64,000 nt of DNA from NCBI GenBank assembly GCA_944384585.1, contig CALWTY010000002.1, positions 27,541-91,540 of the forward strand. Direction: 5' to 3'. A program made the translations under genes and the position numbers. Positions 1-64,000 of the stretch are shown piece after piece; the first letter of the stretch is position 1; every line of letters starts with the position of its first letter. Source of the DNA: an uncultured Clostridia bacterium (GTDB taxonomy: Bacteria; Bacillota; Clostridia; Oscillospirales; CAG-272). The notes below the pieces were generated by a model. It worked only from the letters and a program-made list of their open reading frames with translations. It was not told where the DNA came from and did not search any database.

Positions 1-317
1 TGTCCGACGCCGCAGTTGTATTTTTCCTTCATGTACAGGATCCTCTCAAAGGTCTTGGTCTCGATTCCGTTTTCCGAGGATTGCTCGGCGAAGACGTCAG
101 TGATATCGAGAGGCGTGTAGTTGGTCCAGCTTGTGCAAAGGATCGTAAACAGCTTGCCGTCCATGTCCTTCGGCGGAAGAGCGGGCCGCGGCTCGTCGCT
201 GTCGGAGGGAGGGGAGGGCGCTGCCGTCGTGTCGGTGACAGGCTTTTCCATGACAGTGCAGGCGACCGTCGTCATCAGGAGAAGAACCGCAAAAACGAGG
301 CATAGGCGTTTTAACAT
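1..317 (-). CDS. secreted lipoprotein, N-terminal part only (gene runs off left edge); possibly a solute-binding lipoprotein
   Basis: The reverse-strand ATG at 317-315 gives MLKRLCLVFAVLLLMTTVAC..., a signal peptide with a lipobox Cys followed by a Pro/Ser/Asp linker. The frame stays open to position 1. It is absent from the ORF track because no stop lies in the window. Confidence 0.5.
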   Translation of the reverse strand, partial: MLKRLCLVFAVLLLMTTVACTVMEKPVTDTTAAPSPPSDSDEPRPALPPKDMDGKLFTILCTSWTNYTPLDITDVFAEQSSENGIETKTFERILYMKEKYNCGVG

Positions 318-488
318 AAGCACATCTCATCCTTTCATGGCTTTCTGTTCTCATTGTATCACAGCCCGCTGCAATCCGAAATGCCGATAATTGACTTGTG
401 ATTTAACAATTATTGATATCTGAACAGAGGGAATATTCCAAAAATCTGAAATCTCCTTCATAATTTGCCTTTTTCATACAATTTTTGC

Positions 489-517
489 TTGACTGCTTTG
501 CCGTAATCGCATATAAT
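489..517 (+). promoter_or_regulatory. sigma-A type promoter upstream of the AraC-family gene
   Basis: TTGACT (489-494), 17-nt spacer, TATAAT (512-517), about 55 nt upstream of the ATG at 571. Confidence 0.4.
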
Positions 518-570
518 TGATATGTAAGCAGCCGAATACGTTTGGCATTTATTGACATCCGGAGGCCCCG

Positions 571-1503
571 ATGAATCTGAATACCTTTTCGCCCTATATC
601 CGCGTGGCGACGCCGGCGACGCTGATCTCCCCCTGCATCATTTATCCCCGCGTTCTGCTTGATTATGAGCTGATCTATATTGAAGAAGGGAAATGCATGA
701 TCACCTACGAGGGGGAGGAATTCGTCGCGAAAAAAAACGACGTGGTGTTTTTCCGCCCCAATATCACCCATAAGATCGAGCTGTTCCCCGGCATCAATCT
801 CTCGCAGCCTCATGTCCATTTCGACATCGATTTCGACCGCTACAGCGCCGAGGTGTATGTCTGCTTCAAAAACCGGGAGGATCTGAGCGAGACCGATTGG
901 AGGATGATGCGGAAGGATATCTTTTCCGGGATGCCCCAGCCCTCCCCGATCATCAGGGTGTCCGATCCTCCCCTCTTCAGGAGGCTGTTCTATGAGATCA
1001 TCGAGATCAGCCGCTATAAGCCGCCCCTGCATCAGATCACCTCCAAATCCCGCATGATCGAGCTGCTCGGGCTGATCATCCGGGACAACTTTCCCGATTA
1101 TTTTGAGGAGTCCCCCGGAACCGCCGAGTTTGATATGGCGACGGTCAAAAATTATATCGATTTCAACTTCCGAAACGCCCTGTCGCTGGAGGCGTTGAGC
1201 AATCAGTTCAATTACAATAAATATTATATCCTCCGCCGGTTCCGGAAGCGCTACGGCGTGACGCCGATTCAGTATTATAACGATCTGCGGCTGTCGGAGG
1301 CGCAAAAGCTCCTCGATTCCCATTCCGTCACCGAGGTGGCGGATATGCTGAAATTTTCCTCGATCTATGCCTTCAGCCGCGCCTTCAAGGGAAAATACGG
1401 GCTCAGTCCGACGCAATACCGCGAGAGGCTGCGGAGCGTTCCGGAGCCGTCGGATCCCGAAAGCGACGGGGAGGGAACGGTTGACAAATCCGTGGATTTG
1501 TGA
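571..1503 (+). CDS. AraC family transcriptional regulator (cupin-like N-domain plus C-terminal double HTH)
   Basis: The C-terminus VKNYIDFNFRNALSLEALSNQFNYNKYYILRRFRKRYGVTPIQYYNDLRLSEAQKLL...IYAFSRAFKGKYGLSPTQYR is the canonical AraC HTH pair. Confidence 0.9.
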   Translation: MNLNTFSPYIRVATPATLISPCIIYPRVLLDYELIYIEEGKCMITYEGEEFVAKKNDVVFFRPNITHKIELFPGINLSQPHVHFDIDFDRYSAEVYVCFKNREDLSETDWRMMRKDIFSGMPQPSPIIRVSDPPLFRRLFYEIIEISRYKPPLHQITSKSRMIELLGLIIRDNFPDYFEESPGTAEFDMATVKNYIDFNFRNALSLEALSNQFNYNKYYILRRFRKRYGVTPIQYYNDLRLSEAQKLLDSHSVTEVADMLKFSSIYAFSRAFKGKYGLSPTQYRERLRSVPEPSDPESDGEGTVDKSVDL

Positions 1504-1800
1504 TATGATTAGTATATGTTCACACAGCGCCCGATCCGATGTCAAGGGGAGAGACACGTCCGATCAAAGACCCGGCAAGCGACTCTCCGGCGCGCTGTGA
1601 GAAAGGCTCTCCGTGATCATTCTGACCGCGGGGCAGCGGCTTGCCGCGCTCCGGTCTTCTTCGCGCCTCCGCTCCGATCGGGAATCAGAAGCGCCGGTTC
1701 GGATGCGGGGCGCTTTGTCGGAGCGGCAGCCGGTCTGCCGCCCGGAGGAAATTACTGTATTTTGCGGGAAAGGAAAGCCATTTGGCTGCTGGCTGCATTT

Positions 1801-2556
1801 ATGAAAGACGAAAAAACCCTTGCGTTTATCAACTTTTACGCGATCCTCGGCGCTCTGTCGGAGCTTTGCCGCCTCGATAAGGGGGCGGCGGCGCTGATTG
1901 CGGACAAACGGATCTCAGTCGGGATCTCGGTCAAGGACGGCCCTTGCGGGACGCTCCTCTTCGAAAAAGGAGAATGCCGTGTCCTGCAGGGTGTCGGAAG
2001 CGTTAACATCCGTCTCCCCTTCTCAAGCTGCGCGAAATTCAACGGCATGATCGACGGGACCGTCACCCCGATCCCCTCGAAGGGCTTTACCAAAATCAGC
2101 TTTCTGACGAAGCAGTTTACCATGCTGACCGATATGCTGACGCGATATCTCCGCCCGCGGGAGGAGGATCTGGCCGATCCCGATTTCTTCCGCATCAGCA
2201 CCTATCTGACTTTCTATGTCGTGTCGGAGGCGATCTCCCAGATCGGCAACCACGATGCGATCGGCAAGGCCAGCGCCTCCTATATTGTCGACGGAACTGC
2301 CAAGCTCGCGATCGGGGAGGAGCTCGGCGCCGCCGTGGTCGCAAAGGATCATTGCCTGACCACCGTCCACGCCATGCCCGACCGCTTTTTCTCCTACATG
2401 ATCTTTGAGGATCTGGCGCTGGCGAACGATCTCTTCGCGGGACGGGTCAACAGTGTTGCCTGCGTCGGAATGGGCAGGATCCGCATCGGCGGCATGATCT
2501 CTCAGGTCGACAATATCAACCGCATCCTCGACCGTGTCTCGCTTTATCTCGCTTAA
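1801..2556 (+). CDS. hypothetical protein, start uncertain (possible SCP2/sterol-carrier-like fold)
   Basis: The translation is protein-like from MKDEKTLAFINFYAILGAL onward. The 1516-1800 part of the tracked ORF is Arg/Ala-rich junk. The alternative TTG at 1762 lies 12 nt after a GGAGGA. Confidence 0.5.
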   Translation: MKDEKTLAFINFYAILGALSELCRLDKGAAALIADKRISVGISVKDGPCGTLLFEKGECRVLQGVGSVNIRLPFSSCAKFNGMIDGTVTPIPSKGFTKISFLTKQFTMLTDMLTRYLRPREEDLADPDFFRISTYLTFYVVSEAISQIGNHDAIGKASASYIVDGTAKLAIGEELGAAVVAKDHCLTTVHAMPDRFFSYMIFEDLALANDLFAGRVNSVACVGMGRIRIGGMISQVDNINRILDRVSLYLA

Positions 2557-2583
2557 ATACCGAACAGGAAGGGCAGAATTATC

Positions 2584-3834
2584 ATGTTCAAGATCAATGA
2601 TTATACCAAAAGCCGCGAGGCGTTTCTTCGCGCCGAGAAGGTGATCCCTTCCGGCATCTACGGCCATCAGGGACCGACGGAGGGCTGCTATGTCCCTGTC
2701 GAGGCCTTCCCTCTCTTCTCGGAACGGGCGCAGGGGAGTTATTTCTGGGATGTCGACGGCAATCGCTTTATCGATTATATGTGCGGATACGGGCCGAATA
2801 TCCTCGGCTATAACGATCCCGATGTTGACGCGGCGGCGGCCGCACAGCGGAAGCTGGAGGACTGCGTTACCATCCCCGGCACCAAGATGATCGAGTTTGC
2901 CGAGCTGCTGGTCGATACTGTCCACAGCGCCGACTGGGCGTTCTTTGCCAAGAACGGAAACGACGTGACCACCATGGCGGTCATGGTCTCAAGAGCCTAT
3001 ACCCACAGAAAGAAGATCGTCTTTTTCAAGGGCTATTATCACGGCATCTCCCCCTGGACGCAGAAGATCGACTATGCCGGCGTTACTCCGGAGGATGTTT
3101 CGAATAACATCTACCTCGACTGGAACGACGCAGATGCGCTCGCAAGGACCTTTGATGAGAACAAGGGGCAGATCGCGGCGGTCATCGCCCAGCCCTATAT
3201 GCACAACAATTTCATGGACAACACCCTGCCGGAAAAGGATTTCTGGCAGAAGGCGCGGAAGCTCTGCACCGAGAACGATACCGTTCTGATTATCGACGAC
3301 GTGCGGGCGGGCTTCCGTCTTGACCTTGCCGGCTCGGATCATTATTTCGGCTTTGAGGCGGATCTGATCTGCTTCTGCAAGGCGCTGGCCAACGGCTATA
3401 ACGTCTCGGCGCTCTGCGGGAAGAATTTTCTGAAAAACGCTGCCTCCTCCCTTTCCTATACCGGCAGCTATTGGCTCTCCTCTGTCCCCTTTGCGGCGGG
3501 CATTGCCTGCCTGAACAAGCTGAAGGCGCTGAACTGCCCGCAGCTTCTGATTGAGAAAGGCACGCGGCTGAAGGAAGGGCTGATCGCGGCGGCAGCCAAA
3601 TACGGCTTTGACCTGCGGGTCACCGGCGTCCCCTCCCTCTTCTATCTGCGGATTGCCGACGATCCCTCGCTGATGCTCCATCAGGAATGGATCGCGGAAT
3701 GCGTCAAGCGCGGAGTCTTTTTCACCAATCATCACAACCACTTCATCAACGCCTCACTCACCGACGAGGATATCGCGGAGACGGTGGCGGTGGCGGAGGA
3801 GGCGTTCTCCGTTGTCAGAGACCGTCATTCCTGA
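2584..3834 (+). CDS. class-III (glutamate-1-semialdehyde aminomutase-like) PLP-dependent aminotransferase
   Basis: N-terminal AEKVIPSGIYGHQGP...GSYFWDVDGNRFIDYMCGYGPNILGY, then LIIDDVRAGFR and CFCKALANGYN (PLP lysine context). RBS GAAGGG precedes the ATG. Confidence 0.85.
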   Translation: MFKINDYTKSREAFLRAEKVIPSGIYGHQGPTEGCYVPVEAFPLFSERAQGSYFWDVDGNRFIDYMCGYGPNILGYNDPDVDAAAAAQRKLEDCVTIPGTKMIEFAELLVDTVHSADWAFFAKNGNDVTTMAVMVSRAYTHRKKIVFFKGYYHGISPWTQKIDYAGVTPEDVSNNIYLDWNDADALARTFDENKGQIAAVIAQPYMHNNFMDNTLPEKDFWQKARKLCTENDTVLIIDDVRAGFRLDLAGSDHYFGFEADLICFCKALANGYNVSALCGKNFLKNAASSLSYTGSYWLSSVPFAAGIACLNKLKALNCPQLLIEKGTRLKEGLIAAAAKYGFDLRVTGVPSLFYLRIADDPSLMLHQEWIAECVKRGVFFTNHHNHFINASLTDEDIAETVAVAEEAFSVVRDRHS

Positions 3835-3975
3835 CGAGCCTGCCTGACGGAGGAACCGGGCTGATCCGACGGGCGGAGGATGCCGCCGCGGGTCGGCGCA
3901 CCGCCTCTTCCGCCGGGATATGAGGTCACAATATCCCGGTATCCCCGTTGCCGGAAGTAATACAGAGGAAACATT

Positions 3976-5469
3976 ATGCTCAATACCGCAATCAGAGAAC
4001 TTGTCGCATATGGAGAAAAAAACGGCCTTCTGACGGCTGACGACCGTGTTTATACGATCAATCGTCTGCTGGAGGCGCTCGGCCTTGACGGCTATGAAGA
4101 GCCGGATCGACTCCCCGCCGGGCGGGAGCTTTGCGTGATTCTGAAGGAGCTGACCGACGATGCGGTCGCAAGGGGACTGTGCGGCGACGGGATCGTCGAG
4201 CGCGATCTCTTTGATACCCGTCTGATGGGGCTGCTGATGCCCCGTCCCGGCGAGGTGATCGGACAATTCAAAGCCCTCTGTGCCGAATCGTCGGAGGCGG
4301 CGACCGATTGGTACTATCGGCTGAGCTGCGACAGCAACTATATCCGCCGCGACCGGATCCGCAAGGATAAGAAGTGGAAGCTCGATACGGAATACGGCGA
4401 GCTTGACATCACCATCAATCTCTCCAAGCCCGAAAAAGATCCCAAGGCCATCGCGGCTGCCAAGAAAATGAAGCAGAGCGGCTATCCGAAGTGCGCGCTC
4501 TGCCGTGAAAACGAGGGCTATGCGGGGACGCTGACCGCCGCCGCGCGGCAGAATCACAGGATCATCCCGGTGACGATCAACGGCAGCGATTGGTTCTTCC
4601 AGTATTCTCCGTATGTCTATTACAATGAGCATTGCATCGTTTTCAATTCCGAGCATACCCCGATGGCGATCAATCGGGCCACCTTCCGCAAGCTGCTTGA
4701 TTTCGTCACCCTGTTCCCGCATTACTTTGTCGGCTCAAACGCCGATCTGCCGATCGTCGGCGGGTCGATTCTGACGCACGATCATTTTCAGGGCGGCCGC
4801 TATACCTTTGCCATGGCGAAGGCGCCGATTGAGCGGCCGATCACCTTCCGCGGCTTTGACGACGTGGAGGCGGGGATTGTCAGATGGCCGATGGCCTGTA
4901 TCCGTCTCCGTGCGGGGGACAGCGAGCGGCTGGTCGAGCTGGCCGACCGGATTCTTGCCGCATGGCGGGGCTATACCGACCCCGATGCCTTTATCTTTGC
5001 CGAGACCGACGGGGAAAAGCACAACACCGTCACGCCGATCGCCCGCCGCCGCGGGGAGGATTTCGAGCTGGATCTCGTGCTTCGCAACAACATCACGACG
5101 GAAGAGCATCCGCTCGGAGTGTTTCATCCTCATGCCGAGCTGCATCATATCAAGAAGGAGAACATCGGGCTGATCGAGGTGATGGGGCTTGCGGTGCTTC
5201 CCGCCCGGCTGAAGGGAGAGATGGAGGCGTTGGCGGAGGGCATCCGCAGCGGCGCCGATCTCTACGCCGATCCCCTTACCGAAAAGCACGCAGACTGGGC
5301 CTACGGCTTTATGAAGAAGTACGGAACGCTTCGCGGGGAGGAGATCGGATCGGTCATCGAGAAGGAGATCGGGCTGGTCTTTGCAAGGGTGCTGGAGGAT
5401 GCCGGCGTTTATAAATGCACCCCCGAGGGCAGAGAAGCCTTCCTGCGCTTTCTTGACAGCGTGAATTGA
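3976..5469 (+). CDS. galT: UDP-glucose--hexose-1-phosphate uridylyltransferase (Gram-positive type-2 GalT)
   Basis: 497 aa. It shows the type-2 GalT pattern: LVAYGEKNGLL, YPKCALCRENEGY, FFQYSPYVYYNEHCIVF, GGSILTHDHFQGG. Confidence 0.9.
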   Translation: MLNTAIRELVAYGEKNGLLTADDRVYTINRLLEALGLDGYEEPDRLPAGRELCVILKELTDDAVARGLCGDGIVERDLFDTRLMGLLMPRPGEVIGQFKALCAESSEAATDWYYRLSCDSNYIRRDRIRKDKKWKLDTEYGELDITINLSKPEKDPKAIAAAKKMKQSGYPKCALCRENEGYAGTLTAAARQNHRIIPVTINGSDWFFQYSPYVYYNEHCIVFNSEHTPMAINRATFRKLLDFVTLFPHYFVGSNADLPIVGGSILTHDHFQGGRYTFAMAKAPIERPITFRGFDDVEAGIVRWPMACIRLRAGDSERLVELADRILAAWRGYTDPDAFIFAETDGEKHNTVTPIARRRGEDFELDLVLRNNITTEEHPLGVFHPHAELHHIKKENIGLIEVMGLAVLPARLKGEMEALAEGIRSGADLYADPLTEKHADWAYGFMKKYGTLRGEEIGSVIEKEIGLVFARVLEDAGVYKCTPEGREAFLRFLDSVN

Positions 5470-5472
5470 TCA

Positions 5473-5628
5473 AGGCGGCGCATCGGAAAAGGGAAAAAAT
5501 GCCGCGCCGTCGCAGGATCGCGGCGCAACGGAAACAGAAAACAGGATGCCGCGCCGTCGCAGGATCGCGGTGCAACGGAAACAGAAAACAGGATGCCGCG
5601 CCGTCGCAGGATCGCGGCGCAACGGAAA
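5473..5628. repeat. 47-bp tandem repeat, about 3.5 copies, each unit holding a GCCGCG-N12-CGCGGC hairpin
   Basis: The unit ATGCCGCGCCGTCGCAGGATCGCGG(C/T)GCAACGGAAACAGAAAACAGG starts at 5499, 5546 and 5593. A degenerate half unit lies at 5473-5498. Confidence 0.85.
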
Positions 5629-5630
5629 AG

Positions 5631-5665
5631 AACCCCTCCCCCGCAAGTGCTGTGGGGGAGGGGTT
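5631..5665. terminator. 12-bp perfect-stem hairpin between the convergent galT and pcrA genes
   Basis: AACCCCTCCCCC (5631-5642), 11-nt loop, GGGGGAGGGGTT (5654-5665). The minus-strand reading is followed by CTTTTCC. Confidence 0.6.
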
Positions 5666-5757
5666 CGGTTGTATCATACAGTTTGTTTCTGCTGTTCGGA
5701 GCATTCCGCCGCAGAGCCTTCCGTCGGGGAAGGCCGCACCGGGGGGAGGAGCAGCCG

Positions 5758-8148
5758 CTATTCGGCGCAGCGCTTCAGTTTCGCGTAGGTTGCCATCAGC
5801 TTCTTCGTGCCGACATCGTCGAAGGCGATCTCATAGAGAACATCGGTTCCCATCTCACGGGCAGACGTGATCGTTCCGTCTCCGAAGGTCGTGTGCGAGA
5901 CGCGGTCTCCGACACGGAAATGCTCGAAGGATTTGCTGCCTACCGTGGATTTGAGCGCAGGGCGGGTGAAGAATTCCTTGGAGATAACGTTTTTTCGCTT
6001 TCTTGCCGTTGCCTGCGGAGCAGGGGCGGGACGTTTTTCCTCGTCGACGGTCTTGCAGTTCTCCGGAATCTCGGTAATGAAGCGGGAGAGCTGGTTATAC
6101 TGCGTTCTGCCGTACATCAGACGCTCCCGGACATGGATGCAGTAGAGCTTTTCCCTGGCTCTGGTAATCGCCACATAGGCAAGCCTCCGCTCCTCCTCCA
6201 GCTCGTCGGGGAAGGAGATGGCCTGGACGCCGGGGAAGATTCCCTCCTCAACGCCGGGCAGGAAGACCACCGGGAATTCAAGCCCCTTGGCGCTGTGGAT
6301 GGTCATGAGGACGACGGCGTTGTCCTCGTCGTCGTAGTTGTCAATATCGGTCAGCAGCGCCGTTTCCTCAAGGAAGGTCTCAAGTCCGCCCCCCTCCGGG
6401 TGGCTTTTTTCAAACTCCACGGCGTTTGTGACAAGCTCTCTTACGTTGTTGAGGCGTTCGGCTTCCTCCTCGCCGCCTGCCAGCAGCATCGCGCGGTAGC
6501 CGGTCATCTCAATGGTCTGCTCGAAAAGCTCCGAGAGAGAGACGGTCCCGTTGAGCTCGCGGAGGCGTTCGATCACCCCGACAAAATCCTTGATCTTGGG
6601 GGCGCTTTTGCAGATCTGGGGATAGGTAGAGGCCGACTTCATGACGGCATACATACTCAGCCCGTTGACGGAGGCGAGGTATTCGATGTCGGAAACGGTC
6701 TTATCCCCGATTTTGCGCTTCGGTTCGTTGATGATGCGCTTGAGGCGCTGATCGTCGGCGGGGTTGTTGATGACCGCGAGATAGGCCATGATGTCGCGGA
6801 TCTCCTTCCGCTCGTAGAAGCGCGTTCCGCCGATCACCCGATGGGGAATGCCGCTGCGGGAGAAGAGATTCTCCAGGCTGTTGGACTGAGCGTTTGTGCG
6901 GTACAGTACGGCGAAGTCGCTGTAGCGCCGCTTTTCCCGGATCACCATATCGATGATCTTGTTGATGATGTATTTGGCCTCATCGCTCTGGGTCTCGCAC
7001 TTTTTGACGATGATCTTTTCCCCCTCGCCGCGGGAGGAGAAGAGGGTCTTGTCGTGACGGCTGCGATTGTTCCGGATCACGCCGTTTGCGGCGTCGAGGA
7101 TGGCGGAGGTGGAGCGATAATTCTGCTCCAGTCGGATGACCGTTGCGTCGGGATATTCCCGATCGAAGTTGAGGATATTCTCAATCGTCGCGCCGCGGAA
7201 CTTATAGATGCTCTGATCGTCGTCCCCCACCACCATCAGATTCCGCCGGCGGGCCGACAGCAGCTTCACCAGCTCAAGCTGGGCGAAGTTGGTGTCCTGG
7301 AACTCATCGACGCTGACGTAGCGGAAGCGCTTCTGACAGAAGTCCCGCGCCTCCTCGTTTTCCCGGAGCAGACGGACGGTCTGCATGATGATATCGTCGA
7401 AGTCGAGGGCGTTTGCGGCGGCGAGCTTCTTCTGATAGAGCGTATAGAGGGCGGCAATCTGCGACTGTCTGAAATCCGAACCGATCTCCGCAGAAAAAAT
7501 CTGGGGGGTCTTGAGATTGTTTTTCAGGGTGCTGATCTGGGAGAGGAGGGATTTGACGGGGAAATTCTTCTCGTCGATCCGGCACTCCTTCATGCAGCTC
7601 TGAAGCAGACGCTTGGAATCGTCGGTATCATAGATGGTGAAGCCGCGGGAATAGTCGAGGCTTTCCCCGAAGCGGCGGAGCAGCCGCACGCAGACCGAGT
7701 GGAAGGTGCCGGCCCAGATCTCGTCGGTGTATTCCTCCCCGATGGCGGAGGCCAGACGGGTTTTCATCTCGTTTGCCGCTTTGTTGGTGAAGGTGATGCA
7801 GAGGATTGCCCACGGCGGACAGGAATCGGTGACATACTCGCTCAGGATATCCGCAATCTCTTCACTCGACAGCGCCTGAGCCTCTTCGAGACGGGCAGCC
7901 TCCGCGTCGTCCATCCCCTCGGGAACGGTGTCGTCGAAATAGGCATTTCCGTATCGGATGATATGGGCGATGCGGTTGACAAGAACGGTGGTCTTGCCGG
8001 TTCCGGCGCCCGCGAGGACGAGCAGAGGGCCGTTTACGGTGAAGACCGCCTCCTGCTGCTGCGGGTTGAGTGAATCGTACAGCTTATGAAAAAGCGCCCG
8101 TTTTGCACTTTGAAAGCGTTGAGCGGTATTTTCGTTGCGAATGTCCAT
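5758..8148 (-). CDS. pcrA: ATP-dependent DNA helicase PcrA (UvrD family)
   Basis: LNPQQQEAVFTVNGPLLVLAGAGTGKTTVLVNRIAH (Walker A), DEFQDTN, VMTIHSAKGLEFPVVFL, RLAYVAITRAREKL. The start is set at MDIRNE (ATG 8148), which is preceded by GGAGG. Confidence 0.92.
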   Translation of the reverse strand: MDIRNENTAQRFQSAKRALFHKLYDSLNPQQQEAVFTVNGPLLVLAGAGTGKTTVLVNRIAHIIRYGNAYFDDTVPEGMDDAEAARLEEAQALSSEEIADILSEYVTDSCPPWAILCITFTNKAANEMKTRLASAIGEEYTDEIWAGTFHSVCVRLLRRFGESLDYSRGFTIYDTDDSKRLLQSCMKECRIDEKNFPVKSLLSQISTLKNNLKTPQIFSAEIGSDFRQSQIAALYTLYQKKLAAANALDFDDIIMQTVRLLRENEEARDFCQKRFRYVSVDEFQDTNFAQLELVKLLSARRRNLMVVGDDDQSIYKFRGATIENILNFDREYPDATVIRLEQNYRSTSAILDAANGVIRNNRSRHDKTLFSSRGEGEKIIVKKCETQSDEAKYIINKIIDMVIREKRRYSDFAVLYRTNAQSNSLENLFSRSGIPHRVIGGTRFYERKEIRDIMAYLAVINNPADDQRLKRIINEPKRKIGDKTVSDIEYLASVNGLSMYAVMKSASTYPQICKSAPKIKDFVGVIERLRELNGTVSLSELFEQTIEMTGYRAMLLAGGEEEAERLNNVRELVTNAVEFEKSHPEGGGLETFLEETALLTDIDNYDDEDNAVVLMTIHSAKGLEFPVVFLPGVEEGIFPGVQAISFPDELEEERRLAYVAITRAREKLYCIHVRERLMYGRTQYNQLSRFITEIPENCKTVDEEKRPAPAPQATARKRKNVISKEFFTRPALKSTVGSKSFEHFRVGDRVSHTTFGDGTITSAREMGTDVLYEIAFDDVGTKKLMATYAKLKRCAE

Positions 8149-8470
8149 TTTACCTCCGTGCCGCATGATCGCGGACAAACAAAAAACCGGCGGCGTAAGA
8201 GAAACGACCGATTTTTTGCAGAATCATACAGGAATATTATATCACATCGGAGGTTGAGTGTCAAGGCAAATTGTACTTTTCTTGAACAAATTGTAGAAAA
8301 AAGAAAAACAATCCATATATAATTTGTGTTTATGACGAAAATCATAAGGAAAGGCGGGTCGATCTCGTTCGCCGCTGAAACGGGGAGCGAAAGACCCGCC
8401 GAAGGGGAACGGGGGTGCTGCGGGAAGCGCAGCCGCCGTTCCCGAAAGGCAGCCGGACGGTTTTTCCGAT

Positions 8471-10066
8471 TCAGAAGGGACTGTCTGCCTGCCCGATTAC
8501 GATCTCCCGTCCCAATACCCCGGACAGGCGATCCCGCAGACGGAGCAGGGCGGGGGTATAGTCCCGCTTTCCGTGCGGCGTGCGATATCCCGACTCGATG
8601 CTCTCGGCCTGGTAGCGGAGGTATTGTTCTGCGGCGGAGGCGATCTCCTCGTTTTCGTCGGACAAAAGGGGGATGACATATTCGGCGGCGCTGTAGGAGA
8701 GGCTGTAGAACGCGCCGACGTCGCAGGTCGGCAGAACGCCGTCCTGATAGAGCCTGACATTGAGCTTCACGACCGCCGCGTCGGGATTGAGGAGGCAGAG
8801 GGTCGAGAAGAGGATCAGAAAGGCGGCGCAGGAGGAGGGGACGACGGGGAAGGAGGGGCGGAGCTGACGGAGGATGATCAGCAGGAAGATCACGGCAAGC
8901 AGCACCATGAACCAGGAGGTCAGCAGCCGCAGCCGCGTGAATCCGAACAGCCCGATATAAAGCACCATCTTGCGGAAGGCGGTGGCGATCAGGATCAGGG
9001 TGAAGACCGACAGGATGACGTTGAGCACCCGTACCGCGCCGCTCTGACGCCCCTCGGCTTTTTTGGAGAGGAGGGAGGCGAAGAGGATGACGCAGAGATT
9101 GAGGAAGGTGACGACGCAGAGCTGGAAGAAGCCGCTTCTTGCGTATTCCGCCGCCGAATAGCCCTCCGGGACGATGCCGGCGAAGGCTTTGACGTAATAG
9201 CCGAGCTGGGAGATGAAAAAGAGCAGGTAAATCAGGAGCAGGGGGATCACGGCCGAGCAGACGGCGACGACGGGGAGGCGGGAGAGGGAGGCGGTGTGCC
9301 GCTTTTTGGCTTCCTCGTTCAGAATCCCGCGGCAGCGCCCCTCACGGTTGGTAAAGATCATGCTGAAGAAATACATGGAGACCGGGATGCTGAAGAGGGC
9401 AAGATATAAATTGAAGAGGATCTCGCTTACGCTGCTGCCGAAGACCGCACGGGCGATACGGCGGGCGATCTCCCCGAAGGCGGGGTCGGCGGAGGAGAGC
9501 AGGGCGGTCACCACGAGAGCGGGAAGAAACGCAATGGCAATGCCCAGCAGGATACAGGCGGCGGTGCGCCCCTTTTTTGCATTCTTCAGAGGGGCGATCA
9601 GCGCGGGGAAGATCGAGGCGAAGGCGGAGAAGGGCATCACGAAGAGCGCCTTGACGGCGTCGAAGAAGAAGGTGTCGTCGATTTTGCCGTCTTCCTTTCC
9701 GAAGGTGAGATAATACCAGATCGGGTAGCCGAGCATCTCAAAGAAGAGGACAAGCGTTGCCGCCGGAGAGCCCGGGGCGGTCAGAAAGACGGTCGGAAGC
9801 AGGACAAGACACGCCAGCAGGATGATCGGGAGGGCGCGGAAGCGCCGGCGGGCGATCAGCAGGATGACGGCGGGAAGGGAAAAGACGACCGAAAAGAGAA
9901 ACGCCGAGCCGCCGAGCGAGGAGCGCCCCACCCATTGCAGGAAGAGATAACCGAGGATCAGACAGGCAAGCGCCGTGACGGAATGGGAGACGGAGAAGCC
10001 GGGCGCACCTGACGGAGGAACAGAGGCCGACAGCTGACGCGGCAGGGGAGCATGAGAATCGTTCAT
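8471..10066 (-). CDS. polytopic membrane protein of unknown function (DUF4153/DUF4173-like by recollection)
   Basis: It has roughly 12 hydrophobic segments and a soluble C-terminal tail. The start is taken at MNDSHAPLP (10066, preceded by AAAGGA) rather than the tracked 10138, which has no RBS. Confidence 0.6.
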   Translation of the reverse strand: MNDSHAPLPRQLSASVPPSGAPGFSVSHSVTALACLILGYLFLQWVGRSSLGGSAFLFSVVFSLPAVILLIARRRFRALPIILLACLVLLPTVFLTAPGSPAATLVLFFEMLGYPIWYYLTFGKEDGKIDDTFFFDAVKALFVMPFSAFASIFPALIAPLKNAKKGRTAACILLGIAIAFLPALVVTALLSSADPAFGEIARRIARAVFGSSVSEILFNLYLALFSIPVSMYFFSMIFTNREGRCRGILNEEAKKRHTASLSRLPVVAVCSAVIPLLLIYLLFFISQLGYYVKAFAGIVPEGYSAAEYARSGFFQLCVVTFLNLCVILFASLLSKKAEGRQSGAVRVLNVILSVFTLILIATAFRKMVLYIGLFGFTRLRLLTSWFMVLLAVIFLLIILRQLRPSFPVVPSSCAAFLILFSTLCLLNPDAAVVKLNVRLYQDGVLPTCDVGAFYSLSYSAAEYVIPLLSDENEEIASAAEQYLRYQAESIESGYRTPHGKRDYTPALLRLRDRLSGVLGREIVIGQADSPF

Positions 10067-10226
10067 GACGGAAATCCTTTCGATGATATCGGAATCAGTT
10101 GCGGCGCCGTGTTCGGAACGGGGCCGCTGTGATTTCATTATAGCACCGGAATTTCAAAATGTCAAGAAAAAATTATCGAAATTCGATAAATAAATATCAT
10201 AATTCAAAAACAAACTCTTTTCCGTG

Positions 10227-10255
10227 TTGACAGGGGAGACGATTCGGGGTATAAT
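10227..10255 (+). promoter_or_regulatory. consensus sigma-A promoter of dxs
   Basis: TTGACA (10227-10232), 17-nt spacer, TATAAT (10250-10255). Confidence 0.55.
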
Positions 10256-10293
10256 AGAGAAAAAATCTGATGAAACTCCCGAAGGGAATCGAA

Positions 10294-12171
10294 ATGAGCC
10301 GTTCTGTTATCCTCGACAGGATCAACCGTCCTGACGATATCAAAAAACTGAATTCCGAGGAACTGGCGCTTCTTGCCGGGGAGATCCGGGAGTTCCTGAT
10401 CGAAAAGGTCGAAATCACCGGCGGGCATCTGGCCTCCAATCTCGGGGTGGTCGAGCTGACGCTGGCGCTGCATCGGGTCTTTGATTTTCCGCAGGATCAT
10501 CTGATTTTCGATGTCGGGCATCAGTGCTACACCCATAAGCTGCTGACGGGGCGGCGGGATCGCTTTGATACCCTGCGGCAGAGAGGGGGGCTGTCGGGTT
10601 TCACGAAAATGGCGGAGAGCGGCTATGACTGCTTCGGTGCGGGGCACAGCAGCACCTCGGTCTCGGCGGCGATCGGCTTTGCGGAGGCAGAGCGGCTGCA
10701 CGGCTCGGAGGCTTGTACTGTGGCCGTGCTGGGGGACGGTGCGTTTACCGGAGGCATGGTTCACGAGGCGCTCAACAATTGCAGACAGGATCTGCGCCTG
10801 ATCATCGTCCTGAACGAAAACGAGATGTCGATCTCGAAGAATATCGGCGCGTTCTCGCTCCTGATCGCCAGAATCCGCGCCTCCAAGGGCTATTATCGTA
10901 CCAAGCGCCGGACGGCGCGCTTCATTCTGAAGCTCCCCGTTGTCGGCAGACGCCTCTTCCGCCTGATCCGACGCATCAAGCAGTCGGTGAAAAACCGGAT
11001 GTATAAAAGCAATTACTTCGAGGATCTCGGCCTGTATTATCTCGGCCCGGTCGACGGACACGACCGCGAGCGGGTGGAGCGGCTTCTGCAGGAGGCGAAG
11101 ACCGCGCGGCAGAGTACCGTCGTGCATATCCGCACCGTCAAGGGCAAGGGCTACCCTCCCGCAGAGGCAAACCCCGGCCGCTATCACAGCGTCCCGCCGA
11201 AAAGCGCCCCGAAAATCCGCAATTTCTCTGCCGAGGCGGGGGAGCTGCTGATCGGGCTCGGGCGGAAGGACGGCAGGGTCTGCGCCGTGACTGCCGCGAT
11301 GGCGGAGGGGACGGGGCTGAAGCGCTTTGCCGCCGCCGTGCCGGAGCGGTTCTTCGATGTCGGGATCGCGGAGGAGCATGCGCTGACCTTCTCGGCGGGG
11401 CTTGCCGCCGATGGCATGAAGCCCTATTTTGCGGTCTATTCCTCCTTTCTGCAGCGGGGCTACGATAATCTGATCCATGACATCGCGCTTCAGGATCTGC
11501 CGGTGACGGTGCTGGTCGACCGGGCGGGGCTGAGCGGCGGGGACGGGCCGACGCATCACGGAATCTTCGACGTCGGCTTCCTGTCGCAGATCCCGAATAT
11601 CGAGTTGTATACTCCCTCCTGCTTCGAATCGCTGCAGTACGCAATGCAGTATTCTCTCACCGCTTCCCACCCTGTCGCGATCCGCTATCCGAACGCGGGC
11701 GATCTGCCGATGGTGCGCGAGCGGTTCTTCGAGGCGGGGGAAGGGGAGCATTTCCTGCGCTGCAGCTTCGGGGCGGGGCTTGTCCCCGATCGCCTGATTA
11801 TCACCTACGGTCGGATCGTGACCGAGGCGATGGCGGCGGCCGACGAATTCAATGCGGAAGGGAAGGGCTTCTGCGGGGTGATCCTCCTCGAAAGGCTTAA
11901 GCCCTACCCGATCACCGCCAAACAGATCGGCGCGCTTCTTCCGACAGGGCTGAAGACCGTTGTCTTTCTGGAGGAGGGCATCAGGAACGGAGGCGCGGGA
12001 ATGATCCTGCGGGAGCTGCTGCCCCTGCCCGACGGCTGCCGCTATTGCCATCTTGCCATCGACGACGTGTTCGACACGCCCGCCAATACCGGCAGTCTCT
12101 ATGCCGATTTCGGCATCGGGCGGGAGGCTGTGCTGCCGCTTCTGCGGCAGGAGAATCCTTCCGTCGGGTGA
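10294..12171 (+). CDS. dxs: 1-deoxy-D-xylulose-5-phosphate synthase
   Basis: ILDRINRPDDIKKLNSEELALLAGEIREFLI...GGHLASNLGVVELTLALHRVFDFPQDHLIFDVGHQCYTHKLLTGR and the GDG ThDP motif. The second ATG (10294) has an AAGGGA RBS, while the first (10270) sits about 8 nt from the predicted transcription start. Confidence 0.93.
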   Translation: MSRSVILDRINRPDDIKKLNSEELALLAGEIREFLIEKVEITGGHLASNLGVVELTLALHRVFDFPQDHLIFDVGHQCYTHKLLTGRRDRFDTLRQRGGLSGFTKMAESGYDCFGAGHSSTSVSAAIGFAEAERLHGSEACTVAVLGDGAFTGGMVHEALNNCRQDLRLIIVLNENEMSISKNIGAFSLLIARIRASKGYYRTKRRTARFILKLPVVGRRLFRLIRRIKQSVKNRMYKSNYFEDLGLYYLGPVDGHDRERVERLLQEAKTARQSTVVHIRTVKGKGYPPAEANPGRYHSVPPKSAPKIRNFSAEAGELLIGLGRKDGRVCAVTAAMAEGTGLKRFAAAVPERFFDVGIAEEHALTFSAGLAADGMKPYFAVYSSFLQRGYDNLIHDIALQDLPVTVLVDRAGLSGGDGPTHHGIFDVGFLSQIPNIELYTPSCFESLQYAMQYSLTASHPVAIRYPNAGDLPMVRERFFEAGEGEHFLRCSFGAGLVPDRLIITYGRIVTEAMAAADEFNAEGKGFCGVILLERLKPYPITAKQIGALLPTGLKTVVFLEEGIRNGGAGMILRELLPLPDGCRYCHLAIDDVFDTPANTGSLYADFGIGREAVLPLLRQENPSVG

Positions 12172-12180
12172 CAGGCGCGA

Positions 12181-12555
12181 TCAGACGGTCGGAATCCCGA
12201 AATCCTCCGTGACGGGATCGCGGAACAGCTCCGACATCGGGGGATGAAAGGTGAAATAAATGAAGAGAATGATCAGCAGCGCGAGGAGGCTGATTGCAAG
12301 GATGCAGGCATTGTCGGAGGAGAGCAGCCGGCGGCTGCACATCATCCGATAGGACAGAAAGCAGGTCAGCGCCGCCGATGCGACATAGACGGCAATGTCG
12401 GCGGCAAGAAAATGACATCCCGCAATGCCGGAATAGGTATAATAGAGCATCACCATCGCCGCCATGCCGAGAAAGACCGCCCAGATCTTCGCCGTGAAGA
12501 AGTTCGGCTGATCCTTTCCGTAACAGAAAAATTCACCTGCCGAGAAAAGAAGCAC
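12181..12555 (-). CDS. small polytopic membrane protein, with the true N-terminus probably upstream (frame open to 12735)
   Basis: The tracked ORF starts at a GTG. The same frame continues upstream as ...KKTIGRFCLAGFFFLLAFGPLFHFAFGLSGGSTLIGAFTPVNESVWEHLKLLLFP, a further TM helix, with no ATG/GTG/TTG in it. Confidence 0.5.
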   Translation of the reverse strand: MLLFSAGEFFCYGKDQPNFFTAKIWAVFLGMAAMVMLYYTYSGIAGCHFLAADIAVYVASAALTCFLSYRMMCSRRLLSSDNACILAISLLALLIILFIYFTFHPPMSELFRDPVTEDFGIPTV

Positions 12556-12805
12556 CGGAAAAAGAAGGAGCTTCAGATGCTCCCAGACGCTTTCGTTTAC
12601 CGGAGTGAACGCCCCGATGAGCGTGCTTCCTCCCGACAGGCCGAAGGCAAAATGGAAAAGCGGGCCGAAGGCCAGCAGGAAGAAAAACCCTGCCAGACAG
12701 AACCTTCCGATCGTCTTTTTAGCAGTCGTATCGCATCACCTCGCTGCATTTTATTAAAAAAACGCCGAAAATATTCCGCCTGATGGGGGGAATGTAAAAA
12801 AATGC

Positions 12806-12834
12806 TTGACAAACCGGATCCCGTGCGGTATAAT
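12806..12834 (+). promoter_or_regulatory. consensus sigma-A promoter of the rpsF-ssb-rpsR operon
   Basis: TTGACA (12806-12811), 17-nt spacer, TATAAT (12829-12834). A 74-nt leader precedes the rpsF ATG. Confidence 0.55.
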
Positions 12835-12908
12835 AATGCGAAGAGAATTTGTTTTCTCCTTACTGCCGGTCAGAGCCGGCGGTCTTATGTCCATAAGGAG
12901 GTGTAAAA

Positions 12909-13205
12909 ATGGAAAAGAACAACGCATCTTACGAAACTCTGTTCGTTGTTGATCTTACCCCCGGTGAGGAGGCCATGAGAGCCGTGATCGAGAAGTTTAC
13001 CACGCTGATCGCGGACAACGGCACCGTCACGGAGGTGAATGAGTGGGGCAAGCGCAAGCTGGCTTATCCGATCAATGATATGAATGAAGGGTACTATGTG
13101 CTGGTGAAGTTCACCGCCCCGACGGCATTCCCTGCCGAGCTGGAGCGTGTGTTCAATATCACCGACGGAATCATGCGTTCCATCGTGGTAGCACAGGAGT
13201 CCTGA
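12909..13205 (+). CDS. rpsF: 30S ribosomal protein S6
   Basis: YETLFVVDL...WGKRKLAYPINDMNEGYYVLVKF. It sits in the conserved rpsF-ssb-rpsR order. Confidence 0.95.
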   Translation: MEKNNASYETLFVVDLTPGEEAMRAVIEKFTTLIADNGTVTEVNEWGKRKLAYPINDMNEGYYVLVKFTAPTAFPAELERVFNITDGIMRSIVVAQES

Positions 13206-13226
13206 TCTGACGGAGGTGTGCAGGTA

Positions 13227-13706
13227 ATGGCTAATTTCAATTTCAACAAGGCGATCCTCGGCGGACGGCTTACTGCCGACCCTGAGCTGAAGCAGACGCA
13301 GAGCGGGATTCCGGTCTGTACCTTCAGTGTGGCGGTCAACCGCCGCTATCAGTCGAAGAACAGCACTGAGTCCCAGTCCCAGCAGCAGACCGATTTCATC
13401 AATGTTGTCGCATGGAGGCAGCAGGCGGAATTCGTCTCCCGCTATTTCAGAAAGGGAAGCTCGATCTGTGTTGTGGGACAGATTCAGACCAGGACCTGGA
13501 CCGATAATCAGAATCAGAAGCGCTATGCGACCGAGGTTGTCGCGGACGAGATCCAGTTCGTCGACGCCAAGGGAGAGGGTCCTGCCGCCCAGCAGGGGGG
13601 AGCTTCTGCTTATACCCCCGACAATTATGCGCCCGCATTCTCATCACAGCAGGAGGCTGCGCCGAAGTTTGAGGAAATGTCAAACGACGACGATCTGCCG
13701 TTCTGA
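13227..13706 (+). CDS. ssb: single-stranded DNA-binding protein
   Basis: MANFNFNKAILGGRLTADPELKQTQSGIPVCTFSVAVNRRY (OB fold), a Gln/Pro-rich linker and the acidic tip DDDLPF. The ATG at 13227 lies 10 nt after a GGAGG. Confidence 0.93.
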   Translation: MANFNFNKAILGGRLTADPELKQTQSGIPVCTFSVAVNRRYQSKNSTESQSQQQTDFINVVAWRQQAEFVSRYFRKGSSICVVGQIQTRTWTDNQNQKRYATEVVADEIQFVDAKGEGPAAQQGGASAYTPDNYAPAFSSQQEAAPKFEEMSNDDDLPF

Positions 13707-13782
13707 TCTCACTCGGTACGGCGCTGCCTGTCGGAGCGGACGGCGTCGGTACGAAATGCAATTTTAACAGGAGGTTTTAAAG

Positions 13783-14037
13783 ATGGATAAGGACAATTCC
13801 CAGCAGAAGCCTTTTCGCAAGGGAAACAGAAGACCGAAAAAGGTTTGTGTGTTCTGCGCCGCTAAAATCGAGCATGTCGATTATAAAGATATAGCAAGAC
13901 TCAGCAAATGCATCAGCGAACGAGCCAAGATCCTTCCCAGAAGAATCAACGGCACCTGCGCGCTGCATCAGCGTCAGCTTACCGTTGCAGTTAAAAAAGC
14001 GCGTCATATGGCGCTTCTGCCGTATATCAGCGATTAA
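13783..14037 (+). CDS. rpsR: 30S ribosomal protein S18
   Basis: [66 protein letters not shown]. Confidence 0.95.
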
Positions 14038-14046
14038 AAGAACTGA

Positions 14047-14081
14047 ATTGCTCCGCCTGAAAAGACGGGGCAATTTTTCTT
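14047..14081 (+). terminator. rho-independent terminator after rpsR
   Basis: ATTGCTCCG ... CGGGGCAAT stem (one mismatch) followed by TTTTTCTTT. Confidence 0.6.
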
Positions 14082-14205
14082 TAAAAATGAATTTATTGTT
14101 AATTTTACAGCTTTTTCCTGCTCCGGCCGTTGTCATCCCGGGGAATCGCACATAATATGAGCAGTGAAAGGCTTTGAAAGGAACGGAAAATTCCGAAACG
14201 AACGA

Positions 14206-15090
14206 ATGCAAACATTGATACGATACCGAAAAGCAATCATATTGACGATCCTCTGCCTTTGCGCGGTGCTGCTGGCGTCCTGCGCCTCCCGGAAAGCCGG
14301 GCGCGATGAGGAAGCCTTTCAGGCGCTCGTGCCCGATACCGGCTCTGTGATCGATACCCCCATTGAAGACAACGAATACAGTGACGATATCATCATCGGG
14401 ATCGAGCGCCCCGACCTGAAGGGGGATGACGACGATGAGGAGGAGACGGAGGGAGACAAGTCCGAGCAGACCGACGGTGAACCCGATCGGAATGATACGG
14501 AGGAGCTTCCCGATGAGGATGACGACGAGCTGATGGGGGGCTATGAAGGCTCGAACACCGAGTTTGAAGAGGAGGAGGAGACCGGGGAGACGGAGGAGAA
14601 TTGGGACACCGAGCGCCCCGCTTTTGATCCCGACAGTGCGGAGGTCGGAGCGAATTCCGGTCGGCTGGAGCTTTATGACGTTCCGCTGTCCGCCGAGAAG
14701 CAGAGCTATGTATTTGCAATGGCGAAGGAATTCGGAATTCCGCCGGAGCTGATCTTCGGCGTGATGTATGTGGAATCCCGCTATACAGAGACGGCTGTCT
14801 CCGCAAACGGAAAATACATTGGGATCATGCAGATCGCCAAATCCAATCTCAATCGGCTCAATAAGAAATTCGGCATCACCGACCTGACCGATTATCTGCA
14901 GAATGTCAAGGCAGGCGCGTATTTCCTCTCGTATTTCTATAAAAAATATGACGGGGATATCGATAAGGTTCTGATGTGCTACCACTGCGGCGAAGGCGGC
15001 GCGATGGTTCGCTGGAAGAACGGGATCACCCAGGATTCCTACTGCCGGAAGGTGATCAAGGAAGTGAATCGGATTCTCGCGGCAATGTAA
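14206..15090 (+). CDS. lytic transglycosylase (SLT domain) lipoprotein with an acidic linker
   Basis: MQTLIRYRKAIILTILCLCAVLLASC (lipobox), a D/E-rich spacer, then FGVMYVESRY...YIGIMQI...AGAYFLSYFYKKY...MCYHCGEGG, the SLT catalytic Glu-Ser context. Confidence 0.85.
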   Translation: MQTLIRYRKAIILTILCLCAVLLASCASRKAGRDEEAFQALVPDTGSVIDTPIEDNEYSDDIIIGIERPDLKGDDDDEEETEGDKSEQTDGEPDRNDTEELPDEDDDELMGGYEGSNTEFEEEEETGETEENWDTERPAFDPDSAEVGANSGRLELYDVPLSAEKQSYVFAMAKEFGIPPELIFGVMYVESRYTETAVSANGKYIGIMQIAKSNLNRLNKKFGITDLTDYLQNVKAGAYFLSYFYKKYDGDIDKVLMCYHCGEGGAMVRWKNGITQDSYCRKVIKEVNRILAAM

Positions 15091-15239
15091 GGGGATTTCC
15101 CCCGCGTTCTGCGCTGCCGCGTGATCCCGCACCGCTTGCGCAGCTTCGGCGCTCCCCTGCCGCGGAGCGGAAAGCAAAGCAGGAGGGTGATGCTTCCCCG
15201 ATGAGGACGCTGCGCCCTGCGGTCTGAAACAGAATAGAA

Positions 15240-15274
15240 ACGACGATCTTCAAGGGAAGACCGTCGTTTTTTTT
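15240..15274 (+). terminator. rho-independent terminator, which is also the left edge of the AT-richer island
   Basis: ACGACGATCTTC-AAGG-GAAGACCGTCGT followed by T8. Confidence 0.8.
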
Positions 15275-15319
15275 GTGAAGAAGGAGCCAAAAGGCATTCG
15301 CCGCGGGAAATCGGGCTGC

Positions 15320-16984
15320 TTATACGTTGGCAATCAGTGTGGTCAGGGATTTTCTCTGACCTTCGGTAGGCTCCTTCAGTTTGCCATTCTTCAAGAGTGT
15401 AGTGATGCAGTGTACCAGAAACCATCCGTCAGCGTGGAATACAAACTGCAGTTCATACTCTTTTACCTTTCTAAGATGCGCAGGAACAGATTCCAGTACA
15501 GCCTCGGCATAAGGAGCCTTCAGTGCTTCAAAGTCAGTCCGGTACTTTGCCTTGATTCGCTCGCCGATGGCAAGGAGTTTATTTTGAATCTCTTTGCTTG
15601 CCAGCACAACAATCTGCCATGCAGACTTGAAGTATCCGTCGTAATCTCCGTTGGTTTTTACACAACCACGTTCTGCAAGCCATGCATATTCATCCTTTGA
15701 AAGACGGTCCTCAAACTCTCTTTCATAAAGTGAGAGAATACGTTTGGATTCTTCAGAATACTTGAGCCTATAACCATCTCCACGGTCAGACCACTCGCTG
15801 TCGATCTGCCAAAGAATCCGCTCTCCGTTGCCATTCCACATAGGACCGCACCAGTTTCTCATATAAACATAGTCATCAGGAAGAACCATTTCATCCGGCA
15901 CTACAGACGCGTGATAGATATTATGAGCACCATCCGGACGGATCGTGGCAACCTCTTCAAAAGAAATGCTCTCATCCATCAGTTTCTCACCGGACCAAGC
16001 TGCTATATAAGGAATCAGCGTCCACAGGATGAAATTACGGTCCGCTTTAGGCGACTCAGTCAAGGAGATGGGAGCGTCAGTTTGACCACATAAGATGTCC
16101 GGATCGTCAAGGATGCCGGAAGAGGTCAGCTCATCATACAGATCGTTCGCAAACAGCTCAGCAGCACGCTTGTACATATCGTTCTGCATGGTAAGCAGTT
16201 CTGCAGTCGGCTCGCTGATGATGAAGTTGATAATGTACTTATCCTTTTGTGCCTGCAGGAAGCCGTATTCCTCAAGGAATTCAACTTCTGTTTCCACGTA
16301 CACAGGGGAAACACCCAAGTCATCGGCAATCTCGTTAATGGTCTTTGCCGTATTACGCACACAATAGCAGATATTCTGTAACAGTGTTGAACGGAAGAAC
16401 TCATCGGGAGACTTTTTGCCCACGGAACCGTTGATGCCGTAGGAGTGGAATTTAATAGGGTTAAACTTGAGTTCGCTCGGCTTTCTCATCGTATCCATAC
16501 CTCTTTTCAGTTCTTTTTTTGCTTCAAACAAGTGCCATTTGACAGTGCCGAGAGGAATATCCAGTTCTTTGGCAATATCTGCCTGATTTCGATTCTCGAA
16601 ATAGAACGCTACCACAATTCTTCTTTGCAGCTTAGAAAGGTAAGCAATCTCGGTCTGGAGACGATGGATAGCGTCACGATTGTCGTCGGTGTCCGGCTCA
16701 GAGTACGGATCTGCGATCAGCTCCGCAACCTCATCAATAGAAACACCGACCATACTTTTCGCTGTGTCACGATAATAGTTGCTGAGCGTGTTATGGGCAA
16801 CGGTCCAGATGAACTTTCCCATGTCCGCAACGTCATCCTTGATAAGGAGCGCACGGAACGCTCTTATCGCAATCTCCTGCGACAGATCCTCTGCATCGTG
16901 GATGCTTTTACACCTCTTCAGAGCAAATCCGAATATAGGTTTCAGGTATTCAGTTATGATTTTCTCTACGTCTTGTCTGTTCAC
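15320..16984 (-). CDS. ECF-like sigma-70 family sigma factor fused to a ~380-aa C-terminal extension with a second winged-HTH-like segment
   Basis: Sigma region 2 (HDAEDLSQEIAIRAFRAL...WTVAHNTLSNYYR) and region 4 (YLSKLQRRIVVAFYFENRNQADIAKELDIPLGTVKWHLFEAKKELK) are followed by a long unrecognised domain (NEIADDLGVSPVYVETEVEFLEEYGFL...). The start is taken at the GTG at 16984, 7 nt after GAGAGGAG. The tracked start at 17023 has no RBS. Confidence 0.8.
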   Translation of the reverse strand: MNRQDVEKIITEYLKPIFGFALKRCKSIHDAEDLSQEIAIRAFRALLIKDDVADMGKFIWTVAHNTLSNYYRDTAKSMVGVSIDEVAELIADPYSEPDTDDNRDAIHRLQTEIAYLSKLQRRIVVAFYFENRNQADIAKELDIPLGTVKWHLFEAKKELKRGMDTMRKPSELKFNPIKFHSYGINGSVGKKSPDEFFRSTLLQNICYCVRNTAKTINEIADDLGVSPVYVETEVEFLEEYGFLQAQKDKYIINFIISEPTAELLTMQNDMYKRAAELFANDLYDELTSSGILDDPDILCGQTDAPISLTESPKADRNFILWTLIPYIAAWSGEKLMDESISFEEVATIRPDGAHNIYHASVVPDEMVLPDDYVYMRNWCGPMWNGNGERILWQIDSEWSDRGDGYRLKYSEESKRILSLYEREFEDRLSKDEYAWLAERGCVKTNGDYDGYFKSAWQIVVLASKEIQNKLLAIGERIKAKYRTDFEALKAPYAEAVLESVPAHLRKVKEYELQFVFHADGWFLVHCITTLLKNGKLKEPTEGQRKSLTTLIANV

Positions 16985-17070
16985 TTGTTGGCTCCTCTCG
17001 AAAGCTTTCACCCATATAGACACGCGAATCTGAAAAGGTTGGAACTTTTTGAAAAAATTTTTTGGTAGTT

Positions 17071-17709
17071 TTATTGTTGTTTATAAATGATTTGATCGCA
17101 ACTCAAATTGACCGCGCTTAAGTTTCCCGCGCATTCTATTGATTTTGCTTCGATTTTGTAACATTCGGCAATATCTTTGCAAGTGATTTTTTGAGCGTTC
17201 AATTCGTTTGCTTTTATATTTCCGTCAGCTTTTACATCGCCGTTAATTGTGCTGCTTTGTATGCTTTGATGGCAAACTACGTCTCCGTTTATAGAGCTAT
17301 CTGACATTAGGTGTCCATAAACCTCCACCTTAAAATACTGAGTTCTATCGTTGCAATCGTGAGGGAATGCTATTTCGATTGGAGGTTCATCCGGAGAAAT
17401 TTTAGAAGTAACCTTTAATACTTTTGTTCCTCTCATTTGAACTACTCTTATGACGTCATCATCTTTCATAAATGAATGAATGTCCGAATAATCCATAATG
17501 CTATCTGAAAACAGCACATCAATTGAAACGCCAAATAGCTTCGCAATGTCAGGAAGCAGCTGAATATCCGGACAGCACTGTGCTGACTCCCATTTGGAAA
17601 CCGCTTGATTGGTTACGCCAAGGGCGCACGCCAGTTCTTCTTGTGTAAGACCCTTCTGTTTTCTAAGAAAGGCAATTTGTTCATTGATCTTAATTGTAGT
17701 CATATTCAA
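17071..17709 (-). CDS. XRE-family HTH regulator with a C-terminal repetitive beta-helix (bactofilin/DUF4097-like) tail
   Basis: INEQIAFLRKQKGLTQEELACALGVTNQAVSKWESAQCCPDIQLLPDIAKLFGVSIDVLF is an HTH_3 domain. The tail has repeated INGDV.../IKA.../IEC... strands. A GAGGTA RBS is present. Confidence 0.85.
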   Translation of the reverse strand: MNMTTIKINEQIAFLRKQKGLTQEELACALGVTNQAVSKWESAQCCPDIQLLPDIAKLFGVSIDVLFSDSIMDYSDIHSFMKDDDVIRVVQMRGTKVLKVTSKISPDEPPIEIAFPHDCNDRTQYFKVEVYGHLMSDSSINGDVVCHQSIQSSTINGDVKADGNIKANELNAQKITCKDIAECYKIEAKSIECAGNLSAVNLSCDQIIYKQQ

Positions 17710-17740
17710 GTACCTCGTGTTTTTTATTTTCGTAGCTACA

Positions 17741-17768
17741 ATTATATTTTACCGATAAGCAGCTTCAA
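17741..17768 (-). promoter_or_regulatory. candidate promoter of the XRE/sigma operon
   Basis: On the minus strand: TTGAAG (17768-17763), 16-nt spacer, TATAAT (17746-17741). Confidence 0.45.
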
Positions 17769-17786
17769 AAACAATGACGCATTAGT

Positions 17787-18377
17787 TTGATGAGTCTGTG
17801 TATTATCCAACTTCCGGTTGGAAGCTCTGTTGTAAAAATGCCGCCCGCAAAACCCGAGCGCATATCGCCCCTGCGGGTGAACGTGCCGGCGGGGAACACG
17901 CGCATCGCGTCGGTGCTCAGAACCCTGTGCGGAACGGGAATCCGGGTGAGCGAGCTGCCCTATATCACCGTTGAGGCGGTGAAGGCGGGGAAGGCGGTGG
18001 TGAACTGTAAAAATAAAACACGGGTCATTTTTATCCCCACGTCGATTCAGAAGCTGTTAAAGCCATATATGAAAAGATCCGGCATTACAGCCGGAGCGAT
18101 CTTTGTAACAAGGAGTGGAAAGCCGCTGAACCGGCGGAACATCCGGCGGGATATGAAAGCCCTCTGTGAGCGGGCAGGCGTATCCCCGAACAAGGTGTTT
18201 CCGCACAATCTGCGGCACCTGTTTGCCCGGACATTTTATTCACTCGAAAAAGACATTGTACGTTTGGCCGATTTGCTGGGGCACAGCAGCATCAATACCA
18301 CCCGGATTTATACCATGGAAACCGGCGACGGTCACAGGCTCCGTCTGGAACGGGTCGAAAAACTGCTGATGACATAA
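17787..18377 (+). CDS. tyrosine recombinase with catalytic domain only (either N-terminally truncated or a FimB/FimE-sized short form)
   Basis: All catalytic signatures are present: GTGIRVSEL (Arg), HNLRHLFA (His-x-x-Arg), LGHSSINTTRIY (His, Tyr). No N-terminal core-binding domain is present. The high-GC, protein-like sequence begins only near 17838, right at the low-GC/high-GC junction. Confidence 0.8.
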   Translation: MMSLCIIQLPVGSSVVKMPPAKPERISPLRVNVPAGNTRIASVLRTLCGTGIRVSELPYITVEAVKAGKAVVNCKNKTRVIFIPTSIQKLLKPYMKRSGITAGAIFVTRSGKPLNRRNIRRDMKALCERAGVSPNKVFPHNLRHLFARTFYSLEKDIVRLADLLGHSSINTTRIYTMETGDGHRLRLERVEKLLMT

Positions 18378-18387
18378 GGCTGATTAT
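18367..18387. repeat. left arm of a 21-bp perfect inverted repeat (IR-L)
   Basis: TGATGACATAAGGCTGATTAT. It overlaps the recombinase stop codon (18375-18377). Confidence 0.95.
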
Positions 18388-18427
18388 GTCTTCAATTCCA
18401 CATAACTATACCATTTTATTTATTTTT

Positions 18428-18456
18428 ATTATACCATAATCCGACCGATTCCGCAA
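18428..18456 (-). promoter_or_regulatory. extended -10 promoter inside the IR-flanked segment, currently firing leftward
   Basis: On the minus strand: TTGCGG (18456-18451), 17-nt spacer, TGgTATAAT (18436-18428). Confidence 0.6.
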
Positions 18457-18477
18457 TACATATCGCTAAAAAAGTTA

Positions 18478-18547
18478 AAAAGGGCATGAAAAACAAGCCG
18501 GGATTATCCACGATTTTCCTCCGGCTGTCTTTTCATGCCCTTTTTAT
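18478..18547. terminator. strong bidirectional hairpin terminator inside the IR-flanked segment
   Basis: AAAAGGGCATGAAAA (18478-18492) pairs perfectly with TTTTCATGCCCTTTT (18530-18544). There is an inner AGCCGG/CCGGCT stem and A/T runs on both sides. Confidence 0.8.
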
Positions 18548-18623
18548 TTGCCGCAGATATTACGGCAGCTTTTTAGACGTTTGAAATACTGCTCAGTATT
18601 TATTTCCCGGTTCTGTCAGCGAA

Positions 18624-18644
18624 ATAATCAGCCTTATGTCATCA
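18624..18644. repeat. right arm of the 21-bp perfect inverted repeat (IR-R)
   Basis: ATAATCAGCCTTATGTCATCA is the exact reverse complement of 18367-18387. Confidence 0.95.
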
Positions 18645-18783
18645 TGGATGGCGCGAGCAGCCTGACGCCGTTTGGCGGGGAGGCTTCCCGTAAGCGGGGA
18701 AGACGGCCGTGACGGATAGATCATTCGGGGGGAATCACCCTGCCCGAATGTATATCATATTTATTTTTTTGAGGAGGAAGACA

Positions 18784-19476
18784 ATGAGAAACGAAAGAAA
18801 ATCGCTGATCCTCAGCGGACTTTCCGTGCTGATGTGTCTGGTCGTGCTTGTCGGTGCGACCTGGGCATGGTTCACGGATTCAGTAAGCAGCAGCAGCAAC
18901 AAGCTGCAGGCGGGCGTTCTGGATGTTCAGCTGCTGAAAGACGGAGAGGATATCAGCAATTCCGAGGAAAAGGTGTTTGACTACCACCTTTGGGAGCCCG
19001 GCTATTCTGCCGGCGCGAGCCTTTCCGTAAAGAACAACGGATCACTTGCTCTCAAATATGAGCTTCTGTTCCAAAACATTACGGTCAAGACAGGGCTTGA
19101 AAATGCGACCGGCGATCTCCAAAAGTACGAAGAGCACCTGGCGGAAGCCACCGGCGATATCAGCGAGGTGCTGGATGTGTATCTGCTGGACAGCAACCGC
19201 GCTCCCACGGCAGAGGACACCCCGGCGGGGACGCTGAAGGACTATATGGCGGGGAAGACCCTTCAAACCGGGTTCCTTCTTGCCGGACAAACCGGCAATG
19301 CCGTCCATATCGTCATCAAGATGCGGGAAGATGCCGATAACCGCTATCAGAACGCTTCTGCGAGCTTTGATATGACTACTCATCTCAGAATGAAGAGAGA
19401 ATTCCCTTTGCATTTAAAGGACTCAATCTCCGATATCGCTACAACGAAGGCTTTACGGAAACGTTTGAGGATGTAG
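18784..19476 (+). CDS. TasA/camelysin-family protein with a SipW-dependent-type signal peptide; the last ~35 codons are probably out of frame
   Basis: MRNERKSLILSGLSVLMCLVVLVGATWAWFTDS...QAGVLDV...PGYSAGASLSVKNNGSLALKY...NRYQNASASFDMT parallels B. subtilis TasA (GGTWAAFND, ASGTLDL, NNGSLAIK, NKYQGNSIKLQFSFEATQ). GAGGAGGA RBS. Confidence 0.7.
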   Translation: MRNERKSLILSGLSVLMCLVVLVGATWAWFTDSVSSSSNKLQAGVLDVQLLKDGEDISNSEEKVFDYHLWEPGYSAGASLSVKNNGSLALKYELLFQNITVKTGLENATGDLQKYEEHLAEATGDISEVLDVYLLDSNRAPTAEDTPAGTLKDYMAGKTLQTGFLLAGQTGNAVHIVIKMREDADNRYQNASASFDMTTHLRMKREFPLHLKDSISDIATTKALRKRLRM

Positions 19477-20127
19477 ACGAGGAAGGGAACAAGGTCACCA
19501 AAACGGTTTTGAAGTCCGTCCTTCATCTCGGTGAATCGGATTCTCAAGCGGAACGCGGGGACATGGACAAAATCGCAAAGTATCTCGATTACAGCCGCAA
19601 AGGCCCCCACTTGACGACGACGGAGCTTCTGGCGCTGACGCCGGAGGATCTGGATTTCGACTTTATTGACGCCGAGATGTTTCTTGACCTGATGCACGAG
19701 TGCCTGACCTCGGAGCCGGATTCTTACGGGCAATATCGGGGGATCCCCTCATGGGGGGCTCTTTACCGAACCCGTATATGTCAATGACTACAAGATTCAG
19801 ATCGGGCTGCTGGGCGGATCCGGACGAATCGAACTGCTGATGTTTGACGTGCTGTACCCGACGGGAGACGGACAGACCGATTATGTTCAACTCTACGATC
19901 TCGTGAAAAACGGAGCGGCAAGCGAGGAGCAGGAGGAGCTTCTCGATACGCTTCAGAGAATTGAGCGGGGCGTTGCGGAAAACAACAATCACCGACAGTT
20001 CTACGATGAGCTGGGAGACAAGGTGATTGCCGGCGTTTCCCTCGCCCGTCTCTATACCATGCTCGATAATATCGTCAAACTCGAGTATTCTCAATATCTT
20101 GAAGCGAAGCTCGGCGCGCCGCAATAA
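19368..20127 (+). pseudogene. frameshifted continuation of the TasA-like gene (tracked as ORFs 19509-19787 and 19840-20127)
   Basis: The expected ..ATQ-like motif (SSQNEE) appears in the -1 frame from about 19378. That frame runs to 19787 and the sequence then continues in the original frame from about 19713. The frames can be joined by removing one G from the G6 run at 19753-19758. Neither piece has an RBS or a convincing start. Confidence 0.5.
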
Positions 20128-20194
20128 ACCAAGAAGCCTCGGGTTCGGCGTATGCCGACCCGGGGCTTTCGTCTTCTGACAAAGGAGACAGTAC

Positions 20195-20953
20195 ATGATC
20201 GTTTGCGAAGGTCTGAACAAGCAGTACGGCAAGCAAGTCGTTCTTTCCGACTTTTCCTGCCGTTTTGAGGATACCGGCTTCTATTTGCTCTGCGGAGAAA
20301 GCGGAAGCGGAAAAACCACACTGATCAATATCCTGTCGGGGATGATCCCCTTTGACGGAGGCAGGGTCACGGTCAACGATCGTGAATTTCATTCCGTCGT
20401 CGAGCCGGCGGAGGCGGGAGTCGAATTCGATTACATCACGCAGGCCCCCTTTTTTGCCGACTTCCTTTCCGTTTCCGAAAATCTGGAGCTGATCTCCGAC
20501 GACAAGGAGGGGATTCGGCAGATCCTGGCGCAATTCCGGCTCACCCATGCCGCCGATCAGTCCCCCGCCGCCCTGTCCGGCGGAGAGCGCCAGCGGTTAT
20601 CCATCGCGCGCGCCTGCCTCTCGAAAAAGAAGGTGTTGTTCCTTGACGAGCCGACCGCCGCGCTGGATGAAGACAATAAAGCCGCCGTCGTTGCATTGCT
20701 GAAGGAGCTGAAAAAGGACACGCTTGTGATCTGTGCTTCCCACGACGAGATGGCGAGGGGCTACGCGGATCGGATCCTCTCCTTTCATAAGTGCAGCGAA
20801 ACGAGGGAGCCCCCCGCCGCCGTCCGCTCCGCGCCCGTCCGCCGCCGCGCCCCGCAGAGAAACCGCAGCGGCGAACGGAAATTCTGTGTGTTTCTGCGCT
20901 TGCGCTCCTTCTCATCCTGCTCGGAGATCTGCCTTCCCACAAGCTGGCGCTGA
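20195..20953 (+). CDS. ABC transporter ATP-binding protein (MacB/FtsE-like) with an aberrant Arg/Pro-rich tail
   Basis: Walker A GESGSGKTT, signature LSGGERQR, Walker B VLFLDEPTAALD, H-loop ASHD. After ...ADRILSFHK the sequence turns into low-complexity R/P/S text and overlaps the next ORF by 163 nt. Confidence 0.85.
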   Translation: MIVCEGLNKQYGKQVVLSDFSCRFEDTGFYLLCGESGSGKTTLINILSGMIPFDGGRVTVNDREFHSVVEPAEAGVEFDYITQAPFFADFLSVSENLELISDDKEGIRQILAQFRLTHAADQSPAALSGGERQRLSIARACLSKKKVLFLDEPTAALDEDNKAAVVALLKELKKDTLVICASHDEMARGYADRILSFHKCSETREPPAAVRSAPVRRRAPQRNRSGERKFCVFLRLRSFSSCSEICLPTSWR

Positions 20954-22014
20954 CCTACGAGCACAGCTATCGTCTTAACGGACTGACGCTGACGACCATG
21001 TCCGGGGAAGGGACCGATTATGACACGCTCTGCGGGATGGAGAAGGTCAAAAAGGTGGTCTTGTCCTATGCGGGAAGTACTCCCGACGCGACCCAGTCCC
21101 TGCCCGATTACGAGCTGTCTCTCTACGTCCTGCCGTTTGAGCGGGAATATTTCAATCTGGCCGACAAGGTCCGATACGGCAGTTACTTTACCGAAGAGGC
21201 TCAGGTGCTGCTGTCCTTTGAGGAGGCGGAGAAGCTCAGTCCCGGAAACCACGGGGCGCTGATCGGAAGCACGATCTCAAAGAATATCTATTCCCTCGGC
21301 AGGATGAATTTTGAAATCGTCGGGGTTCTCGACCGGCTGAACGAGTTTGAAAAGAAGTATTTACTCTCCCTCGGCATGGACACGGATTCGATCTATTTCA
21401 ACAGCAGGCTCACCGATCGCTTCATCGATCCGGAGGACTATTATATGCAGAGTCAGCGGGACTATTATCTTTTCTTCGATTCCTTCCGCGATCTCTCGGC
21501 GTTTTACAAGGAATATGCCGGGCAATTCGATGAGAAGGGGGAGAGCCTGCTCATCAGCTCAAGACTCTACTCCGGAAGGGTGACGTCGGCCGTGACGACG
21601 CTTTCCATCCTGCTGATTCCGCTTTCCGTCTTTATCGCCCTTTTTACCGTCGTCTTTTACGCGACGCTTCTGAAGACGGAGATCACCTACAACAACCGCT
21701 TTATTGCGGTCTTTGAGTACTCCGGCTATTCCAAGAGGCGGGTCCTCGCCTCCTTCACCGCGATCCATATGCTGCGGCTGATTCTCTCCCTGCTGATCTC
21801 CCTGGCGATCGCCCTTCTTTTCACCGAAACGGTCAATATGATCAACAGAAAGCTCGTATTGATCGAATTCCGGCCGTTCACGCTGAATTATCTGCTGATG
21901 GCGGCCTTCCTGCTGTTCGTCGTCCTGCTGTCATGGCTGTGCATTGCCGTCTCGCTTCGGCGGGTGAGGATCTCAAGCTGGTACGATAATCTGAAATTAA
22001 GACTCGCTATTTGA
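20791..22014 (+). CDS. FtsX-family ABC transporter permease (start uncertain)
   Basis: TM1 (ILCVSALALLLILLG), a large extracytoplasmic domain, then three C-terminal TM helices (LLIPLSVFIALFTVVFYATLL...LISLAIALLF...LLMAAFLLFVVLLSWLCIAVSLRRV). The tracked GTG follows an in-frame TAA directly. Confidence 0.7.
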   Translation: MQRNEGAPRRRPLRARPPPRPAEKPQRRTEILCVSALALLLILLGDLPSHKLALTYEHSYRLNGLTLTTMSGEGTDYDTLCGMEKVKKVVLSYAGSTPDATQSLPDYELSLYVLPFEREYFNLADKVRYGSYFTEEAQVLLSFEEAEKLSPGNHGALIGSTISKNIYSLGRMNFEIVGVLDRLNEFEKKYLLSLGMDTDSIYFNSRLTDRFIDPEDYYMQSQRDYYLFFDSFRDLSAFYKEYAGQFDEKGESLLISSRLYSGRVTSAVTTLSILLIPLSVFIALFTVVFYATLLKTEITYNNRFIAVFEYSGYSKRRVLASFTAIHMLRLILSLLISLAIALLFTETVNMINRKLVLIEFRPFTLNYLLMAAFLLFVVLLSWLCIAVSLRRVRISSWYDNLKLRLAI

Positions 22015-22110
22015 TACTAAGATATGCGGCATAGGCACAAGGGTGTCGGGGTGTCGTTTAGGGTGTCGGTTGAGTGACTGGCGCTATTTTTGTATATGGG
22101 AGATTTGAAA

Positions 22111-22302
22111 ATGCCGACAATATCAAAAAAAGAGCTGGAGGATTACCAGCAGTTGTGTAAAGATCGAAATAACGGTAGAATATTAACACCAGATGGGCTT
22201 GGGCTCATCTGTGAAGCGTATAAAAATGATCCAGAAGCCATCGGAAAGCATATGCTGGAAACATTGGCCCGGATTCAATCAATAAAAAAGGTGGGATCAT
22301 GA
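22111..22302 (+). CDS. small hypothetical protein in a low-GC patch
   Basis: MPTISKKELEDYQQLCKDRNNGRILTPDGLGLICEAYKNDPEAIGKHMLETLARIQSIKK. GGGAGA lies upstream and the stop overlaps the next ATG (ATGATGA coupling). No family was recognised. Confidence 0.35.
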   Translation: MPTISKKELEDYQQLCKDRNNGRILTPDGLGLICEAYKNDPEAIGKHMLETLARIQSIKKVGS

Positions 22303-23312
22303 TGAGCGATTATAAATTTATGAAATTGCTGAAAGACAAAAAAGTTGCTGATGCATATCAGTATTTCGAAGCGAGTGTATATAAGTTGTATTTGGCAGAA
22401 TTAAGCTATTCTGCCCTTGAGACGGTTATCGCACAGTATCAAGAAAACGAGAAAACATATGTTGAAAAAGTCTACGAGGATGCACTTACCACCGGAAAGG
22501 GTGCATATAAAGTTCACACAAACTGCATTGAGTATTTCGGTACTCAAGTATCTCCGACGGTTATGATGGATAAGTTAACTAAGCGGAATCCTGTATCAGG
22601 TCGATCGCTCCGTCCGTTTCGATCAAGGGACAGGAACCCGCAATTTTACACCTACCTGTTCTCCGACGTCTATTACGGAAATCTGGAAAAAACCAACGGT
22701 ATGTTTCTGTTCATCCCGTATGAGACGCTGACCGCCTTCGGCTCCCCTTCCGAGGAGAACGAGGTAATGCGCTGTGTCTGCCGCGGCCTTTTCGAGGACG
22801 AGGAAACCTATCGCGCTGTCCGGTATATCGCAGGCCCGGAAAGAGAATTTCCGGGGTCTTCCTCCGCGAAAAACAATAAAATCAACGTGTTTGAATCGAT
22901 CATCAGAGACGCGCAGTACACCGTCAATCTCGTCACGATGATCATATTCGGCATTCTGATCGTCTGTTTCCTCATCGCCTGCCTCTTCGTAAGCTCCCAG
23001 GTTCGGATCGAGCTGTTCTATCGCAGAAAAGAGCTTGGCTTCCTTCAGATTTTCGGCGTCGGGAAAAAGCGCGTCAGAACGCTTGTGATAACGGGCTATC
23101 TGCTGAAAATCCTGTATTCCGTGGGCGTGTCCCTTGCGGTATATTGCCTGTGCCTGGCGGGGTACGGAGCGGGAACGGGACGCTTGCTCCTCTTCCATCC
23201 GATCCACGCGCCGCTGCTGATCCTGCTGATCACGGGCTTCTATCTTTGGTCGGTTTCCCGGGCGACTGCGGGGTTTCTGAAAAAAAGCACGATGGAGCTG
23301 ATCACGGGGTGA
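22299..23312 (+). CDS. chimeric ORF: a low-GC N-terminal ~100 aa of unknown origin fused to the C-terminal half of a second FtsX-type permease
   Basis: Composition switches near 22600. The C-terminus LVTMIIFGILIVCFLIACLFV...RRKELGFLQIFGVGKKRVRTLVITGYLLKILYSVGVSLAVYCLCLAGY...LLILLITGFYLWSV is an FtsX TM2-4 block. Confidence 0.55.
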   Translation: MMSDYKFMKLLKDKKVADAYQYFEASVYKLYLAELSYSALETVIAQYQENEKTYVEKVYEDALTTGKGAYKVHTNCIEYFGTQVSPTVMMDKLTKRNPVSGRSLRPFRSRDRNPQFYTYLFSDVYYGNLEKTNGMFLFIPYETLTAFGSPSEENEVMRCVCRGLFEDEETYRAVRYIAGPEREFPGSSSAKNNKINVFESIIRDAQYTVNLVTMIIFGILIVCFLIACLFVSSQVRIELFYRRKELGFLQIFGVGKKRVRTLVITGYLLKILYSVGVSLAVYCLCLAGYGAGTGRLLLFHPIHAPLLILLITGFYLWSVSRATAGFLKKSTMELITG

Positions 23313-23375
23313 GGCGGAATCCTGCCGACTGACCGGATCGGAATGCCGGTTTCCGGAATCGGAACGGCTGTTAAA

Positions 23376-23410
23376 GCGCACGTCGGACATGGTCCGGCGT
23401 GCGCTTTATT
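23376..23410 (+). terminator. terminator after the ABC cluster
   Basis: GCGCACGTCGG-loop-CCGGCGTGCGC (one mismatch) followed by TTTATT. Confidence 0.55.
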
Positions 23411-23968
23411 CCATGGAGAGGGCTGCGATGCCGGGCGGAAGCTCCCTATCGAAGGGCAAAGGAAGCCGCCGCAGGGTAAGAACCTGATTGCGCCGCAGGG
23501 ACGGGGGCGCAGGACGAAAGAAGCGAGAACCGTGACCGCGGCGGCGCGGGAAAGCGGCGCAGGGACGGGATTTTCGGGGCAAAGAGGCGCTTCGGAAGCC
23601 CGAAAGGGCGTTCCGGCGGGAAAAGGAAGCAAGTTTTGTGCAACCTGTATAGGTGTAGAAAATTAAACTCGATTTTTGTGGAATCTGACGAGGCATTTGG
23701 GAAGATGCGGGGAGGACGGGAGGCGGATGCCGCAGCAAGGGTAGTAATTATAAATTACTATATGAAGGAATGCCCGTCAAAAATACCGTATATTTCGTTA
23801 AAAATCCGCAAAATATTCGGATTCGGGTAAAAATCAGGAACCACGCTCCAAAGAGAACGCGGAATGAATAGCCTGTGTCAAAGAAAGCGGCAATTTGTGA
23901 ATAAAGTGTTTCCTTGTGCTTCCGGGCGCTTGTTCCCGTCACGACGTGTTTTCACTAAATTTGATTTC

Positions 23969-23997
23969 TTGACAATTGATCAATAATGTGGTAATAT
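23969..23997 (+). promoter_or_regulatory. sigma-A promoter upstream of the large ABC locus
   Basis: TTGACA (23969-23974), 17-nt spacer ending in TGG, TAATAT (23992-23997), set in an AT-rich stretch. Confidence 0.5.
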
Positions 23998-24289
23998 AAT
24001 AAATATAAAATTACAGGGAAAAAGAGCGCTTTCGGAAGACGCGGCGCGCTTTTTTCCGGGGGATTTTTTGAAAAACGATATTTCTTATGCAGTTTTCTCA
24101 GGCTGAAGCCGCCTCCGCCCATTTCCGCGGCGGCGCGCTTCCACGGAAGATTGAGGATTGTGATAGGAACGGCTTGCGGTCGGTCGGTTCAGAGGAACAA
24201 ACGACAGCGAAAACCTGCCGGCGGCGGATCTCTTCGTCCCGCCTCCCCGACAGGTCGTCCCCATTTAGTCTTGCAGGAGGAAGAGATTC

Positions 24290-27200
24290 ATGCAAAAGTC
24301 ACCTTTCAGAAAGCTTTTGGCCGGATTCCTTGCTTCCCTGATGCTCGTCGGCACGCTGTCGGCCCTTCCCGTTTTTGCGGCGGAGGAGGACGGCGGCTCC
24401 GATTCCGGCTCCGGTACGACCGGATCGGGGAGCAGCGCGGGAAGCGATGAGACCGAGATCGAATTCCATGACGATCTTGCGGGCGGCGACGCCGGCAATC
24501 CCTACACGGAATATCTCGGACGTCATCCGGCTGACAAAGCGGAAGAGAGCATTGTGATCGACGCCGTCGATTACGACAGCGCCAATACCACCGCCAAGGT
24601 CGAGGTGCTCGAGAATTATGAGGGCGCGGGGCAAGCGCTCTATACCCCTCAGGCCGGCATCACGTCGTGGAAGATCAACGTGCCGAAGGACGCCTATTAT
24701 GCCATCCGGATCACCTATTTCCCCGTGACCGAGCATAAGGGCGAGGAGGTCACCACCTACACGACCATCGAGAGAACGCTCTATATCGACGGGCGTATCC
24801 CCTTCTCGGAGGCCAGCTACTTCTATTTCCCGAGAACCTGGGAGTATCAGGAGTGCGAGCTGGATGAGAACGGCAACTACATCTTCCCGGTCGACGCGAG
24901 CGGAAACGACGTCCGTCCGATCCGCTACGAAAAGCCGACATGGCAGACCTATTATCTGCGCGACTGGCTGGGCTACACGATGGAACCGTTCCAGTTCTAC
25001 TTCAGCGAGGGCGAGCATGTTCTTTCCTTCGCCGGCTCCCGCGAGCCTGTCGTCATCACACAGATCGAGCTTTATCCCTACGAGGAGGAGCCGACCTATG
25101 AGGAGTTCCTTGCGCAGAAGCGTGAGGAGGGTGTGAAGGTGATCGACAAGCTGGGCGACAAGATCATCAAGATCCAGGCGGAATGTCCCGTTCTGGTCTC
25201 CAATGCCTGCCTCTATCCGATTAACGACAGAACCTCTTCTCTGACCGAGCCGCAGGATCCCCAGAAGATCAAGTTCAACATCGTCAACAGCACCACCGTC
25301 AATCAGTGGATGCAGTACAAGGTGACGGTGCCGGAGGAGGGGCTTTACACCATTGCCATCCGCTTCCGTCAGAATGACCTGATCGGTATGTTTACCTCCC
25401 GGCGGATCCTCATCAACGGCGAGCTTCAGTTCAAGGAAGCAAGCACCATCCGCTTCAAGTATAATTCCGGCTGGCAGTCCGCTGTCGCCAACAACGGCGC
25501 GCAGAACTTTACCTTCTATTTAAAGGAAGGCGAAAACACCATCACCTTCGAGACGGTGCTCGGCGATATGACCGATTATGTCTATCGTGTGGAGCAGCTG
25601 ATCGAAAACCTCAACATCGCCTACAAGCAGATGCTTCAGCTGACCGGCCCGACGCCTGACGCCTACCGTGATTACGGCTTCAACCGTCTGGTGCCCGATG
25701 CCATTCAGACCATCCGCGATGCGGCTGTCGAGCTGTATCAGATCGCAGACGAGCTGGAAGAGGTTACCGGCGAGCTGGGCGACCAGGTCGCGACGCTGAA
25801 CACCATCGGCATCCTCTTCGAGAAGATGGGGAAGGACGAGTACGACATCGCGCCGAACTTCGTTACCTTCAAGAACTACATCATCGCGCTCAGTAACTGG
25901 CTCTATGCCTCCCTGAACCAGCCGCTGAAGATCGACTACTTCACGGTGCAGGGCACGGAGGATCCGCTTCCGAGATCAAAGGCGAACTTCTTCGAGACGA
26001 TCGGTTTTGAGATCAAGGCCTTCATCGGCAGCTTCTACATGGATTACACCACCGTCGATTTCCAGAGCAACAAGGAGTACAGCGAGGACGAGATCGTCGA
26101 GATGTGGATCACCAGTGCGCTCGGACGTGACGACGCGCTGATCACCCGTAACCTCGTCGACACCTACTTTACGCCGGATTCCGGTATCACCGTCAGAATG
26201 AAGGTCATTACCACCGGTCTGACGGAAGCGATCCTCGCCGGCATCGGCCCCGATATCGCTTCCATGACGTCGGTCGACACCATCACCTGGGGCTTGCGAA
26301 ACGCCGTTGAGGCGCTCGATGAATTCGACGGCTTCGATGAGGTCATGTCATGGATGGACGAGGCGGCGGTCACGCCTCTGCAGATGACCGACGCACGCGG
26401 CGAATTCCATACCTACGGACTGCCGCAGACGCTCGACTTCTATATGATGTTCTACCGCGCCGATGTGCTGGAGGACGTCGGAGTTGACGTTCCCGATACC
26501 TGGCAGGATCTGAAGGATATCCTTCCCGCTCTGCAGACCTCCGACTACGAGATCGGAATGCCCGGTACCCTTACCGGAACCTCGGTCAGCGTCGAAAGCC
26601 TGGAGGGACTGAAGATCTTCCTCTATCAGATGGGCGGCCAGCTCTACAATGACGGCGGCTATTCCATCGCGCTGGATCAGAACGTGGCGCTTGATGCCTT
26701 CGAGGACTTCACCAATATGTTCTCGCAGTACAAGTGCGCGGTGCAGTACGACCTGACTCGCTTCAGAACCGGTGAGATCCCGATCTATTTCGGTGCAGCC
26801 GTTACCACCTACAACCTGCTGATGTCCTATTATGACATCCGCGGCCTCTGGAAGATGGCGCCGCTGCCCGGCGTGGAGACGGAGGAGGGCATCATCAACC
26901 GTACCTCTCACGTCACCGTTACCGCCCTTGTGATTCCGAGAGGCGCGCAGAATCCTGCCGCTACCTGGGAGTACATGAAGTGGACGGTATCCCCCGAGAC
27001 CCAGAGACGTCTTGCCAAGGAAAGACTGGCGGTCAACGCAAACCCGACCACCAAGTACAACTCCCCGACCAAGGAAGCGCTGCTCGGTCAGGCCTGGACT
27101 TCCGAGGAATACGAGGCAATTGCGACCCAGGCGGAAAACCTGGTCGGTATCCCCGAGTATCCCGGCAACTACATTGTCAAGACCTACGTCAACAGTGCCT

Positions 27201-27376
27201 TCCTGCAGTCGTATACCTACTCCTCCGACGCGTCCGATGAGCTGCTGGACAGAATCCTTTATATAAATAAGGAAATTTCCCGCAAGCGCGACGACTTCAA
27301 GATGGATTACTTCGACGCCTCGACCGGCGAATACATTCCGGGACGGTATATAGACGAACCGATCTATACCAAATGA
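24290..27376 (+). CDS. giant extracellular solute-binding protein (family-1 SBP domain preceded by two beta-sandwich, CBM-like modules)
   Basis: A signal peptide ...LSALPVFAAEED and a G/S linker are followed by two similar ~130-aa modules (WKINVPKDAYYAIRITYFP... and WMQYKVTVPEEGLYTIAIRFRQ...). Next comes a helical region, then the SBP core (EMWITSALGRDDAL...GPDIASMT...LPQTLDFYMMFYRADVLEDVGVDVPDTWQDLKDILPAL). Confidence 0.85.
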   Translation: MQKSPFRKLLAGFLASLMLVGTLSALPVFAAEEDGGSDSGSGTTGSGSSAGSDETEIEFHDDLAGGDAGNPYTEYLGRHPADKAEESIVIDAVDYDSANTTAKVEVLENYEGAGQALYTPQAGITSWKINVPKDAYYAIRITYFPVTEHKGEEVTTYTTIERTLYIDGRIPFSEASYFYFPRTWEYQECELDENGNYIFPVDASGNDVRPIRYEKPTWQTYYLRDWLGYTMEPFQFYFSEGEHVLSFAGSREPVVITQIELYPYEEEPTYEEFLAQKREEGVKVIDKLGDKIIKIQAECPVLVSNACLYPINDRTSSLTEPQDPQKIKFNIVNSTTVNQWMQYKVTVPEEGLYTIAIRFRQNDLIGMFTSRRILINGELQFKEASTIRFKYNSGWQSAVANNGAQNFTFYLKEGENTITFETVLGDMTDYVYRVEQLIENLNIAYKQMLQLTGPTPDAYRDYGFNRLVPDAIQTIRDAAVELYQIADELEEVTGELGDQVATLNTIGILFEKMGKDEYDIAPNFVTFKNYIIALSNWLYASLNQPLKIDYFTVQGTEDPLPRSKANFFETIGFEIKAFIGSFYMDYTTVDFQSNKEYSEDEIVEMWITSALGRDDALITRNLVDTYFTPDSGITVRMKVITTGLTEAILAGIGPDIASMTSVDTITWGLRNAVEALDEFDGFDEVMSWMDEAAVTPLQMTDARGEFHTYGLPQTLDFYMMFYRADVLEDVGVDVPDTWQDLKDILPALQTSDYEIGMPGTLTGTSVSVESLEGLKIFLYQMGGQLYNDGGYSIALDQNVALDAFEDFTNMFSQYKCAVQYDLTRFRTGEIPIYFGAAVTTYNLLMSYYDIRGLWKMAPLPGVETEEGIINRTSHVTVTALVIPRGAQNPAATWEYMKWTVSPETQRRLAKERLAVNANPTTKYNSPTKEALLGQAWTSEEYEAIATQAENLVGIPEYPGNYIVKTYVNSAFLQSYTYSSDASDELLDRILYINKEISRKRDDFKMDYFDASTGEYIPGRYIDEPIYTK

Positions 27377-27414
27377 TTCGTCTGCCCATTACATCATAAA
27401 AGGAGATAATTCAA

Positions 27415-28377
27415 ATGACAAATGCAGAAGCCCAAAAAGATGTATTGCCGCAGAATGAACGTCAGAACAAGCCGATGACCAAAGCCAGATATACCCGCAT
27501 CCAGATGAAGCGCAACTGGCAGGGCTATGTGATGGTTGCCCCCTTCCTGCTCCTGTTCTTTGCCTTCACCGTGGTGCCGGTCGTGCTTTCGATTCTGCTC
27601 AGCTTTACCTCTTTCAATATGCTGGAATTCCCGGAATTGAAGGGCCTTGCCAACTACGTTCAGCTCTTCCTTGCCGACGATCTCTTCATCACCGCTTTCT
27701 CCAACACGATCATGTTCGCCATCACGACGGGCCCGGCCTCCTTCATCCTCTCCTTCGTCGTTGCATGGTTCATCAATGAGCTTTCTCCGAGGATGAGAGC
27801 GCTGGTCACCATCATCTTCTACGCTCCTTCCATCTCCGGAACGGCGTACACCGTCTTTGCGATCTTCTTCCAGGGTGACATCTACGGCTACGTCAACGGG
27901 TGGCTGCTCCGAATGGGTCTGATCAACGAGGCGATCCCCTTCTTCAAAGATACCCGGTACATTGTGCCGCTCTGTATCGTGGTCGCTCTCTGGACCTCCC
28001 TCGGAACCGGCTTCCTCTCGAACATCGCCGGTCTTCAGGGCGTCGATCACTCGCTGTATGAGGCGGGCGCGATCGACGGCGTCAAGAACCGGTGGCAGGA
28101 AGCGTGGTACATCACCCTTCCGCAGATGCGCTCGATCCTTCTGTTCGGTGCTGTCATGTCGATCACCCAGGCCTTCGGCTTCGGCGCGATCGTCAACACC
28201 CTCTGCGGAAATCCGTCGACCGACTATGTGGCGTGGACGCTGCAGCATCATCTGACGGAGTATATGACGGTTCGTTTTGAGTACGGCTACGCCTCCGCTA
28301 TCGCGGTCGTCCTCTTCTTCATCATGATGGCGGCGAATCTGCTGGTGCAGAAATTCCTCTCAAAGGTGGGACAGTGA
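27415..28377 (+). CDS. carbohydrate ABC transporter permease (MalF/UgpA-like), pair 1
   Basis: Six TM helices and the EAA loop YEAGAIDGVKNRWQEAWYITLPQMRSILLF. AAAGGAG RBS. Confidence 0.9.
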   Translation: MTNAEAQKDVLPQNERQNKPMTKARYTRIQMKRNWQGYVMVAPFLLLFFAFTVVPVVLSILLSFTSFNMLEFPELKGLANYVQLFLADDLFITAFSNTIMFAITTGPASFILSFVVAWFINELSPRMRALVTIIFYAPSISGTAYTVFAIFFQGDIYGYVNGWLLRMGLINEAIPFFKDTRYIVPLCIVVALWTSLGTGFLSNIAGLQGVDHSLYEAGAIDGVKNRWQEAWYITLPQMRSILLFGAVMSITQAFGFGAIVNTLCGNPSTDYVAWTLQHHLTEYMTVRFEYGYASAIAVVLFFIMMAANLLVQKFLSKVGQ

Positions 28378-28378
28378 C

Positions 28379-29245
28379 ATGGCAAAACGACTTAGAATCA
28401 GAAACCACAGAGTTGTCCTCAACCGTTCCAAAGGCGGAGACACCGGCATCACGATTCTGCTGTTCATCCTCGGGATCTTTATGTTCCTCCCGATGTGGTA
28501 TCTGATCATCACGGCTTTCAAGCCGCTCGGCGAACGGAACATCACCCCTCCGCTTCTTTATGTAATCAAACCGACCCTTCAGAACTTCATCGACCTGTTC
28601 TCCAACATGAACAGCACATGGGTTCCGATCTCCCGTTACATCTTCAATACGGTCATCATCTCAGTGGCTGCCACCTTCGGCTGCCTTGTGCTGGGATCGC
28701 TTACCGCCTATTCCCTCTCCAAGATCAAGTTCCCCGGACGGAACTGGATGTTCAGCGTGATCCGGTACTCGCTGATGATCAGCAGTACCATCACAGGTAT
28801 TACCAACTTCTTCATCTTCGTGTGGCTGGGCTGGCTCAATACCTACTGGATCTCCATCGTTCCGGTGTGGGCTTCCACCCTCGGACTCTATCTGATGAAG
28901 CAGTTCATCGATGCCAGCGTCTCCGACGAGATGATCGAGGCGGCGCGGATCGACGGTGCGGGAGAGCTTCGGATCTATTGGCAGATCGTCATGCCGCTGG
29001 TCAAGCCGGCGTGGCTGACGCTGCTCGTTACGACCTTCCAGACCGTCTGGAATGCCGGTGCTTCGGTTTATGTCTGGAGTGAACAGCTCAAGACCTTCAA
29101 CTCCGCCATTACCACCATCAGCACCGTCAGCGTCGGCGCAAGCTCGGCAGGCTCCCTTGTCATGCTGAGCGTCCCGGTCATTATCTTCATCATCAACCAG
29201 GCCAAGATCGTGGAGACGATGGGATCGTCGGGTATGAAGGACTAA
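28379..29245 (+). CDS. carbohydrate ABC transporter permease (MalG/UgpE-like), pair 1
   Basis: EAA loop IEAARIDGAGELRIYWQIVMPLVKPAWLTLLV. The start lies 2 nt after the preceding stop. Confidence 0.9.
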   Translation: MAKRLRIRNHRVVLNRSKGGDTGITILLFILGIFMFLPMWYLIITAFKPLGERNITPPLLYVIKPTLQNFIDLFSNMNSTWVPISRYIFNTVIISVAATFGCLVLGSLTAYSLSKIKFPGRNWMFSVIRYSLMISSTITGITNFFIFVWLGWLNTYWISIVPVWASTLGLYLMKQFIDASVSDEMIEAARIDGAGELRIYWQIVMPLVKPAWLTLLVTTFQTVWNAGASVYVWSEQLKTFNSAITTISTVSVGASSAGSLVMLSVPVIIFIINQAKIVETMGSSGMKD

Positions 29246-29257
29246 AGGAGGAAAGCA

Positions 29258-31390
29258 ATGAAAAAGAGATTTGTCAGAATTCTTGCCGTTGTGTCCTGCA
29301 TCCTGATGCTCCTGCCTCTCTCTGCATCGGCCATAGCGTATGTGACCTACACCTATTCGATCGACGGGGAACAGCTTGCTTCGCCGCACGCCTATACCCC
29401 TGTCATGCAGATCGACTCGAAGTATATGAACCTCCCCAACGGGGAATCGCTCAATTCCCCCAGCGATATGGTCGTGGACAGCAAGGGCAATGTCTATATT
29501 GCCGATTCCGCCAACCACTGCATCTATGCGCTGGACCGCAGCTTCAAGTTCCGCTTCAAGATCAGCACCTTCATCAACAGCGAGGGAATCGATGACTCCC
29601 TCAACGGCTGCAAGGGCTGCTTCGTCACCGACAAGTATATCTATGTTGCCGATACCGACAACAACCGGATCGTCATCTTCGACCTCGAAGGGAACTATGT
29701 GAGACATCTTGATGAGCCGGAGGCGGATATCTTTGAGGATAACGCCATCTATAAGCCGATCGCTCTTGCGGTCGACGCGACGGAGCGAATCTATGTTGTC
29801 TCCTCCACCACCTATCAGGGAATCATTTCCCTCGATGAGGACGGTGTGTTCCAGTCCTATGTCGGCGCACAGCAGGTTTCCTACGATATCTGGGATATCT
29901 TCTGGAGACAGTTCCAGACCGCCAAGCAGAGACAGCTTTCCACGAAGCTGGTCTCGACGGAGTACAACAATATCACAATCGACAGCACCGGCTTCATCTA
30001 TGTGACGACCTCCTCCATCAAGGAAAGCGATCAGCAAGGGGCCATCACCTCCAAGGCCGGCACCTACGCCCCCGTCAAGAAGTTCAACGCCTCAGGACGC
30101 GATATCCTCGGACGCAACGGCTTCTTCGGACCCGGCGGCGAGGTCGTTGTCAACAACGACCCCGTCAAGAGCTCGATCACCGGTCCTTCCAAGATCATTG
30201 ACGTCGCGCTCGGGCCGGCGGGCAGCTGGTCGATCATCGACGAAAAGCGCTCCAAGGTCTATACCTACGATCAGTACGGTCAGCTCCTCTTCATCTTCGG
30301 TGATATGGGCTCGATGCTCGGCAACATCCAGAAGATGTCTGCCATCGCCTACCATGGGAACGACATCCTGATCATGGACTCCACCGCCAAGAGCATCACC
30401 CAGTATACCAGAACCGACTACGGCGACACCCTGATCACCGCTCTTCAGAACGAGATCGATCGGAACTATGACGCCGCCGTTGAGGATTATCAGAGCATCC
30501 TTCAGAGAAACAGCAACTTCGACGCCGCCTATATCGGAATCGGCAAGGCACTGTACCGGCAGGGCGACTACGAGGAAGCGATGAAGATGTTCAGCAGCGC
30601 CTATGAGACCGCCAACTACTCAAACGCCTTCAAGATGCAGCGGCAGCAGTGGGCGAACAAGTACTTCATCGTGATCCCGATCGTGGTAGTGGTCTTCCTG
30701 CTGGCTCTGGTCAAGTTCTTCGGATATGCGAACAAGGTGAACAAGACCGTCACCACCTCGAGCGGACCGAGAACCTTCAAGCAGGAGGTCATGTACGCCT
30801 TCCATCTCATATTCCATCCCTTCGACGGATTCTGGGATCTGAAGCATGAGAAGCGCGGATCGGTGCGTGCCGCCGTCTTCTACCTCGTTCTCGCACTGGT
30901 CGCCGTCTGCTACAACTCGGTCGGACGATCCTATATCTTCAATCCTCGCGCCAGCTATGCCAGCATGTTCATGACCTGTATCTCGCTTCTTGTGCCGGTC
31001 GCGCTTGTGGTGGCTGCCAACTGGTGTCTGACAACCCTCTTTGACGGGGAAGGAAGTATCAAGGATATCTTCATCGCCGTCTGTTATTCCCTCGTTCCGC
31101 TGATTCTGTTTATGATCCCGGCCACCGCGATCACAAACGTCCTGACGCTTTCCGAGGCGAGCATCTACAATATGCTGATCACCCTCGGCTGGGTGTGGGT
31201 CGGAATCCTGTTCTTCTTCGGAACGATGGTGACACACGACTATTCCCTGCTCAAAAACGTGATCACTACGATCGGAACGATTGTCGGTATGGCGTTCATC
31301 ATGTTCTGCGGCGTGCTGTTCTCGACGCTGCTTGTCAAGATCGTCAACTTTGTATCCGGAATAGTCACGGAAATTTCGTATCGGATGTAA
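29258..31390 (+). CDS. secreted NHL-repeat beta-propeller / TPR / C-terminal Yip1-type 5-TM membrane protein
   Basis: After the signal peptide come repeated NHL-like blades (PSDMVVDSKGNVYIADSANHCIYALD, CFVTDKYIYVADTDNNRIVIFD, PIALAVDATERIYVV...). These are followed by a TPR-like helix pair (NYDAAVEDYQSILQRNSNFDAAYIGIGKALYRQGDYEEAMKMF) and then five hydrophobic helices, as in Yip1-domain proteins. Confidence 0.75.
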   Translation: MKKRFVRILAVVSCILMLLPLSASAIAYVTYTYSIDGEQLASPHAYTPVMQIDSKYMNLPNGESLNSPSDMVVDSKGNVYIADSANHCIYALDRSFKFRFKISTFINSEGIDDSLNGCKGCFVTDKYIYVADTDNNRIVIFDLEGNYVRHLDEPEADIFEDNAIYKPIALAVDATERIYVVSSTTYQGIISLDEDGVFQSYVGAQQVSYDIWDIFWRQFQTAKQRQLSTKLVSTEYNNITIDSTGFIYVTTSSIKESDQQGAITSKAGTYAPVKKFNASGRDILGRNGFFGPGGEVVVNNDPVKSSITGPSKIIDVALGPAGSWSIIDEKRSKVYTYDQYGQLLFIFGDMGSMLGNIQKMSAIAYHGNDILIMDSTAKSITQYTRTDYGDTLITALQNEIDRNYDAAVEDYQSILQRNSNFDAAYIGIGKALYRQGDYEEAMKMFSSAYETANYSNAFKMQRQQWANKYFIVIPIVVVVFLLALVKFFGYANKVNKTVTTSSGPRTFKQEVMYAFHLIFHPFDGFWDLKHEKRGSVRAAVFYLVLALVAVCYNSVGRSYIFNPRASYASMFMTCISLLVPVALVVAANWCLTTLFDGEGSIKDIFIAVCYSLVPLILFMIPATAITNVLTLSEASIYNMLITLGWVWVGILFFFGTMVTHDYSLLKNVITTIGTIVGMAFIMFCGVLFSTLLVKIVNFVSGIVTEISYRM

Positions 31391-31414
31391 ACCGTAAGAT
31401 AGGAGAAGATAGAA

Positions 31415-34400
31415 ATGTCATTCAAAAACAAATTTTTATCGGCGCTTATGGTTTTCTGTATGATCTTCGGTATGCTTGCCGGACTCTCCATTTTCCCCGT
31501 TTTCGCCGCGGATGAGGCGGAAAGCGAGGGGGACGGAGAAAAGGAAACGATCGATTATCTGAACGATGCCTTTGAATCGAAGGAAGATAAGCTCGCTACA
31601 ATGGAGCATATGCTGACCCGATTCGGGTATGAGCTGTACTACGAGCCTTATACCGCCGAGGTCGCCGTCAAGAATACCAAGACCGGCGACATCCTGCTCA
31701 CCAATCCCTACGATATCGGCAAGGCTGACTCGGCATCGACGGAAAACATCAAGAACCAGCTTCTCTCCCAGATCATTGTCCAGTATACCAATACCGAGGG
31801 CAACGAGCTGACTATCTACAGTTATGTGGAGGCGGCGCAGAGAGAGCAGATCAAGGTCAAGAGAATCAAAAACGGTATTCGCGTGGAATACGTCATGGGA
31901 CGTCAGGAATCCCGTCTGCTCGTGCCGCAGCGCATTGAGAAGACGCGTATGGAGGAGCTGATCTTCGCCAACATTACCGAAGAAAACCGTCTGAATAAGC
32001 TCAAGGCCTTCTACGTTCTGAAGGATCCCAACGATGAGACCCTGACAGACCAGATGGTCCAGGAAATGTACGCGACCTTCCCGATCACCGAGAAGTACGC
32101 GATCTACGTTTTCGACCCCGACGCCACCGAGCGTGAAAGAACGCAGATGGAGGCGATCATCAAGACCTTCTGCCCCGAGTACACCTACGAGGAGCTTGAA
32201 TACGACCATACGCTGGTCGAGTTCGAAAGCACCGAACGCAACCCCGTCCAGTTCCGCCTTGCGCTGGAGTATTATCTGGACGAATCCGGCCTCTCGGTCA
32301 GACTGCCCGCCAACGGCATCCGCTTTGACCAGAGCGCCTACCAGCTTTCCTACATCAGAATCCTGCCTTATATGGGAGCGGGCTCGTCGGATTTCACCGG
32401 CTATACGATGATCCCCGACGGCTCCGGCGCGCTGGTGCGCTTTGAGGATATCCTCGCCACCGGTTCTCCCCGCGTCCTTTCGGGCGCGCTGTACGGCGCC
32501 GATTACGCCTACCACACCATCAAGGGACAGAACCAGCAGGTGATGCGCCTCCCGATCTTCGGCGTCATTGAGGATACCGAGTATGTGGTCGGCGACACCT
32601 CCGCCGGCGATCCGGAGGATTCCGGCAGCGCCGGAAGCGATTCCGCGGCGGACAGCTCCTCTGATTCTGCCGCAGGATCCTCCGCGGAAAGCTCGGCTCA
32701 GACCTCGGCTGAAACCTCCGCCGATACCTCGGCGGCGGCTTCCGATGATTCTGCCGCCGTCTCCGGAAGCGATTCCGCCTCGGGAAGCGGGACCGGGACC
32801 GATACCCCTGATGAGGTCAAGACCTACAAGCGTAAATCGGGCTATGTCGCCATCATCGAAGAGGGCGACGCGCTCGCCAGCATTATCACCGACCACGGCG
32901 GAAAGGTGCAGCATAAGTACAATTCCGTCTATACCGAGTTCAATCCCAGACCGAAGGACAGCTACAACCTCGCGTCCTCGATCTCCGTCGCAGGCGATGC
33001 GACATGGACCGTCGTCTCCGAGCGGAAATATACCGGAAGCTATCGCATCCGTTATATCATGCTCAGCGATCTGACCTATGCCGCCGAGCATCCCGAGGAG
33101 AATATCGACGTCTCCTCTGCCTTTGACACCAGCTACATCGGAATGGCTCTCGCCTACCGCAATGAGCTGCTGAGAAGCGGCGCGCTCGTCAAGGCGGAGT
33201 CCGATAAGGAACAGATCCCGCTTTACATCGAAACCCTCGGCGTGATGGAGGTGCAGGAGAAATTCCTCTCGATCCCCGTCATGGTGAAACGGCCTCTGAC
33301 CTCCTTCGAGGACATCAAGACCATCACCGAGGAGCTTGGCGCGGAGGGGATCAATAACCTCGTGTATAAGCTCACAGGCTATATCAACGGCGGTATGATC
33401 AACACCCTGCCGAACCGCATCAATGTGGAAAAGGCTGCCGGAAACGACGACGGGTTGACCGATCTGCTGGCCTTCGCAGACGAGAAGGATATCGACGTCT
33501 ATCTTGATATGGACTTCTCCTATGCCAAGCACGATAAGCTCTTCGACGGCTTCAGCAAGAAGAGCCATGCCGTCAAGACCATCGATAACCGCTACACCCA
33601 GAAGAGAACCTACAGCGCAACGCTGCAGTACTTCACCGGCACCGGCCTTCTCGCCGTGTCCCCCTCGGTCTTCTCCGATATCTTCGAGGCGGCTGAGGAC
33701 GATCTGCAGAAGCTGGGCGTGAAGGGTGTCTCGCTCGGAACGATCGGTTCCGATCTCAACTCCGATTTTGACGAGGATGATCCCTACAACCGCGAAGACT
33801 CCAAGCAGAATGTGGTGAAGACCCTCGACAAGATCAGAAAAGCCGGCTACAACGTGATGATGGACGGCGGAAACGCCTATGCGGTCGCGTATGCGCAGCA
33901 CGTTCTCAACGTCGCGCTCGACAGCAGCAACTTCACCTACGCCAGCGAATCGGTTCCGATGTTCGGCCTGATTTACCACGGCTATCTTGATTTCGCCGGT
34001 TCCGCCACCAACACGGCGGGCGATATCCGTCATGAGATCCTCAAGATTCTGGAGAACGGCGCAAATCCCTACTTTATCCTGGTGTACCAGAACTCCGAGA
34101 AGCTGAAGGAAGACCCGACGCTGTCGGAATACTTCTCGATCTCCTATGAGAACTGGAAGGAAGACCTGATTGCCACCTACAAGCAGCTCAATGCGGCACT
34201 CGGCCCGGTCATGAACAGCCCGATCGTCGGTCACGATTTCGTTATCGGCGAGCGCGTCCCGACCCCCGAGGAGATCGAAGCCGATGAAGAGGCGGAGCGC
34301 CTGGAGCAGGAGGAGCAGGATCGTCTGGAAGCCGAGCAGGCTGCCGAAGAGGACCGCAAGGAAAATCTGGAGGACCATCTGGCAAGCAAGAACGAGCAGG

Positions 34401-34741
34401 CTACCGAGCCCGCCGGAACCGAAGCGCCTGTAACGGAAGCTCCCGTTGAATCCGACGAGACCTCCGAAACCGAGGATGCCGCCGAGACCTCCGCTCCCGA
34501 CGCCGATCCGGAAGTGCCCGGTGATGAGGAAGAGGAGGAGGAGTACGAGTATACCAAGTATACCTCCGACAACGGCATGATCGTCAAGGTCACCTTCGAA
34601 AACGGGTATTCCTTCATCCTGAACTACAATGTCTTTGACATCACCGTCAAGGAGACCGGCGACACCGTGATCGGCGCGCTGGGTTATATCGTGATCGATC
34701 CCGACGGAGAGATCATCATCAACAGCAGAGAGGAGGCCTGA
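31415..34741 (+). CDS. large secreted protein of unknown function (DUF5696-like by recollection; possible TIM-barrel carbohydrate-active core) with an S/A/D-rich insert and a hyper-acidic tail
   Basis: Signal peptide ...LSIFPVFAADEAE. Low-complexity insert at about 32590-32810. The alternating beta/alpha region IPLYIETLGV...GINNLVYKLTGYINGG...DVYLDMDF...VSLGTIGSDL...NVMMDGGNAY fits such a core. The tail is an E/D-rich coiled coil ending in EEEEEEYEY. Confidence 0.6.
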   Translation: MSFKNKFLSALMVFCMIFGMLAGLSIFPVFAADEAESEGDGEKETIDYLNDAFESKEDKLATMEHMLTRFGYELYYEPYTAEVAVKNTKTGDILLTNPYDIGKADSASTENIKNQLLSQIIVQYTNTEGNELTIYSYVEAAQREQIKVKRIKNGIRVEYVMGRQESRLLVPQRIEKTRMEELIFANITEENRLNKLKAFYVLKDPNDETLTDQMVQEMYATFPITEKYAIYVFDPDATERERTQMEAIIKTFCPEYTYEELEYDHTLVEFESTERNPVQFRLALEYYLDESGLSVRLPANGIRFDQSAYQLSYIRILPYMGAGSSDFTGYTMIPDGSGALVRFEDILATGSPRVLSGALYGADYAYHTIKGQNQQVMRLPIFGVIEDTEYVVGDTSAGDPEDSGSAGSDSAADSSSDSAAGSSAESSAQTSAETSADTSAAASDDSAAVSGSDSASGSGTGTDTPDEVKTYKRKSGYVAIIEEGDALASIITDHGGKVQHKYNSVYTEFNPRPKDSYNLASSISVAGDATWTVVSERKYTGSYRIRYIMLSDLTYAAEHPEENIDVSSAFDTSYIGMALAYRNELLRSGALVKAESDKEQIPLYIETLGVMEVQEKFLSIPVMVKRPLTSFEDIKTITEELGAEGINNLVYKLTGYINGGMINTLPNRINVEKAAGNDDGLTDLLAFADEKDIDVYLDMDFSYAKHDKLFDGFSKKSHAVKTIDNRYTQKRTYSATLQYFTGTGLLAVSPSVFSDIFEAAEDDLQKLGVKGVSLGTIGSDLNSDFDEDDPYNREDSKQNVVKTLDKIRKAGYNVMMDGGNAYAVAYAQHVLNVALDSSNFTYASESVPMFGLIYHGYLDFAGSATNTAGDIRHEILKILENGANPYFILVYQNSEKLKEDPTLSEYFSISYENWKEDLIATYKQLNAALGPVMNSPIVGHDFVIGERVPTPEEIEADEEAERLEQEEQDRLEAEQAAEEDRKENLEDHLASKNEQATEPAGTEAPVTEAPVESDETSETEDAAETSAPDADPEVPGDEEEEEEYEYTKYTSDNGMIVKVTFENGYSFILNYNVFDITVKETGDTVIGALGYIVIDPDGEIIINSREEA

Positions 34742-34743
34742 GC

Positions 34744-35736
34744 ATGACCAATACCCCGACTATCAAGCAAAGTGCTGCGAAAAAGCAGAGCGCTCCCAAA
34801 AAGGAAGCGCCCCGCAAGATCATTTCGCTCGACAAGAAAAAGGCTCGTGCCGGCTGGCTCTTCGTCCTGCCGTTCGTGATCGGCTTCCTTGTGATCTATC
34901 TGCCGGTTATCATCGATTCGATCCGCTACAGCTTCTGCGAGATCAAGACCCTGCAGGGAGGCGGCTTCCGCCTGAACTTTGTCGGCCTTGAGAACTATAA
35001 GGAAGCGTTGACGGAAGACCCCGACTTTGTGAGAATTCTGATCTCGGGAATCAAGCAGCTTGTCTTCGATATCCCCGCAATCGTGATTTTCTCGCTGTTC
35101 ATGGCGGTTCTGCTGAACAAGAAGATGTTCGGACGCGCTGCCTTCCGTGCCATCTTCTTCGTCCCGGTTATCCTTTCGACCGGTCTGATCGCCAGCATCG
35201 ACGCCAGCAATATCTTCAACTCCCACATGGATGGGATCGGAGGAATTGATGACGGATCGGGAAGCAGCGGCGTGACGGAAATCGTGGAAATGGCGGATAT
35301 CTCATGGCTGTTCTCCAATATGGCGATCGGTACGGAGCTGATGACCTATGTTACCGATGTTGTCAACAACATCTATAACATCATCAACCGTTCCGGCGTT
35401 CAGATGCTGATCTTCCTTGCGGGACTTCAGTCCATCTCGCCGGCGATCTACGAGTCGGCCTCCATTGACGGCGCGACCGGATGGGAAACCTTCTGGAAGA
35501 TCACCTTCCCGATGGTCAGCCCGATGATCCTCGTCAATGCCATCTACACCGTCATCGACTCCTTTACGGCGGAGTCAAACAGCGTGATGCAGTATATCGA
35601 CCAGGTCTATCAGAAGGGCGGACAACAGGTGGTTTCCACTGCAATGTCGTGGGTCTACTTCATCATCGTCCTGTTGATGATCGGCCTTGTCTCCGGTCTG
35701 CTGTCGGCGTATATCTTCTACCAGAAACGTGATTGA
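34744..35736 (+). CDS. carbohydrate ABC transporter permease (MalF-like), pair 2
   Basis: EAA loop YESASIDGATGWETFWKITFPMVSPMILV. A Lys-rich cytoplasmic N-terminus and six TM helices. Confidence 0.9.
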   Translation: MTNTPTIKQSAAKKQSAPKKEAPRKIISLDKKKARAGWLFVLPFVIGFLVIYLPVIIDSIRYSFCEIKTLQGGGFRLNFVGLENYKEALTEDPDFVRILISGIKQLVFDIPAIVIFSLFMAVLLNKKMFGRAAFRAIFFVPVILSTGLIASIDASNIFNSHMDGIGGIDDGSGSSGVTEIVEMADISWLFSNMAIGTELMTYVTDVVNNIYNIINRSGVQMLIFLAGLQSISPAIYESASIDGATGWETFWKITFPMVSPMILVNAIYTVIDSFTAESNSVMQYIDQVYQKGGQQVVSTAMSWVYFIIVLLMIGLVSGLLSAYIFYQKRD

Positions 35737-35750
35737 GGGAGGGAAACTGA

Positions 35751-36821
35751 ATGAACGCTCAAACGACGGAAAACTCTCCTAAGATCAAGCGGGAGACTAA
35801 AAACAAAATCAGAGTGGAATTCGAACGGACCTCCGCCTGGACCAGATTCCGCCTTAAGTTCCTGACCGGAAATGCCTTCTGGAAGGCGCTGTGGTGGCTG
35901 TTCAGACTGATCCTGCTGCTCGGTATCTCCTATGTTATCCTGCAGCCCTTCTACACCAAGATCGCATCCTCCTTCATGAGCCGCGAGGACTTCGTGGACG
36001 TTACGGTCAAGCTGATTCCCAAGCACCCGACCCTTGATACCTATAAGGCGATCATCGCGGAATCCGGGTACTTCACGGCGCTGCTCAACACCGCGGTACT
36101 GTCGGTTTCCTGCGCGCTGATCCAGACCATCGTCTGCTCCCTGATCGGATACGGCTTTGCCAAGTATAAGTTCAAGGGATCCAAGCTCCTCTTCTTCCTG
36201 GTGATCCTCACCATGATCGTCCCCCATAAGACTCTGCATCTCTCTCTCTTCATGAAGTTCAGTTATTTCGATATCGGCTTCGGAGATTGGGGCTTGCTGA
36301 ATCTGTTGGGAGGCGGCATCAGCGAGAGCTTCAGGCTGATCAATATCACCTCGCTCAGCCTGAATAACTCCTACTGGCCTTTGATTCTCCTGTCTCTCGG
36401 CGGACTCGGCTTCAAGAACGGTCTGTTCATCTTCATGATGCGGCAGTTCTTCCGCGGCGTACCCGATGAACTGGAGGAGTCGGCTTACATCGACGGCTAC
36501 GGCCCGATGAAGACCTTCTTCAAGATCATTATCCCGATCTCCATCCCGATGATGATCACCGTCTTCCTGTTCGCCTTCTCGTGGCAGTGGACCGACAGCT
36601 TCTACACCACGACCTTCTTCACGACAACCGGCCCCAAGCTGCTGCCGAACATCATTATGATTCCGCGGTCGCTGGATACCGATTATGCCGGGAAGACACT
36701 CTTTGAAACGGCGATCCGGAACACCTGCGGTCTGCTGATTCTCTTCCCGCTGATCATCGTATACCTGTTCTGCCAGAGATTCCTGGTGCAGGGCATCGAG
36801 CGGTCGGGAATCGTGGGCTGA
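35751..36821 (+). CDS. carbohydrate ABC transporter permease (MalG-like), pair 2
   Basis: EAA loop EESAYIDGYGPMKTFFKIIIPISIPMMITVFLF, six TM helices. Confidence 0.88.
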   Translation: MNAQTTENSPKIKRETKNKIRVEFERTSAWTRFRLKFLTGNAFWKALWWLFRLILLLGISYVILQPFYTKIASSFMSREDFVDVTVKLIPKHPTLDTYKAIIAESGYFTALLNTAVLSVSCALIQTIVCSLIGYGFAKYKFKGSKLLFFLVILTMIVPHKTLHLSLFMKFSYFDIGFGDWGLLNLLGGGISESFRLINITSLSLNNSYWPLILLSLGGLGFKNGLFIFMMRQFFRGVPDELEESAYIDGYGPMKTFFKIIIPISIPMMITVFLFAFSWQWTDSFYTTTFFTTTGPKLLPNIIMIPRSLDTDYAGKTLFETAIRNTCGLLILFPLIIVYLFCQRFLVQGIERSGIVG

Positions 36822-36921
36822 AACCCTTCCATCCGATCCGACTTGCACATTCTCCTGCGGCGGACGCTGCGGAATCGAACCGACGATTTTGCAGTGTCTG
36901 TCAGGGGGAGAATGCAAGCCT

Positions 36922-36958
36922 GCGGCATTCGGCTACGGCCGGATGCCGCTTTCGTTTT
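36922..36958 (+). terminator. terminator of the ABC locus
   Basis: GCGGCAT (36922-36928) ... ATGCCGC (36943-36949) followed by TTTCGTTTT. Confidence 0.6.
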
Positions 36959-37171
36959 CCGGCGCAGCGGGAGTGAAGAGCGCGGCGGCGGTGTTTTGTG
37001 CGGTTTCCCTATTGCATTCCGACTTCAGATATGATACAATAATAAACATATTATGATTGAAGGATCGAAGCAGGGGAAGCGCCCCGACACGGGAAGCGCG
37101 CGGAGTGCGAAGCGATCCGCGCGGAACTTCTCAAAACGGAAGAGGCGCGGAGAGCGGCAGAAAGGGAAAAG

Positions 37172-37696
37172 ATGCAGGAGCTTTGGGACTTATTTGACGA
37201 AAATCGAAATCCGCTCCATCGGACCCATATCCGGGGAATGAGAATGCGGCGGGGAACTTATCATGTCGCGGTCGGGATCTGGACGGTCAATGACCTGCGG
37301 CAGATTCTGATCACCCTACGCGCCCACGAGAAGTCCGATTGGCCGGATCTTTGGGAGAATACCGCCGGATCGGTGCTGGCAGGGGAGACCTCACGGCAGG
37401 GAGCGGTGCGGGAGCTGTTCGAGGAGACCGGGATCCGGGCTGAAGAGGAGGAGCTGTTCCTCATCGGCAGCGAGCGGGGACGCAATACCTTCGGGGACTG
37501 CTATATGCTCCGGAAGAACATAAATCTTCGCGATATCGTCTTCCAGAAGGGGGAGACGGTCAGCGCCAGGTGGGTCACCCTGCCGGAGCTTGACGAGATG
37601 ATCGCCGGAGAGCTGATTGCGCCGCCGGTGGCACATCGCCTCAGCAGGATCCGCGGGCGGTTTGAGGACTTTTTGTACGGAAAAATCAACGGTTAA
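37172..37696 (+). CDS. NUDIX hydrolase
   Basis: Nudix box GSVLAGETSRQGAVRELFEETGI. Confidence 0.85.
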   Translation: MQELWDLFDENRNPLHRTHIRGMRMRRGTYHVAVGIWTVNDLRQILITLRAHEKSDWPDLWENTAGSVLAGETSRQGAVRELFEETGIRAEEEELFLIGSERGRNTFGDCYMLRKNINLRDIVFQKGETVSARWVTLPELDEMIAGELIAPPVAHRLSRIRGRFEDFLYGKING

Positions 37697-37720
37697 GTCA
37701 ACAGAAAGCGGGATAATACC

Positions 37721-38899
37721 ATGAAACGAGAAATACCTTTCGGAGGCGCGGATATACTGCTGCCCGACGCCGATTTTTACAAATGGTCGGTTGTGGCCTG
37801 CGACCAATACACCTCCGAGCCTGAATATTGGGAAAAAGCGGTGGAGCTGGTCGGGGACGCCCCCTCCTCTCTGAAGCTGATCCTGCCGGAGGTCTACCTG
37901 GAAAGGGAGGACGTTCCGAAGAGGATTGCGGCGATCAACCGTACCATGGACGAGTATCTCGAAAGCGGACTGTTCCGGGAATACCGCAACGAGATGATCC
38001 TGACCGAGCGAACCCTGTCGGACGGACGGGTGCGCCGCGGGCTGGTCGGGGCGGTGGATCTTTCGGAATATGATTATCGGGAGGGCTCCCGCTCCATGAT
38101 CCGTGCGACGGAGGGAACGGTACTGTCGCGGATCCCGCCGAGAGTGGAGATCCGTCGGAATGCGCCGCTGGAGCTTCCGCACATCATGCTGTTGATCGAT
38201 GATCCCGCGTTTACCGTGATTCCCGGGAAGGCGGAAGGAACGATCGTATATGATACCGAGCTGATGCTCGGGGGCGGCCGCCTGCGCGGCAGTCTGCTCG
38301 GCAGCGAAGGAATTGCGCAGGTACAGGAGGCGCTGGCGCGGCTGGCAGCCGATCGGGAGGAGCCGCTGCTGTTCGCCGTCGGAGACGGCAATCATTCTCT
38401 CGCGACCGCAAAAGCCTGTGCGACGGCGCAGAACCCGCTGTCCCGCCATGCGCTGGTCGAGGTGGTCAATATCCACGATCCCTCCCTCCTCTTCGAGCCG
38501 ATCTACCGTGTGGTCTTCGGAGTCAATCCCGAGGAGCTGATCGCGGCAGCCAAACGCCAATTCAGTGGCTGCACCGAGCATGCCGTTTCCTGTCTGTTCG
38601 GGGGGGAGCGGGACGCCTTTTCAGTCGACGGTCTCGCCGCCGGATCGCTTCAGACCTTCCTTGACGCTTATCTCCGCGATAAAAAAGGGGCTTCCTGCGA
38701 TTATATCCACGGGACGGCGGCGGTGGAAAAGCTGTCGTCGGCGGAGAATGCGGTCGGGTTTCTCTTCGACGGAATCGGGAAGGAGGAGCTTTTCCGCTTC
38801 GTAGAACGCAGCGGCTCCCTCCCGCGCAAGACCTTTTCGATGGGAGAGGCGCAGGATAAGCGCTATTACATGGAGTGCCGCAGGATTGCGCTTCCGTAA
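37721..38899 (+). CDS. DUF1015-family protein (by recollection of the ACDQ[FY]TS.PEYW motif)
   Basis: 392 aa and soluble, with WSVVACDQYTSEPEYWEKA near the N-terminus. The function is unknown. Confidence 0.55.
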   Translation: MKREIPFGGADILLPDADFYKWSVVACDQYTSEPEYWEKAVELVGDAPSSLKLILPEVYLEREDVPKRIAAINRTMDEYLESGLFREYRNEMILTERTLSDGRVRRGLVGAVDLSEYDYREGSRSMIRATEGTVLSRIPPRVEIRRNAPLELPHIMLLIDDPAFTVIPGKAEGTIVYDTELMLGGGRLRGSLLGSEGIAQVQEALARLAADREEPLLFAVGDGNHSLATAKACATAQNPLSRHALVEVVNIHDPSLLFEPIYRVVFGVNPEELIAAAKRQFSGCTEHAVSCLFGGERDAFSVDGLAAGSLQTFLDAYLRDKKGASCDYIHGTAAVEKLSSAENAVGFLFDGIGKEELFRFVERSGSLPRKTFSMGEAQDKRYYMECRRIALP

Positions 38900-38968
38900 G
38901 GAATGGCGCGACCGAATGGGTGATCCCGGCGATTGACCTGCGGAAAGCCCCGTGATCCCGTATCATGA

Positions 38969-38999
38969 AAGCCGCACCGCAGGTGCGGCTTTGTCTGTA
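38969..38999 (+). terminator. terminator after the DUF1015 gene
   Basis: AAGCCGCAC-CGCAG-GTGCGGCTT followed by TGTCTGTATT. Confidence 0.6.
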
Positions 39000-39166
39000 T
39001 TATCCGCGCGACGGATCCCGGAAGGCGGCTGATTGCCGGGGACCGCTGTGCGAGACCTTCTTCCACCGAGATACGACCGCTGCCGGGGGAGGAATGAAGA
39101 GAGATCGTGCGGAGGCGGGAAAAGCGTTTCTTCCGCTGCGGCGGCACTGTTTTGCGAAGATTTCTC

Positions 39167-39195
39167 TTGCAAAATGCGAAGGAATGTTATATAAT
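39167..39195 (+). promoter_or_regulatory. sigma-A promoter of ychF
   Basis: TTGCAA (39167-39172), 17-nt spacer, TATAAT (39190-39195). Confidence 0.5.
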
Positions 39196-39232
39196 AGAGT
39201 GATGATGTTAAAAGGAAAGGCTTGGAATCAAC

Positions 39233-40327
39233 ATGAAGCTCGGTATCGTCGGACTTCCGAACGTCGGAAAGAGTACGCTCTTCAACGCAATTACTAACGC
39301 CGGCGCGGAGGCCGCCAATTATCCGTTTTGTACGATAGAACCGAACGTCGGGGTCGTGGCTGTTCCCGACAAACGGCTGGATGAGCTGGCGCGGATGTAC
39401 AATCCCGAAAAATACACGCCGGCGGTGATCGAATTTGTCGATATCGCGGGACTGGTCAAGGGCGCGTCGCAGGGGGAGGGGCTGGGCAATAAGTTCCTCT
39501 CGCATATCCGCGAGGTCGACGCGATTGTACACGTCGTCCGCTGCTTTGAAAACGGCAAGATCATTCATGTCAGCGGGACGGTCGACCCGATGCGCGACGT
39601 GGAGGTCATCAATATGGAGCTGATCCTCTCGGATCTTGAGATCGTCGAGAAACGGATCGAACGGGTGAATAAGATGCTCAAGGGCGACCGGACGCTGGCA
39701 GGAGAGTTGGCGGTGCTGGAAAGACTGCGGGCGGGGCTTGACGCCGGAAAAAGCGCGCGGGCGATCGAATTCAGCGAGGAGGAGCGGCAGCTTGTCGATA
39801 CCCTTCCGCTTTTAAGCGGGAAGCCGATCCTCTATGTCGCCAATATCGGGGAGGATGAGATCAGCGGCGGTTACCGCGAGAACACCGGATATTTGGCACT
39901 GAAGGCATTTGCGGAGTCGGAAGGCTCCGGGATTCTCCCGATCTGCGCCGGAATCGAGGCGGAGATTGCCGAGCTGGAGGGAGAGGATCGGGAACTGTTC
40001 CTCTCGGAGATGGGATTGACGGAGAGCGGGCTCGATCGCTTGATCAAGGCCGGCTATACGCTGCTCGGGCTGATCAGCTATCTGACCGCAGGGCCGAAGA
40101 AGGTTCGCGCCTGGACCATTCGTAAGGGGACGAAAGCGCCGCAGGCGGCGGGAAAAATACATTCCGATTTCGAGCGCGGCTTTATTCGGGCGGAGGTCGT
40201 CTCCTATGAGGATCTCATTGCCTGCGGCTCGATGACGACGGCGAAGGAAAAAGGACTGATCCGAAGCGAAGGCAAGGATTATGTCATTCAGGACGGCGAT
40301 GTCGTGCTGTTCCGATTTAACGTGTAA
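39233..40327 (+). CDS. ychF: redox-regulated ribosome-binding ATPase YchF
   Basis: [21 protein letters not shown]...[19 protein letters not shown]...[38 protein letters not shown] and the C-terminal TGS-like ...[14 protein letters not shown]. Confidence 0.93.
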
Positions 40328-40349
40328 TTCAAATGGGAGGGATTGCGAT

Positions 40350-41045
40350 ATGAATCAAGACAACAATCAGAATCAGGACCTGAACCGGGATTCGTCCGCC
40401 GCGAACGCCGCGGGTGAACAGGGAAGCGGATCGCAGAATGCCGGAGTAGAGGGCGGCTATAACCAGAATGCCTACGGGCAGAACGCATACAATCAGAACG
40501 GATATAATCAGAATGCCTACGGGCAGGGCGGCTGCAATCAGAGCGGCTATAATCAGAATGCCTACGGGCAGAACGCATACAATCAGAACAGCTATAATCA
40601 GAATGCCTACGGGCAGAACGCATACAATCAGAACGGCTACCAGAATGCCTACGGGCAGAACGCATACAATCAGAACGGCTACGGACAGCAGGGCAATACG
40701 CAGTATTACTACTATCAGCAGAATGTTTATACCGATGAAAGCGGCCTTTTTTCGGAAAACAAGCTGATGCGCCTCAACGGTCCCTCAGCGAGCATCAAGA
40801 TCGGGGATTGGATGAAGAGCGACTGCATTTCGCTGCTCAATTTTACCTGCATTGGCTCGATTGTTGCGATCATTCTCTATTTTGTGCTTGCATTCAGCTC
40901 CAAGACCGCAAAATCGATCAGAACACGCTATCAGGCCAATCTGATCTGGAGTGCGATCGCGCTTGGCTTATGGCTGGTGCTTTTCGTGATTTTGGCGATC
41001 GCCGGACTCTCCATCTTCACGGCGGCCGGCAGCGCCTTCCGATAA
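40350..41045 (+). CDS. membrane protein with a ~130-aa N/Q/Y/G-rich repetitive (prion-like composition) N-terminal domain and two C-terminal TM helices
   Basis: GGGAGGG RBS. The (NQNAYGQNAYNQNGY)n repeats are encoded by imperfect tandem DNA repeats at about 40440-40690. These are followed by ...FTCIGSIVAIILYFVLAF and LIWSAIALGLWLVLFVILAIAGL. Confidence 0.7.
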   Translation: MNQDNNQNQDLNRDSSAANAAGEQGSGSQNAGVEGGYNQNAYGQNAYNQNGYNQNAYGQGGCNQSGYNQNAYGQNAYNQNSYNQNAYGQNAYNQNGYQNAYGQNAYNQNGYGQQGNTQYYYYQQNVYTDESGLFSENKLMRLNGPSASIKIGDWMKSDCISLLNFTCIGSIVAIILYFVLAFSSKTAKSIRTRYQANLIWSAIALGLWLVLFVILAIAGLSIFTAAGSAFR

Positions 41046-41139
41046 GCGCGGAGTGCTTCCCGGCGGTGGAGGACCGTTGAGCCCGGAACCCGACGTCCGA
41101 CATCCGATCCGCGTTTCGGTCGACGGCATCCACTTCGGC

Positions 41140-41166
41140 AGAGGGGGAATTCCCCCTCTTTTTTTC
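41140..41166 (+). terminator. rho-independent terminator
   Basis: AGAGGGGGAA/TTCCCCCTCT perfect palindromic hairpin followed by T7. Confidence 0.8.
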
Positions 41167-41313
41167 GTGCCGGGGCTGCCAGCGGAAGATTCTTATATTA
41201 TCCGAAGAAAATTCACTCACAGTTCACACATCACGGGCAAAAACATGATATTATGAATATAGTTAAAAATCAAACGAAGTTAATAATTGGCGATAGCCGG
41301 AAAGAGGTAGAAC

Positions 41314-42003
41314 ATGGGAACCAAGATATTGGTAGTGGACGACGAGACAGGCATCTGCGACCTTCTGAAGATATATTTTGAAAAAGAAGGCTACGAGGTC
41401 AAAACCGCCAACGACGGCGTAGAGGGAATCAATTATTTCAAGATGTACGAGCCCGATCTTGTGCTGCTCGACATTATGCTGCCGAAGAAGGACGGCTGGC
41501 AGGTCTGCCGCGAAATCCGGGAGATTTCCTCCAAGCCGGTGATCATGATTACCGCAAAGGGCGACGTTTTCGATAAGGTGCTGGGGCTGGAGCTGGGCGC
41601 CGACGATTTCGTCGTCAAGCCCTTCGATATGAAGGAGCTGTCGGCCAGGATCAAGGCGGTTCTGCGCCGCTCCTCCTCTCACAACAATCAGAGCGACGAT
41701 GAGGCGATCAAGTTCGACAATATCGAGATCAGCCGTCAGAAGTACGAGCTGAAGCTGCGCGGCAAGCCGGTAGATATCCCTCCGAAGGAGCTGGAGCTGC
41801 TCTATTTCCTCGCGTCGAACTACAACCGCGTCTTTACACGCGATCAGCTTCTTGATAAGGTGTGGGGCTTCGATTATCTCGGAGATTCGAGAACCGTCGA
41901 CGTCCATGTCAAGCGCCTCCGCGAAAAGCTGGAGGGCGTGTCGGACAAGTGGGTGCTCAAAACGGTCTGGGGCGTCGGCTACAAGTTCGAGCTGCTGCCT
42001 TGA
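41314..42003 (+). CDS. OmpR-family response regulator
   Basis: ILVVDDE...DLVLLDIMLPKKDGW...ITAKG...GADDFVVKPF (receiver domain) and a winged-helix C-terminus ...RTVDVHVKRLREKL...TVWGVGYKF. Confidence 0.92.
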   Translation: MGTKILVVDDETGICDLLKIYFEKEGYEVKTANDGVEGINYFKMYEPDLVLLDIMLPKKDGWQVCREIREISSKPVIMITAKGDVFDKVLGLELGADDFVVKPFDMKELSARIKAVLRRSSSHNNQSDDEAIKFDNIEISRQKYELKLRGKPVDIPPKELELLYFLASNYNRVFTRDQLLDKVWGFDYLGDSRTVDVHVKRLREKLEGVSDKWVLKTVWGVGYKFELLP

Positions 42004-42073
42004 GGAGAGCGCCGGAGCGGATACCGCTTCGGCGCTTTCGGTGTGAAAAGAGGCGGGAGAAAGGACGCGGATC

Positions 42074-43678
42074 ATGTTCAGGAGCATATTTACCAAATAC
42101 ATCACCACCTTTATGCTGATCATCATCGCGAGCTTCGCGATGCTGGCGTCGATCATCAGCACGATGATCGTGAACACCTACTCCGGGACGAGCGATAATC
42201 AGCTTTCCGGGGCGGCGGATTCCATCCGATATCTGATCGAGAAGCGGATGCTCGATTCCGAAAGCGATACGCTGCGGGACTACATCGCCACCAATTCCCC
42301 GGAGATCGGCGCGTATTTCGCGGCGTTTACCAAATACACCGACGACATGGCGATCTTTCTGAGTGATTCGGAGGGAAATATCCTGGCGTCCATGGGCTTC
42401 ACGGACTCGAAATTCGGCAGCAAAAAGCTGTCGGCTTCCGTCATGACCGACGTGAAAAACGGCGGGTATCGCAGCTACGGAAATCTCGGAGGAGTGCTGG
42501 CGGTGAAGCGGGCGGTGCTGGGCGTTCCGATTAAAAATACCGACGGGGAGGTCATCGGCGCGGCATTTGCCTGCACCACGGACAAGAGCCTGAACACGCT
42601 GATGGTGACCACCGTCAAGGCGATCATCATGACCTGCCTGTGGGTGCTGCTGGCGGCGCTCATCGCCGTGTATTTTATCAGCGACAAGATCATTTCGCCG
42701 CTGAAGGATATGGGGAAGGCGGCGAAGTCCTTTGCCGCTGGGAAATTCGATGTGCGGGTTCCCGTAACGGGGCATGACGAGATCTCGGAGCTGGCGGTGG
42801 CTTTCAATAATATGGCGGGGTCCCTTGCCGATCTTGAAAATATGCGCAGTACCTTCCTGTCGAACGTCTCCCATGACCTCCGCACGCCGATGACCACCAT
42901 TTCCGGCTTCATTGACGGCCTGCTCGACGGGACGATCCCGGAGGAAAAGCAGAAGTATTATCTTCGGATGATCGGGGACGAGGTGAGGAGGCTGTCGCGT
43001 CTGGTGGCGGCGCTGCTCGATGTGTCGAGAATCCAGGCGGGAGACCGCAAGTTCACGATGCAGGCCTTCGATATCTGTGAGATGGCGCGGGTGATCCTGC
43101 TCTCCTTTGAGCAAAAGATTGACAAGAAGCGCCTGGAGGTCGCCTTTGAGACCGATGAGGAGAATATGTACGCATGGGCGGATCACGACGCGATCTATCA
43201 GATACTCTATAATATCTGCGACAACGGCGTGAAATTCTCCCGTGAGGGTGGGAAATACCGCATCCGCATCATCGAACGTGACCGAAAGATCTTCGTGTCG
43301 GTTTACAACGAAGGGGAGGGAATCAAGTCGGAGGATCTTCCCCATGTTTTCGAACGGTTCTATAAGGGGGACAAGAGCCGCGGGCTTGATAAGACCGGGA
43401 CGGGTCTTGGGCTCTATATCGCGAAATCGATCATAGACGCTCATAACGAGGAAATCTGGGTCAAGAGCAAGTACGGAGAATACTGCGAGTTTATCTTCAC
43501 TCTGAAGATCGCAAGCGACAGCCAGGTGAAAAAGGCGTTTTCCAAGCCGCTTCCCGAGCCTCCGAAGGCGCTTGAGCAGGGCGGAGAGAAGCCCCGTGAC
43601 AAGGGACGGGAAAAGGGGCGCGATCGGGAGAAGGCGCGCGATAAAGCAAGGGACAAGGGGAAGGAGACCAAGGGCTGA
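42074..43678 (+). CDS. sensor histidine kinase (2 TM, HAMP, HisKA, HATPase_c) with a K/R/D/E-rich tail
   Basis: H-box FLSNVSHDLRTPMTTI, N-box YNICDNGVKFS, G-boxes GTGLGLYIAKSI. The tail is KPRDKGREKGRDREKARDKARDKGKETKG. Confidence 0.9.
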   Translation: MFRSIFTKYITTFMLIIIASFAMLASIISTMIVNTYSGTSDNQLSGAADSIRYLIEKRMLDSESDTLRDYIATNSPEIGAYFAAFTKYTDDMAIFLSDSEGNILASMGFTDSKFGSKKLSASVMTDVKNGGYRSYGNLGGVLAVKRAVLGVPIKNTDGEVIGAAFACTTDKSLNTLMVTTVKAIIMTCLWVLLAALIAVYFISDKIISPLKDMGKAAKSFAAGKFDVRVPVTGHDEISELAVAFNNMAGSLADLENMRSTFLSNVSHDLRTPMTTISGFIDGLLDGTIPEEKQKYYLRMIGDEVRRLSRLVAALLDVSRIQAGDRKFTMQAFDICEMARVILLSFEQKIDKKRLEVAFETDEENMYAWADHDAIYQILYNICDNGVKFSREGGKYRIRIIERDRKIFVSVYNEGEGIKSEDLPHVFERFYKGDKSRGLDKTGTGLGLYIAKSIIDAHNEEIWVKSKYGEYCEFIFTLKIASDSQVKKAFSKPLPEPPKALEQGGEKPRDKGREKGRDREKARDKARDKGKETKG

Positions 43679-43770
43679 ATGCCCGCTCTGATCCCTGACG
43701 GCACACCCCCGGCCGTGGGATACCGACCGTGCATGGCCGGAGCAAAGAAAAACAGGAGGAGATGCCCGAT

Positions 43771-44559
43771 ATGAAAAAAGCTGCAGCGACGATCCTTTCC
43801 ATATTGCTGATTCTGCCGCTTGCTTCCTGCGGGAAGGAGGAAACGCCGCACGCTCTCTATCAGGCTGCGGTGGAGAAGACTCAGGCGCTTGAATCCTATG
43901 AGATGGAGCTCGAAATGGAGATGAAGATGACGGCGGAGGGAATGACGGTTGAGATTCCCATGAAGCTGAACATCAGAATCGCCCGGAAGGACGGGGAGCA
44001 AGTGCGCCGGATCTTAAGCGAGACGCAGGTGATGGGAGAGAAGATCGCCGGCGACGCCTACTTTGAAGGGGAATATACCTACTATACCTCCCCCGACGGG
44101 AATTACAAGATCAAAACGGAGGAGGATGAGGATTCCTTCGGTCCGTTGACGGACATCACCGTGACGCAGCTTGACGAGGCATTCTCCCCGGACGTTAGGA
44201 TGACCGAGGATGACGACGGAAACCGCAGCTTTACGCTGTCGCTCACGGCGGATCAGCTTCCCGATGCGTTCGGGGAGATCATCGAATCGATGACGGAGGA
44301 GAATATCATAGCCGATGTCACCGATATTACACTCACTGCCGTGATCGCGCCTGACGGCTATTTCAGCTCCTTCGCGGTACGCTTCAAAATGCCGATGGAG
44401 ATGTCGGGAACCGAGATCAATACCGACTTTTCGGTGGTCTGCCGCTATGTTGACCCCGGAAAACCGGTGACAGTCGAGGCGCCCGACGGATATCGCGACT
44501 ATCGGGAGAAGAGCGCTTCTTCCGATCCCGATGAGACGGATGAATTGCCATCCGTCTGA
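43771..44559 (+). CDS. lipoprotein of unknown function (LolA/LppX-like beta-sheet lipoprotein guess)
   Basis: MKKAAATILSILLILPLASC lipobox. AGGAGGAG lies 10 nt upstream of the ATG at 43771. Confidence 0.65.
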   Translation: MKKAAATILSILLILPLASCGKEETPHALYQAAVEKTQALESYEMELEMEMKMTAEGMTVEIPMKLNIRIARKDGEQVRRILSETQVMGEKIAGDAYFEGEYTYYTSPDGNYKIKTEEDEDSFGPLTDITVTQLDEAFSPDVRMTEDDDGNRSFTLSLTADQLPDAFGEIIESMTEENIIADVTDITLTAVIAPDGYFSSFAVRFKMPMEMSGTEINTDFSVVCRYVDPGKPVTVEAPDGYRDYREKSASSDPDETDELPSV

Positions 44560-44641
44560 ATCATGAATTGAGAGGGCTTCGCCCGTTCCCCGCAAGATCA
44601 AGGCGGAGGCGGGCGAGGCTGTGTTCGGAAGATGACGGAAG

Positions 44642-44697
44642 TCCCCCATCCTCTGTGGCGTCCCTCGTTGGGAACGGACAGAGGACGGGGGCTTTTT
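44642..44697 (+). terminator. long-stem rho-independent terminator
   Basis: CCCCCATCCTCTGT ... ACAGAGGACGGGGG (one mismatch) followed by CTTTTT. Confidence 0.7.
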
Positions 44698-44725
44698 CGG
44701 AATTGCGCGGGAATAAGGAGGGATT

Positions 44726-45349
44726 TCACGGGCGGCACTGTTCCGGTAAGACCGCCTCCCGGAATGCCAGCTCCTCCTCCCCGATCGAAGAGGAGGAAGG
44801 AGGGGGCGGGGAAAAGAGACGATTCAGCAGGAGGGTGGCGGCGTGCGTGGGAGGGGAGGGCGGTCTGTGATCCAACTCGGTGCGCCTTCGGCGGCAGGCG
44901 GTCAGGGAGGCGGGGAAGAGCAGCGTCATCTCGTGGGCGGAGAGGGGACGGCCTAGACGGCAGTCGAGAAACCGAACGACAGATTCCGGCATCAGCAGCG
45001 CGGCGGCAAACCGATCGGCTTCCCGCTCCTGTTCTCCGCCTCCCTCGGTGTGCCCGAGCAGAACGTGCCCCAATTCATGCGCGATGGTCCAGTTGCGGCG
45101 GCGGGGATTGGATACAAGATCATTATAGAGGATCAGAACGCTGCTGCCTCTTTTGACGGTGAAGCCCTCCGGACGGAACGGCAGTCTTTCTCCCACCGAT
45201 TCCTCATAGGCCGACATGCTGCTGATAATCGCCCGCCCGCCGGTGAGGATACGGCGCAGATCGAGAAAGCAGAGGGAAAAAGCACCGGACGGCTTCTGGC
45301 GGAGCAGGAGGGAAAGCGCCAGCCCTTCAATTCCGGCGGTCGTCATCAT
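44726..45349 (-). CDS. ImmA/IrrE-family zinc metallopeptidase
   Basis: HEXXH motif in WTIAHELGHVLLGH, then EREADRFAAALLMPE. The start is taken at MMTTAG (45349), overlapping the upstream XRE gene stop, which is the typical immR-immA arrangement. Confidence 0.8.
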   Translation of the reverse strand: MMTTAGIEGLALSLLLRQKPSGAFSLCFLDLRRILTGGRAIISSMSAYEESVGERLPFRPEGFTVKRGSSVLILYNDLVSNPRRRNWTIAHELGHVLLGHTEGGGEQEREADRFAAALLMPESVVRFLDCRLGRPLSAHEMTLLFPASLTACRRRRTELDHRPPSPPTHAATLLLNRLFSPPPPSSSSIGEEELAFREAVLPEQCRP

Positions 45350-45671
45350 GTTCGTTTGCGCGGAGAATCGCGCTGAGATTCTTTTTAAAGGAGCGGAGCA
45401 ACGCTTCATGATCATGGGGAGAGATGCGTTTGGCCTCCCGCAGCATGACGATCAGCTCCTCTTCCTCAAGGTCGGCAGGCTGTACTCCGTTCAGATAGTC
45501 AAGGGAGACGCCGAAATAGTCGGCCAGACGGCGAAGATTTTCAAGACTCGGCTCTCGGATGCCCTTTTTCCATTCATAGACGACCGACTTCGGCACGCCG
45601 ATCTCGACGGCGAGATGAAGCGGTGTGATGGCGTGTTCCTTCAGCAGTTTGTTAAAGATGTCGGCAAACAT
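45327..45671 (-). CDS. XRE/ImmR-like HTH repressor
   Basis: FNKLLKEHAITPLHLAVEIGVPKSVVYEWKKGIREPSLENLRRLADYFGVSLDYLNG. Confidence 0.85.
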   Translation of the reverse strand: MFADIFNKLLKEHAITPLHLAVEIGVPKSVVYEWKKGIREPSLENLRRLADYFGVSLDYLNGVQPADLEEEELIVMLREAKRISPHDHEALLRSFKKNLSAILRANEHDDDRRN

Positions 45672-45728
45672 AAGCCCTGCTCCTTTCGGGAAATTTCGGG
45701 TCGTTCTGAAAAATTTATGGCAAGGGGG

Positions 45729-45757
45729 TTGACATTTCCGAAATTTCGGAATATAAT
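45729..45757 (+). promoter_or_regulatory. perfect consensus promoter with a 16-bp palindromic operator in the spacer
   Basis: TTGACA (45729-45734), 17-nt spacer TTTCCGAAATTTCGGAA containing the palindrome TTCCGAAATTTCGGAA (45736-45751), TATAAT (45752-45757). A related GGGAAATTTCGGG lies at about 45689-45701. Confidence 0.6.
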
Positions 45758-45859
45758 AGTGTTACGCGAAACATATGTTCGTTTTTATTATACTCCAAAA
45801 CCAGGATTTTGTCAACAGGAAATCGGAAAAAATGACCGAGCTCCGGAAAGGAAGCAGAA

Positions 45860-46315
45860 ATGAAGGAAAATCGGAAGAAGGCCGCGGAATTTCTCAAGGA
45901 ATATCGGCGGTTGACAGAGAACGAGAAGCTTATAAAAGAACAAATATTCCTTAAAGAGCAGCTCCTGCAGTCGATCCGTATCAGCAATCCGTCGACAGCG
46001 CCCAATGTCGGCGGCAGTTCCCGTTACGAGGACTTTTTGGTCAGGGTGATCTCACAAAAGGAGGAGCTTCGCCTGCGGCTGTTGATCGTGTCGGGGCGGG
46101 CAGACACGATCCGCAGGATCGTCGACACGCTGAAAGGGAAGGAGCGCACGGTCATCGAGAGGTTCTATTTCCGAAGGTCGCCAAGGGCGGCGGATGATCT
46201 GATGGAGGTGCTGTCCCTTGAGAAATCACAGATCTACCGGATCAAGGATGCGGCGCTGGACAAGATCTATGCCGCCATGACCGCCTGCGGCGGGGAAGAG
46301 ACGTTGAGCGAATAG
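45860..46315 (+). CDS. sigma-70 region-4-like phage transcriptional regulator (DUF1492/ArpU/RinA-like)
   Basis: N-terminal coiled segment, then ...IVDTLKGKERTVIERFYFRRSP...MEVLSLEKSQIYRIKDAALDKIYAAM, a region-4-type HTH. Confidence 0.6.
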   Translation: MKENRKKAAEFLKEYRRLTENEKLIKEQIFLKEQLLQSIRISNPSTAPNVGGSSRYEDFLVRVISQKEELRLRLLIVSGRADTIRRIVDTLKGKERTVIERFYFRRSPRAADDLMEVLSLEKSQIYRIKDAALDKIYAAMTACGGEETLSE

Positions 46316-46406
46316 TCGCCTTCCCTTCGCGGCGATGCAGGGGGAAGATGGATCGGATGCCTCGCAAAGCGGGCTCACAGGCTGTGAACAATAGCCGACG
46401 AGGCGG

Positions 46407-46928
46407 TCAGGCAAACAGAAGGCGCGCCGCCAGGCAGGAGAGAAAGACGCCCAGGAGCATGACGAGCAGGGCGGCCGGCAGGGTGTGACGGGTTTTTCTC
46501 ACATCTGCAGCGGACATATAGACGGCGGTGATATAGAGCAGGGTATCGGAGGAGGCGGCCAGGATCGAGGCGCAGCGCGCCGCAAAGCTGTCCGCGCCGA
46601 GCCGCTCATACAGCTCGCTGAGGAGCGCCGTCGAGCCGCTCCCGGAAACCGGGCGAACGATGAGCAGCGGAACAAGCTCGGAGGGAATGCCAAGACGGGA
46701 GAGCAGCGGACGGAGAAGGGAGGCAAGCGCCTCGGCAGCGCCGGAGGCGGTGAACATGGAGACGGCGGTCATGAGAAGCGCGAGGGACGGCAGAAGCCGG
46801 AAGGCCGATTGCAGCCCCTCCTGCGCCCCCTTAAGATAAGCGTCGGGCAGATCCCGACGGGAGAAGCAGCAGGCGAGTCCGAACAGGGACAGCAGCGCAG
46901 GAATGAGAAGAGAGGTAAAGAAATTCAT
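46407..46928 (-). CDS. spmB: spore maturation protein B (nucleoside-recognition/Gate domain)
   Basis: MNFFTSLLIPALLSLFG...LIVRPVSGSGSTALLSELYERLGADSF...LYITAVYMSA. It is adjacent to spmA. Confidence 0.8.
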   Translation of the reverse strand: MNFFTSLLIPALLSLFGLACCFSRRDLPDAYLKGAQEGLQSAFRLLPSLALLMTAVSMFTASGAAEALASLLRPLLSRLGIPSELVPLLIVRPVSGSGSTALLSELYERLGADSFAARCASILAASSDTLLYITAVYMSAADVRKTRHTLPAALLVMLLGVFLSCLAARLLFA

Positions 46929-47015
46929 GGTGAGGATGGCTTGCGGGAAGCGCCCCTTTCGGGAAGAGTGTGGGAAAGACGGTGTGCGGCGCGGGCGTAT
47001 TCCGGCGCGCCGCAT

Positions 47016-47185
47016 CAGGAAGCATTCAATTGCGGGAAATGACGGACGGATCGGATTGCGCGAACGGTGATGAACCCCGGGTGACTCGTCGGGAGAGCGG
47101 CAGGAAGCATTCAGTTGCGGGAAGTGACGGGCGGATCGGATTGCGCGGACGGTGATGAACCCCGGGTGACTCGTCGGGAGAGCGG
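47016..47185. repeat. 85-bp tandem duplication (2 copies, 81/85 identical) spanning the spmA stop codon
   Basis: CAGGAAGCATTCA(A/G)TTGCGGGAA(A/G)TGACGG(A/G)CGGATCGGATTGCGCG(A/G)ACGGTGATGAACCCCGGGTGACTCGTCGGGAGAGCGG occurs at 47016-47100 and 47101-47185. Confidence 0.9.
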
Positions 47186-47746
47186 CGCGAGAGCGCGGGT
47201 GACCGGGATGGCGAAGGCGGCAAGGCAGAGGGAACAGAGCCAGACTGCCGGCAGGATATCAAGGGGATTGCGGCTGCCCGCCGCCGCGCGCAGTGTCATG
47301 ACGGTTGTCGGGATCAGGCTGGGGGAGGCGGTTCCGAGAACGGTGAAGGTCACCATGTCGTCGGTGGCGATTCCCTCCGGCTCTCCCTCCGACAGCGCCC
47401 TCATCGCGTCGATTGCCAGCGGAGTTGCGGCATTGCCGATGCCGAGAAGGTTGGCGGTCAAGGCGGCGGCGATCTCGGTGATCCCCTTTTGTTTACGCCA
47501 TGCATCCGGGAAGGCGAATTTCAACAGGGGAGCAAGCAGTCGGGCGAGGCGATCGGTGATGCCGAGCAGCGTCGCGCCCCGCAGAACACCGCTCCACAGG
47601 CACATCATCCCGAGCAGCGACAGCGTGAGGGTCACGGCCGCAGAACAGCCGCTGACGGCGGCCTCCGAGAGTGCCTGCATATTCCCGCTGAAGAGCGCGT
47701 AAACAAAGGAAACCGTGATCAGGATGCCGGAAATCTTGACTGCCAT
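47111..47746 (-). CDS. spmA: spore maturation protein A (nucleoside-recognition/Gate domain)
   Basis: MAVKISGILITVSFVYALFSGNM...LTANLLGIGNAATPLAIDAMRAL... Confidence 0.8.
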   Translation of the reverse strand: MAVKISGILITVSFVYALFSGNMQALSEAAVSGCSAAVTLTLSLLGMMCLWSGVLRGATLLGITDRLARLLAPLLKFAFPDAWRKQKGITEIAAALTANLLGIGNAATPLAIDAMRALSEGEPEGIATDDMVTFTVLGTASPSLIPTTVMTLRAAAGSRNPLDILPAVWLCSLCLAAFAIPVTRALAPLSRRVTRGSSPSAQSDPPVTSRN

Positions 47747-48059
47747 GGCGGATTCTCCCGTAATGAATGATCGTTCAATTCTTCCCGTTTTCCCAAAAAA
47801 TCGTCGTTCGGCAAGAAAAATCCAGGATGTGGACTGTATAAAATGTCAAAAAGTGGGATAAGATAGGACGAATTGTTAATAAAAAGTAAAAAAACAACGC
47901 TTTTTGTATAAAAGAGATTGACTTAAATGCTAATATATGGTATTATAAGGGCGAAGAATGAAGAAACAGAAGGAAAAGCCCCATTTCTCTGATTTCGGCT
48001 TCTTCCGGACAGCATAGAGCGAGGCGAAGAAGAAAAAAAATACTTGGAGGTAACTCAAA

Positions 48060-48311
48060 ATGAAATCAACCGGAGTCGTGAGAAAAGTGGATGAATTGGG
48101 ACGGATCGTGCTTCCCATTGAAATCAGAAAAAATATGGATATTGCCAATAAAGGGGACGCTGTGGAAATTTTAGTCGACGAGGACAAGATCATCCTGAAA
48201 AAGTATCAGCCGTCCTGCATTTTCTGCGGGAATGCCGATAACGTCACGTTTTATAAAGGAAAGCTCGTCTGCCTGGATTGCATTGCCGACATCAAGAATT
48301 CACTCCGCTGA
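48060..48311 (+). CDS. abrB: AbrB/SpoVT-family transition-state regulator
   Basis: MKSTGVVRKVDELGRIVLPIEIRKNMDI...GDAVEILVDEDKIILKKY is the swapped-hairpin barrel signature. An AT-rich upstream region and GGAGG RBS are present. Confidence 0.9.
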   Translation: MKSTGVVRKVDELGRIVLPIEIRKNMDIANKGDAVEILVDEDKIILKKYQPSCIFCGNADNVTFYKGKLVCLDCIADIKNSLR

Positions 48312-48373
48312 CGGCTGATACCAGTATATGGCGGGGCGCAGCGGAACATTCCGTTTGCGGCGCATGAAAACAG

Positions 48374-48410
48374 AAAACCCGGCTCGCTTCAAACGTGAGT
48401 CGGGTTTTTC
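48374..48410. terminator. bidirectional terminator between abrB and the repeat lipoprotein gene
   Basis: AAAACCCGGCTC (48374-48385) ... GAGTCGGGTTTT (48397-48408), with T-runs on both strands. Confidence 0.75.
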
Positions 48411-48493
48411 CTGGTTTAAAGAAAAAAAGGTCCGTCTGCCTCGGCAAACGGATCTTTCGGTTTTGTAGGGCGATTTCACCCAAGAAGGGGAAA

Positions 48494-48736
48494 TCAGGCA
48501 GCAGCCTCAGTGGTTCCGGCAGCCTCAGTGGTTCCGGCGGCCTCGGTGGTTCCGGCAGCCTCAGTGGTTCCGGCGGCCTCGGTGGTTCCGGCAGCCTCAG
48601 TGGTTCCGGCAGCCTCGGTGGTGGTAGCACCGGCAGTCGTACCCTCGCCGTTATCCTCAGGATCAGTGCAGGAAGCAAGCATAGCGGAAACAGAAATCAG
48701 AGCTGCCGCGGCCAGAATTGCTAAAAACTTTTTCAT
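48494..48736 (-). CDS. 80-aa lipoprotein made almost entirely of (AAGTTE) repeats
   Basis: MKKFLAILAAAALISVSAMLASC (lipobox), then TDPEDNGEGTTAGATTTE(AAGTTE)x6 AAA. It is encoded by 18-bp tandem repeats at about 48497-48615. Confidence 0.7.
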   Translation of the reverse strand: MKKFLAILAAAALISVSAMLASCTDPEDNGEGTTAGATTTEAAGTTEAAGTTEAAGTTEAAGTTEAAGTTEAAGTTEAAA

Positions 48737-49212
48737 TTTAATTCAACCTCTCTGGTTATGTAATGAATCGGGGAACTCCCCCGTCGTCTGGTACTATGAT
48801 ACCATGGCATTGTTAAGCCTAAAGAAACTATAATAAAATATTATGTTTTAAATTTGTGAATGCCGTTTACAAATAAAGGGGAATTGGATACGAAAAGTTA
48901 ATTTCATGAACGAATATGCATAATAATGTAAAGGAAATGAAAACGAGAGCGGGGTATAACTCCAGATTGCCCCGAATATGAATATAAAAGGAAGCAATCG
49001 GGCCGTTATTGGGATGTAAATCGCCGCCCGGTCCGATCAATTGCCGGGAGAAATCGGCTCAAGACCGGGCGTCTGCAGGCGTCGATCGGATCAGGACGCC
49101 ATGCGGCGGGTGGAGAAGTATGCTTGCACCGCGAGGCGGCGGATCGGGGCGGTCGGGGATGACAGCGGCAGGAATGCCTGCTGCTTCCGGAAGGACAAGG
49201 AGGACGGACAGG

Positions 49213-51132
49213 GTGAGAAAAAATGATATAGAGGGGGACGTCGTGCTGATCGGCGCACCGAACTGCGGCAAGACAACGCTCTTCAACGCGCTGACCGGGC
49301 TTCGGCAGACGGTGGGAAACCGCCCCGGTGTTACGGTGGAGGAGAAGCGGGGGAGGCTTCGGCGGAGCGGGTCGGCGCACCCGGTGATCCTCGGTGATCT
49401 GCCGGGCGTCTATTCTCTTGACGGCGTTACCCCGGATGAGCGGGTGGTGACAGAGCGGCTGCGCGATCATCCTCCCGATTTGGCGGTCTGCGTCATCGAT
49501 TCGACGCGACTTGAACGGGGGCTGTATCCTGTCCTCCAGGCGGCGGCCTTCGGGATTCCCTATCTGGTTGTGCTGACGATGATCGATGAGGCGAGGCGCG
49601 TCGGCGCGGTGATCGATACCGAGGCGCTGTCGGCACAGCTGGGATGCCGTGTGCGGAGTGTCTCTGCCAAAACCGGGGAGGGGATAAGCGAGTTGGCGGC
49701 CGCGCTGGGGCAGGGAGAGGAGGGCGGCCTCCCTCCCGAAGAGCTGAAGCTGCCCCGCACGCCGACGGAGCGGCATCGCCTCTGTGCCGAGATCGCAAGA
49801 CGCTGTCTTCGGGGCGGCAGGGGCCGTCGCTTCAGCGAGGGTCTTGACAGACTGCTGCTTCATCGCGTGCTGGCGTTTCCGATCTTTCTTGCGATCCTGT
49901 TTCTGGTCTATGCGGTCTCGGTGTCGACGCTCGGAAAGCTGCTGTCGGAACAGTTGACGGTTTTGATCGCGGGGGAGAGGGTGCAGGCGGCGGTTCGGGT
50001 CTTTCTTCGCACCCACGATGTGCCGGAGGTGATCGGTTCGCTTGTCACCGAAGGCATAATCGGCGGCGTCGGAACCGTCGTCGGTTTTTTTCCGCAGTTT
50101 GTGCTGCTGTTCTTCTTTCTTTCGCTGCTGGAGGAGAGCGGCTATATGAGCCGTGCGGCGGTCATGACCGATCGGATTTTCGCTGCCTTCGGGTTGAGCG
50201 GCGGGTGCTGCGTGCCGATGATTGTCGGGAGCGGCTGCTCTGTGCCGGGAATTCTGGCGACAAGGATCATTCCCGACCGAAGGGAACGGGAGATCGCGGT
50301 GATGACGATCCCCTTTATTCCATGCGGAGCGAAGCTGCCGGTGATCTCCCTGGCGGCGGGCTGCTGCTTCGACGGGGCGATGTGGGTCGCGCCCTCCGTA
50401 TACCTGGCGGGAATCGCATCGGTCTTCCTGTCGGCGCTGCTGATCGGGAGACGGCGGGGGGAGGAGCGGACGATTTTTGTGACGGAGCTTCCGGTGTATC
50501 GGATGCCGGCTTTTTCATCGGTACTCAAGAGTGTTGCGCAGCGGAGCGCGGCGTTTCTCCGCAAAGCGGCGAGCGTGATCTTTTTTGCCAATCTGATGAT
50601 ATGGCTGCTATCCTCCCTCTGTCTCTCGGAGGGAATGCTGCTGATGGACTGCCCGGCGGAGCAGAGTCTGCTCGCTTCGATCGGGCGGCTGGCAGCGCCT
50701 CTCTTTGCGCCGCTCGGCTTCGGCTTTTGGGAGGCGGCGGTGGCGACGCTGATGGGACTGGCGGCGAAGGAGGAGCTGGCGGGTGTGTTCGGTGTGATCG
50801 GATCGGGCGCCTTTCTCCGGGCATCCGCACCGATGACGGGATTGTTCACGCCTGCTTCCGCGTATTCCTTTCTGCTCTTCAATATGCTGTGCATACCCTG
50901 CGCTGCGGCTGTCAGCGCGATGCGGAGTGAACTGAAAGGGAGGGGACGGCTTGCCTTTGCGCTGGGATATCAGACGCTGTTTGCCTATGGGGCGGCGCTG
51001 ACGGTCTATCAGATCTCTCAGTTTTGCGGAGGGCAGGGCAGCGCAATCGGGCTTGCCGTTGCGGGGTTGACGACGACGGCGGTGCTTTGGCGGGCGGGAA
51101 GCGTCTGTCGGAGATTGCGCGGGAGGAAATGA
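49213..51132 (+). CDS. feoB: ferrous iron transport protein B
   Basis: G-domain VVLIGAPNCGKTTLFNALTG...GVTVE...DLPG, then polytopic Gate domains. The start is set at the GTG at 49213, 9 nt after AGGAGG. The tracked upstream 68 codons are R/G-rich junk. Confidence 0.9.
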   Translation: MRKNDIEGDVVLIGAPNCGKTTLFNALTGLRQTVGNRPGVTVEEKRGRLRRSGSAHPVILGDLPGVYSLDGVTPDERVVTERLRDHPPDLAVCVIDSTRLERGLYPVLQAAAFGIPYLVVLTMIDEARRVGAVIDTEALSAQLGCRVRSVSAKTGEGISELAAALGQGEEGGLPPEELKLPRTPTERHRLCAEIARRCLRGGRGRRFSEGLDRLLLHRVLAFPIFLAILFLVYAVSVSTLGKLLSEQLTVLIAGERVQAAVRVFLRTHDVPEVIGSLVTEGIIGGVGTVVGFFPQFVLLFFFLSLLEESGYMSRAAVMTDRIFAAFGLSGGCCVPMIVGSGCSVPGILATRIIPDRREREIAVMTIPFIPCGAKLPVISLAAGCCFDGAMWVAPSVYLAGIASVFLSALLIGRRRGEERTIFVTELPVYRMPAFSSVLKSVAQRSAAFLRKAASVIFFANLMIWLLSSLCLSEGMLLMDCPAEQSLLASIGRLAAPLFAPLGFGFWEAAVATLMGLAAKEELAGVFGVIGSGAFLRASAPMTGLFTPASAYSFLLFNMLCIPCAAAVSAMRSELKGRGRLAFALGYQTLFAYGAALTVYQISQFCGGQGSAIGLAVAGLTTTAVLWRAGSVCRRLRGRK

Positions 51133-51291
51133 AGCTTGTTTTCCTGCTTCGGCGGACGGAACGGATTCCTGCGCGCTCCCCTCGCCCGACGAAGGGAGAG
51201 AACGGGATTTACGCCTCGCGGACGGAACTGGGCGGCGGGATAGTCTCGGCATATGCCCGGCTGCCCCCTTTCCCGCTCTGCACGCTTCAAA

Positions 51292-51320
51292 ACAAAAAAG
51301 CCGAAACCACGTTTCGGCTT
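51292..51320 (-). terminator. rho-independent terminator of the minus-strand operon ending at 51341
   Basis: On the minus strand: AGCCGAAAC-GTG-GTTTCGGCT followed by TTTTTTGTTTT. Confidence 0.8.
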
Positions 51321-51340
51321 TGAGGGATCTGTTTCTTCGG

Positions 51341-51943
51341 TCAACCCTCGTAGATCTCGCTGATGCGCCAATCGGCATCCTGCGGGAGGAGGCGGGAGTC
51401 GCAATAGGGACACTGCGCGGCCTTTGGATCGGAGAGGGGAGCGCCGCAGTTGGGACAGTGGGGGGATTGATTATCCTTGCCGATCGTCAGGGTATAGAGC
51501 AGCACATAGCGCTTCTGCTCCACCGAGCCGTTATTCTCATACTGAAGCGCGGCCTGCAGGATCACCGTTTTTTCACGAGGCTCGCTCTTATAATCGGAAA
51601 TCACGACGCGGTGAATGCGAAGATCATTCCGATCGCTCAGGCGCATCCGCAGCCCCTCCTTGGCATAGGTATAGGCAAGGGTCGGGCTGAAGGAGGGATC
51701 GTCCCGTCGGATCAGAGGGAGGCAAGCCGCCTCGCGGTCCTGCAGAGCGGCGGGAAACATATCGCCCATCTTCCGCGATAGATCCTGAAGATTGTCGGTG
51801 ATCTCGTGGAGCGAAGGGGTACGGATGGTCGGCATATGGTGCTTGATCGCTTTTCGGATATTCAGCACGATGACGAGTACAACGCCGCAAATCACAATGA
51901 CGGAGATCAGAAATGTAAAAGGGAAAAATAACTCCAGGTTCAT
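51341..51943 (-). CDS. membrane-anchored protein with a C-terminal zinc ribbon (Tim44/SnoaL-like fold guess)
   Basis: N-terminal TM FPFTFLISVIVICGVVLVIVL. The C-terminus is CPNCGAP...CPYCDS. Confidence 0.55.
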   Translation of the reverse strand: MNLELFFPFTFLISVIVICGVVLVIVLNIRKAIKHHMPTIRTPSLHEITDNLQDLSRKMGDMFPAALQDREAACLPLIRRDDPSFSPTLAYTYAKEGLRMRLSDRNDLRIHRVVISDYKSEPREKTVILQAALQYENNGSVEQKRYVLLYTLTIGKDNQSPHCPNCGAPLSDPKAAQCPYCDSRLLPQDADWRISEIYEG

Positions 51944-51960
51944 GCGTGTATCAGGTCCTT

Positions 51961-52617
51961 TCAGATCATTCTCTGTCCGTTGATAATCAGCGTAAAGCGG
52001 ATGCCGAGCTTTTCGGCGGCCTTGCGGCAGAGGATCATACGGTTGAGAAAGATTTCAAAATAGTCCATAACCGGGCAAAAGGCAGTGTCGATTCCGAGAT
52101 CCAGGGCGATCTCGTCGCGTCCGATCACGACCTCGGAACGCTTGACGGAGTAATTGACGCGGTCGTGAATGTCAAAGCTCGGCAGATCGGTGTTGCGGAC
52201 ACGGTTGGCGCGCACATCGGTTTTATCCGCGAGGATCAGTGCCGCCGCGACGGGATTGACCGGGAATGCGGTCGATTCGTCGTGATTGCCGATTGCGGTG
52301 ATGATGGTGGCGATCTCGTCGGGATCGGCGTCCATCTTGTCGAGGATGCGGAAGGCCATGATCGCGCCGCTCTGGGCGTGGTCGATGCGATTGATGACGT
52401 TGCCGATGTCGTGGAGATAGCCGGCGATCTCCGCCAGCTCAGCGTCGCGCTGCGGGTAGCCGAGGGTGAGGAGGATGCGCTTGGCGGTCGCGGAGACCTT
52501 GCCGACATGGGGGAAGCTATGCTCGGTATAGCCGAGGGCGATCAGCGACTCGTCGGCTTTTTTGATATAACTCCGGATCGATTCGTTTTGCCGGATCTGT
52601 TCGATCGAAATTTTCAT
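51961..52617 (-). CDS. HD-domain phosphohydrolase
   Basis: H...HD motif: FPHVGKVS...AGYLHDIGN...GNHDE. Confidence 0.85.
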   Translation of the reverse strand: MKISIEQIRQNESIRSYIKKADESLIALGYTEHSFPHVGKVSATAKRILLTLGYPQRDAELAEIAGYLHDIGNVINRIDHAQSGAIMAFRILDKMDADPDEIATIITAIGNHDESTAFPVNPVAAALILADKTDVRANRVRNTDLPSFDIHDRVNYSVKRSEVVIGRDEIALDLGIDTAFCPVMDYFEIFLNRMILCRKAAEKLGIRFTLIINGQRMI

Positions 52618-52797
52618 CGGAATGACCCCGCGCGGCGGGCAGCCCTTTCCTTGTATTCGGGGAAACCCCTACACTATAGGATACCATATTTTCCTCCCTT
52701 CGTCAACGCAAAAGAAGAAATTTCCGGTAAAAAACCGGTCGGGAATGCGTAAATCGAGCAGGGGCAGGAAAAAGCCGGGCGGCTGACGCGATCCTCG

Positions 52798-52826
52798 TTG
52801 ACATTTTCTTCGGGTTGTAGTATAAT
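52798..52826 (+). promoter_or_regulatory. perfect consensus sigma-A promoter
   Basis: TTGACA (52798-52803), 17-nt spacer, TATAAT (52821-52826). Confidence 0.55.
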
Positions 52827-52863
52827 CTTATCGAAGTAATTCGTCCGGAGGGGAAGCGGAAAG

Positions 52864-53874
52864 ATGGCGGGAATCGGCTATATCATGCGCTGCATCAAAG
52901 CAATGGACTACAGGCAGATGCTGGAGACGGTAGGGGAAATCCACCGGATCAGCGGAAAGAATCGGGTCGGGCTTTTCTTCGACGTGATATATTGCGGACT
53001 GCGCTACGGAGCGGGCTACCGCGACTACCGTCTGAATGAATGGTGGACGCTCAATGCCGCGCAGCGGAAGACCTACGTCACCCGCGGGATCAACAATTCC
53101 ATCATCAAGCACTGCAACGACCCCGCGTATTACCATCTGCTCAACGACAAGATCGACTTCAACCGCACCTTCGAGCGCTTCCTCGGCAGAAAGTGGCTGT
53201 ATCTCAAGGAGGCAAGTGAGGAGGAGTTTGCCGGGTATATGGAAGGCTTGGAGGAGATCGTCGCCAAGCCTGTCGCAGAGGCCTGCGGCCGCGGAGTCGA
53301 GAAGCTGAGGAAGGCCGATTTCGAATCGATCTCTGCCCTTTATCACCACCTGGTCGAGACCGAGCGCTATCTGGTTGAGGAGGTGATCTGCCAGCATGAG
53401 ACGATCTCGCAGATCTATCCGGATTCCGTCAATACGCTGCGTATCGTTACCCTGACCTCCGACGACGGGGAGCCGCACCTGCTCTACGCCTTCATTCGCA
53501 TCGGAAACGGCGGGAGGGTCGTCGATAATATCAATGCGGGCGGCATGGCCGCTCCCATCGATCTTGAAACCGGTGTGATCGACAAGGTCGCCTTCGATAA
53601 GGACAGCCGGTATTATGAGAAGCATCCGCAGACGGACAGCCCGATTGTCGGTGTTCGGATTCCGATGTGGCGGGAGGCGACGGCACTGGTGCTGGAGGCG
53701 GCAAAAATGATTCCGCAGCTTCGCTATGTCGGATGGGACGTCGCGATTACCCCGAACGGGCCGATCTTCGTCGAAGGGAACCAGCATCCCGGCCATGATA
53801 TCCTGCAAATGCCCCCTCACGTTCCCGATAAGATCGGAATGCTTCCCCGCATCCGACAGTTCATCAAGCTCTGA
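52864..53874 (+). CDS. sugar-transfer-associated ATP-grasp family protein
   Basis: The N-terminal region RVGLFFDVIYCGLRYGAGYRDYRLNEWW, then ATP-grasp-like ...IVAKPVAEACGRGVEK...YLVEEVICQH...NTLRIVTL...IRIGNGGRVVDNINAGGMAAPID...VGWDVAITPNGPIFVEGN. Confidence 0.7.
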   Translation: MAGIGYIMRCIKAMDYRQMLETVGEIHRISGKNRVGLFFDVIYCGLRYGAGYRDYRLNEWWTLNAAQRKTYVTRGINNSIIKHCNDPAYYHLLNDKIDFNRTFERFLGRKWLYLKEASEEEFAGYMEGLEEIVAKPVAEACGRGVEKLRKADFESISALYHHLVETERYLVEEVICQHETISQIYPDSVNTLRIVTLTSDDGEPHLLYAFIRIGNGGRVVDNINAGGMAAPIDLETGVIDKVAFDKDSRYYEKHPQTDSPIVGVRIPMWREATALVLEAAKMIPQLRYVGWDVAITPNGPIFVEGNQHPGHDILQMPPHVPDKIGMLPRIRQFIKL

Positions 53875-53938
53875 TCCACACCCCTGCACCCGCCCGATCG
53901 AGAGGGCTTCGGTGCGGGGGTGTTCGGCTGCATCCTGA

Positions 53939-54030
53939 TATCGAACCACCGATGTTCCTTACAATGAACCACCGACATTTCCTGTATCGAACCACCGATG
54001 CTCCTTACAACGAACCTCGGAACGTTCTCC
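53939..54030. repeat. four tandem ~23-bp units (two 46-bp super-units)
   Basis: CGAACCACCGATGTTCCTTACAAT / GAACCACCGACATTTCCTGTAT / CGAACCACCGATGCTCCTTACAA / CGAACCTCGGAACGTTCTCCAGA. Confidence 0.75.
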
Positions 54031-54032
54031 AG

Positions 54033-54058
54033 AAAAAAGCCCCCCGAAATCGGGGGGC
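54033..54058 (-). terminator. rho-independent terminator of mgsA
   Basis: On the minus strand: GCCCCCCG-ATTT-CGGGGGGC followed by TTTTTT. Confidence 0.85.
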
Positions 54059-54064
54059 AGTGCT

Positions 54065-54433
54065 TTATTTCAGGGTTTGAAGGATGCAGTCGGCGGTGGC
54101 ACGGTTATTGGCGATCGGGACGTCGTAGACCTGCGCGATGCGAAGGAGGGCTTTGACGTCGGGATCATGCGGCATGGCGGTCAGAGGATCGGAGAAGAAG
54201 ATGATAATATCGATTTCTCCTGTTGCGACACGCGCGCCGATCTGCTGATCTCCTCCGAGAGGGCCGCTCAGATAGGCCTTGACGGGAAGCCCCGTCGCCT
54301 CATTGATGCGGGTCGCGGTGGTGCCGGTGCCGCAGAGAAAATGGCGGGACAGAATCTCCTTGTTCTGCGCACACCAATCGATGATGGTGTCTTTCATGTT
54401 GTCATGCGCGATAAGAGCGATACGCTTGGTCAT
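54065..54433 (-). CDS. mgsA: methylglyoxal synthase
   Basis: IALIAHDNMKD...LCGTGTTATRI...SGPLGGDQQIGA...IIFFSDPLTAMPHDPDVKALLRIA. Confidence 0.93.
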   Translation of the reverse strand: MTKRIALIAHDNMKDTIIDWCAQNKEILSRHFLCGTGTTATRINEATGLPVKAYLSGPLGGDQQIGARVATGEIDIIIFFSDPLTAMPHDPDVKALLRIAQVYDVPIANNRATADCILQTLK

Positions 54434-54449
54434 AATAGGAACCTCCCGT

Positions 54450-55889
54450 TTATTTTGTCAGTTTGTGGAGCATCAGCTGCTTGGTATCCCAAAGCTTCGG
54501 GGAAAGATCGACATAGTAGTTGTGCGGGTTCTCGAAGCGCTTGACCTCGTCCCATTGACGATCCATCTGTTCGGCGCAGTAACTTCGGATCTCCTCGGTG
54601 GAGGGGCAGCGATAGACCTGCTTTCCGCCGAGGAAGATCGGCTTCTGAAGCTCGACGGCAGAGAAATCGGTCAGGGTTTTGGATTTCCAGGTGTAGTTGG
54701 GATCGAAGATGGTCAGGGGCTTGCTGTCGTCAACGATCTCGTCGTGGACGGTGATATAGTCTGCGATCGCCATCCCGCTTTCCCGCTCATACAGACGGTA
54801 GAGCTTTTTGAAATGAGGGGTGGTCACCTTTTCGGGATTTTCACTGATTTTTATCTTGGGGATGATGTTGCCATGCTCGTCCTCCACCGCGGCGAGCTTG
54901 TAGACGCCGCCGAAGACGGGGGAGCTTTTGGAGGTGATCAGACGTTCTCCGACGCCGAAGGCGTCGATTTTAGCCCCCTGCGTCAGCAGGTCGCGGATGA
55001 TGTACTCGTCAAGGGCGTTGGAGGCGACGATTTTACAGTCATAGAGCCCGGCGTCGTCCAGCATTTTGCGTGCCTTGCGGGAGAGATAGGCAAGGTCGCC
55101 GGAATCGATGCGGACGGCGCATTTTGTGATGCCGTTGGCGCGGAAGGCACGGATGGCATTGGGAATCCCGTCGTTCAGCACGTTGTAGGTGTCGACCAGC
55201 AGGGTGGCGGCAGTCGGATAGAGCTTGCAGTAGGTGTCAAAGGCCTCATATTCCGAATCAAACATCAGGACCCAGGAGTGCGCCATCGTGCCGGTTGCCG
55301 GTACACCGAAGCGTTCGTCGGCAATGGCGCAGGCAGTCCCGGTACAGCCGGCAATGTAGGAGGCGCGTGCGCCGAGGATCGCTCCGCCCGGCCCCTGGGC
55401 GCGGCGAGAGCCGAATTCCGAGATGGCGCGTCCCTCGGCGGCGCGGACAATGCGGTTGGCTTTGGTCGCGATCAGAGACTGATGATTGAGGGTGAGGAGG
55501 ACAAAGGTCTCGATGAACTGCGCCTCGATGGCAGGGGCGCGGACCGTCAGGATCGGCTCTCCCGGGAAGATCGGCGTCCCCTCCGGGACGGCGTAGATGT
55601 CGCCGGTGAAACGGAAGGTGCGAAGATAGTCGAGAAAGCTCTCGTCAAAGCAATTTTTCGTGCGGAGATAGGCGATATCCTCCTCGGTGAATCGGAGGTC
55701 GTTGATGTAGTCGATGATCTGCTCCAGTCCGCAGGCGATAGCGTAACCGCCGTTGTCGGGATTTTTGCGGTAGAATACGTCGAAATACGAGATCTTGTCC
55801 CGATATCCGGAAAGGAAATAACCGTTTCCCATCGTCAGTTCGTAGAAATCGAAGAGCATCGTGTAGTTTTCGCGGATGTAGCTGTGCAT
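54450..55889 (-). CDS. pncB: nicotinate phosphoribosyltransferase
   Basis: MLFDFYELTMGNGYF...FGSRRAQG...GTMAHSWV...VRIDSGDLAYLS. The start at MHSYIRE (55889) lies 8 nt after GGAGGA. Confidence 0.9.
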   Translation of the reverse strand: MHSYIRENYTMLFDFYELTMGNGYFLSGYRDKISYFDVFYRKNPDNGGYAIACGLEQIIDYINDLRFTEEDIAYLRTKNCFDESFLDYLRTFRFTGDIYAVPEGTPIFPGEPILTVRAPAIEAQFIETFVLLTLNHQSLIATKANRIVRAAEGRAISEFGSRRAQGPGGAILGARASYIAGCTGTACAIADERFGVPATGTMAHSWVLMFDSEYEAFDTYCKLYPTAATLLVDTYNVLNDGIPNAIRAFRANGITKCAVRIDSGDLAYLSRKARKMLDDAGLYDCKIVASNALDEYIIRDLLTQGAKIDAFGVGERLITSKSSPVFGGVYKLAAVEDEHGNIIPKIKISENPEKVTTPHFKKLYRLYERESGMAIADYITVHDEIVDDSKPLTIFDPNYTWKSKTLTDFSAVELQKPIFLGGKQVYRCPSTEEIRSYCAEQMDRQWDEVKRFENPHNYYVDLSPKLWDTKQLMLHKLTK

Positions 55890-56066
55890 GATAGAAATCC
55901 TCCGATGGATAAGCAGCGCGCGCTGCATGAATTGAAACAGAAACCGGGGAAGGAAGGCGGAATGTACGGACAGCAGGTGTGGAAGGGATCAGCCCTTCCG
56001 TGTCGATCTGCCCCGTCGATCAGCGACGATCGGATCAAGCATACTCCTCCGCCCCGCGGACGCGGG

Positions 56067-56885
56067 TTACGGCAGGGCGGCCTTGCCGGGACCGTCGGAA
56101 AGCGCCGCTTTCCCGCCCAGGAAAAGGGCGGCGGCATTGGCGGCGGTCTGATCGCAGAGGGCTTCGGGAGAGACGCCGCGCAGGGCGGCGGCACGCTCTG
56201 CGGTCAGGATCAGATACGAGGAGTCGTTGCGCTGTCCGCGGTAGGGATGCGGAGTCAGATAGGGGCAGTCGGTCTCGATCAGAAGCCGATCCTCCGGCAC
56301 AACGGGCAGAATCTCGGCAAGACGGGCGGCATTTTTGAAGGTGATCACGCCGGAAAAGGAGATATACCAGCCCCGCCGCACCAACTGGGCGGCGGTTTCA
56401 CGGCTTCCGCTGAAGCTGTGGAAGACGCCCTTCACCTGCGGAAAGCGGCAGACCGTTTCAAGGCAGTCGCCGTGTGCCTCCCGGTCGTGTACGATCACGG
56501 GAAGACCGAGACGATCTGCCAGAGCAAGCTGACGAGCGAACCACTCCTTCTGAAAAGCGCGCTCCTCGCCGTGCCAATGGTAATCAAGACCGATCTCTCC
56601 GATCGCCACCGCTTTGGGATGGGCGGCCAGCGCCTCAATCTCCGCGAGGGCGGCTTCGGGATCTGGCAGGGAAAAGAGATCCTCGGGATGAAGTCCGACC
56701 GAGGCATAGAAGCCCTCGTTCTCCTCCGCCAGCTTCAGCGCCTGACGGGAGGTGTCGGGATTCGTTCCGGCGTTCAGAACGTGGGTCACCCCGGCACGCC
56801 GGATTTTATCCAGAACGGCGCGGCGCTCGGCATCATTCCCGAATCGCTCGTCGTAATAATGTGCGTGAGAATCGAAGAGCAGCAT
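56067..56885 (-). CDS. tatD: TatD-family metal-dependent hydrolase
   Basis: MLLFDSHAHY...VGLHP...AIGEIGLDYHW...VIVHDREAHGD...GVFHSFSG...ETDCPYLTP. It lies immediately downstream of metG. Confidence 0.88.
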   Translation of the reverse strand: MLLFDSHAHYYDERFGNDAERRAVLDKIRRAGVTHVLNAGTNPDTSRQALKLAEENEGFYASVGLHPEDLFSLPDPEAALAEIEALAAHPKAVAIGEIGLDYHWHGEERAFQKEWFARQLALADRLGLPVIVHDREAHGDCLETVCRFPQVKGVFHSFSGSRETAAQLVRRGWYISFSGVITFKNAARLAEILPVVPEDRLLIETDCPYLTPHPYRGQRNDSSYLILTAERAAALRGVSPEALCDQTAANAAALFLGGKAALSDGPGKAALP

Positions 56886-56898
56886 GGGCGGCACTCCG

Positions 56899-58812
56899 TC
56901 AGCGGATGCGCTGTCCCGGCGCGACGGAATCGTCAAGGAAGACGACACGGATGTCATGCCCCTCCCCCGATGCCAGAATCATGCCGCGGCTCTCCACTCC
57001 GCAGAGTACGGCGGGCTTGAGATTCGCCACGACAATCACGGTCTTGCCGACCAGATCCTCCGGCTTGTAGCATCCGGCAATGCCGGAGACGACCTGCCTC
57101 TTCTCATAGCCGAGGTCGAGCTGCAGCTTCAGCAGCTTCTTGGCGCGGGGAACCGGCTCGCAGGAAAGGACTTTGGCGGAGCGCAGCTCCACGTTCATGA
57201 AGTCCTCGATGCCGATCGGAGCGCAGCAATCCTCCGGTACGGGGATCTGCGGTACGGCGGGCTCGCTTCCGGCACGGAGCTTCTCGAGGGTCTCCTTTTC
57301 ATCAAGGCGGGTGAAGAGTACCTTTGCCTCTCCGATCGGATGTCCCGCCTCCAGCGCACCGGGCAGGAGCGCGTCGCGTTCGGTGCCGAGCTGCGAGAGG
57401 ATGCTGCGGGCGGTGGAGGGCATGAAGGGCTCAAGCAGCGACGCACCGAAGCGGATCGTGTCGAGAAGATTGTAAAGCACCGTGCCGAGCCGCTCGGTTT
57501 CGCCGTTTTTGGCAAGGATCCAGGGTGTGGTTTCGTCGATATACTTGTTGGCGCGGCGGAAGAGCGAGAAGACCGCTTCAAGCGCGTCGGCTACATGATA
57601 ACTGTCCATCAGAGCGGTTACTTCTCCGAGAACCTTTACCGGGAAGGCGGTGAAATCGGAATCGCTTTCCGAAAGGGCAGCGGGCGCGGGGACGGTGCCG
57701 CCGAAATACTTGGTTGTCATCGCAAGGGTGCGGTTGACGAGATTGCCGAGGGTGTTGGCAAGGTCGTTGTTGTAGCGGGCGATCACCGCCTCGTAGGTGA
57801 TGCTGCCGTCGTTGAGATAGGGCATCTCGGAGAGAACATATTCCCTGACCGCGTCGACCCCGAAGACGGCGGCGAGATCGTCGGCATAGATGACGTTGCC
57901 GCGCGACTTGCTCATCTTGTCCGCTCCGAAGTTGAGCCAGGGATGGCCGAAGATTTTCTTGGGGAGCGGGAGGTCGAGCGCCATCAGCAGGATCGGCCAG
58001 TAGATGGTGTGGAAGCGCATGATGTCCTTGCCGATGATATGCACGTCGGCAGGCCAGTTTTTGCGGAAGGCCTCGGTCTCCGGCAGGTCGGGATTGTAGC
58101 CGAGGGCGGTGATATAGTTGGAGAGGGCGTCGATCCAGACGTAGATGACGTGGCGGTTGTCGAAGGGCACCGGCACGCCCCATTTGAAGGAGCTGCGGGA
58201 GACGCAGAGATCCTGAAGTCCGGGCTTCAGGAAGTTGTTGATCATTTCCTTCTTGCGCGCCTCCGGCTCGATGAAGCCGGGATGCTCCTCGATATAGCGG
58301 GTGAGGCGGTCCCGGTAGGCGCTCATACGGAAGAAGTAAGCCTCCTCCTTCATCCGGCTGACGGGGCGGCCGCAGTCGGGGCATTTGCCGTCGACGGCCT
58401 GGGTATCGGTGAGGAAGGCCTCGCAGGGCTCGCAGTACCATCCCTCGTATTCGCTTTTGTAGATATCGCCCTTGTCGTAGAGCTTGCGGAAGATGGCGGC
58501 GACGGCTTTTTCGTGGTCGTCGTCGGTGGTGCGGATGAATTTGTCGTAGTCGGCGTCCATCAGATCCCAGATGCGGCGGATATCGCCGGCGACGGTATCG
58601 ACGTACTGCTTCGGGGAGACGCCGGCCTCGGCGGCGCAGTTTTCGATCTTCTGACCGTGCTCGTCGGTTCCCGTGAGAAAATACACGTCGAAGCCCATCT
58701 TTTTCTTGAAGCGGGCGATGGCGTCGGTGAAGATGACCTCGTAGGTGTTGCCGATGTGAGGCTTGCGGGAACTGTAGGCAATGGCGGTGGTAATATAGAA
58801 TTTTTCTTTCAT
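56899..58812 (-). CDS. metG: methionine--tRNA ligase with a C-terminal tRNA-binding (EMAP-like) domain
   Basis: KFYITTAIAYSSRKPHIGNTYE (HIGH-type), KMSKSRGN (KMSKS), and the Cys knuckles CEPC...CPDC. The ATG at 58812 follows GGAGAA. Confidence 0.93.
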   Translation of the reverse strand: MKEKFYITTAIAYSSRKPHIGNTYEVIFTDAIARFKKKMGFDVYFLTGTDEHGQKIENCAAEAGVSPKQYVDTVAGDIRRIWDLMDADYDKFIRTTDDDHEKAVAAIFRKLYDKGDIYKSEYEGWYCEPCEAFLTDTQAVDGKCPDCGRPVSRMKEEAYFFRMSAYRDRLTRYIEEHPGFIEPEARKKEMINNFLKPGLQDLCVSRSSFKWGVPVPFDNRHVIYVWIDALSNYITALGYNPDLPETEAFRKNWPADVHIIGKDIMRFHTIYWPILLMALDLPLPKKIFGHPWLNFGADKMSKSRGNVIYADDLAAVFGVDAVREYVLSEMPYLNDGSITYEAVIARYNNDLANTLGNLVNRTLAMTTKYFGGTVPAPAALSESDSDFTAFPVKVLGEVTALMDSYHVADALEAVFSLFRRANKYIDETTPWILAKNGETERLGTVLYNLLDTIRFGASLLEPFMPSTARSILSQLGTERDALLPGALEAGHPIGEAKVLFTRLDEKETLEKLRAGSEPAVPQIPVPEDCCAPIGIEDFMNVELRSAKVLSCEPVPRAKKLLKLQLDLGYEKRQVVSGIAGCYKPEDLVGKTVIVVANLKPAVLCGVESRGMILASGEGHDIRVVFLDDSVAPGQRIR

Positions 58813-58888
58813 GATCGGTTCTCCGTTCGTAGAAGATGATAAAGCACAGACAGGAGGAAGGGGAAAGCGGGACGCACCCGCCGTACTC

Positions 58889-59668
58889 CTAAACGGCAAG
58901 CCCGTCCGAGAGGGCGGCGATCATCTCAGCCACCGCGCCCTCGTCGTGATCGCAGAGGACGCGGACCGAGAGGCGCTTCACCTCATCGATGGCGTTTGCG
59001 GGACAGAAGGCAAGATCGGCGCGGCGCAGCATATCGATGTCGTTTTCATAGTCTCCGATGCAGCAGACCGTCCTCTCCCCGCCGCAGCAGCGGCGCAGGA
59101 ACTCGACGCCGCTGCCCTTGTCGGCGGCGATATCGACGACCTCCACGATATGGCCGCAGGAGCGGAAGCAGTTGATGCGGTCGCCGTATTGCCCGATGAT
59201 ATAATCGCGGCAGAGCAGTGCGCGCTCCGGGATACGGCAGTTGAAGCGCATCTTGTACCAGCGGTTTCCCGGCACGTTATCGGGCATCAAATCGTCAAGG
59301 AGCGTTTTGTCGTCGGAATAGACAACGAAGCCTGCGCCGGGGAAGCGCGCCAGCACATCCTTTGCGATCTCCCGCCCGAGGCGTCCGTCAAAGCTCCTCT
59401 CCCGCAGAAAGCGGTCGTCAGCGGGATCATAGAGCAGCGCGCCGTTTGACATGATCAGCGGTGCGTTTGCAACCTCCCGGAATTCCGGGAAAATCCGTTC
59501 GAGAACCGAGGGCAGACGGCCTGTCGAAAAGGAAAAAAGCCCGCCCTTTTCCTTGAAATCGGAGATGGCCTCCAGATTCCGCCCGATGATCCGCCCGTTC
59601 CGACCGGCAAACGTGCCGTCGAAATCGCTCAGGATCAGAATATTGCCAAAGGATCGGTTCACGGGCAT
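58889..59668 (-). CDS. Cof-type HAD-IIB phosphatase
   Basis: LILSDFDGTF (motif I), SFSTGR (motif II), GDYENDIDML (motif IV). The start overlaps the rluD stop. Confidence 0.8.
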   Translation of the reverse strand: MPVNRSFGNILILSDFDGTFAGRNGRIIGRNLEAISDFKEKGGLFSFSTGRLPSVLERIFPEFREVANAPLIMSNGALLYDPADDRFLRERSFDGRLGREIAKDVLARFPGAGFVVYSDDKTLLDDLMPDNVPGNRWYKMRFNCRIPERALLCRDYIIGQYGDRINCFRSCGHIVEVVDIAADKGSGVEFLRRCCGGERTVCCIGDYENDIDMLRRADLAFCPANAIDEVKRLSVRVLCDHDEGAVAEMIAALSDGLAV

Positions 59669-60588
59669 TCCTCCTCCCATTCTCCACCGAGGAGCTTCAG
59701 GCATTGCACGAAATAGTCCGGCAGGGGGGATTCGAATTTCATCAGCTCCCCCGTCGCCGGATGAAGGAAGGAGATGCTTTTGGCATGAAGGCATTGGCCG
59801 TTGAGCAGCGAGGCATGGGAGCGCTCGAAGGAGGTGGCTCCTCCGCCGTAGACCGTGTCTCCCAGCAGCGGATGTCCGAGGCTTGCCATATGGACGCGGA
59901 TCTGATGGGTGCGTCCCGTCTCAAGGCGGAGTCTGACGTGATCCGCCCGCTCCAGACGCGCCGTCACGGTATAATGGGTGACGGCAGGCTTGCCGCCGCG
60001 GACGACCGCCATTTTCTTACGGTCGACGGGGTGACGGCCGATCGGCGCGTCGACGCTGCCGCTCTCCTCCCGGAGGTGGCCGTTCACGATGGCGTGATAG
60101 CTTCGTTCGAAGGAATGGGAGGCGATCTGCCCGGCCAGAGAAAGATGCGCCGCGTCGGTTTTGGCGACGACGAGCAGACCGCTTGTGTCCTTGTCGATGC
60201 GGTGGACGATGCCGGGGCGGATCACGCCGTTGATCCCCGACAGGGAATCCCCGCAGTGCCGGAGCAGAGCGTTCACCAGCGTGCCGGTGGGATTGCCGGC
60301 GGCGGGATGCACCACCATCCCCTTCGGCTTGTTGACCACCAGGAGAACATCGTCCTCGTAGAGAACGTCAAGAGGGATGTCCTCCGGCAGTGCCCGATCG
60401 GGGATCGGCTCGGGCAGGAGGATCTGAACCGAGTCGCCTTCCCGGAGGCGGTAATTCTTCGGCATCTTTCGCCCGTTGACGGTTACCGCATCCCGCTCGT
60501 TGAGCTTGGCGGCCGCCGATCGTGTCACGGAGGCCTGCTCCGAGACGTAAATATCGAGGCGTTTGCCGACGTCGGCGGGATCGATCAT
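59659..60588 (-). CDS. rluD: RluA-family 23S rRNA pseudouridine synthase (RluD-like) with an S4 domain
   Basis: The S4 domain KRLDIYVSEQASVTRSAAAKL, then VVNKPKGMVVHPAAGN, and the catalytic motif GIVHRIDKDTSGLLVVAKT. The start MIDPADVG at 60588 lies 2 nt after the lspA stop. Confidence 0.9.
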   Translation of the reverse strand: MIDPADVGKRLDIYVSEQASVTRSAAAKLNERDAVTVNGRKMPKNYRLREGDSVQILLPEPIPDRALPEDIPLDVLYEDDVLLVVNKPKGMVVHPAAGNPTGTLVNALLRHCGDSLSGINGVIRPGIVHRIDKDTSGLLVVAKTDAAHLSLAGQIASHSFERSYHAIVNGHLREESGSVDAPIGRHPVDRKKMAVVRGGKPAVTHYTVTARLERADHVRLRLETGRTHQIRVHMASLGHPLLGDTVYGGGATSFERSHASLLNGQCLHAKSISFLHPATGELMKFESPLPDYFVQCLKLLGGEWEEECP

Positions 60589-60589
60589 G

Positions 60590-61324
60590 TCAGCGCGCTC
60601 CCTTCCGGGCTTCGGAATCGTCCGATCCGTCCCGGCAGACTCCGGAGCAGCCGGCCTCCCCGCCGCCCTCGGCGGCGTTCGCTCCCTCGGCGGGCATATC
60701 ACCAGAGTTTTTGCCTTCGACGGACTGATTCGCTCCCTCGACGGGCATATCGGCGGCGTCCTCGCCATTATCGGGCATCCCGGCGCAGCTGGCGCCGTTC
60801 TCCGCGGCTTCTCCTGTTCCGACGACGGCAGCCGCCGCACGCTTCTTCTTTTTTTCGTCGTCCGAAAGGAAATCGCGGTCGACGAAGAGAATGTCGATCA
60901 GGATCAGCACCGCCCCGATCGTCACGAAGCAGTCGGCAACATTGAAGATCGCAAAGTCGACGAACTGGAACTCCAGAAAATCGACGACGAAGCCGTTTGC
61001 AATGCGGTCGATCTGATTGCCGATCCCGCCGCCGGCGATCATCGCGAGGGAGATGCCGAGCAGGGTCGGAACTTTCCTGCGGCACTTGATCAGATAGACA
61101 AAGATCGCGACGATGGCAAGGGAGGACAGGAGGATAAAGCCCCAGCGGAAGCCCTTCATCATTCCGAAGGCCGCGCCGGTGTTTTCGGCGTAGCGGAAGC
61201 CGAGCAGCCCCTCGATGAAGGGATGAAAGCCGATCGGCTTCAGCTTCAGCACGACGATATATTTCGAGATCTGGTCAAGCGCTACCGACAGCAGGACGAT
61301 AGCGGACCAAAGGATGAGCTGCAT
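60590..61324 (-). CDS. lspA: lipoprotein signal peptidase II with a ~90-aa acidic/Gly-rich C-terminal extension
   Basis: Core motifs YAENTGAAFGM, IAGGGIGNQIDR and FNVADCFVTIG. The tail is ...GMPDNGEDAADMPVEGANQSVEGKNSGDMPAEGANAAEGGGEAG.... Confidence 0.88.
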   Translation of the reverse strand: MQLILWSAIVLLSVALDQISKYIVVLKLKPIGFHPFIEGLLGFRYAENTGAAFGMMKGFRWGFILLSSLAIVAIFVYLIKCRRKVPTLLGISLAMIAGGGIGNQIDRIANGFVVDFLEFQFVDFAIFNVADCFVTIGAVLILIDILFVDRDFLSDDEKKKKRAAAAVVGTGEAAENGASCAGMPDNGEDAADMPVEGANQSVEGKNSGDMPAEGANAAEGGGEAGCSGVCRDGSDDSEARKGAR

Positions 61325-61327
61325 CGG

Positions 61328-64000
61328 TTACTGCCCGACAATGTCGGCGCATCGGGCGCAGAGGAAGCCCTCGCCCTCCCCGACGCCGTTTCTGACGTAC
61401 TTCCAGCAGCGTCCGCAGCGGCAGCCCTCCGCAGGCTCCACCGAAATGCTGTCCTCGCCCTCCTCTACCGTCACGCCCGAGACGATGAAGACCGTTTCAA
61501 GCTCGTCGGAGAAGCTGCGAAGCAGGGCAAGGCGGTTCGGATCGGCGGTGCGGATGATGAGCCTTGCGTCAAGGGATTTTCCGATCCGCTTGTCGGCTCT
61601 GGCGGTTTCCAGCGCCTTCATCACGTCGTCACGCAGCTCAAACAGGCGATTCCAGCGTTCCTCAAGCTCCTCGAAGCAAAGCGCGTCGGAGGGAGAGGGC
61701 ATATCGTTGAGCATGACGCTGCGGGTATCCTCGCCGGCGGAATGCGCGATCGATGCCCATGCCTCCTCCGCCGTGAAGGAGAGAATCGGGGCGAGCAGGC
61801 GGATCAGCGAATTGAGGATGAGATACATGGCGGTCTGCGCCGAGCGGCGCTCCACGGAGGTCTTGCGTTCGACATAGAGGCGATCTTTCGTGATGTCGAT
61901 GTAGAGCTTGCTGAGATCAACGGTGCAGAAACTGTTGATCTCGTGATAGACGATGTGGAAGGAATAGCTGTCGTAGGCGGCACGCACCGTGCCGACCAGA
62001 CGATTCAGCCGCGCCAGCGCCCACTTATCGATCTCCTGCAGGGAATCAAGGGGCATCATGTCACGGTCGGGATCAAAGTCGGTCTCTGCCGTGCCGAGGT
62101 TAGCCATCAGAATGCGGAGGGTGTTGCGGATCTTGCGATAGGCCTCGGAGAGCTGACGGAAGATGCCGTCGGAGGCTCTGACGTCGACCTGATAATCGGA
62201 GGAGGCAACCCAGAGGCGGACGAGGTCCGCGCCGTACTTGGCGATCATCTCCTCCGGCGCGACCGAGTTGCCGAGCGATTTGTGCATGGCCTTGCCCTCG
62301 CCGTCGACGACCCAGCCGTGGGTCAGAACGGCGCGGTAGGGCGCGCCCTCCCCCTTCGCGCCGACGGCGGTGAGAAGGGAGGACTGGAACCATCCGCGAT
62401 ACTGATCCGCGCCCTCAAGATAGAGGTCGGCGGGCCACTTCATGTCGGGATTGTTCTCCAGCACCGCAAAGTGCGAGGAGCCGGAATCGAACCAGCCGTC
62501 AAGGGTGTCGGTCTCCTTCGTGAAGGAAGCGCCGCCGCAGTGCGGGCAGCGGAAGGAGTCGGACAGGAAGGCAGAGATCGGCTTTTCATACCAGGAATTG
62601 GAGCCTTCCTCCCCGAAGATGCGGGAGACGGCCTCGATGGTCTCGTCGGTGCAGACCGGCTTTCCGCATTCGCCGCAGTAGAAGACCGGGATCGGAAGTC
62701 CCCAGTGGCGCTGACGGGAGATGCACCAGTCGGCGCGCTCCCTGACCATCTGGGTGATCCGCTCACCGCCCCAGGCGGGCGTCCAGGTCACATTGGCGCA
62801 GGCCTCGACGGCCTCTTTTTTGAAGGCGTCGATCGAGCAGAACCACTGCGGGGTGGCGCGGAAGATGATCGGCTTCTTGCAGCGCCAGCAGTGGGGATAG
62901 GAGTGGACGAATTCCTCCGAGGCGAAGAGCGCCCCCGATTCCTTCATATCGTTGTAGATGGCGTCGTTTGAGGCAAGGTAGTGCAGTCCTGCAAACTTGC
63001 CGGCGGCCTCCGTCTGATAGCCCTTGTCGTCGACCGGCACGAGGATCTCCATGCCGTAGCGTTTGCCGGTGACATAGTCGTCCGCACCGAAGCCGGGGGC
63101 GGTGTGGACGCAGCCGGTGCCGCTGTCCATCGTGACATATTCGGCGTTGACGACAAGCGATTTGCGGTCAAGGAAGGGATGCTCCGCCGTCATGTATTCG
63201 AATTCCGAGCCGGGCAGGGTGAGCAGCGTTTCATAGGAGCTGATGCCGCCCTTTGCCATCGTCTTGTCTGCCAGCGCCTCCGCCGTGATATAGCAGTTTC
63301 CGTCGTCTGCCCGGAGCAGGACGTAGCGATCGCGGGGGTGAAGGGCGATGGCGAGGTTGCCGGGGAGGGTCCAGGTCGTGGTGGTCCAGATGATGAACCA
63401 GGTCTTGCTCAGATCGCAGTAGGGGGAGAGCTTGCCCTTGTCATCGGCAACGCGGAACTTGACGTAAACTGAGGTGCAGGGATCGTCTGCATACTCGATT
63501 TCCGCCTCGGCAAGCGCCGTCTCGTCGTTCGGACACCAATAGACGGGCTTGAGCCCCTTGTAGATGTAGCCCTTGCGGTACATCTCCCCGAAGACCCTGA
63601 CTTCATGCGCCTCAAAGGAGGGATTCATCGTCAGATAGGGATGCTCCCAGTCACCGAGCACACCGAGGCGCTTGAACTGTCCCATCTGGATGTCGACGAA
63701 GTTCTGCGCAAAGGCATGGCAGGCGCTGCGGAATTCGGGAATGCTCATTTTTTTGCGGTCGAGCTTATTTTTCTTGATGATCGCGGATTCAATCGGCATT
63801 CCGTGGTTGTCCCAGCCGGGGATATAGGGGACGTTGTATCCGGTCATCGATTTGGAGCGGTTGATGAAATCCTTCAGCAGCTTGTTCAGCGCAGTACCCA
63901 TGTGGATGCTGCCGTTGGAGAAGGGAGGCCCGTCGTGCAGAAGGAAGGTAGGCTTCCCGGCATTTTTTCTTCTGATTTCCTCATAAAGACCGAGCGCCGT
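61328..64000 (-). CDS. ileS: isoleucine--tRNA ligase (5' end beyond the right edge of the window)
   Basis: The frame is open to 64000 (...LHDGPPFSNGSIHMGTALNKLLKD, a HIGH-type motif) with KMHKSLGN (KMSKS) and a C-terminal zinc knuckle CRCGRCW...CARC. The ileS-lspA-rluD order is conserved. Confidence 0.93.
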   Translation of the reverse strand, partial: TALGLYEEIRRKNAGKPTFLLHDGPPFSNGSIHMGTALNKLLKDFINRSKSMTGYNVPYIPGWDNHGMPIESAIIKKNKLDRKKMSIPEFRSACHAFAQNFVDIQMGQFKRLGVLGDWEHPYLTMNPSFEAHEVRVFGEMYRKGYIYKGLKPVYWCPNDETALAEAEIEYADDPCTSVYVKFRVADDKGKLSPYCDLSKTWFIIWTTTTWTLPGNLAIALHPRDRYVLLRADDGNCYITAEALADKTMAKGGISSYETLLTLPGSEFEYMTAEHPFLDRKSLVVNAEYVTMDSGTGCVHTAPGFGADDYVTGKRYGMEILVPVDDKGYQTEAAGKFAGLHYLASNDAIYNDMKESGALFASEEFVHSYPHCWRCKKPIIFRATPQWFCSIDAFKKEAVEACANVTWTPAWGGERITQMVRERADWCISRQRHWGLPIPVFYCGECGKPVCTDETIEAVSRIFGEEGSNSWYEKPISAFLSDSFRCPHCGGASFTKETDTLDGWFDSGSSHFAVLENNPDMKWPADLYLEGADQYRGWFQSSLLTAVGAKGEGAPYRAVLTHGWVVDGEGKAMHKSLGNSVAPEEMIAKYGADLVRLWVASSDYQVDVRASDGIFRQLSEAYRKIRNTLRILMANLGTAETDFDPDRDMMPLDSLQEIDKWALARLNRLVGTVRAAYDSYSFHIVYHEINSFCTVDLSKLYIDITKDRLYVERKTSVERRSAQTAMYLILNSLIRLLAPILSFTAEEAWASIAHSAGEDTRSVMLNDMPSPSDALCFEELEERWNRLFELRDDVMKALETARADKRIGKSLDARLIIRTADPNRLALLRSFSDELETVFIVSGVTVEEGEDSISVEPAEGCRCGRCWKYVRNGVGEGEGFLCARCADIVGQ

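Follow-up and report, generated by a model that had tools for sequence, protein, structure and literature searches.

The 64-kb stretch of DNA that was analyzed (hereafter the window) holds an invertible promoter switch (inverton) that belongs to a family in which a tyrosine recombinase gene runs directly into a pair of inverted recombination sites enclosing a promoter. The family is real, and its hosts are gut Clostridia of the Oscillospiraceae/Ruminococcaceae type. We consider it likely that the copy in the window is a relic that its own enzyme no longer flips. An inverton with a Clostridial tyrosine recombinase is an already known kind of system, to which this locus adds a member. The features of the locus and its neighborhood are collected in Table 1.

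Table 1. Features of the switch locus and neighboring genes (window coordinates)
Feature	Position	Strand	Remarks
Sigma-factor-like gene	17023-15320	-	Considered as a target of the leftward promoter
HTH regulator gene	17709-17071	-	Considered as a target of the leftward promoter
Tyrosine recombinase remnant	17867-18377	+	Catalytic domain only; called ORF 17790-18377, 195 aa
Left inverted repeat	18367-18390	none	Core site 18371-18390, GACATAA-GGCTGA-TTATGTC
Invertible segment	18391-18620	none	Between core sites; AT-rich; promoter faces recombinase (OFF)
Predicted sigma-70-type extended -10 promoter	18428-18456	-	Leftward; predicted start near 18421
Hairpin, bidirectional intrinsic-terminator-like	18476-18546	none	Behind promoter; A-run and T-run flank the stem
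Small conserved hairpin, TGCCG-N9-CGGCA	18549-18567	none	Consensus fold, alignment columns 76-94
Right inverted repeat	18621-18644	none	Core site 18621-18640, GAAATAA-TCAGCC-TTATGTC
TasA/camelysin-like ORF	18784-19476	+	230 aa; signal peptide; PF12389, E = 5e-7
Pseudogene, lipoprotein-like, ~310 aa	19371-20100	+	Codons 1-62 gone; frameshift at G6 run 19753-19758
Pseudogene, fused ABC ATPase-permease, 638 aa	20195-21993	+	Frameshift near 20902-20932
Second ABC gene remnant (622 aa)	22579-23309	+	Residues ~382-622; ATPase half deleted

Inverted repeats and recombination sites

The sequence TGATGACATAAGGCTGATTAT at 18367-18387 recurs as its exact reverse complement at 18624-18644, giving 21-nt arms with 236 bp between them; the pair lengthens to 24 nt at 96% identity. 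The perfect repeat that had been predicted is thus present in just these two copies, with no third one in the 64 kb even when up to three mismatches are allowed, and shuffling the sequence 100 times produced no match. Each arm contains a core site in which two inverted 7-bp half-sites flank a 6-bp spacer, the right spacer (TCAGCC) being the inverse of the left (GGCTGA). The window and the related loci alike display this combination of inverted half-sites and matched spacers. As anticipated, the stop codon of the recombinase (TAA, 18375-18377) falls within the left arm. The inner half-site of the right site departs from the family sequence at one position, 18623 (GAAATAA instead of GACATAA); among the examined loci, the only other mismatched half-site is in L027.

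A conserved recombinase-plus-switch module

Full-length homologues of the recombinase (275-279 aa) are each followed by the same module, namely, the repeat pair, the terminator and the outward promoter. The family site is GACATAA-N6-TTATGTC, and in all loci of the family the left site and the recombinase stop codon overlap. The spacer comes in four variants (GGCTGA, GGTTGA, GACTGA and GAATGA); wherever at least two sites were recovered, the spacer matches among the sites of a locus in inverted orientation, and this covariation between partner sites is also visible in the alignment. Among hits that kept their upstream sequence, in every collection searched, the repeat always lies 3' of this recombinase family and never alone. 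More distant members with the same layout are found in Pusillibacter and Monoglobus. One metagenome-assembled genome holds two loci (L027 and L031). In a scan of JGI/ENA metagenomes with the left-junction pattern, 14 loci were recovered, among which the window strain was absent and the closest intact relative (L047) was also OFF. The plasmid and phage collections yielded distant recombinase matches and no close copy.

These observations bear on whether there is a switch at all. The repeat could instead be a chance occurrence, the termini of a MITE-like element or part of the recombinase terminator region, and a terminator-like hairpin does occur here, while no inversion was seen for the exact window sequence. 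We regard this explanation as extremely improbable, and at the level of the family it is refuted: both orientations are documented in homologues (see below), and the partner spacers covary. A chance or MITE origin of the repeat is ruled out by the shuffles, its single-copy state in the window and its constant link to the recombinase; the check for MITEs that the original prediction had called for found no recombinase-free copies among those hits of the genome and metagenome scans that kept their upstream sequence.

What follows the module varies by lineage and includes SipW/TasA/VWA operons, LPXTG proteins and S-layer-homology proteins; in the window it is a TasA-like ORF. Family members are homologous from around the recombinase gene up to the outer edge of the right site; for the window, homology to each of the family loci stops there, at 18640-18646. 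Such a sharp edge, with unrelated cargo beyond, would be explained by recombination between the right site and secondary sites. The recombinase-plus-switch unit might be a portable regulatory cassette, by which an inverton captures targets much as an integron does: the recombinase would occasionally join the right site to secondary sites and so place the promoter before new surface-structure operons. We think this unlikely.

Promoter, terminator and hairpins of the invertible segment

The interior is AT-rich, as had been noted, with a GC content of 0.36 at 18400-18599 versus 0.50-0.55 in the flanks. It is collinear with the segments of loci in the same orientation (76-87% identity). The leftward promoter that was claimed can be read on the minus strand as TTGCGG (18456-18451), a 17-nt spacer and TGgTATAAT (18436-18428). 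Its -35 element fits the consensus at only three of six positions, for which reason it is absent from the generic promoter scan. Its key positions, the TTG of the -35 element and TGnTAnnnT, are invariant in six variants, for which the mean column identity is 78%, and in L032 the promoter takes the form TTGACA-17-TGcTACAAT. The plus-strand scan predicted no rightward promoter in the current orientation of the segment.

Behind the promoter lies the predicted bidirectional terminator, with hairpin arms at 18476-18501 and 18521-18546; the whole element folds with z = -8.4. Family members retain the stem, in which the pairs at alignment columns 105/165, 111/162 and 112/161 show compensatory changes. 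The small hairpin next to it has two compensatory changes, both at one pair. A search against Rfam returned no known RNA family (riboswitch or leader) anywhere in the window. Judging from sequence, the segment carries an outward promoter and a terminator that are both probably active.

The direction of this promoter raises the possibility of a different role. Once the 5' half of the recombinase was lost, a locked leftward promoter might have become a fixed promoter for the HTH regulator and sigma-factor-like genes. The argument for this is one of geometry: the promoter fires on the minus strand, which also carries both genes, and the HTH gene lies about 700 nt downstream of it. However, a better-matched promoter (TTGAAG-16-TATAAT, 17768-17741) stands before the HTH gene itself, two weak terminator-like hairpins intervene on the minus strand, and the related loci lend no support, making such a co-option very unlikely in our estimation.

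ON and OFF forms

We designate as ON the orientation in which the promoter faces the SipW/TasA-like operon and as OFF that in which it faces the recombinase. An identical recombinase (P0004) occurs in ten metagenome contigs from different samples, in which an identical 212-bp segment is found both ways. The 252-nt unit formed by this segment and its two sites is ON in L006, L007, L008, L010, L012 and L013, to all of which the window segment aligns in reverse, and OFF in L009, L011, L014 and L015, with the flanks unchanged between the two forms. L051 is also ON, and for variants with three sites, all four states reachable by single inversions were observed. The proposal of a fimS- or gut-inverton-like architecture caught in the OFF orientation thus agrees with both the conserved module and the occurrence of the same segment both ways in homologues.

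The window copy is OFF with respect to its downstream genes. A protein identical to its recombinase (P0001) is encoded in five other contigs, and all six independent contigs of the window strain are OFF, with zero to one mismatches over the shared region, although assemblies show the majority state only; L002 deviates from the others solely at its extreme left contig end. No flipped copy occurs among these six contigs, which were identified via the identical recombinase and the identical TasA-like protein, and the strain may have a minority ON population. Uniformly OFF contigs are weak evidence of locking, because the OFF state also prevails in assemblies of family members whose recombinases are intact: this holds for 10 of 10 P0006 loci, whose recombinase is intact, and L043-L056 are mostly OFF. 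For the window copy, we predict the flipped (ON) junctions CATAAGGCTGATTATTTCGCTGACAGAACC (left) and GGAATTGAAGACATAATCAGCCTTATGTCATCA (right), also given as ...CTGATGACATAAGGCTGATTATTTCGCTGACAGAACC... (left) and ...GTGGAATTGAAGACATAATCAGCCTTATGTCATCATGG... (right). The window strain is present in the runs SRR32490199, SRR32490202 and SRR32490233 and in the samples behind ERZ28614243, ERZ28636487 and ERZ28616437.

The recombinase remnant

The adjacent recombinase is presumably the invertase of the switch. Its ORF matches the catalytic domain PF00589 (E = 1.4e-24), whereas Pfam finds no match in it to the N-terminal SAM-like core-binding domain (PF02899), which is present in 112 of 112 full-length homologues. 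The first ~26 codons of the ORF (17790-17866) precede the stretch of DNA homology, and the family-like protein sequence begins at about codon 34 (AGNTR). The homology to the 275-279-aa proteins starts at 17867-17889, corresponding to about residue 105-114 of the homologues; hence, about 105 N-terminal codons are missing, and the suspicion that this recombinase lacks its N-terminal domain was well founded. In what remains, the catalytic residues (R..K..HxxR..H..Y) are readable in GIRVSE, KNKTR, HNLRH, GHSS and RIY. A W-to-R change affects a column that is 100% W in the 112 homologues. Of 61 near-invariant columns, two are altered in the catalytic domain (controls average 0.47, with a maximum of 3), which is still well preserved; as the signal is only mild, we do not use it as strong evidence of relaxed selection.

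It is possible, if doubtful, that the window switch is still active and phase-varies the TasA-like protein, being flipped either by a full-length paralogue outside the 64 kb or by the truncated enzyme itself, which is of the size of FimB. Since the family as a whole conserves the half-sites, any paralogue should recognize the window sites and could act in trans; the genome with both L027 and L031 indicates that more than one locus per genome is possible. The 64-kb window, however, encodes no second recombinase of the family. As to the truncated enzyme, its catalytic domain is largely intact, and FimB and FimE function as invertases at a length of about 200 aa, so a short recombinase is not necessarily dead; yet it has lost a domain that every full-length homologue possesses, one of its half-sites is mutated, and the scan predicted no plus-strand promoter upstream of the remnant. 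Two contigs of the window strain (L005 and L034) break at the left repeat, as expected from a branching assembly graph, but an assembler can also produce such breaks artefactually at a 21-nt inverted repeat, and the six contigs are all OFF.

Decay of the downstream genes

The TasA-like ORF is the only gene positioned for control by the switch. Its ATG, at 18784, lies 140 nt beyond the right arm, in line with the approximate distance first given, and no sigma-70-like promoter was predicted between the two. The TasA-like domain is complete, from 18784 to about 19380, and aligns end to end with TasA-like proteins of 181-194 aa from related loci, the alignment reaching about 19371-19422. The claim that this gene is frameshifted therefore fails for the domain itself and holds for the sequence fused at its 3' end, where the ORF reads out of frame into the following remnant: a deletion has joined the domain to another gene, at codon 63 of the latter. 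A reading of the ORF as a ~447-aa protein with two compensating frameshifts was rejected, as the downstream frames belong to a separate family of 310-aa proteins. Once repaired, the lipoprotein-like reading is covered to 97% by intact homologues of 303-311 aa, which share up to 77% identity with it, and the tblastn match is split over two frames. Likewise, the ABC pseudogene has residues 1-257 in one frame and 268-631 in another, and by Pfam its ABC_tran and FtsX domains fall on separate ORFs. The ABC genes, which were initially put forward as further targets, are actually pseudogene remnants of an unrelated cassette and offer no intact target.

The intact domain, signal peptide and ribosome-binding site of the TasA-like ORF would suit a switch that still operates. 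Against this, the genes around it are pseudogenes, suggesting that selection on the whole locus has relaxed. Given this decay, with a truncated recombinase and broken downstream genes, the window switch is probably a leftover. The caveat that it might be a fossil is hence borne out by the lost N-terminal domain, the mutated half-site, the six OFF contigs and the decayed downstream genes.

Proposed mechanism and significance

We propose that the family works through an XerC/D-like tyrosine recombinase of about 275 aa encoded directly upstream, with its stop codon within the left site. Each site would consist of a minimal core, in which an asymmetric 6-bp spacer separates the 7-bp half-sites GACATAA and TTATGTC. 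Since the spacers of partner sites are identical but oppositely oriented, strand exchange would invert the roughly 210-240 bp between them. In the ON state, the terminator would block read-through from the recombinase gene and the promoter would drive an operon for surface structures, typically SipW together with TasA-like fibre proteins; in the OFF state, the promoter would point antisense into the recombinase gene and leave the operon silent. The window copy, a relic in our preferred interpretation, lies in the silent orientation. It has probably lost the ability to switch, as its recombinase is devoid of the N-terminal domain that clamps DNA, a half-site carries a mutation, and what follows is the deletion-fused TasA-like ORF and then pseudogenes.

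Invertons are a main source of surface heterogeneity among gut bacteria, and mechanistic knowledge of them comes mostly from Bacteroides, Escherichia coli and Clostridioides difficile. The present family is a compact, easily recognized module in the poorly studied and mostly uncultured Oscillospiraceae/Ruminococcaceae, its hallmarks being the stop codon inside the 7-6-7 core site and the terminator-plus-promoter cartridge. It connects phase variation with SipW/TasA-like fibre operons, LPXTG proteins and S-layer-homology proteins, a connection that we found in no paper, and the site rule with matched spacers could serve to annotate switches without read data. The window copy by itself is probably an ordinary relic, exemplifying the decay of a switch and its fixation in one state.

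Comparison with known systems

Several parallels are offered by other site-specific inversion systems. Like fimS of E. coli with FimB and FimE, the family has a short invertible promoter segment between inverted repeats, a surface-fibre operon and a same-strand tyrosine recombinase directly upstream. The fimS element has 9-bp repeats, spans 314 bp, is served by two recombinases of about 200 aa and needs IHF/Lrp. The Clostridia family, in contrast, has a terminator built into the segment, sites of 20-25 nt with 7-6-7 cores, where the stop codon overlaps the left site, and a single enzyme of about 275 aa related to XerC/D whose N-terminal domain is SAM-like. In both systems the expression of the recombinase is probably coupled to orientation, by orientational control of fimE in fimS and, it would seem, by the antisense promoter in the Clostridia family.

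With loxP, FRT and dif, the sites share two inverted half-sites and an asymmetric spacer of 6-8 bp that sets polarity and must match between partners; those sites, however, serve excision or dimer resolution and not a promoter switch, and the Clostridia half-sites are shorter (7-11 bp). The invertible promoters of Bacteroides (Mpi/Tsr-type; PhaseFinder catalogue) are alike in belonging to gut commensals, in having the promoter inside inverted repeats, in controlling surface structures and in often having a recombinase nearby. They belong to a different phylum, and their promoter consensus, repeat motifs and recombinase clades all differ, a distinction that also emerges from the hCom2 gut community survey (Microbiome 2025, PMC11892184).

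Closer in host range are the RecV switches of C. difficile (cwpV and flgB), with imperfect inverted repeats of ~21 bp, segments of ~150-200 bp, an XerC/D-family recombinase and a surface protein (PMC2784873). The resemblance extends to Clostridia hosts, repeat size, the tyrosine recombinase family and surface-protein control; recV, however, is distant from its targets, whereas in the present family the recombinase is adjacent and the promoter lies within the segment. Our literature search found no paper linking invertons to sipW, TasA or camelysin and none on Ruminococcaceae invertons with tyrosine recombinases. A close counterpart is inverton group 139 with tyrosine invertase group 35 of the hCom2 survey, which comprises 33 invertons, 32 of them in Clostridia, with a tyrosine recombinase within 5 kb for nearly all, repeats of 13-25 nt, interiors of 206-228 bp and read-level flipping in culture, Intestinimonas butyriciproducens and Clostridium sp. 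D5 being examples (PMC11892184). SipW/TasA-type targets go unmentioned in its text. The family represented in the window is possibly the same as group 139, the agreement being one of sizes, taxa and layout.

Anatomy of the candidate invertible promoter

The 21-nt repeat TGATGACATAAGGCTGATTAT pairs with its exact reverse complement, and one mismatch extends the match to 24 nt; no further copy exists in the 64-kb window at up to three mismatches, and none arose in 100 dinucleotide-preserving shuffles. The interior of the pair is AT-rich, with a GC content of 0.36 at 18400-18599 against 0.50-0.55 in the flanks. The perfect repeats, the AT-rich interior with its promoter and terminator, the overlap of the left repeat with the recombinase stop and the distance from the right repeat to the TasA-like start are all as the original prediction described them. 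The promoter went unlisted by a generic promoter scan because its -35 element fits the consensus at only three of six positions. The leader of the TasA-like ORF, downstream of the right repeat, contains a hairpin rich in GC (CATTCGGG...CCCGAATG) and then a T-rich stretch; this element may serve as a terminator or attenuator in the leader, or be the remainder of an earlier context.

Coordinates of the features discussed; the last two rows refer to related loci in other genomes
Feature	Position	Strand	Remark
Left repeat	18367-18387		21 nt
Right repeat	18624-18644		exact reverse complement of left repeat
Predicted promoter	TTGCGG 18456-18451; TGgTATAAT 18436-18428	minus	17-nt spacer; read from sequence
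Long hairpin	arms 18476-18501 / 18521-18546		fold prediction; behind promoter; A-run on one side, T-run on the other
Recombinase ORF stop codon	18375-18377		inside left repeat arm
Leader hairpin	18722-18750		whole feature spans 18722-18770
TasA-like ORF ATG	18784		140 nt past right repeat arm
Degraded five-gene cassette copy	19371-23309		first two genes missing, others frameshifted or truncated
L062, Pusillibacter faecalis pMM59_01	4272-4591		third site copy; S-layer-homology protein downstream
L063, Monoglobus pectinilyticus	4313-4608		small hypothetical protein downstream

An alignment of six variants of this promoter-terminator cartridge (mean column identity 78%) retains an invariant -35 TTG and extended -10 TG-n-TA-nnn-T, the promoter of one divergent member being TTGACA-17-TGcTACAAT, and the terminator stem is maintained via compensatory changes. 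The order of elements is constant: site, about 90 nt, terminator, promoter, site. This arrangement suggests that in the ON orientation the recombinase transcript would stop at the terminator and the operon would be driven by the promoter; in the OFF orientation the promoter would fire into the recombinase gene in antisense, with the bidirectional terminator preventing read-through into the operon. The window copy is in the OFF orientation, its promoter antisense to the recombinase as had been predicted, and is in this the same as its OFF-state relatives.

Each repeat holds the motif GACATAA-N6-TTATGTC, i.e., inverted 7-bp half-sites around an asymmetric 6-bp spacer, with TGAT often extending the outer half-site. 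Among the loci with this motif the half-sites do not vary, save for a single mismatch in the window and another in the metagenome locus L027; those of Pusillibacter and Monoglobus deviate from it. The spacers vary by lineage (GGCTGA, GGTTGA, GACTGA, GAATGA and, in Monoglobus, TTTTGA). Partner sites within a locus always have one common spacer, inverted, and the spacer columns co-change on both sides in a consensus fold of the six variants.

A recombinase-switch-fibre module in Clostridia

A protein search recovered many homologues of the recombinase remnant at 70-89% identity, nearly all of 273-287 aa with both PF02899 and PF00589. We retrieved contigs for two, P0004 (279 aa, L006-L015) and P0006 (275 aa, L016-L025), and all of these have the gene, a repeat pair with the left arm over its stop codon, a 210-240-bp segment and a secreted-fibre operon. 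After P0004 the operon encodes a signal peptidase of the SipW type, a pair of TasA-like proteins and one VWA protein; after P0006 it encodes several TasA-like proteins. The layout recurs in Hydrogeniiclostridium mannosilyticum, several Ruminococcaceae/Eubacteriales MAGs and 14 more metagenome contigs. Much more distant members with a like layout occur in Pusillibacter faecalis and Monoglobus pectinilyticus (left repeat over the recombinase stop, interiors of 252-268 bp), neither of whose isolate records annotates a switch.

The identical P0004 recombinase, with its SprT-like, 77-aa and 174-aa neighbors and the SipW-TasA-VWA operon, was observed in at least seven left-hand genomic contexts (L006-L015, 1-5000); hence, this island is either mobile or adjoins a hypervariable region. 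Split recombinase genes were also seen in other lineages, with an N-terminal ORF of ~100-109 aa and a catalytic ORF of ~165 aa (L057-L060, 3662-4501 in L057; L061, 327-1154), one such allele in five contigs from different samples. The break falls at the same domain junction as the window truncation, and reflects either recurrent decay of the family or an enzyme tolerated in two pieces.

Inversion in the relatives

Each of the ten P0004 contigs is from a different sample; they have an identical recombinase and near-identical flanks, between which the identical segment lies in both orientations, in line with the predicted fimS/inverton architecture. When oriented alike, L006, L009 and L011 have one and the same string for the two sites and segment (252 nt); L006, L007, L008, L010, L012 and L013 are ON, and L009, L011, L014 and L015 are in the opposite orientation. 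L051 adds one more ON case. Most P0004 loci have a third site copy 24 nt from another (about 5830-6130 in L006), whereas L011 and L014 have the two-site form. Single inversions of the large segment among three sites allow four arrangements, and all four were found across samples, a pattern diagnostic of conservative site-specific recombination between these sites. The three-site switches resemble a small shufflon, with an extra site of no obvious function.

Many metagenome contigs terminate at or in the inverton, often a few bases from a repeat arm (the end of L005 and L035, the start of L034, and L027, L031, L045 and L049). This could be the assembly-graph behavior expected at an inversion polymorphism or an effect of the repeat alone.

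Decay of the window copy

Homology of the window to all the related loci above (blastn) runs from 17867-17889 to 18640-18646, stopping exactly where the right repeat ends on its outer side. The recombinase ORF (~195-196 aa) has only the PF00589 catalytic domain; ~105 N-terminal codons, including the entire core-binding domain, are absent, and 5' of 17867 the DNA is unrelated and low in GC, with an HTH gene in divergent orientation. This low-GC block (16900-17800, 0.35-0.45) holds that divergently transcribed gene, for an HTH_3 protein of 212 aa whose C-terminal extension is long; it adjoins a protein of 567 aa that has sigma-70 regions 2 and 4 as well as a large C-terminal domain. The junction with the recombinase remnant shows as a GC jump at ~17800. 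No other recombinase of the family was found in the 64-kb window. The right inner half-site reads GAAATAA, and six of six independent window-strain contigs (L001-L005, L034) are OFF, with 0-1 differences over the shared region and additional divergence only at the extreme left end of L002. The closest intact relative, L047 (86.8% DNA identity), likewise has the GGCTGA spacer, with a 279-aa recombinase and two perfect sites.

Downstream, the original prediction of a frameshifted target gene stands in part: its TasA-like domain (Pfam Peptidase_M73, camelysin/TasA) is complete, and it is the sequence beyond that has decayed. A deletion at ~19371 fuses this ORF to a lipoprotein-like gene of 310 aa at its codon 63; that gene is intact in relatives (P0135-P0173) and in the window is also frameshifted at a G6 run (19753-19758). 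Relatives read this run as G5; it is identical in all window-strain contigs reaching that far, and is thus not a single-assembly error. Next come a 638-aa ABC ATPase-permease gene, split by a frameshift, and a 622-aa ABC gene of which only residues ~382-622 remain. The relatives' intact cassette (L036-L042) encodes a 34-aa peptide and proteins of 181 aa, 310 aa (lipoprotein-like), 638 aa and 622 aa (both ABC). Its neighbors include HTH/MerR regulators, a tyrosine integrase and a large serine recombinase, and it resembles a mobile module for peptide export or immunity; in none of these relatives does a recombinase-switch precede it. The downstream remnants and the deletion junction therefore mark the window locus as a patchwork of remnants.

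One alternative is that the window switch is still active. Assemblies display only the majority orientation, and OFF is commoner than ON among family loci, the intact ones included. The catalytic domain is well conserved, with two of 61 near-invariant columns changed, one of them W to R at a fully conserved Trp (controls in the same test: mean 0.47, maximum 3). FimB and FimE are working tyrosine invertases of about 200 aa, a length at which the remnant might function too. Since the half-sites are conserved family-wide, they might be acted on in trans by a paralogue encoded elsewhere, and two loci are present in one MAG. Two window-strain contigs break at the left repeat, which heterogeneity or the repeat itself could explain. 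Weighing these caveats, we regard continued switching as unlikely, though not negligibly so, and consider it probable that the window copy is a genuine inverton of this family, OFF and no longer flipped by its own enzyme. The fossil caveat of the original prediction is supported by the missing N-terminal domain, the mutated half-site, the uniformly OFF contigs and the decayed downstream genes; its overall inverton reading is supported by the related loci.

Relationship to known systems

In loxP, FRT and dif, the spacer sets polarity and must match for strand exchange; the same spacer-matching rule is seen in the GACATAA-N6-TTATGTC sites. The family resembles fimS/FimB-FimE in promoter inversion, an adjoining tyrosine recombinase and control of a fibre operon, but differs in site structure, enzyme architecture and its built-in terminator. 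In Clostridia, the nearest case is the RecV switches of C. difficile, where the recV gene is distal to its targets and the cwpV switch has no promoter (PMC2784873). Further, a survey published in 2025 on a defined gut community describes an inverton group, 139. Of its 33 invertons, 32 belong to Clostridia; the repeats measure 13-25 nt and the interiors 206-228 bp, almost every member adjoins a tyrosine "invertase group 35", and there was read-level flipping in Intestinimonas and Clostridium sp. D5 (PMC11892184). By size, taxon and layout, the present family is probably group 139 or a sister of it, and so already catalogued anonymously. We found no paper linking invertons with sipW, TasA or camelysin. 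Systems of this kind are already known, with the window copy most likely a decayed, OFF-parked member; the precise site rule, the position of the recombinase stop within the left site and the link to TasA-like fibre operons appear not to have been described before.
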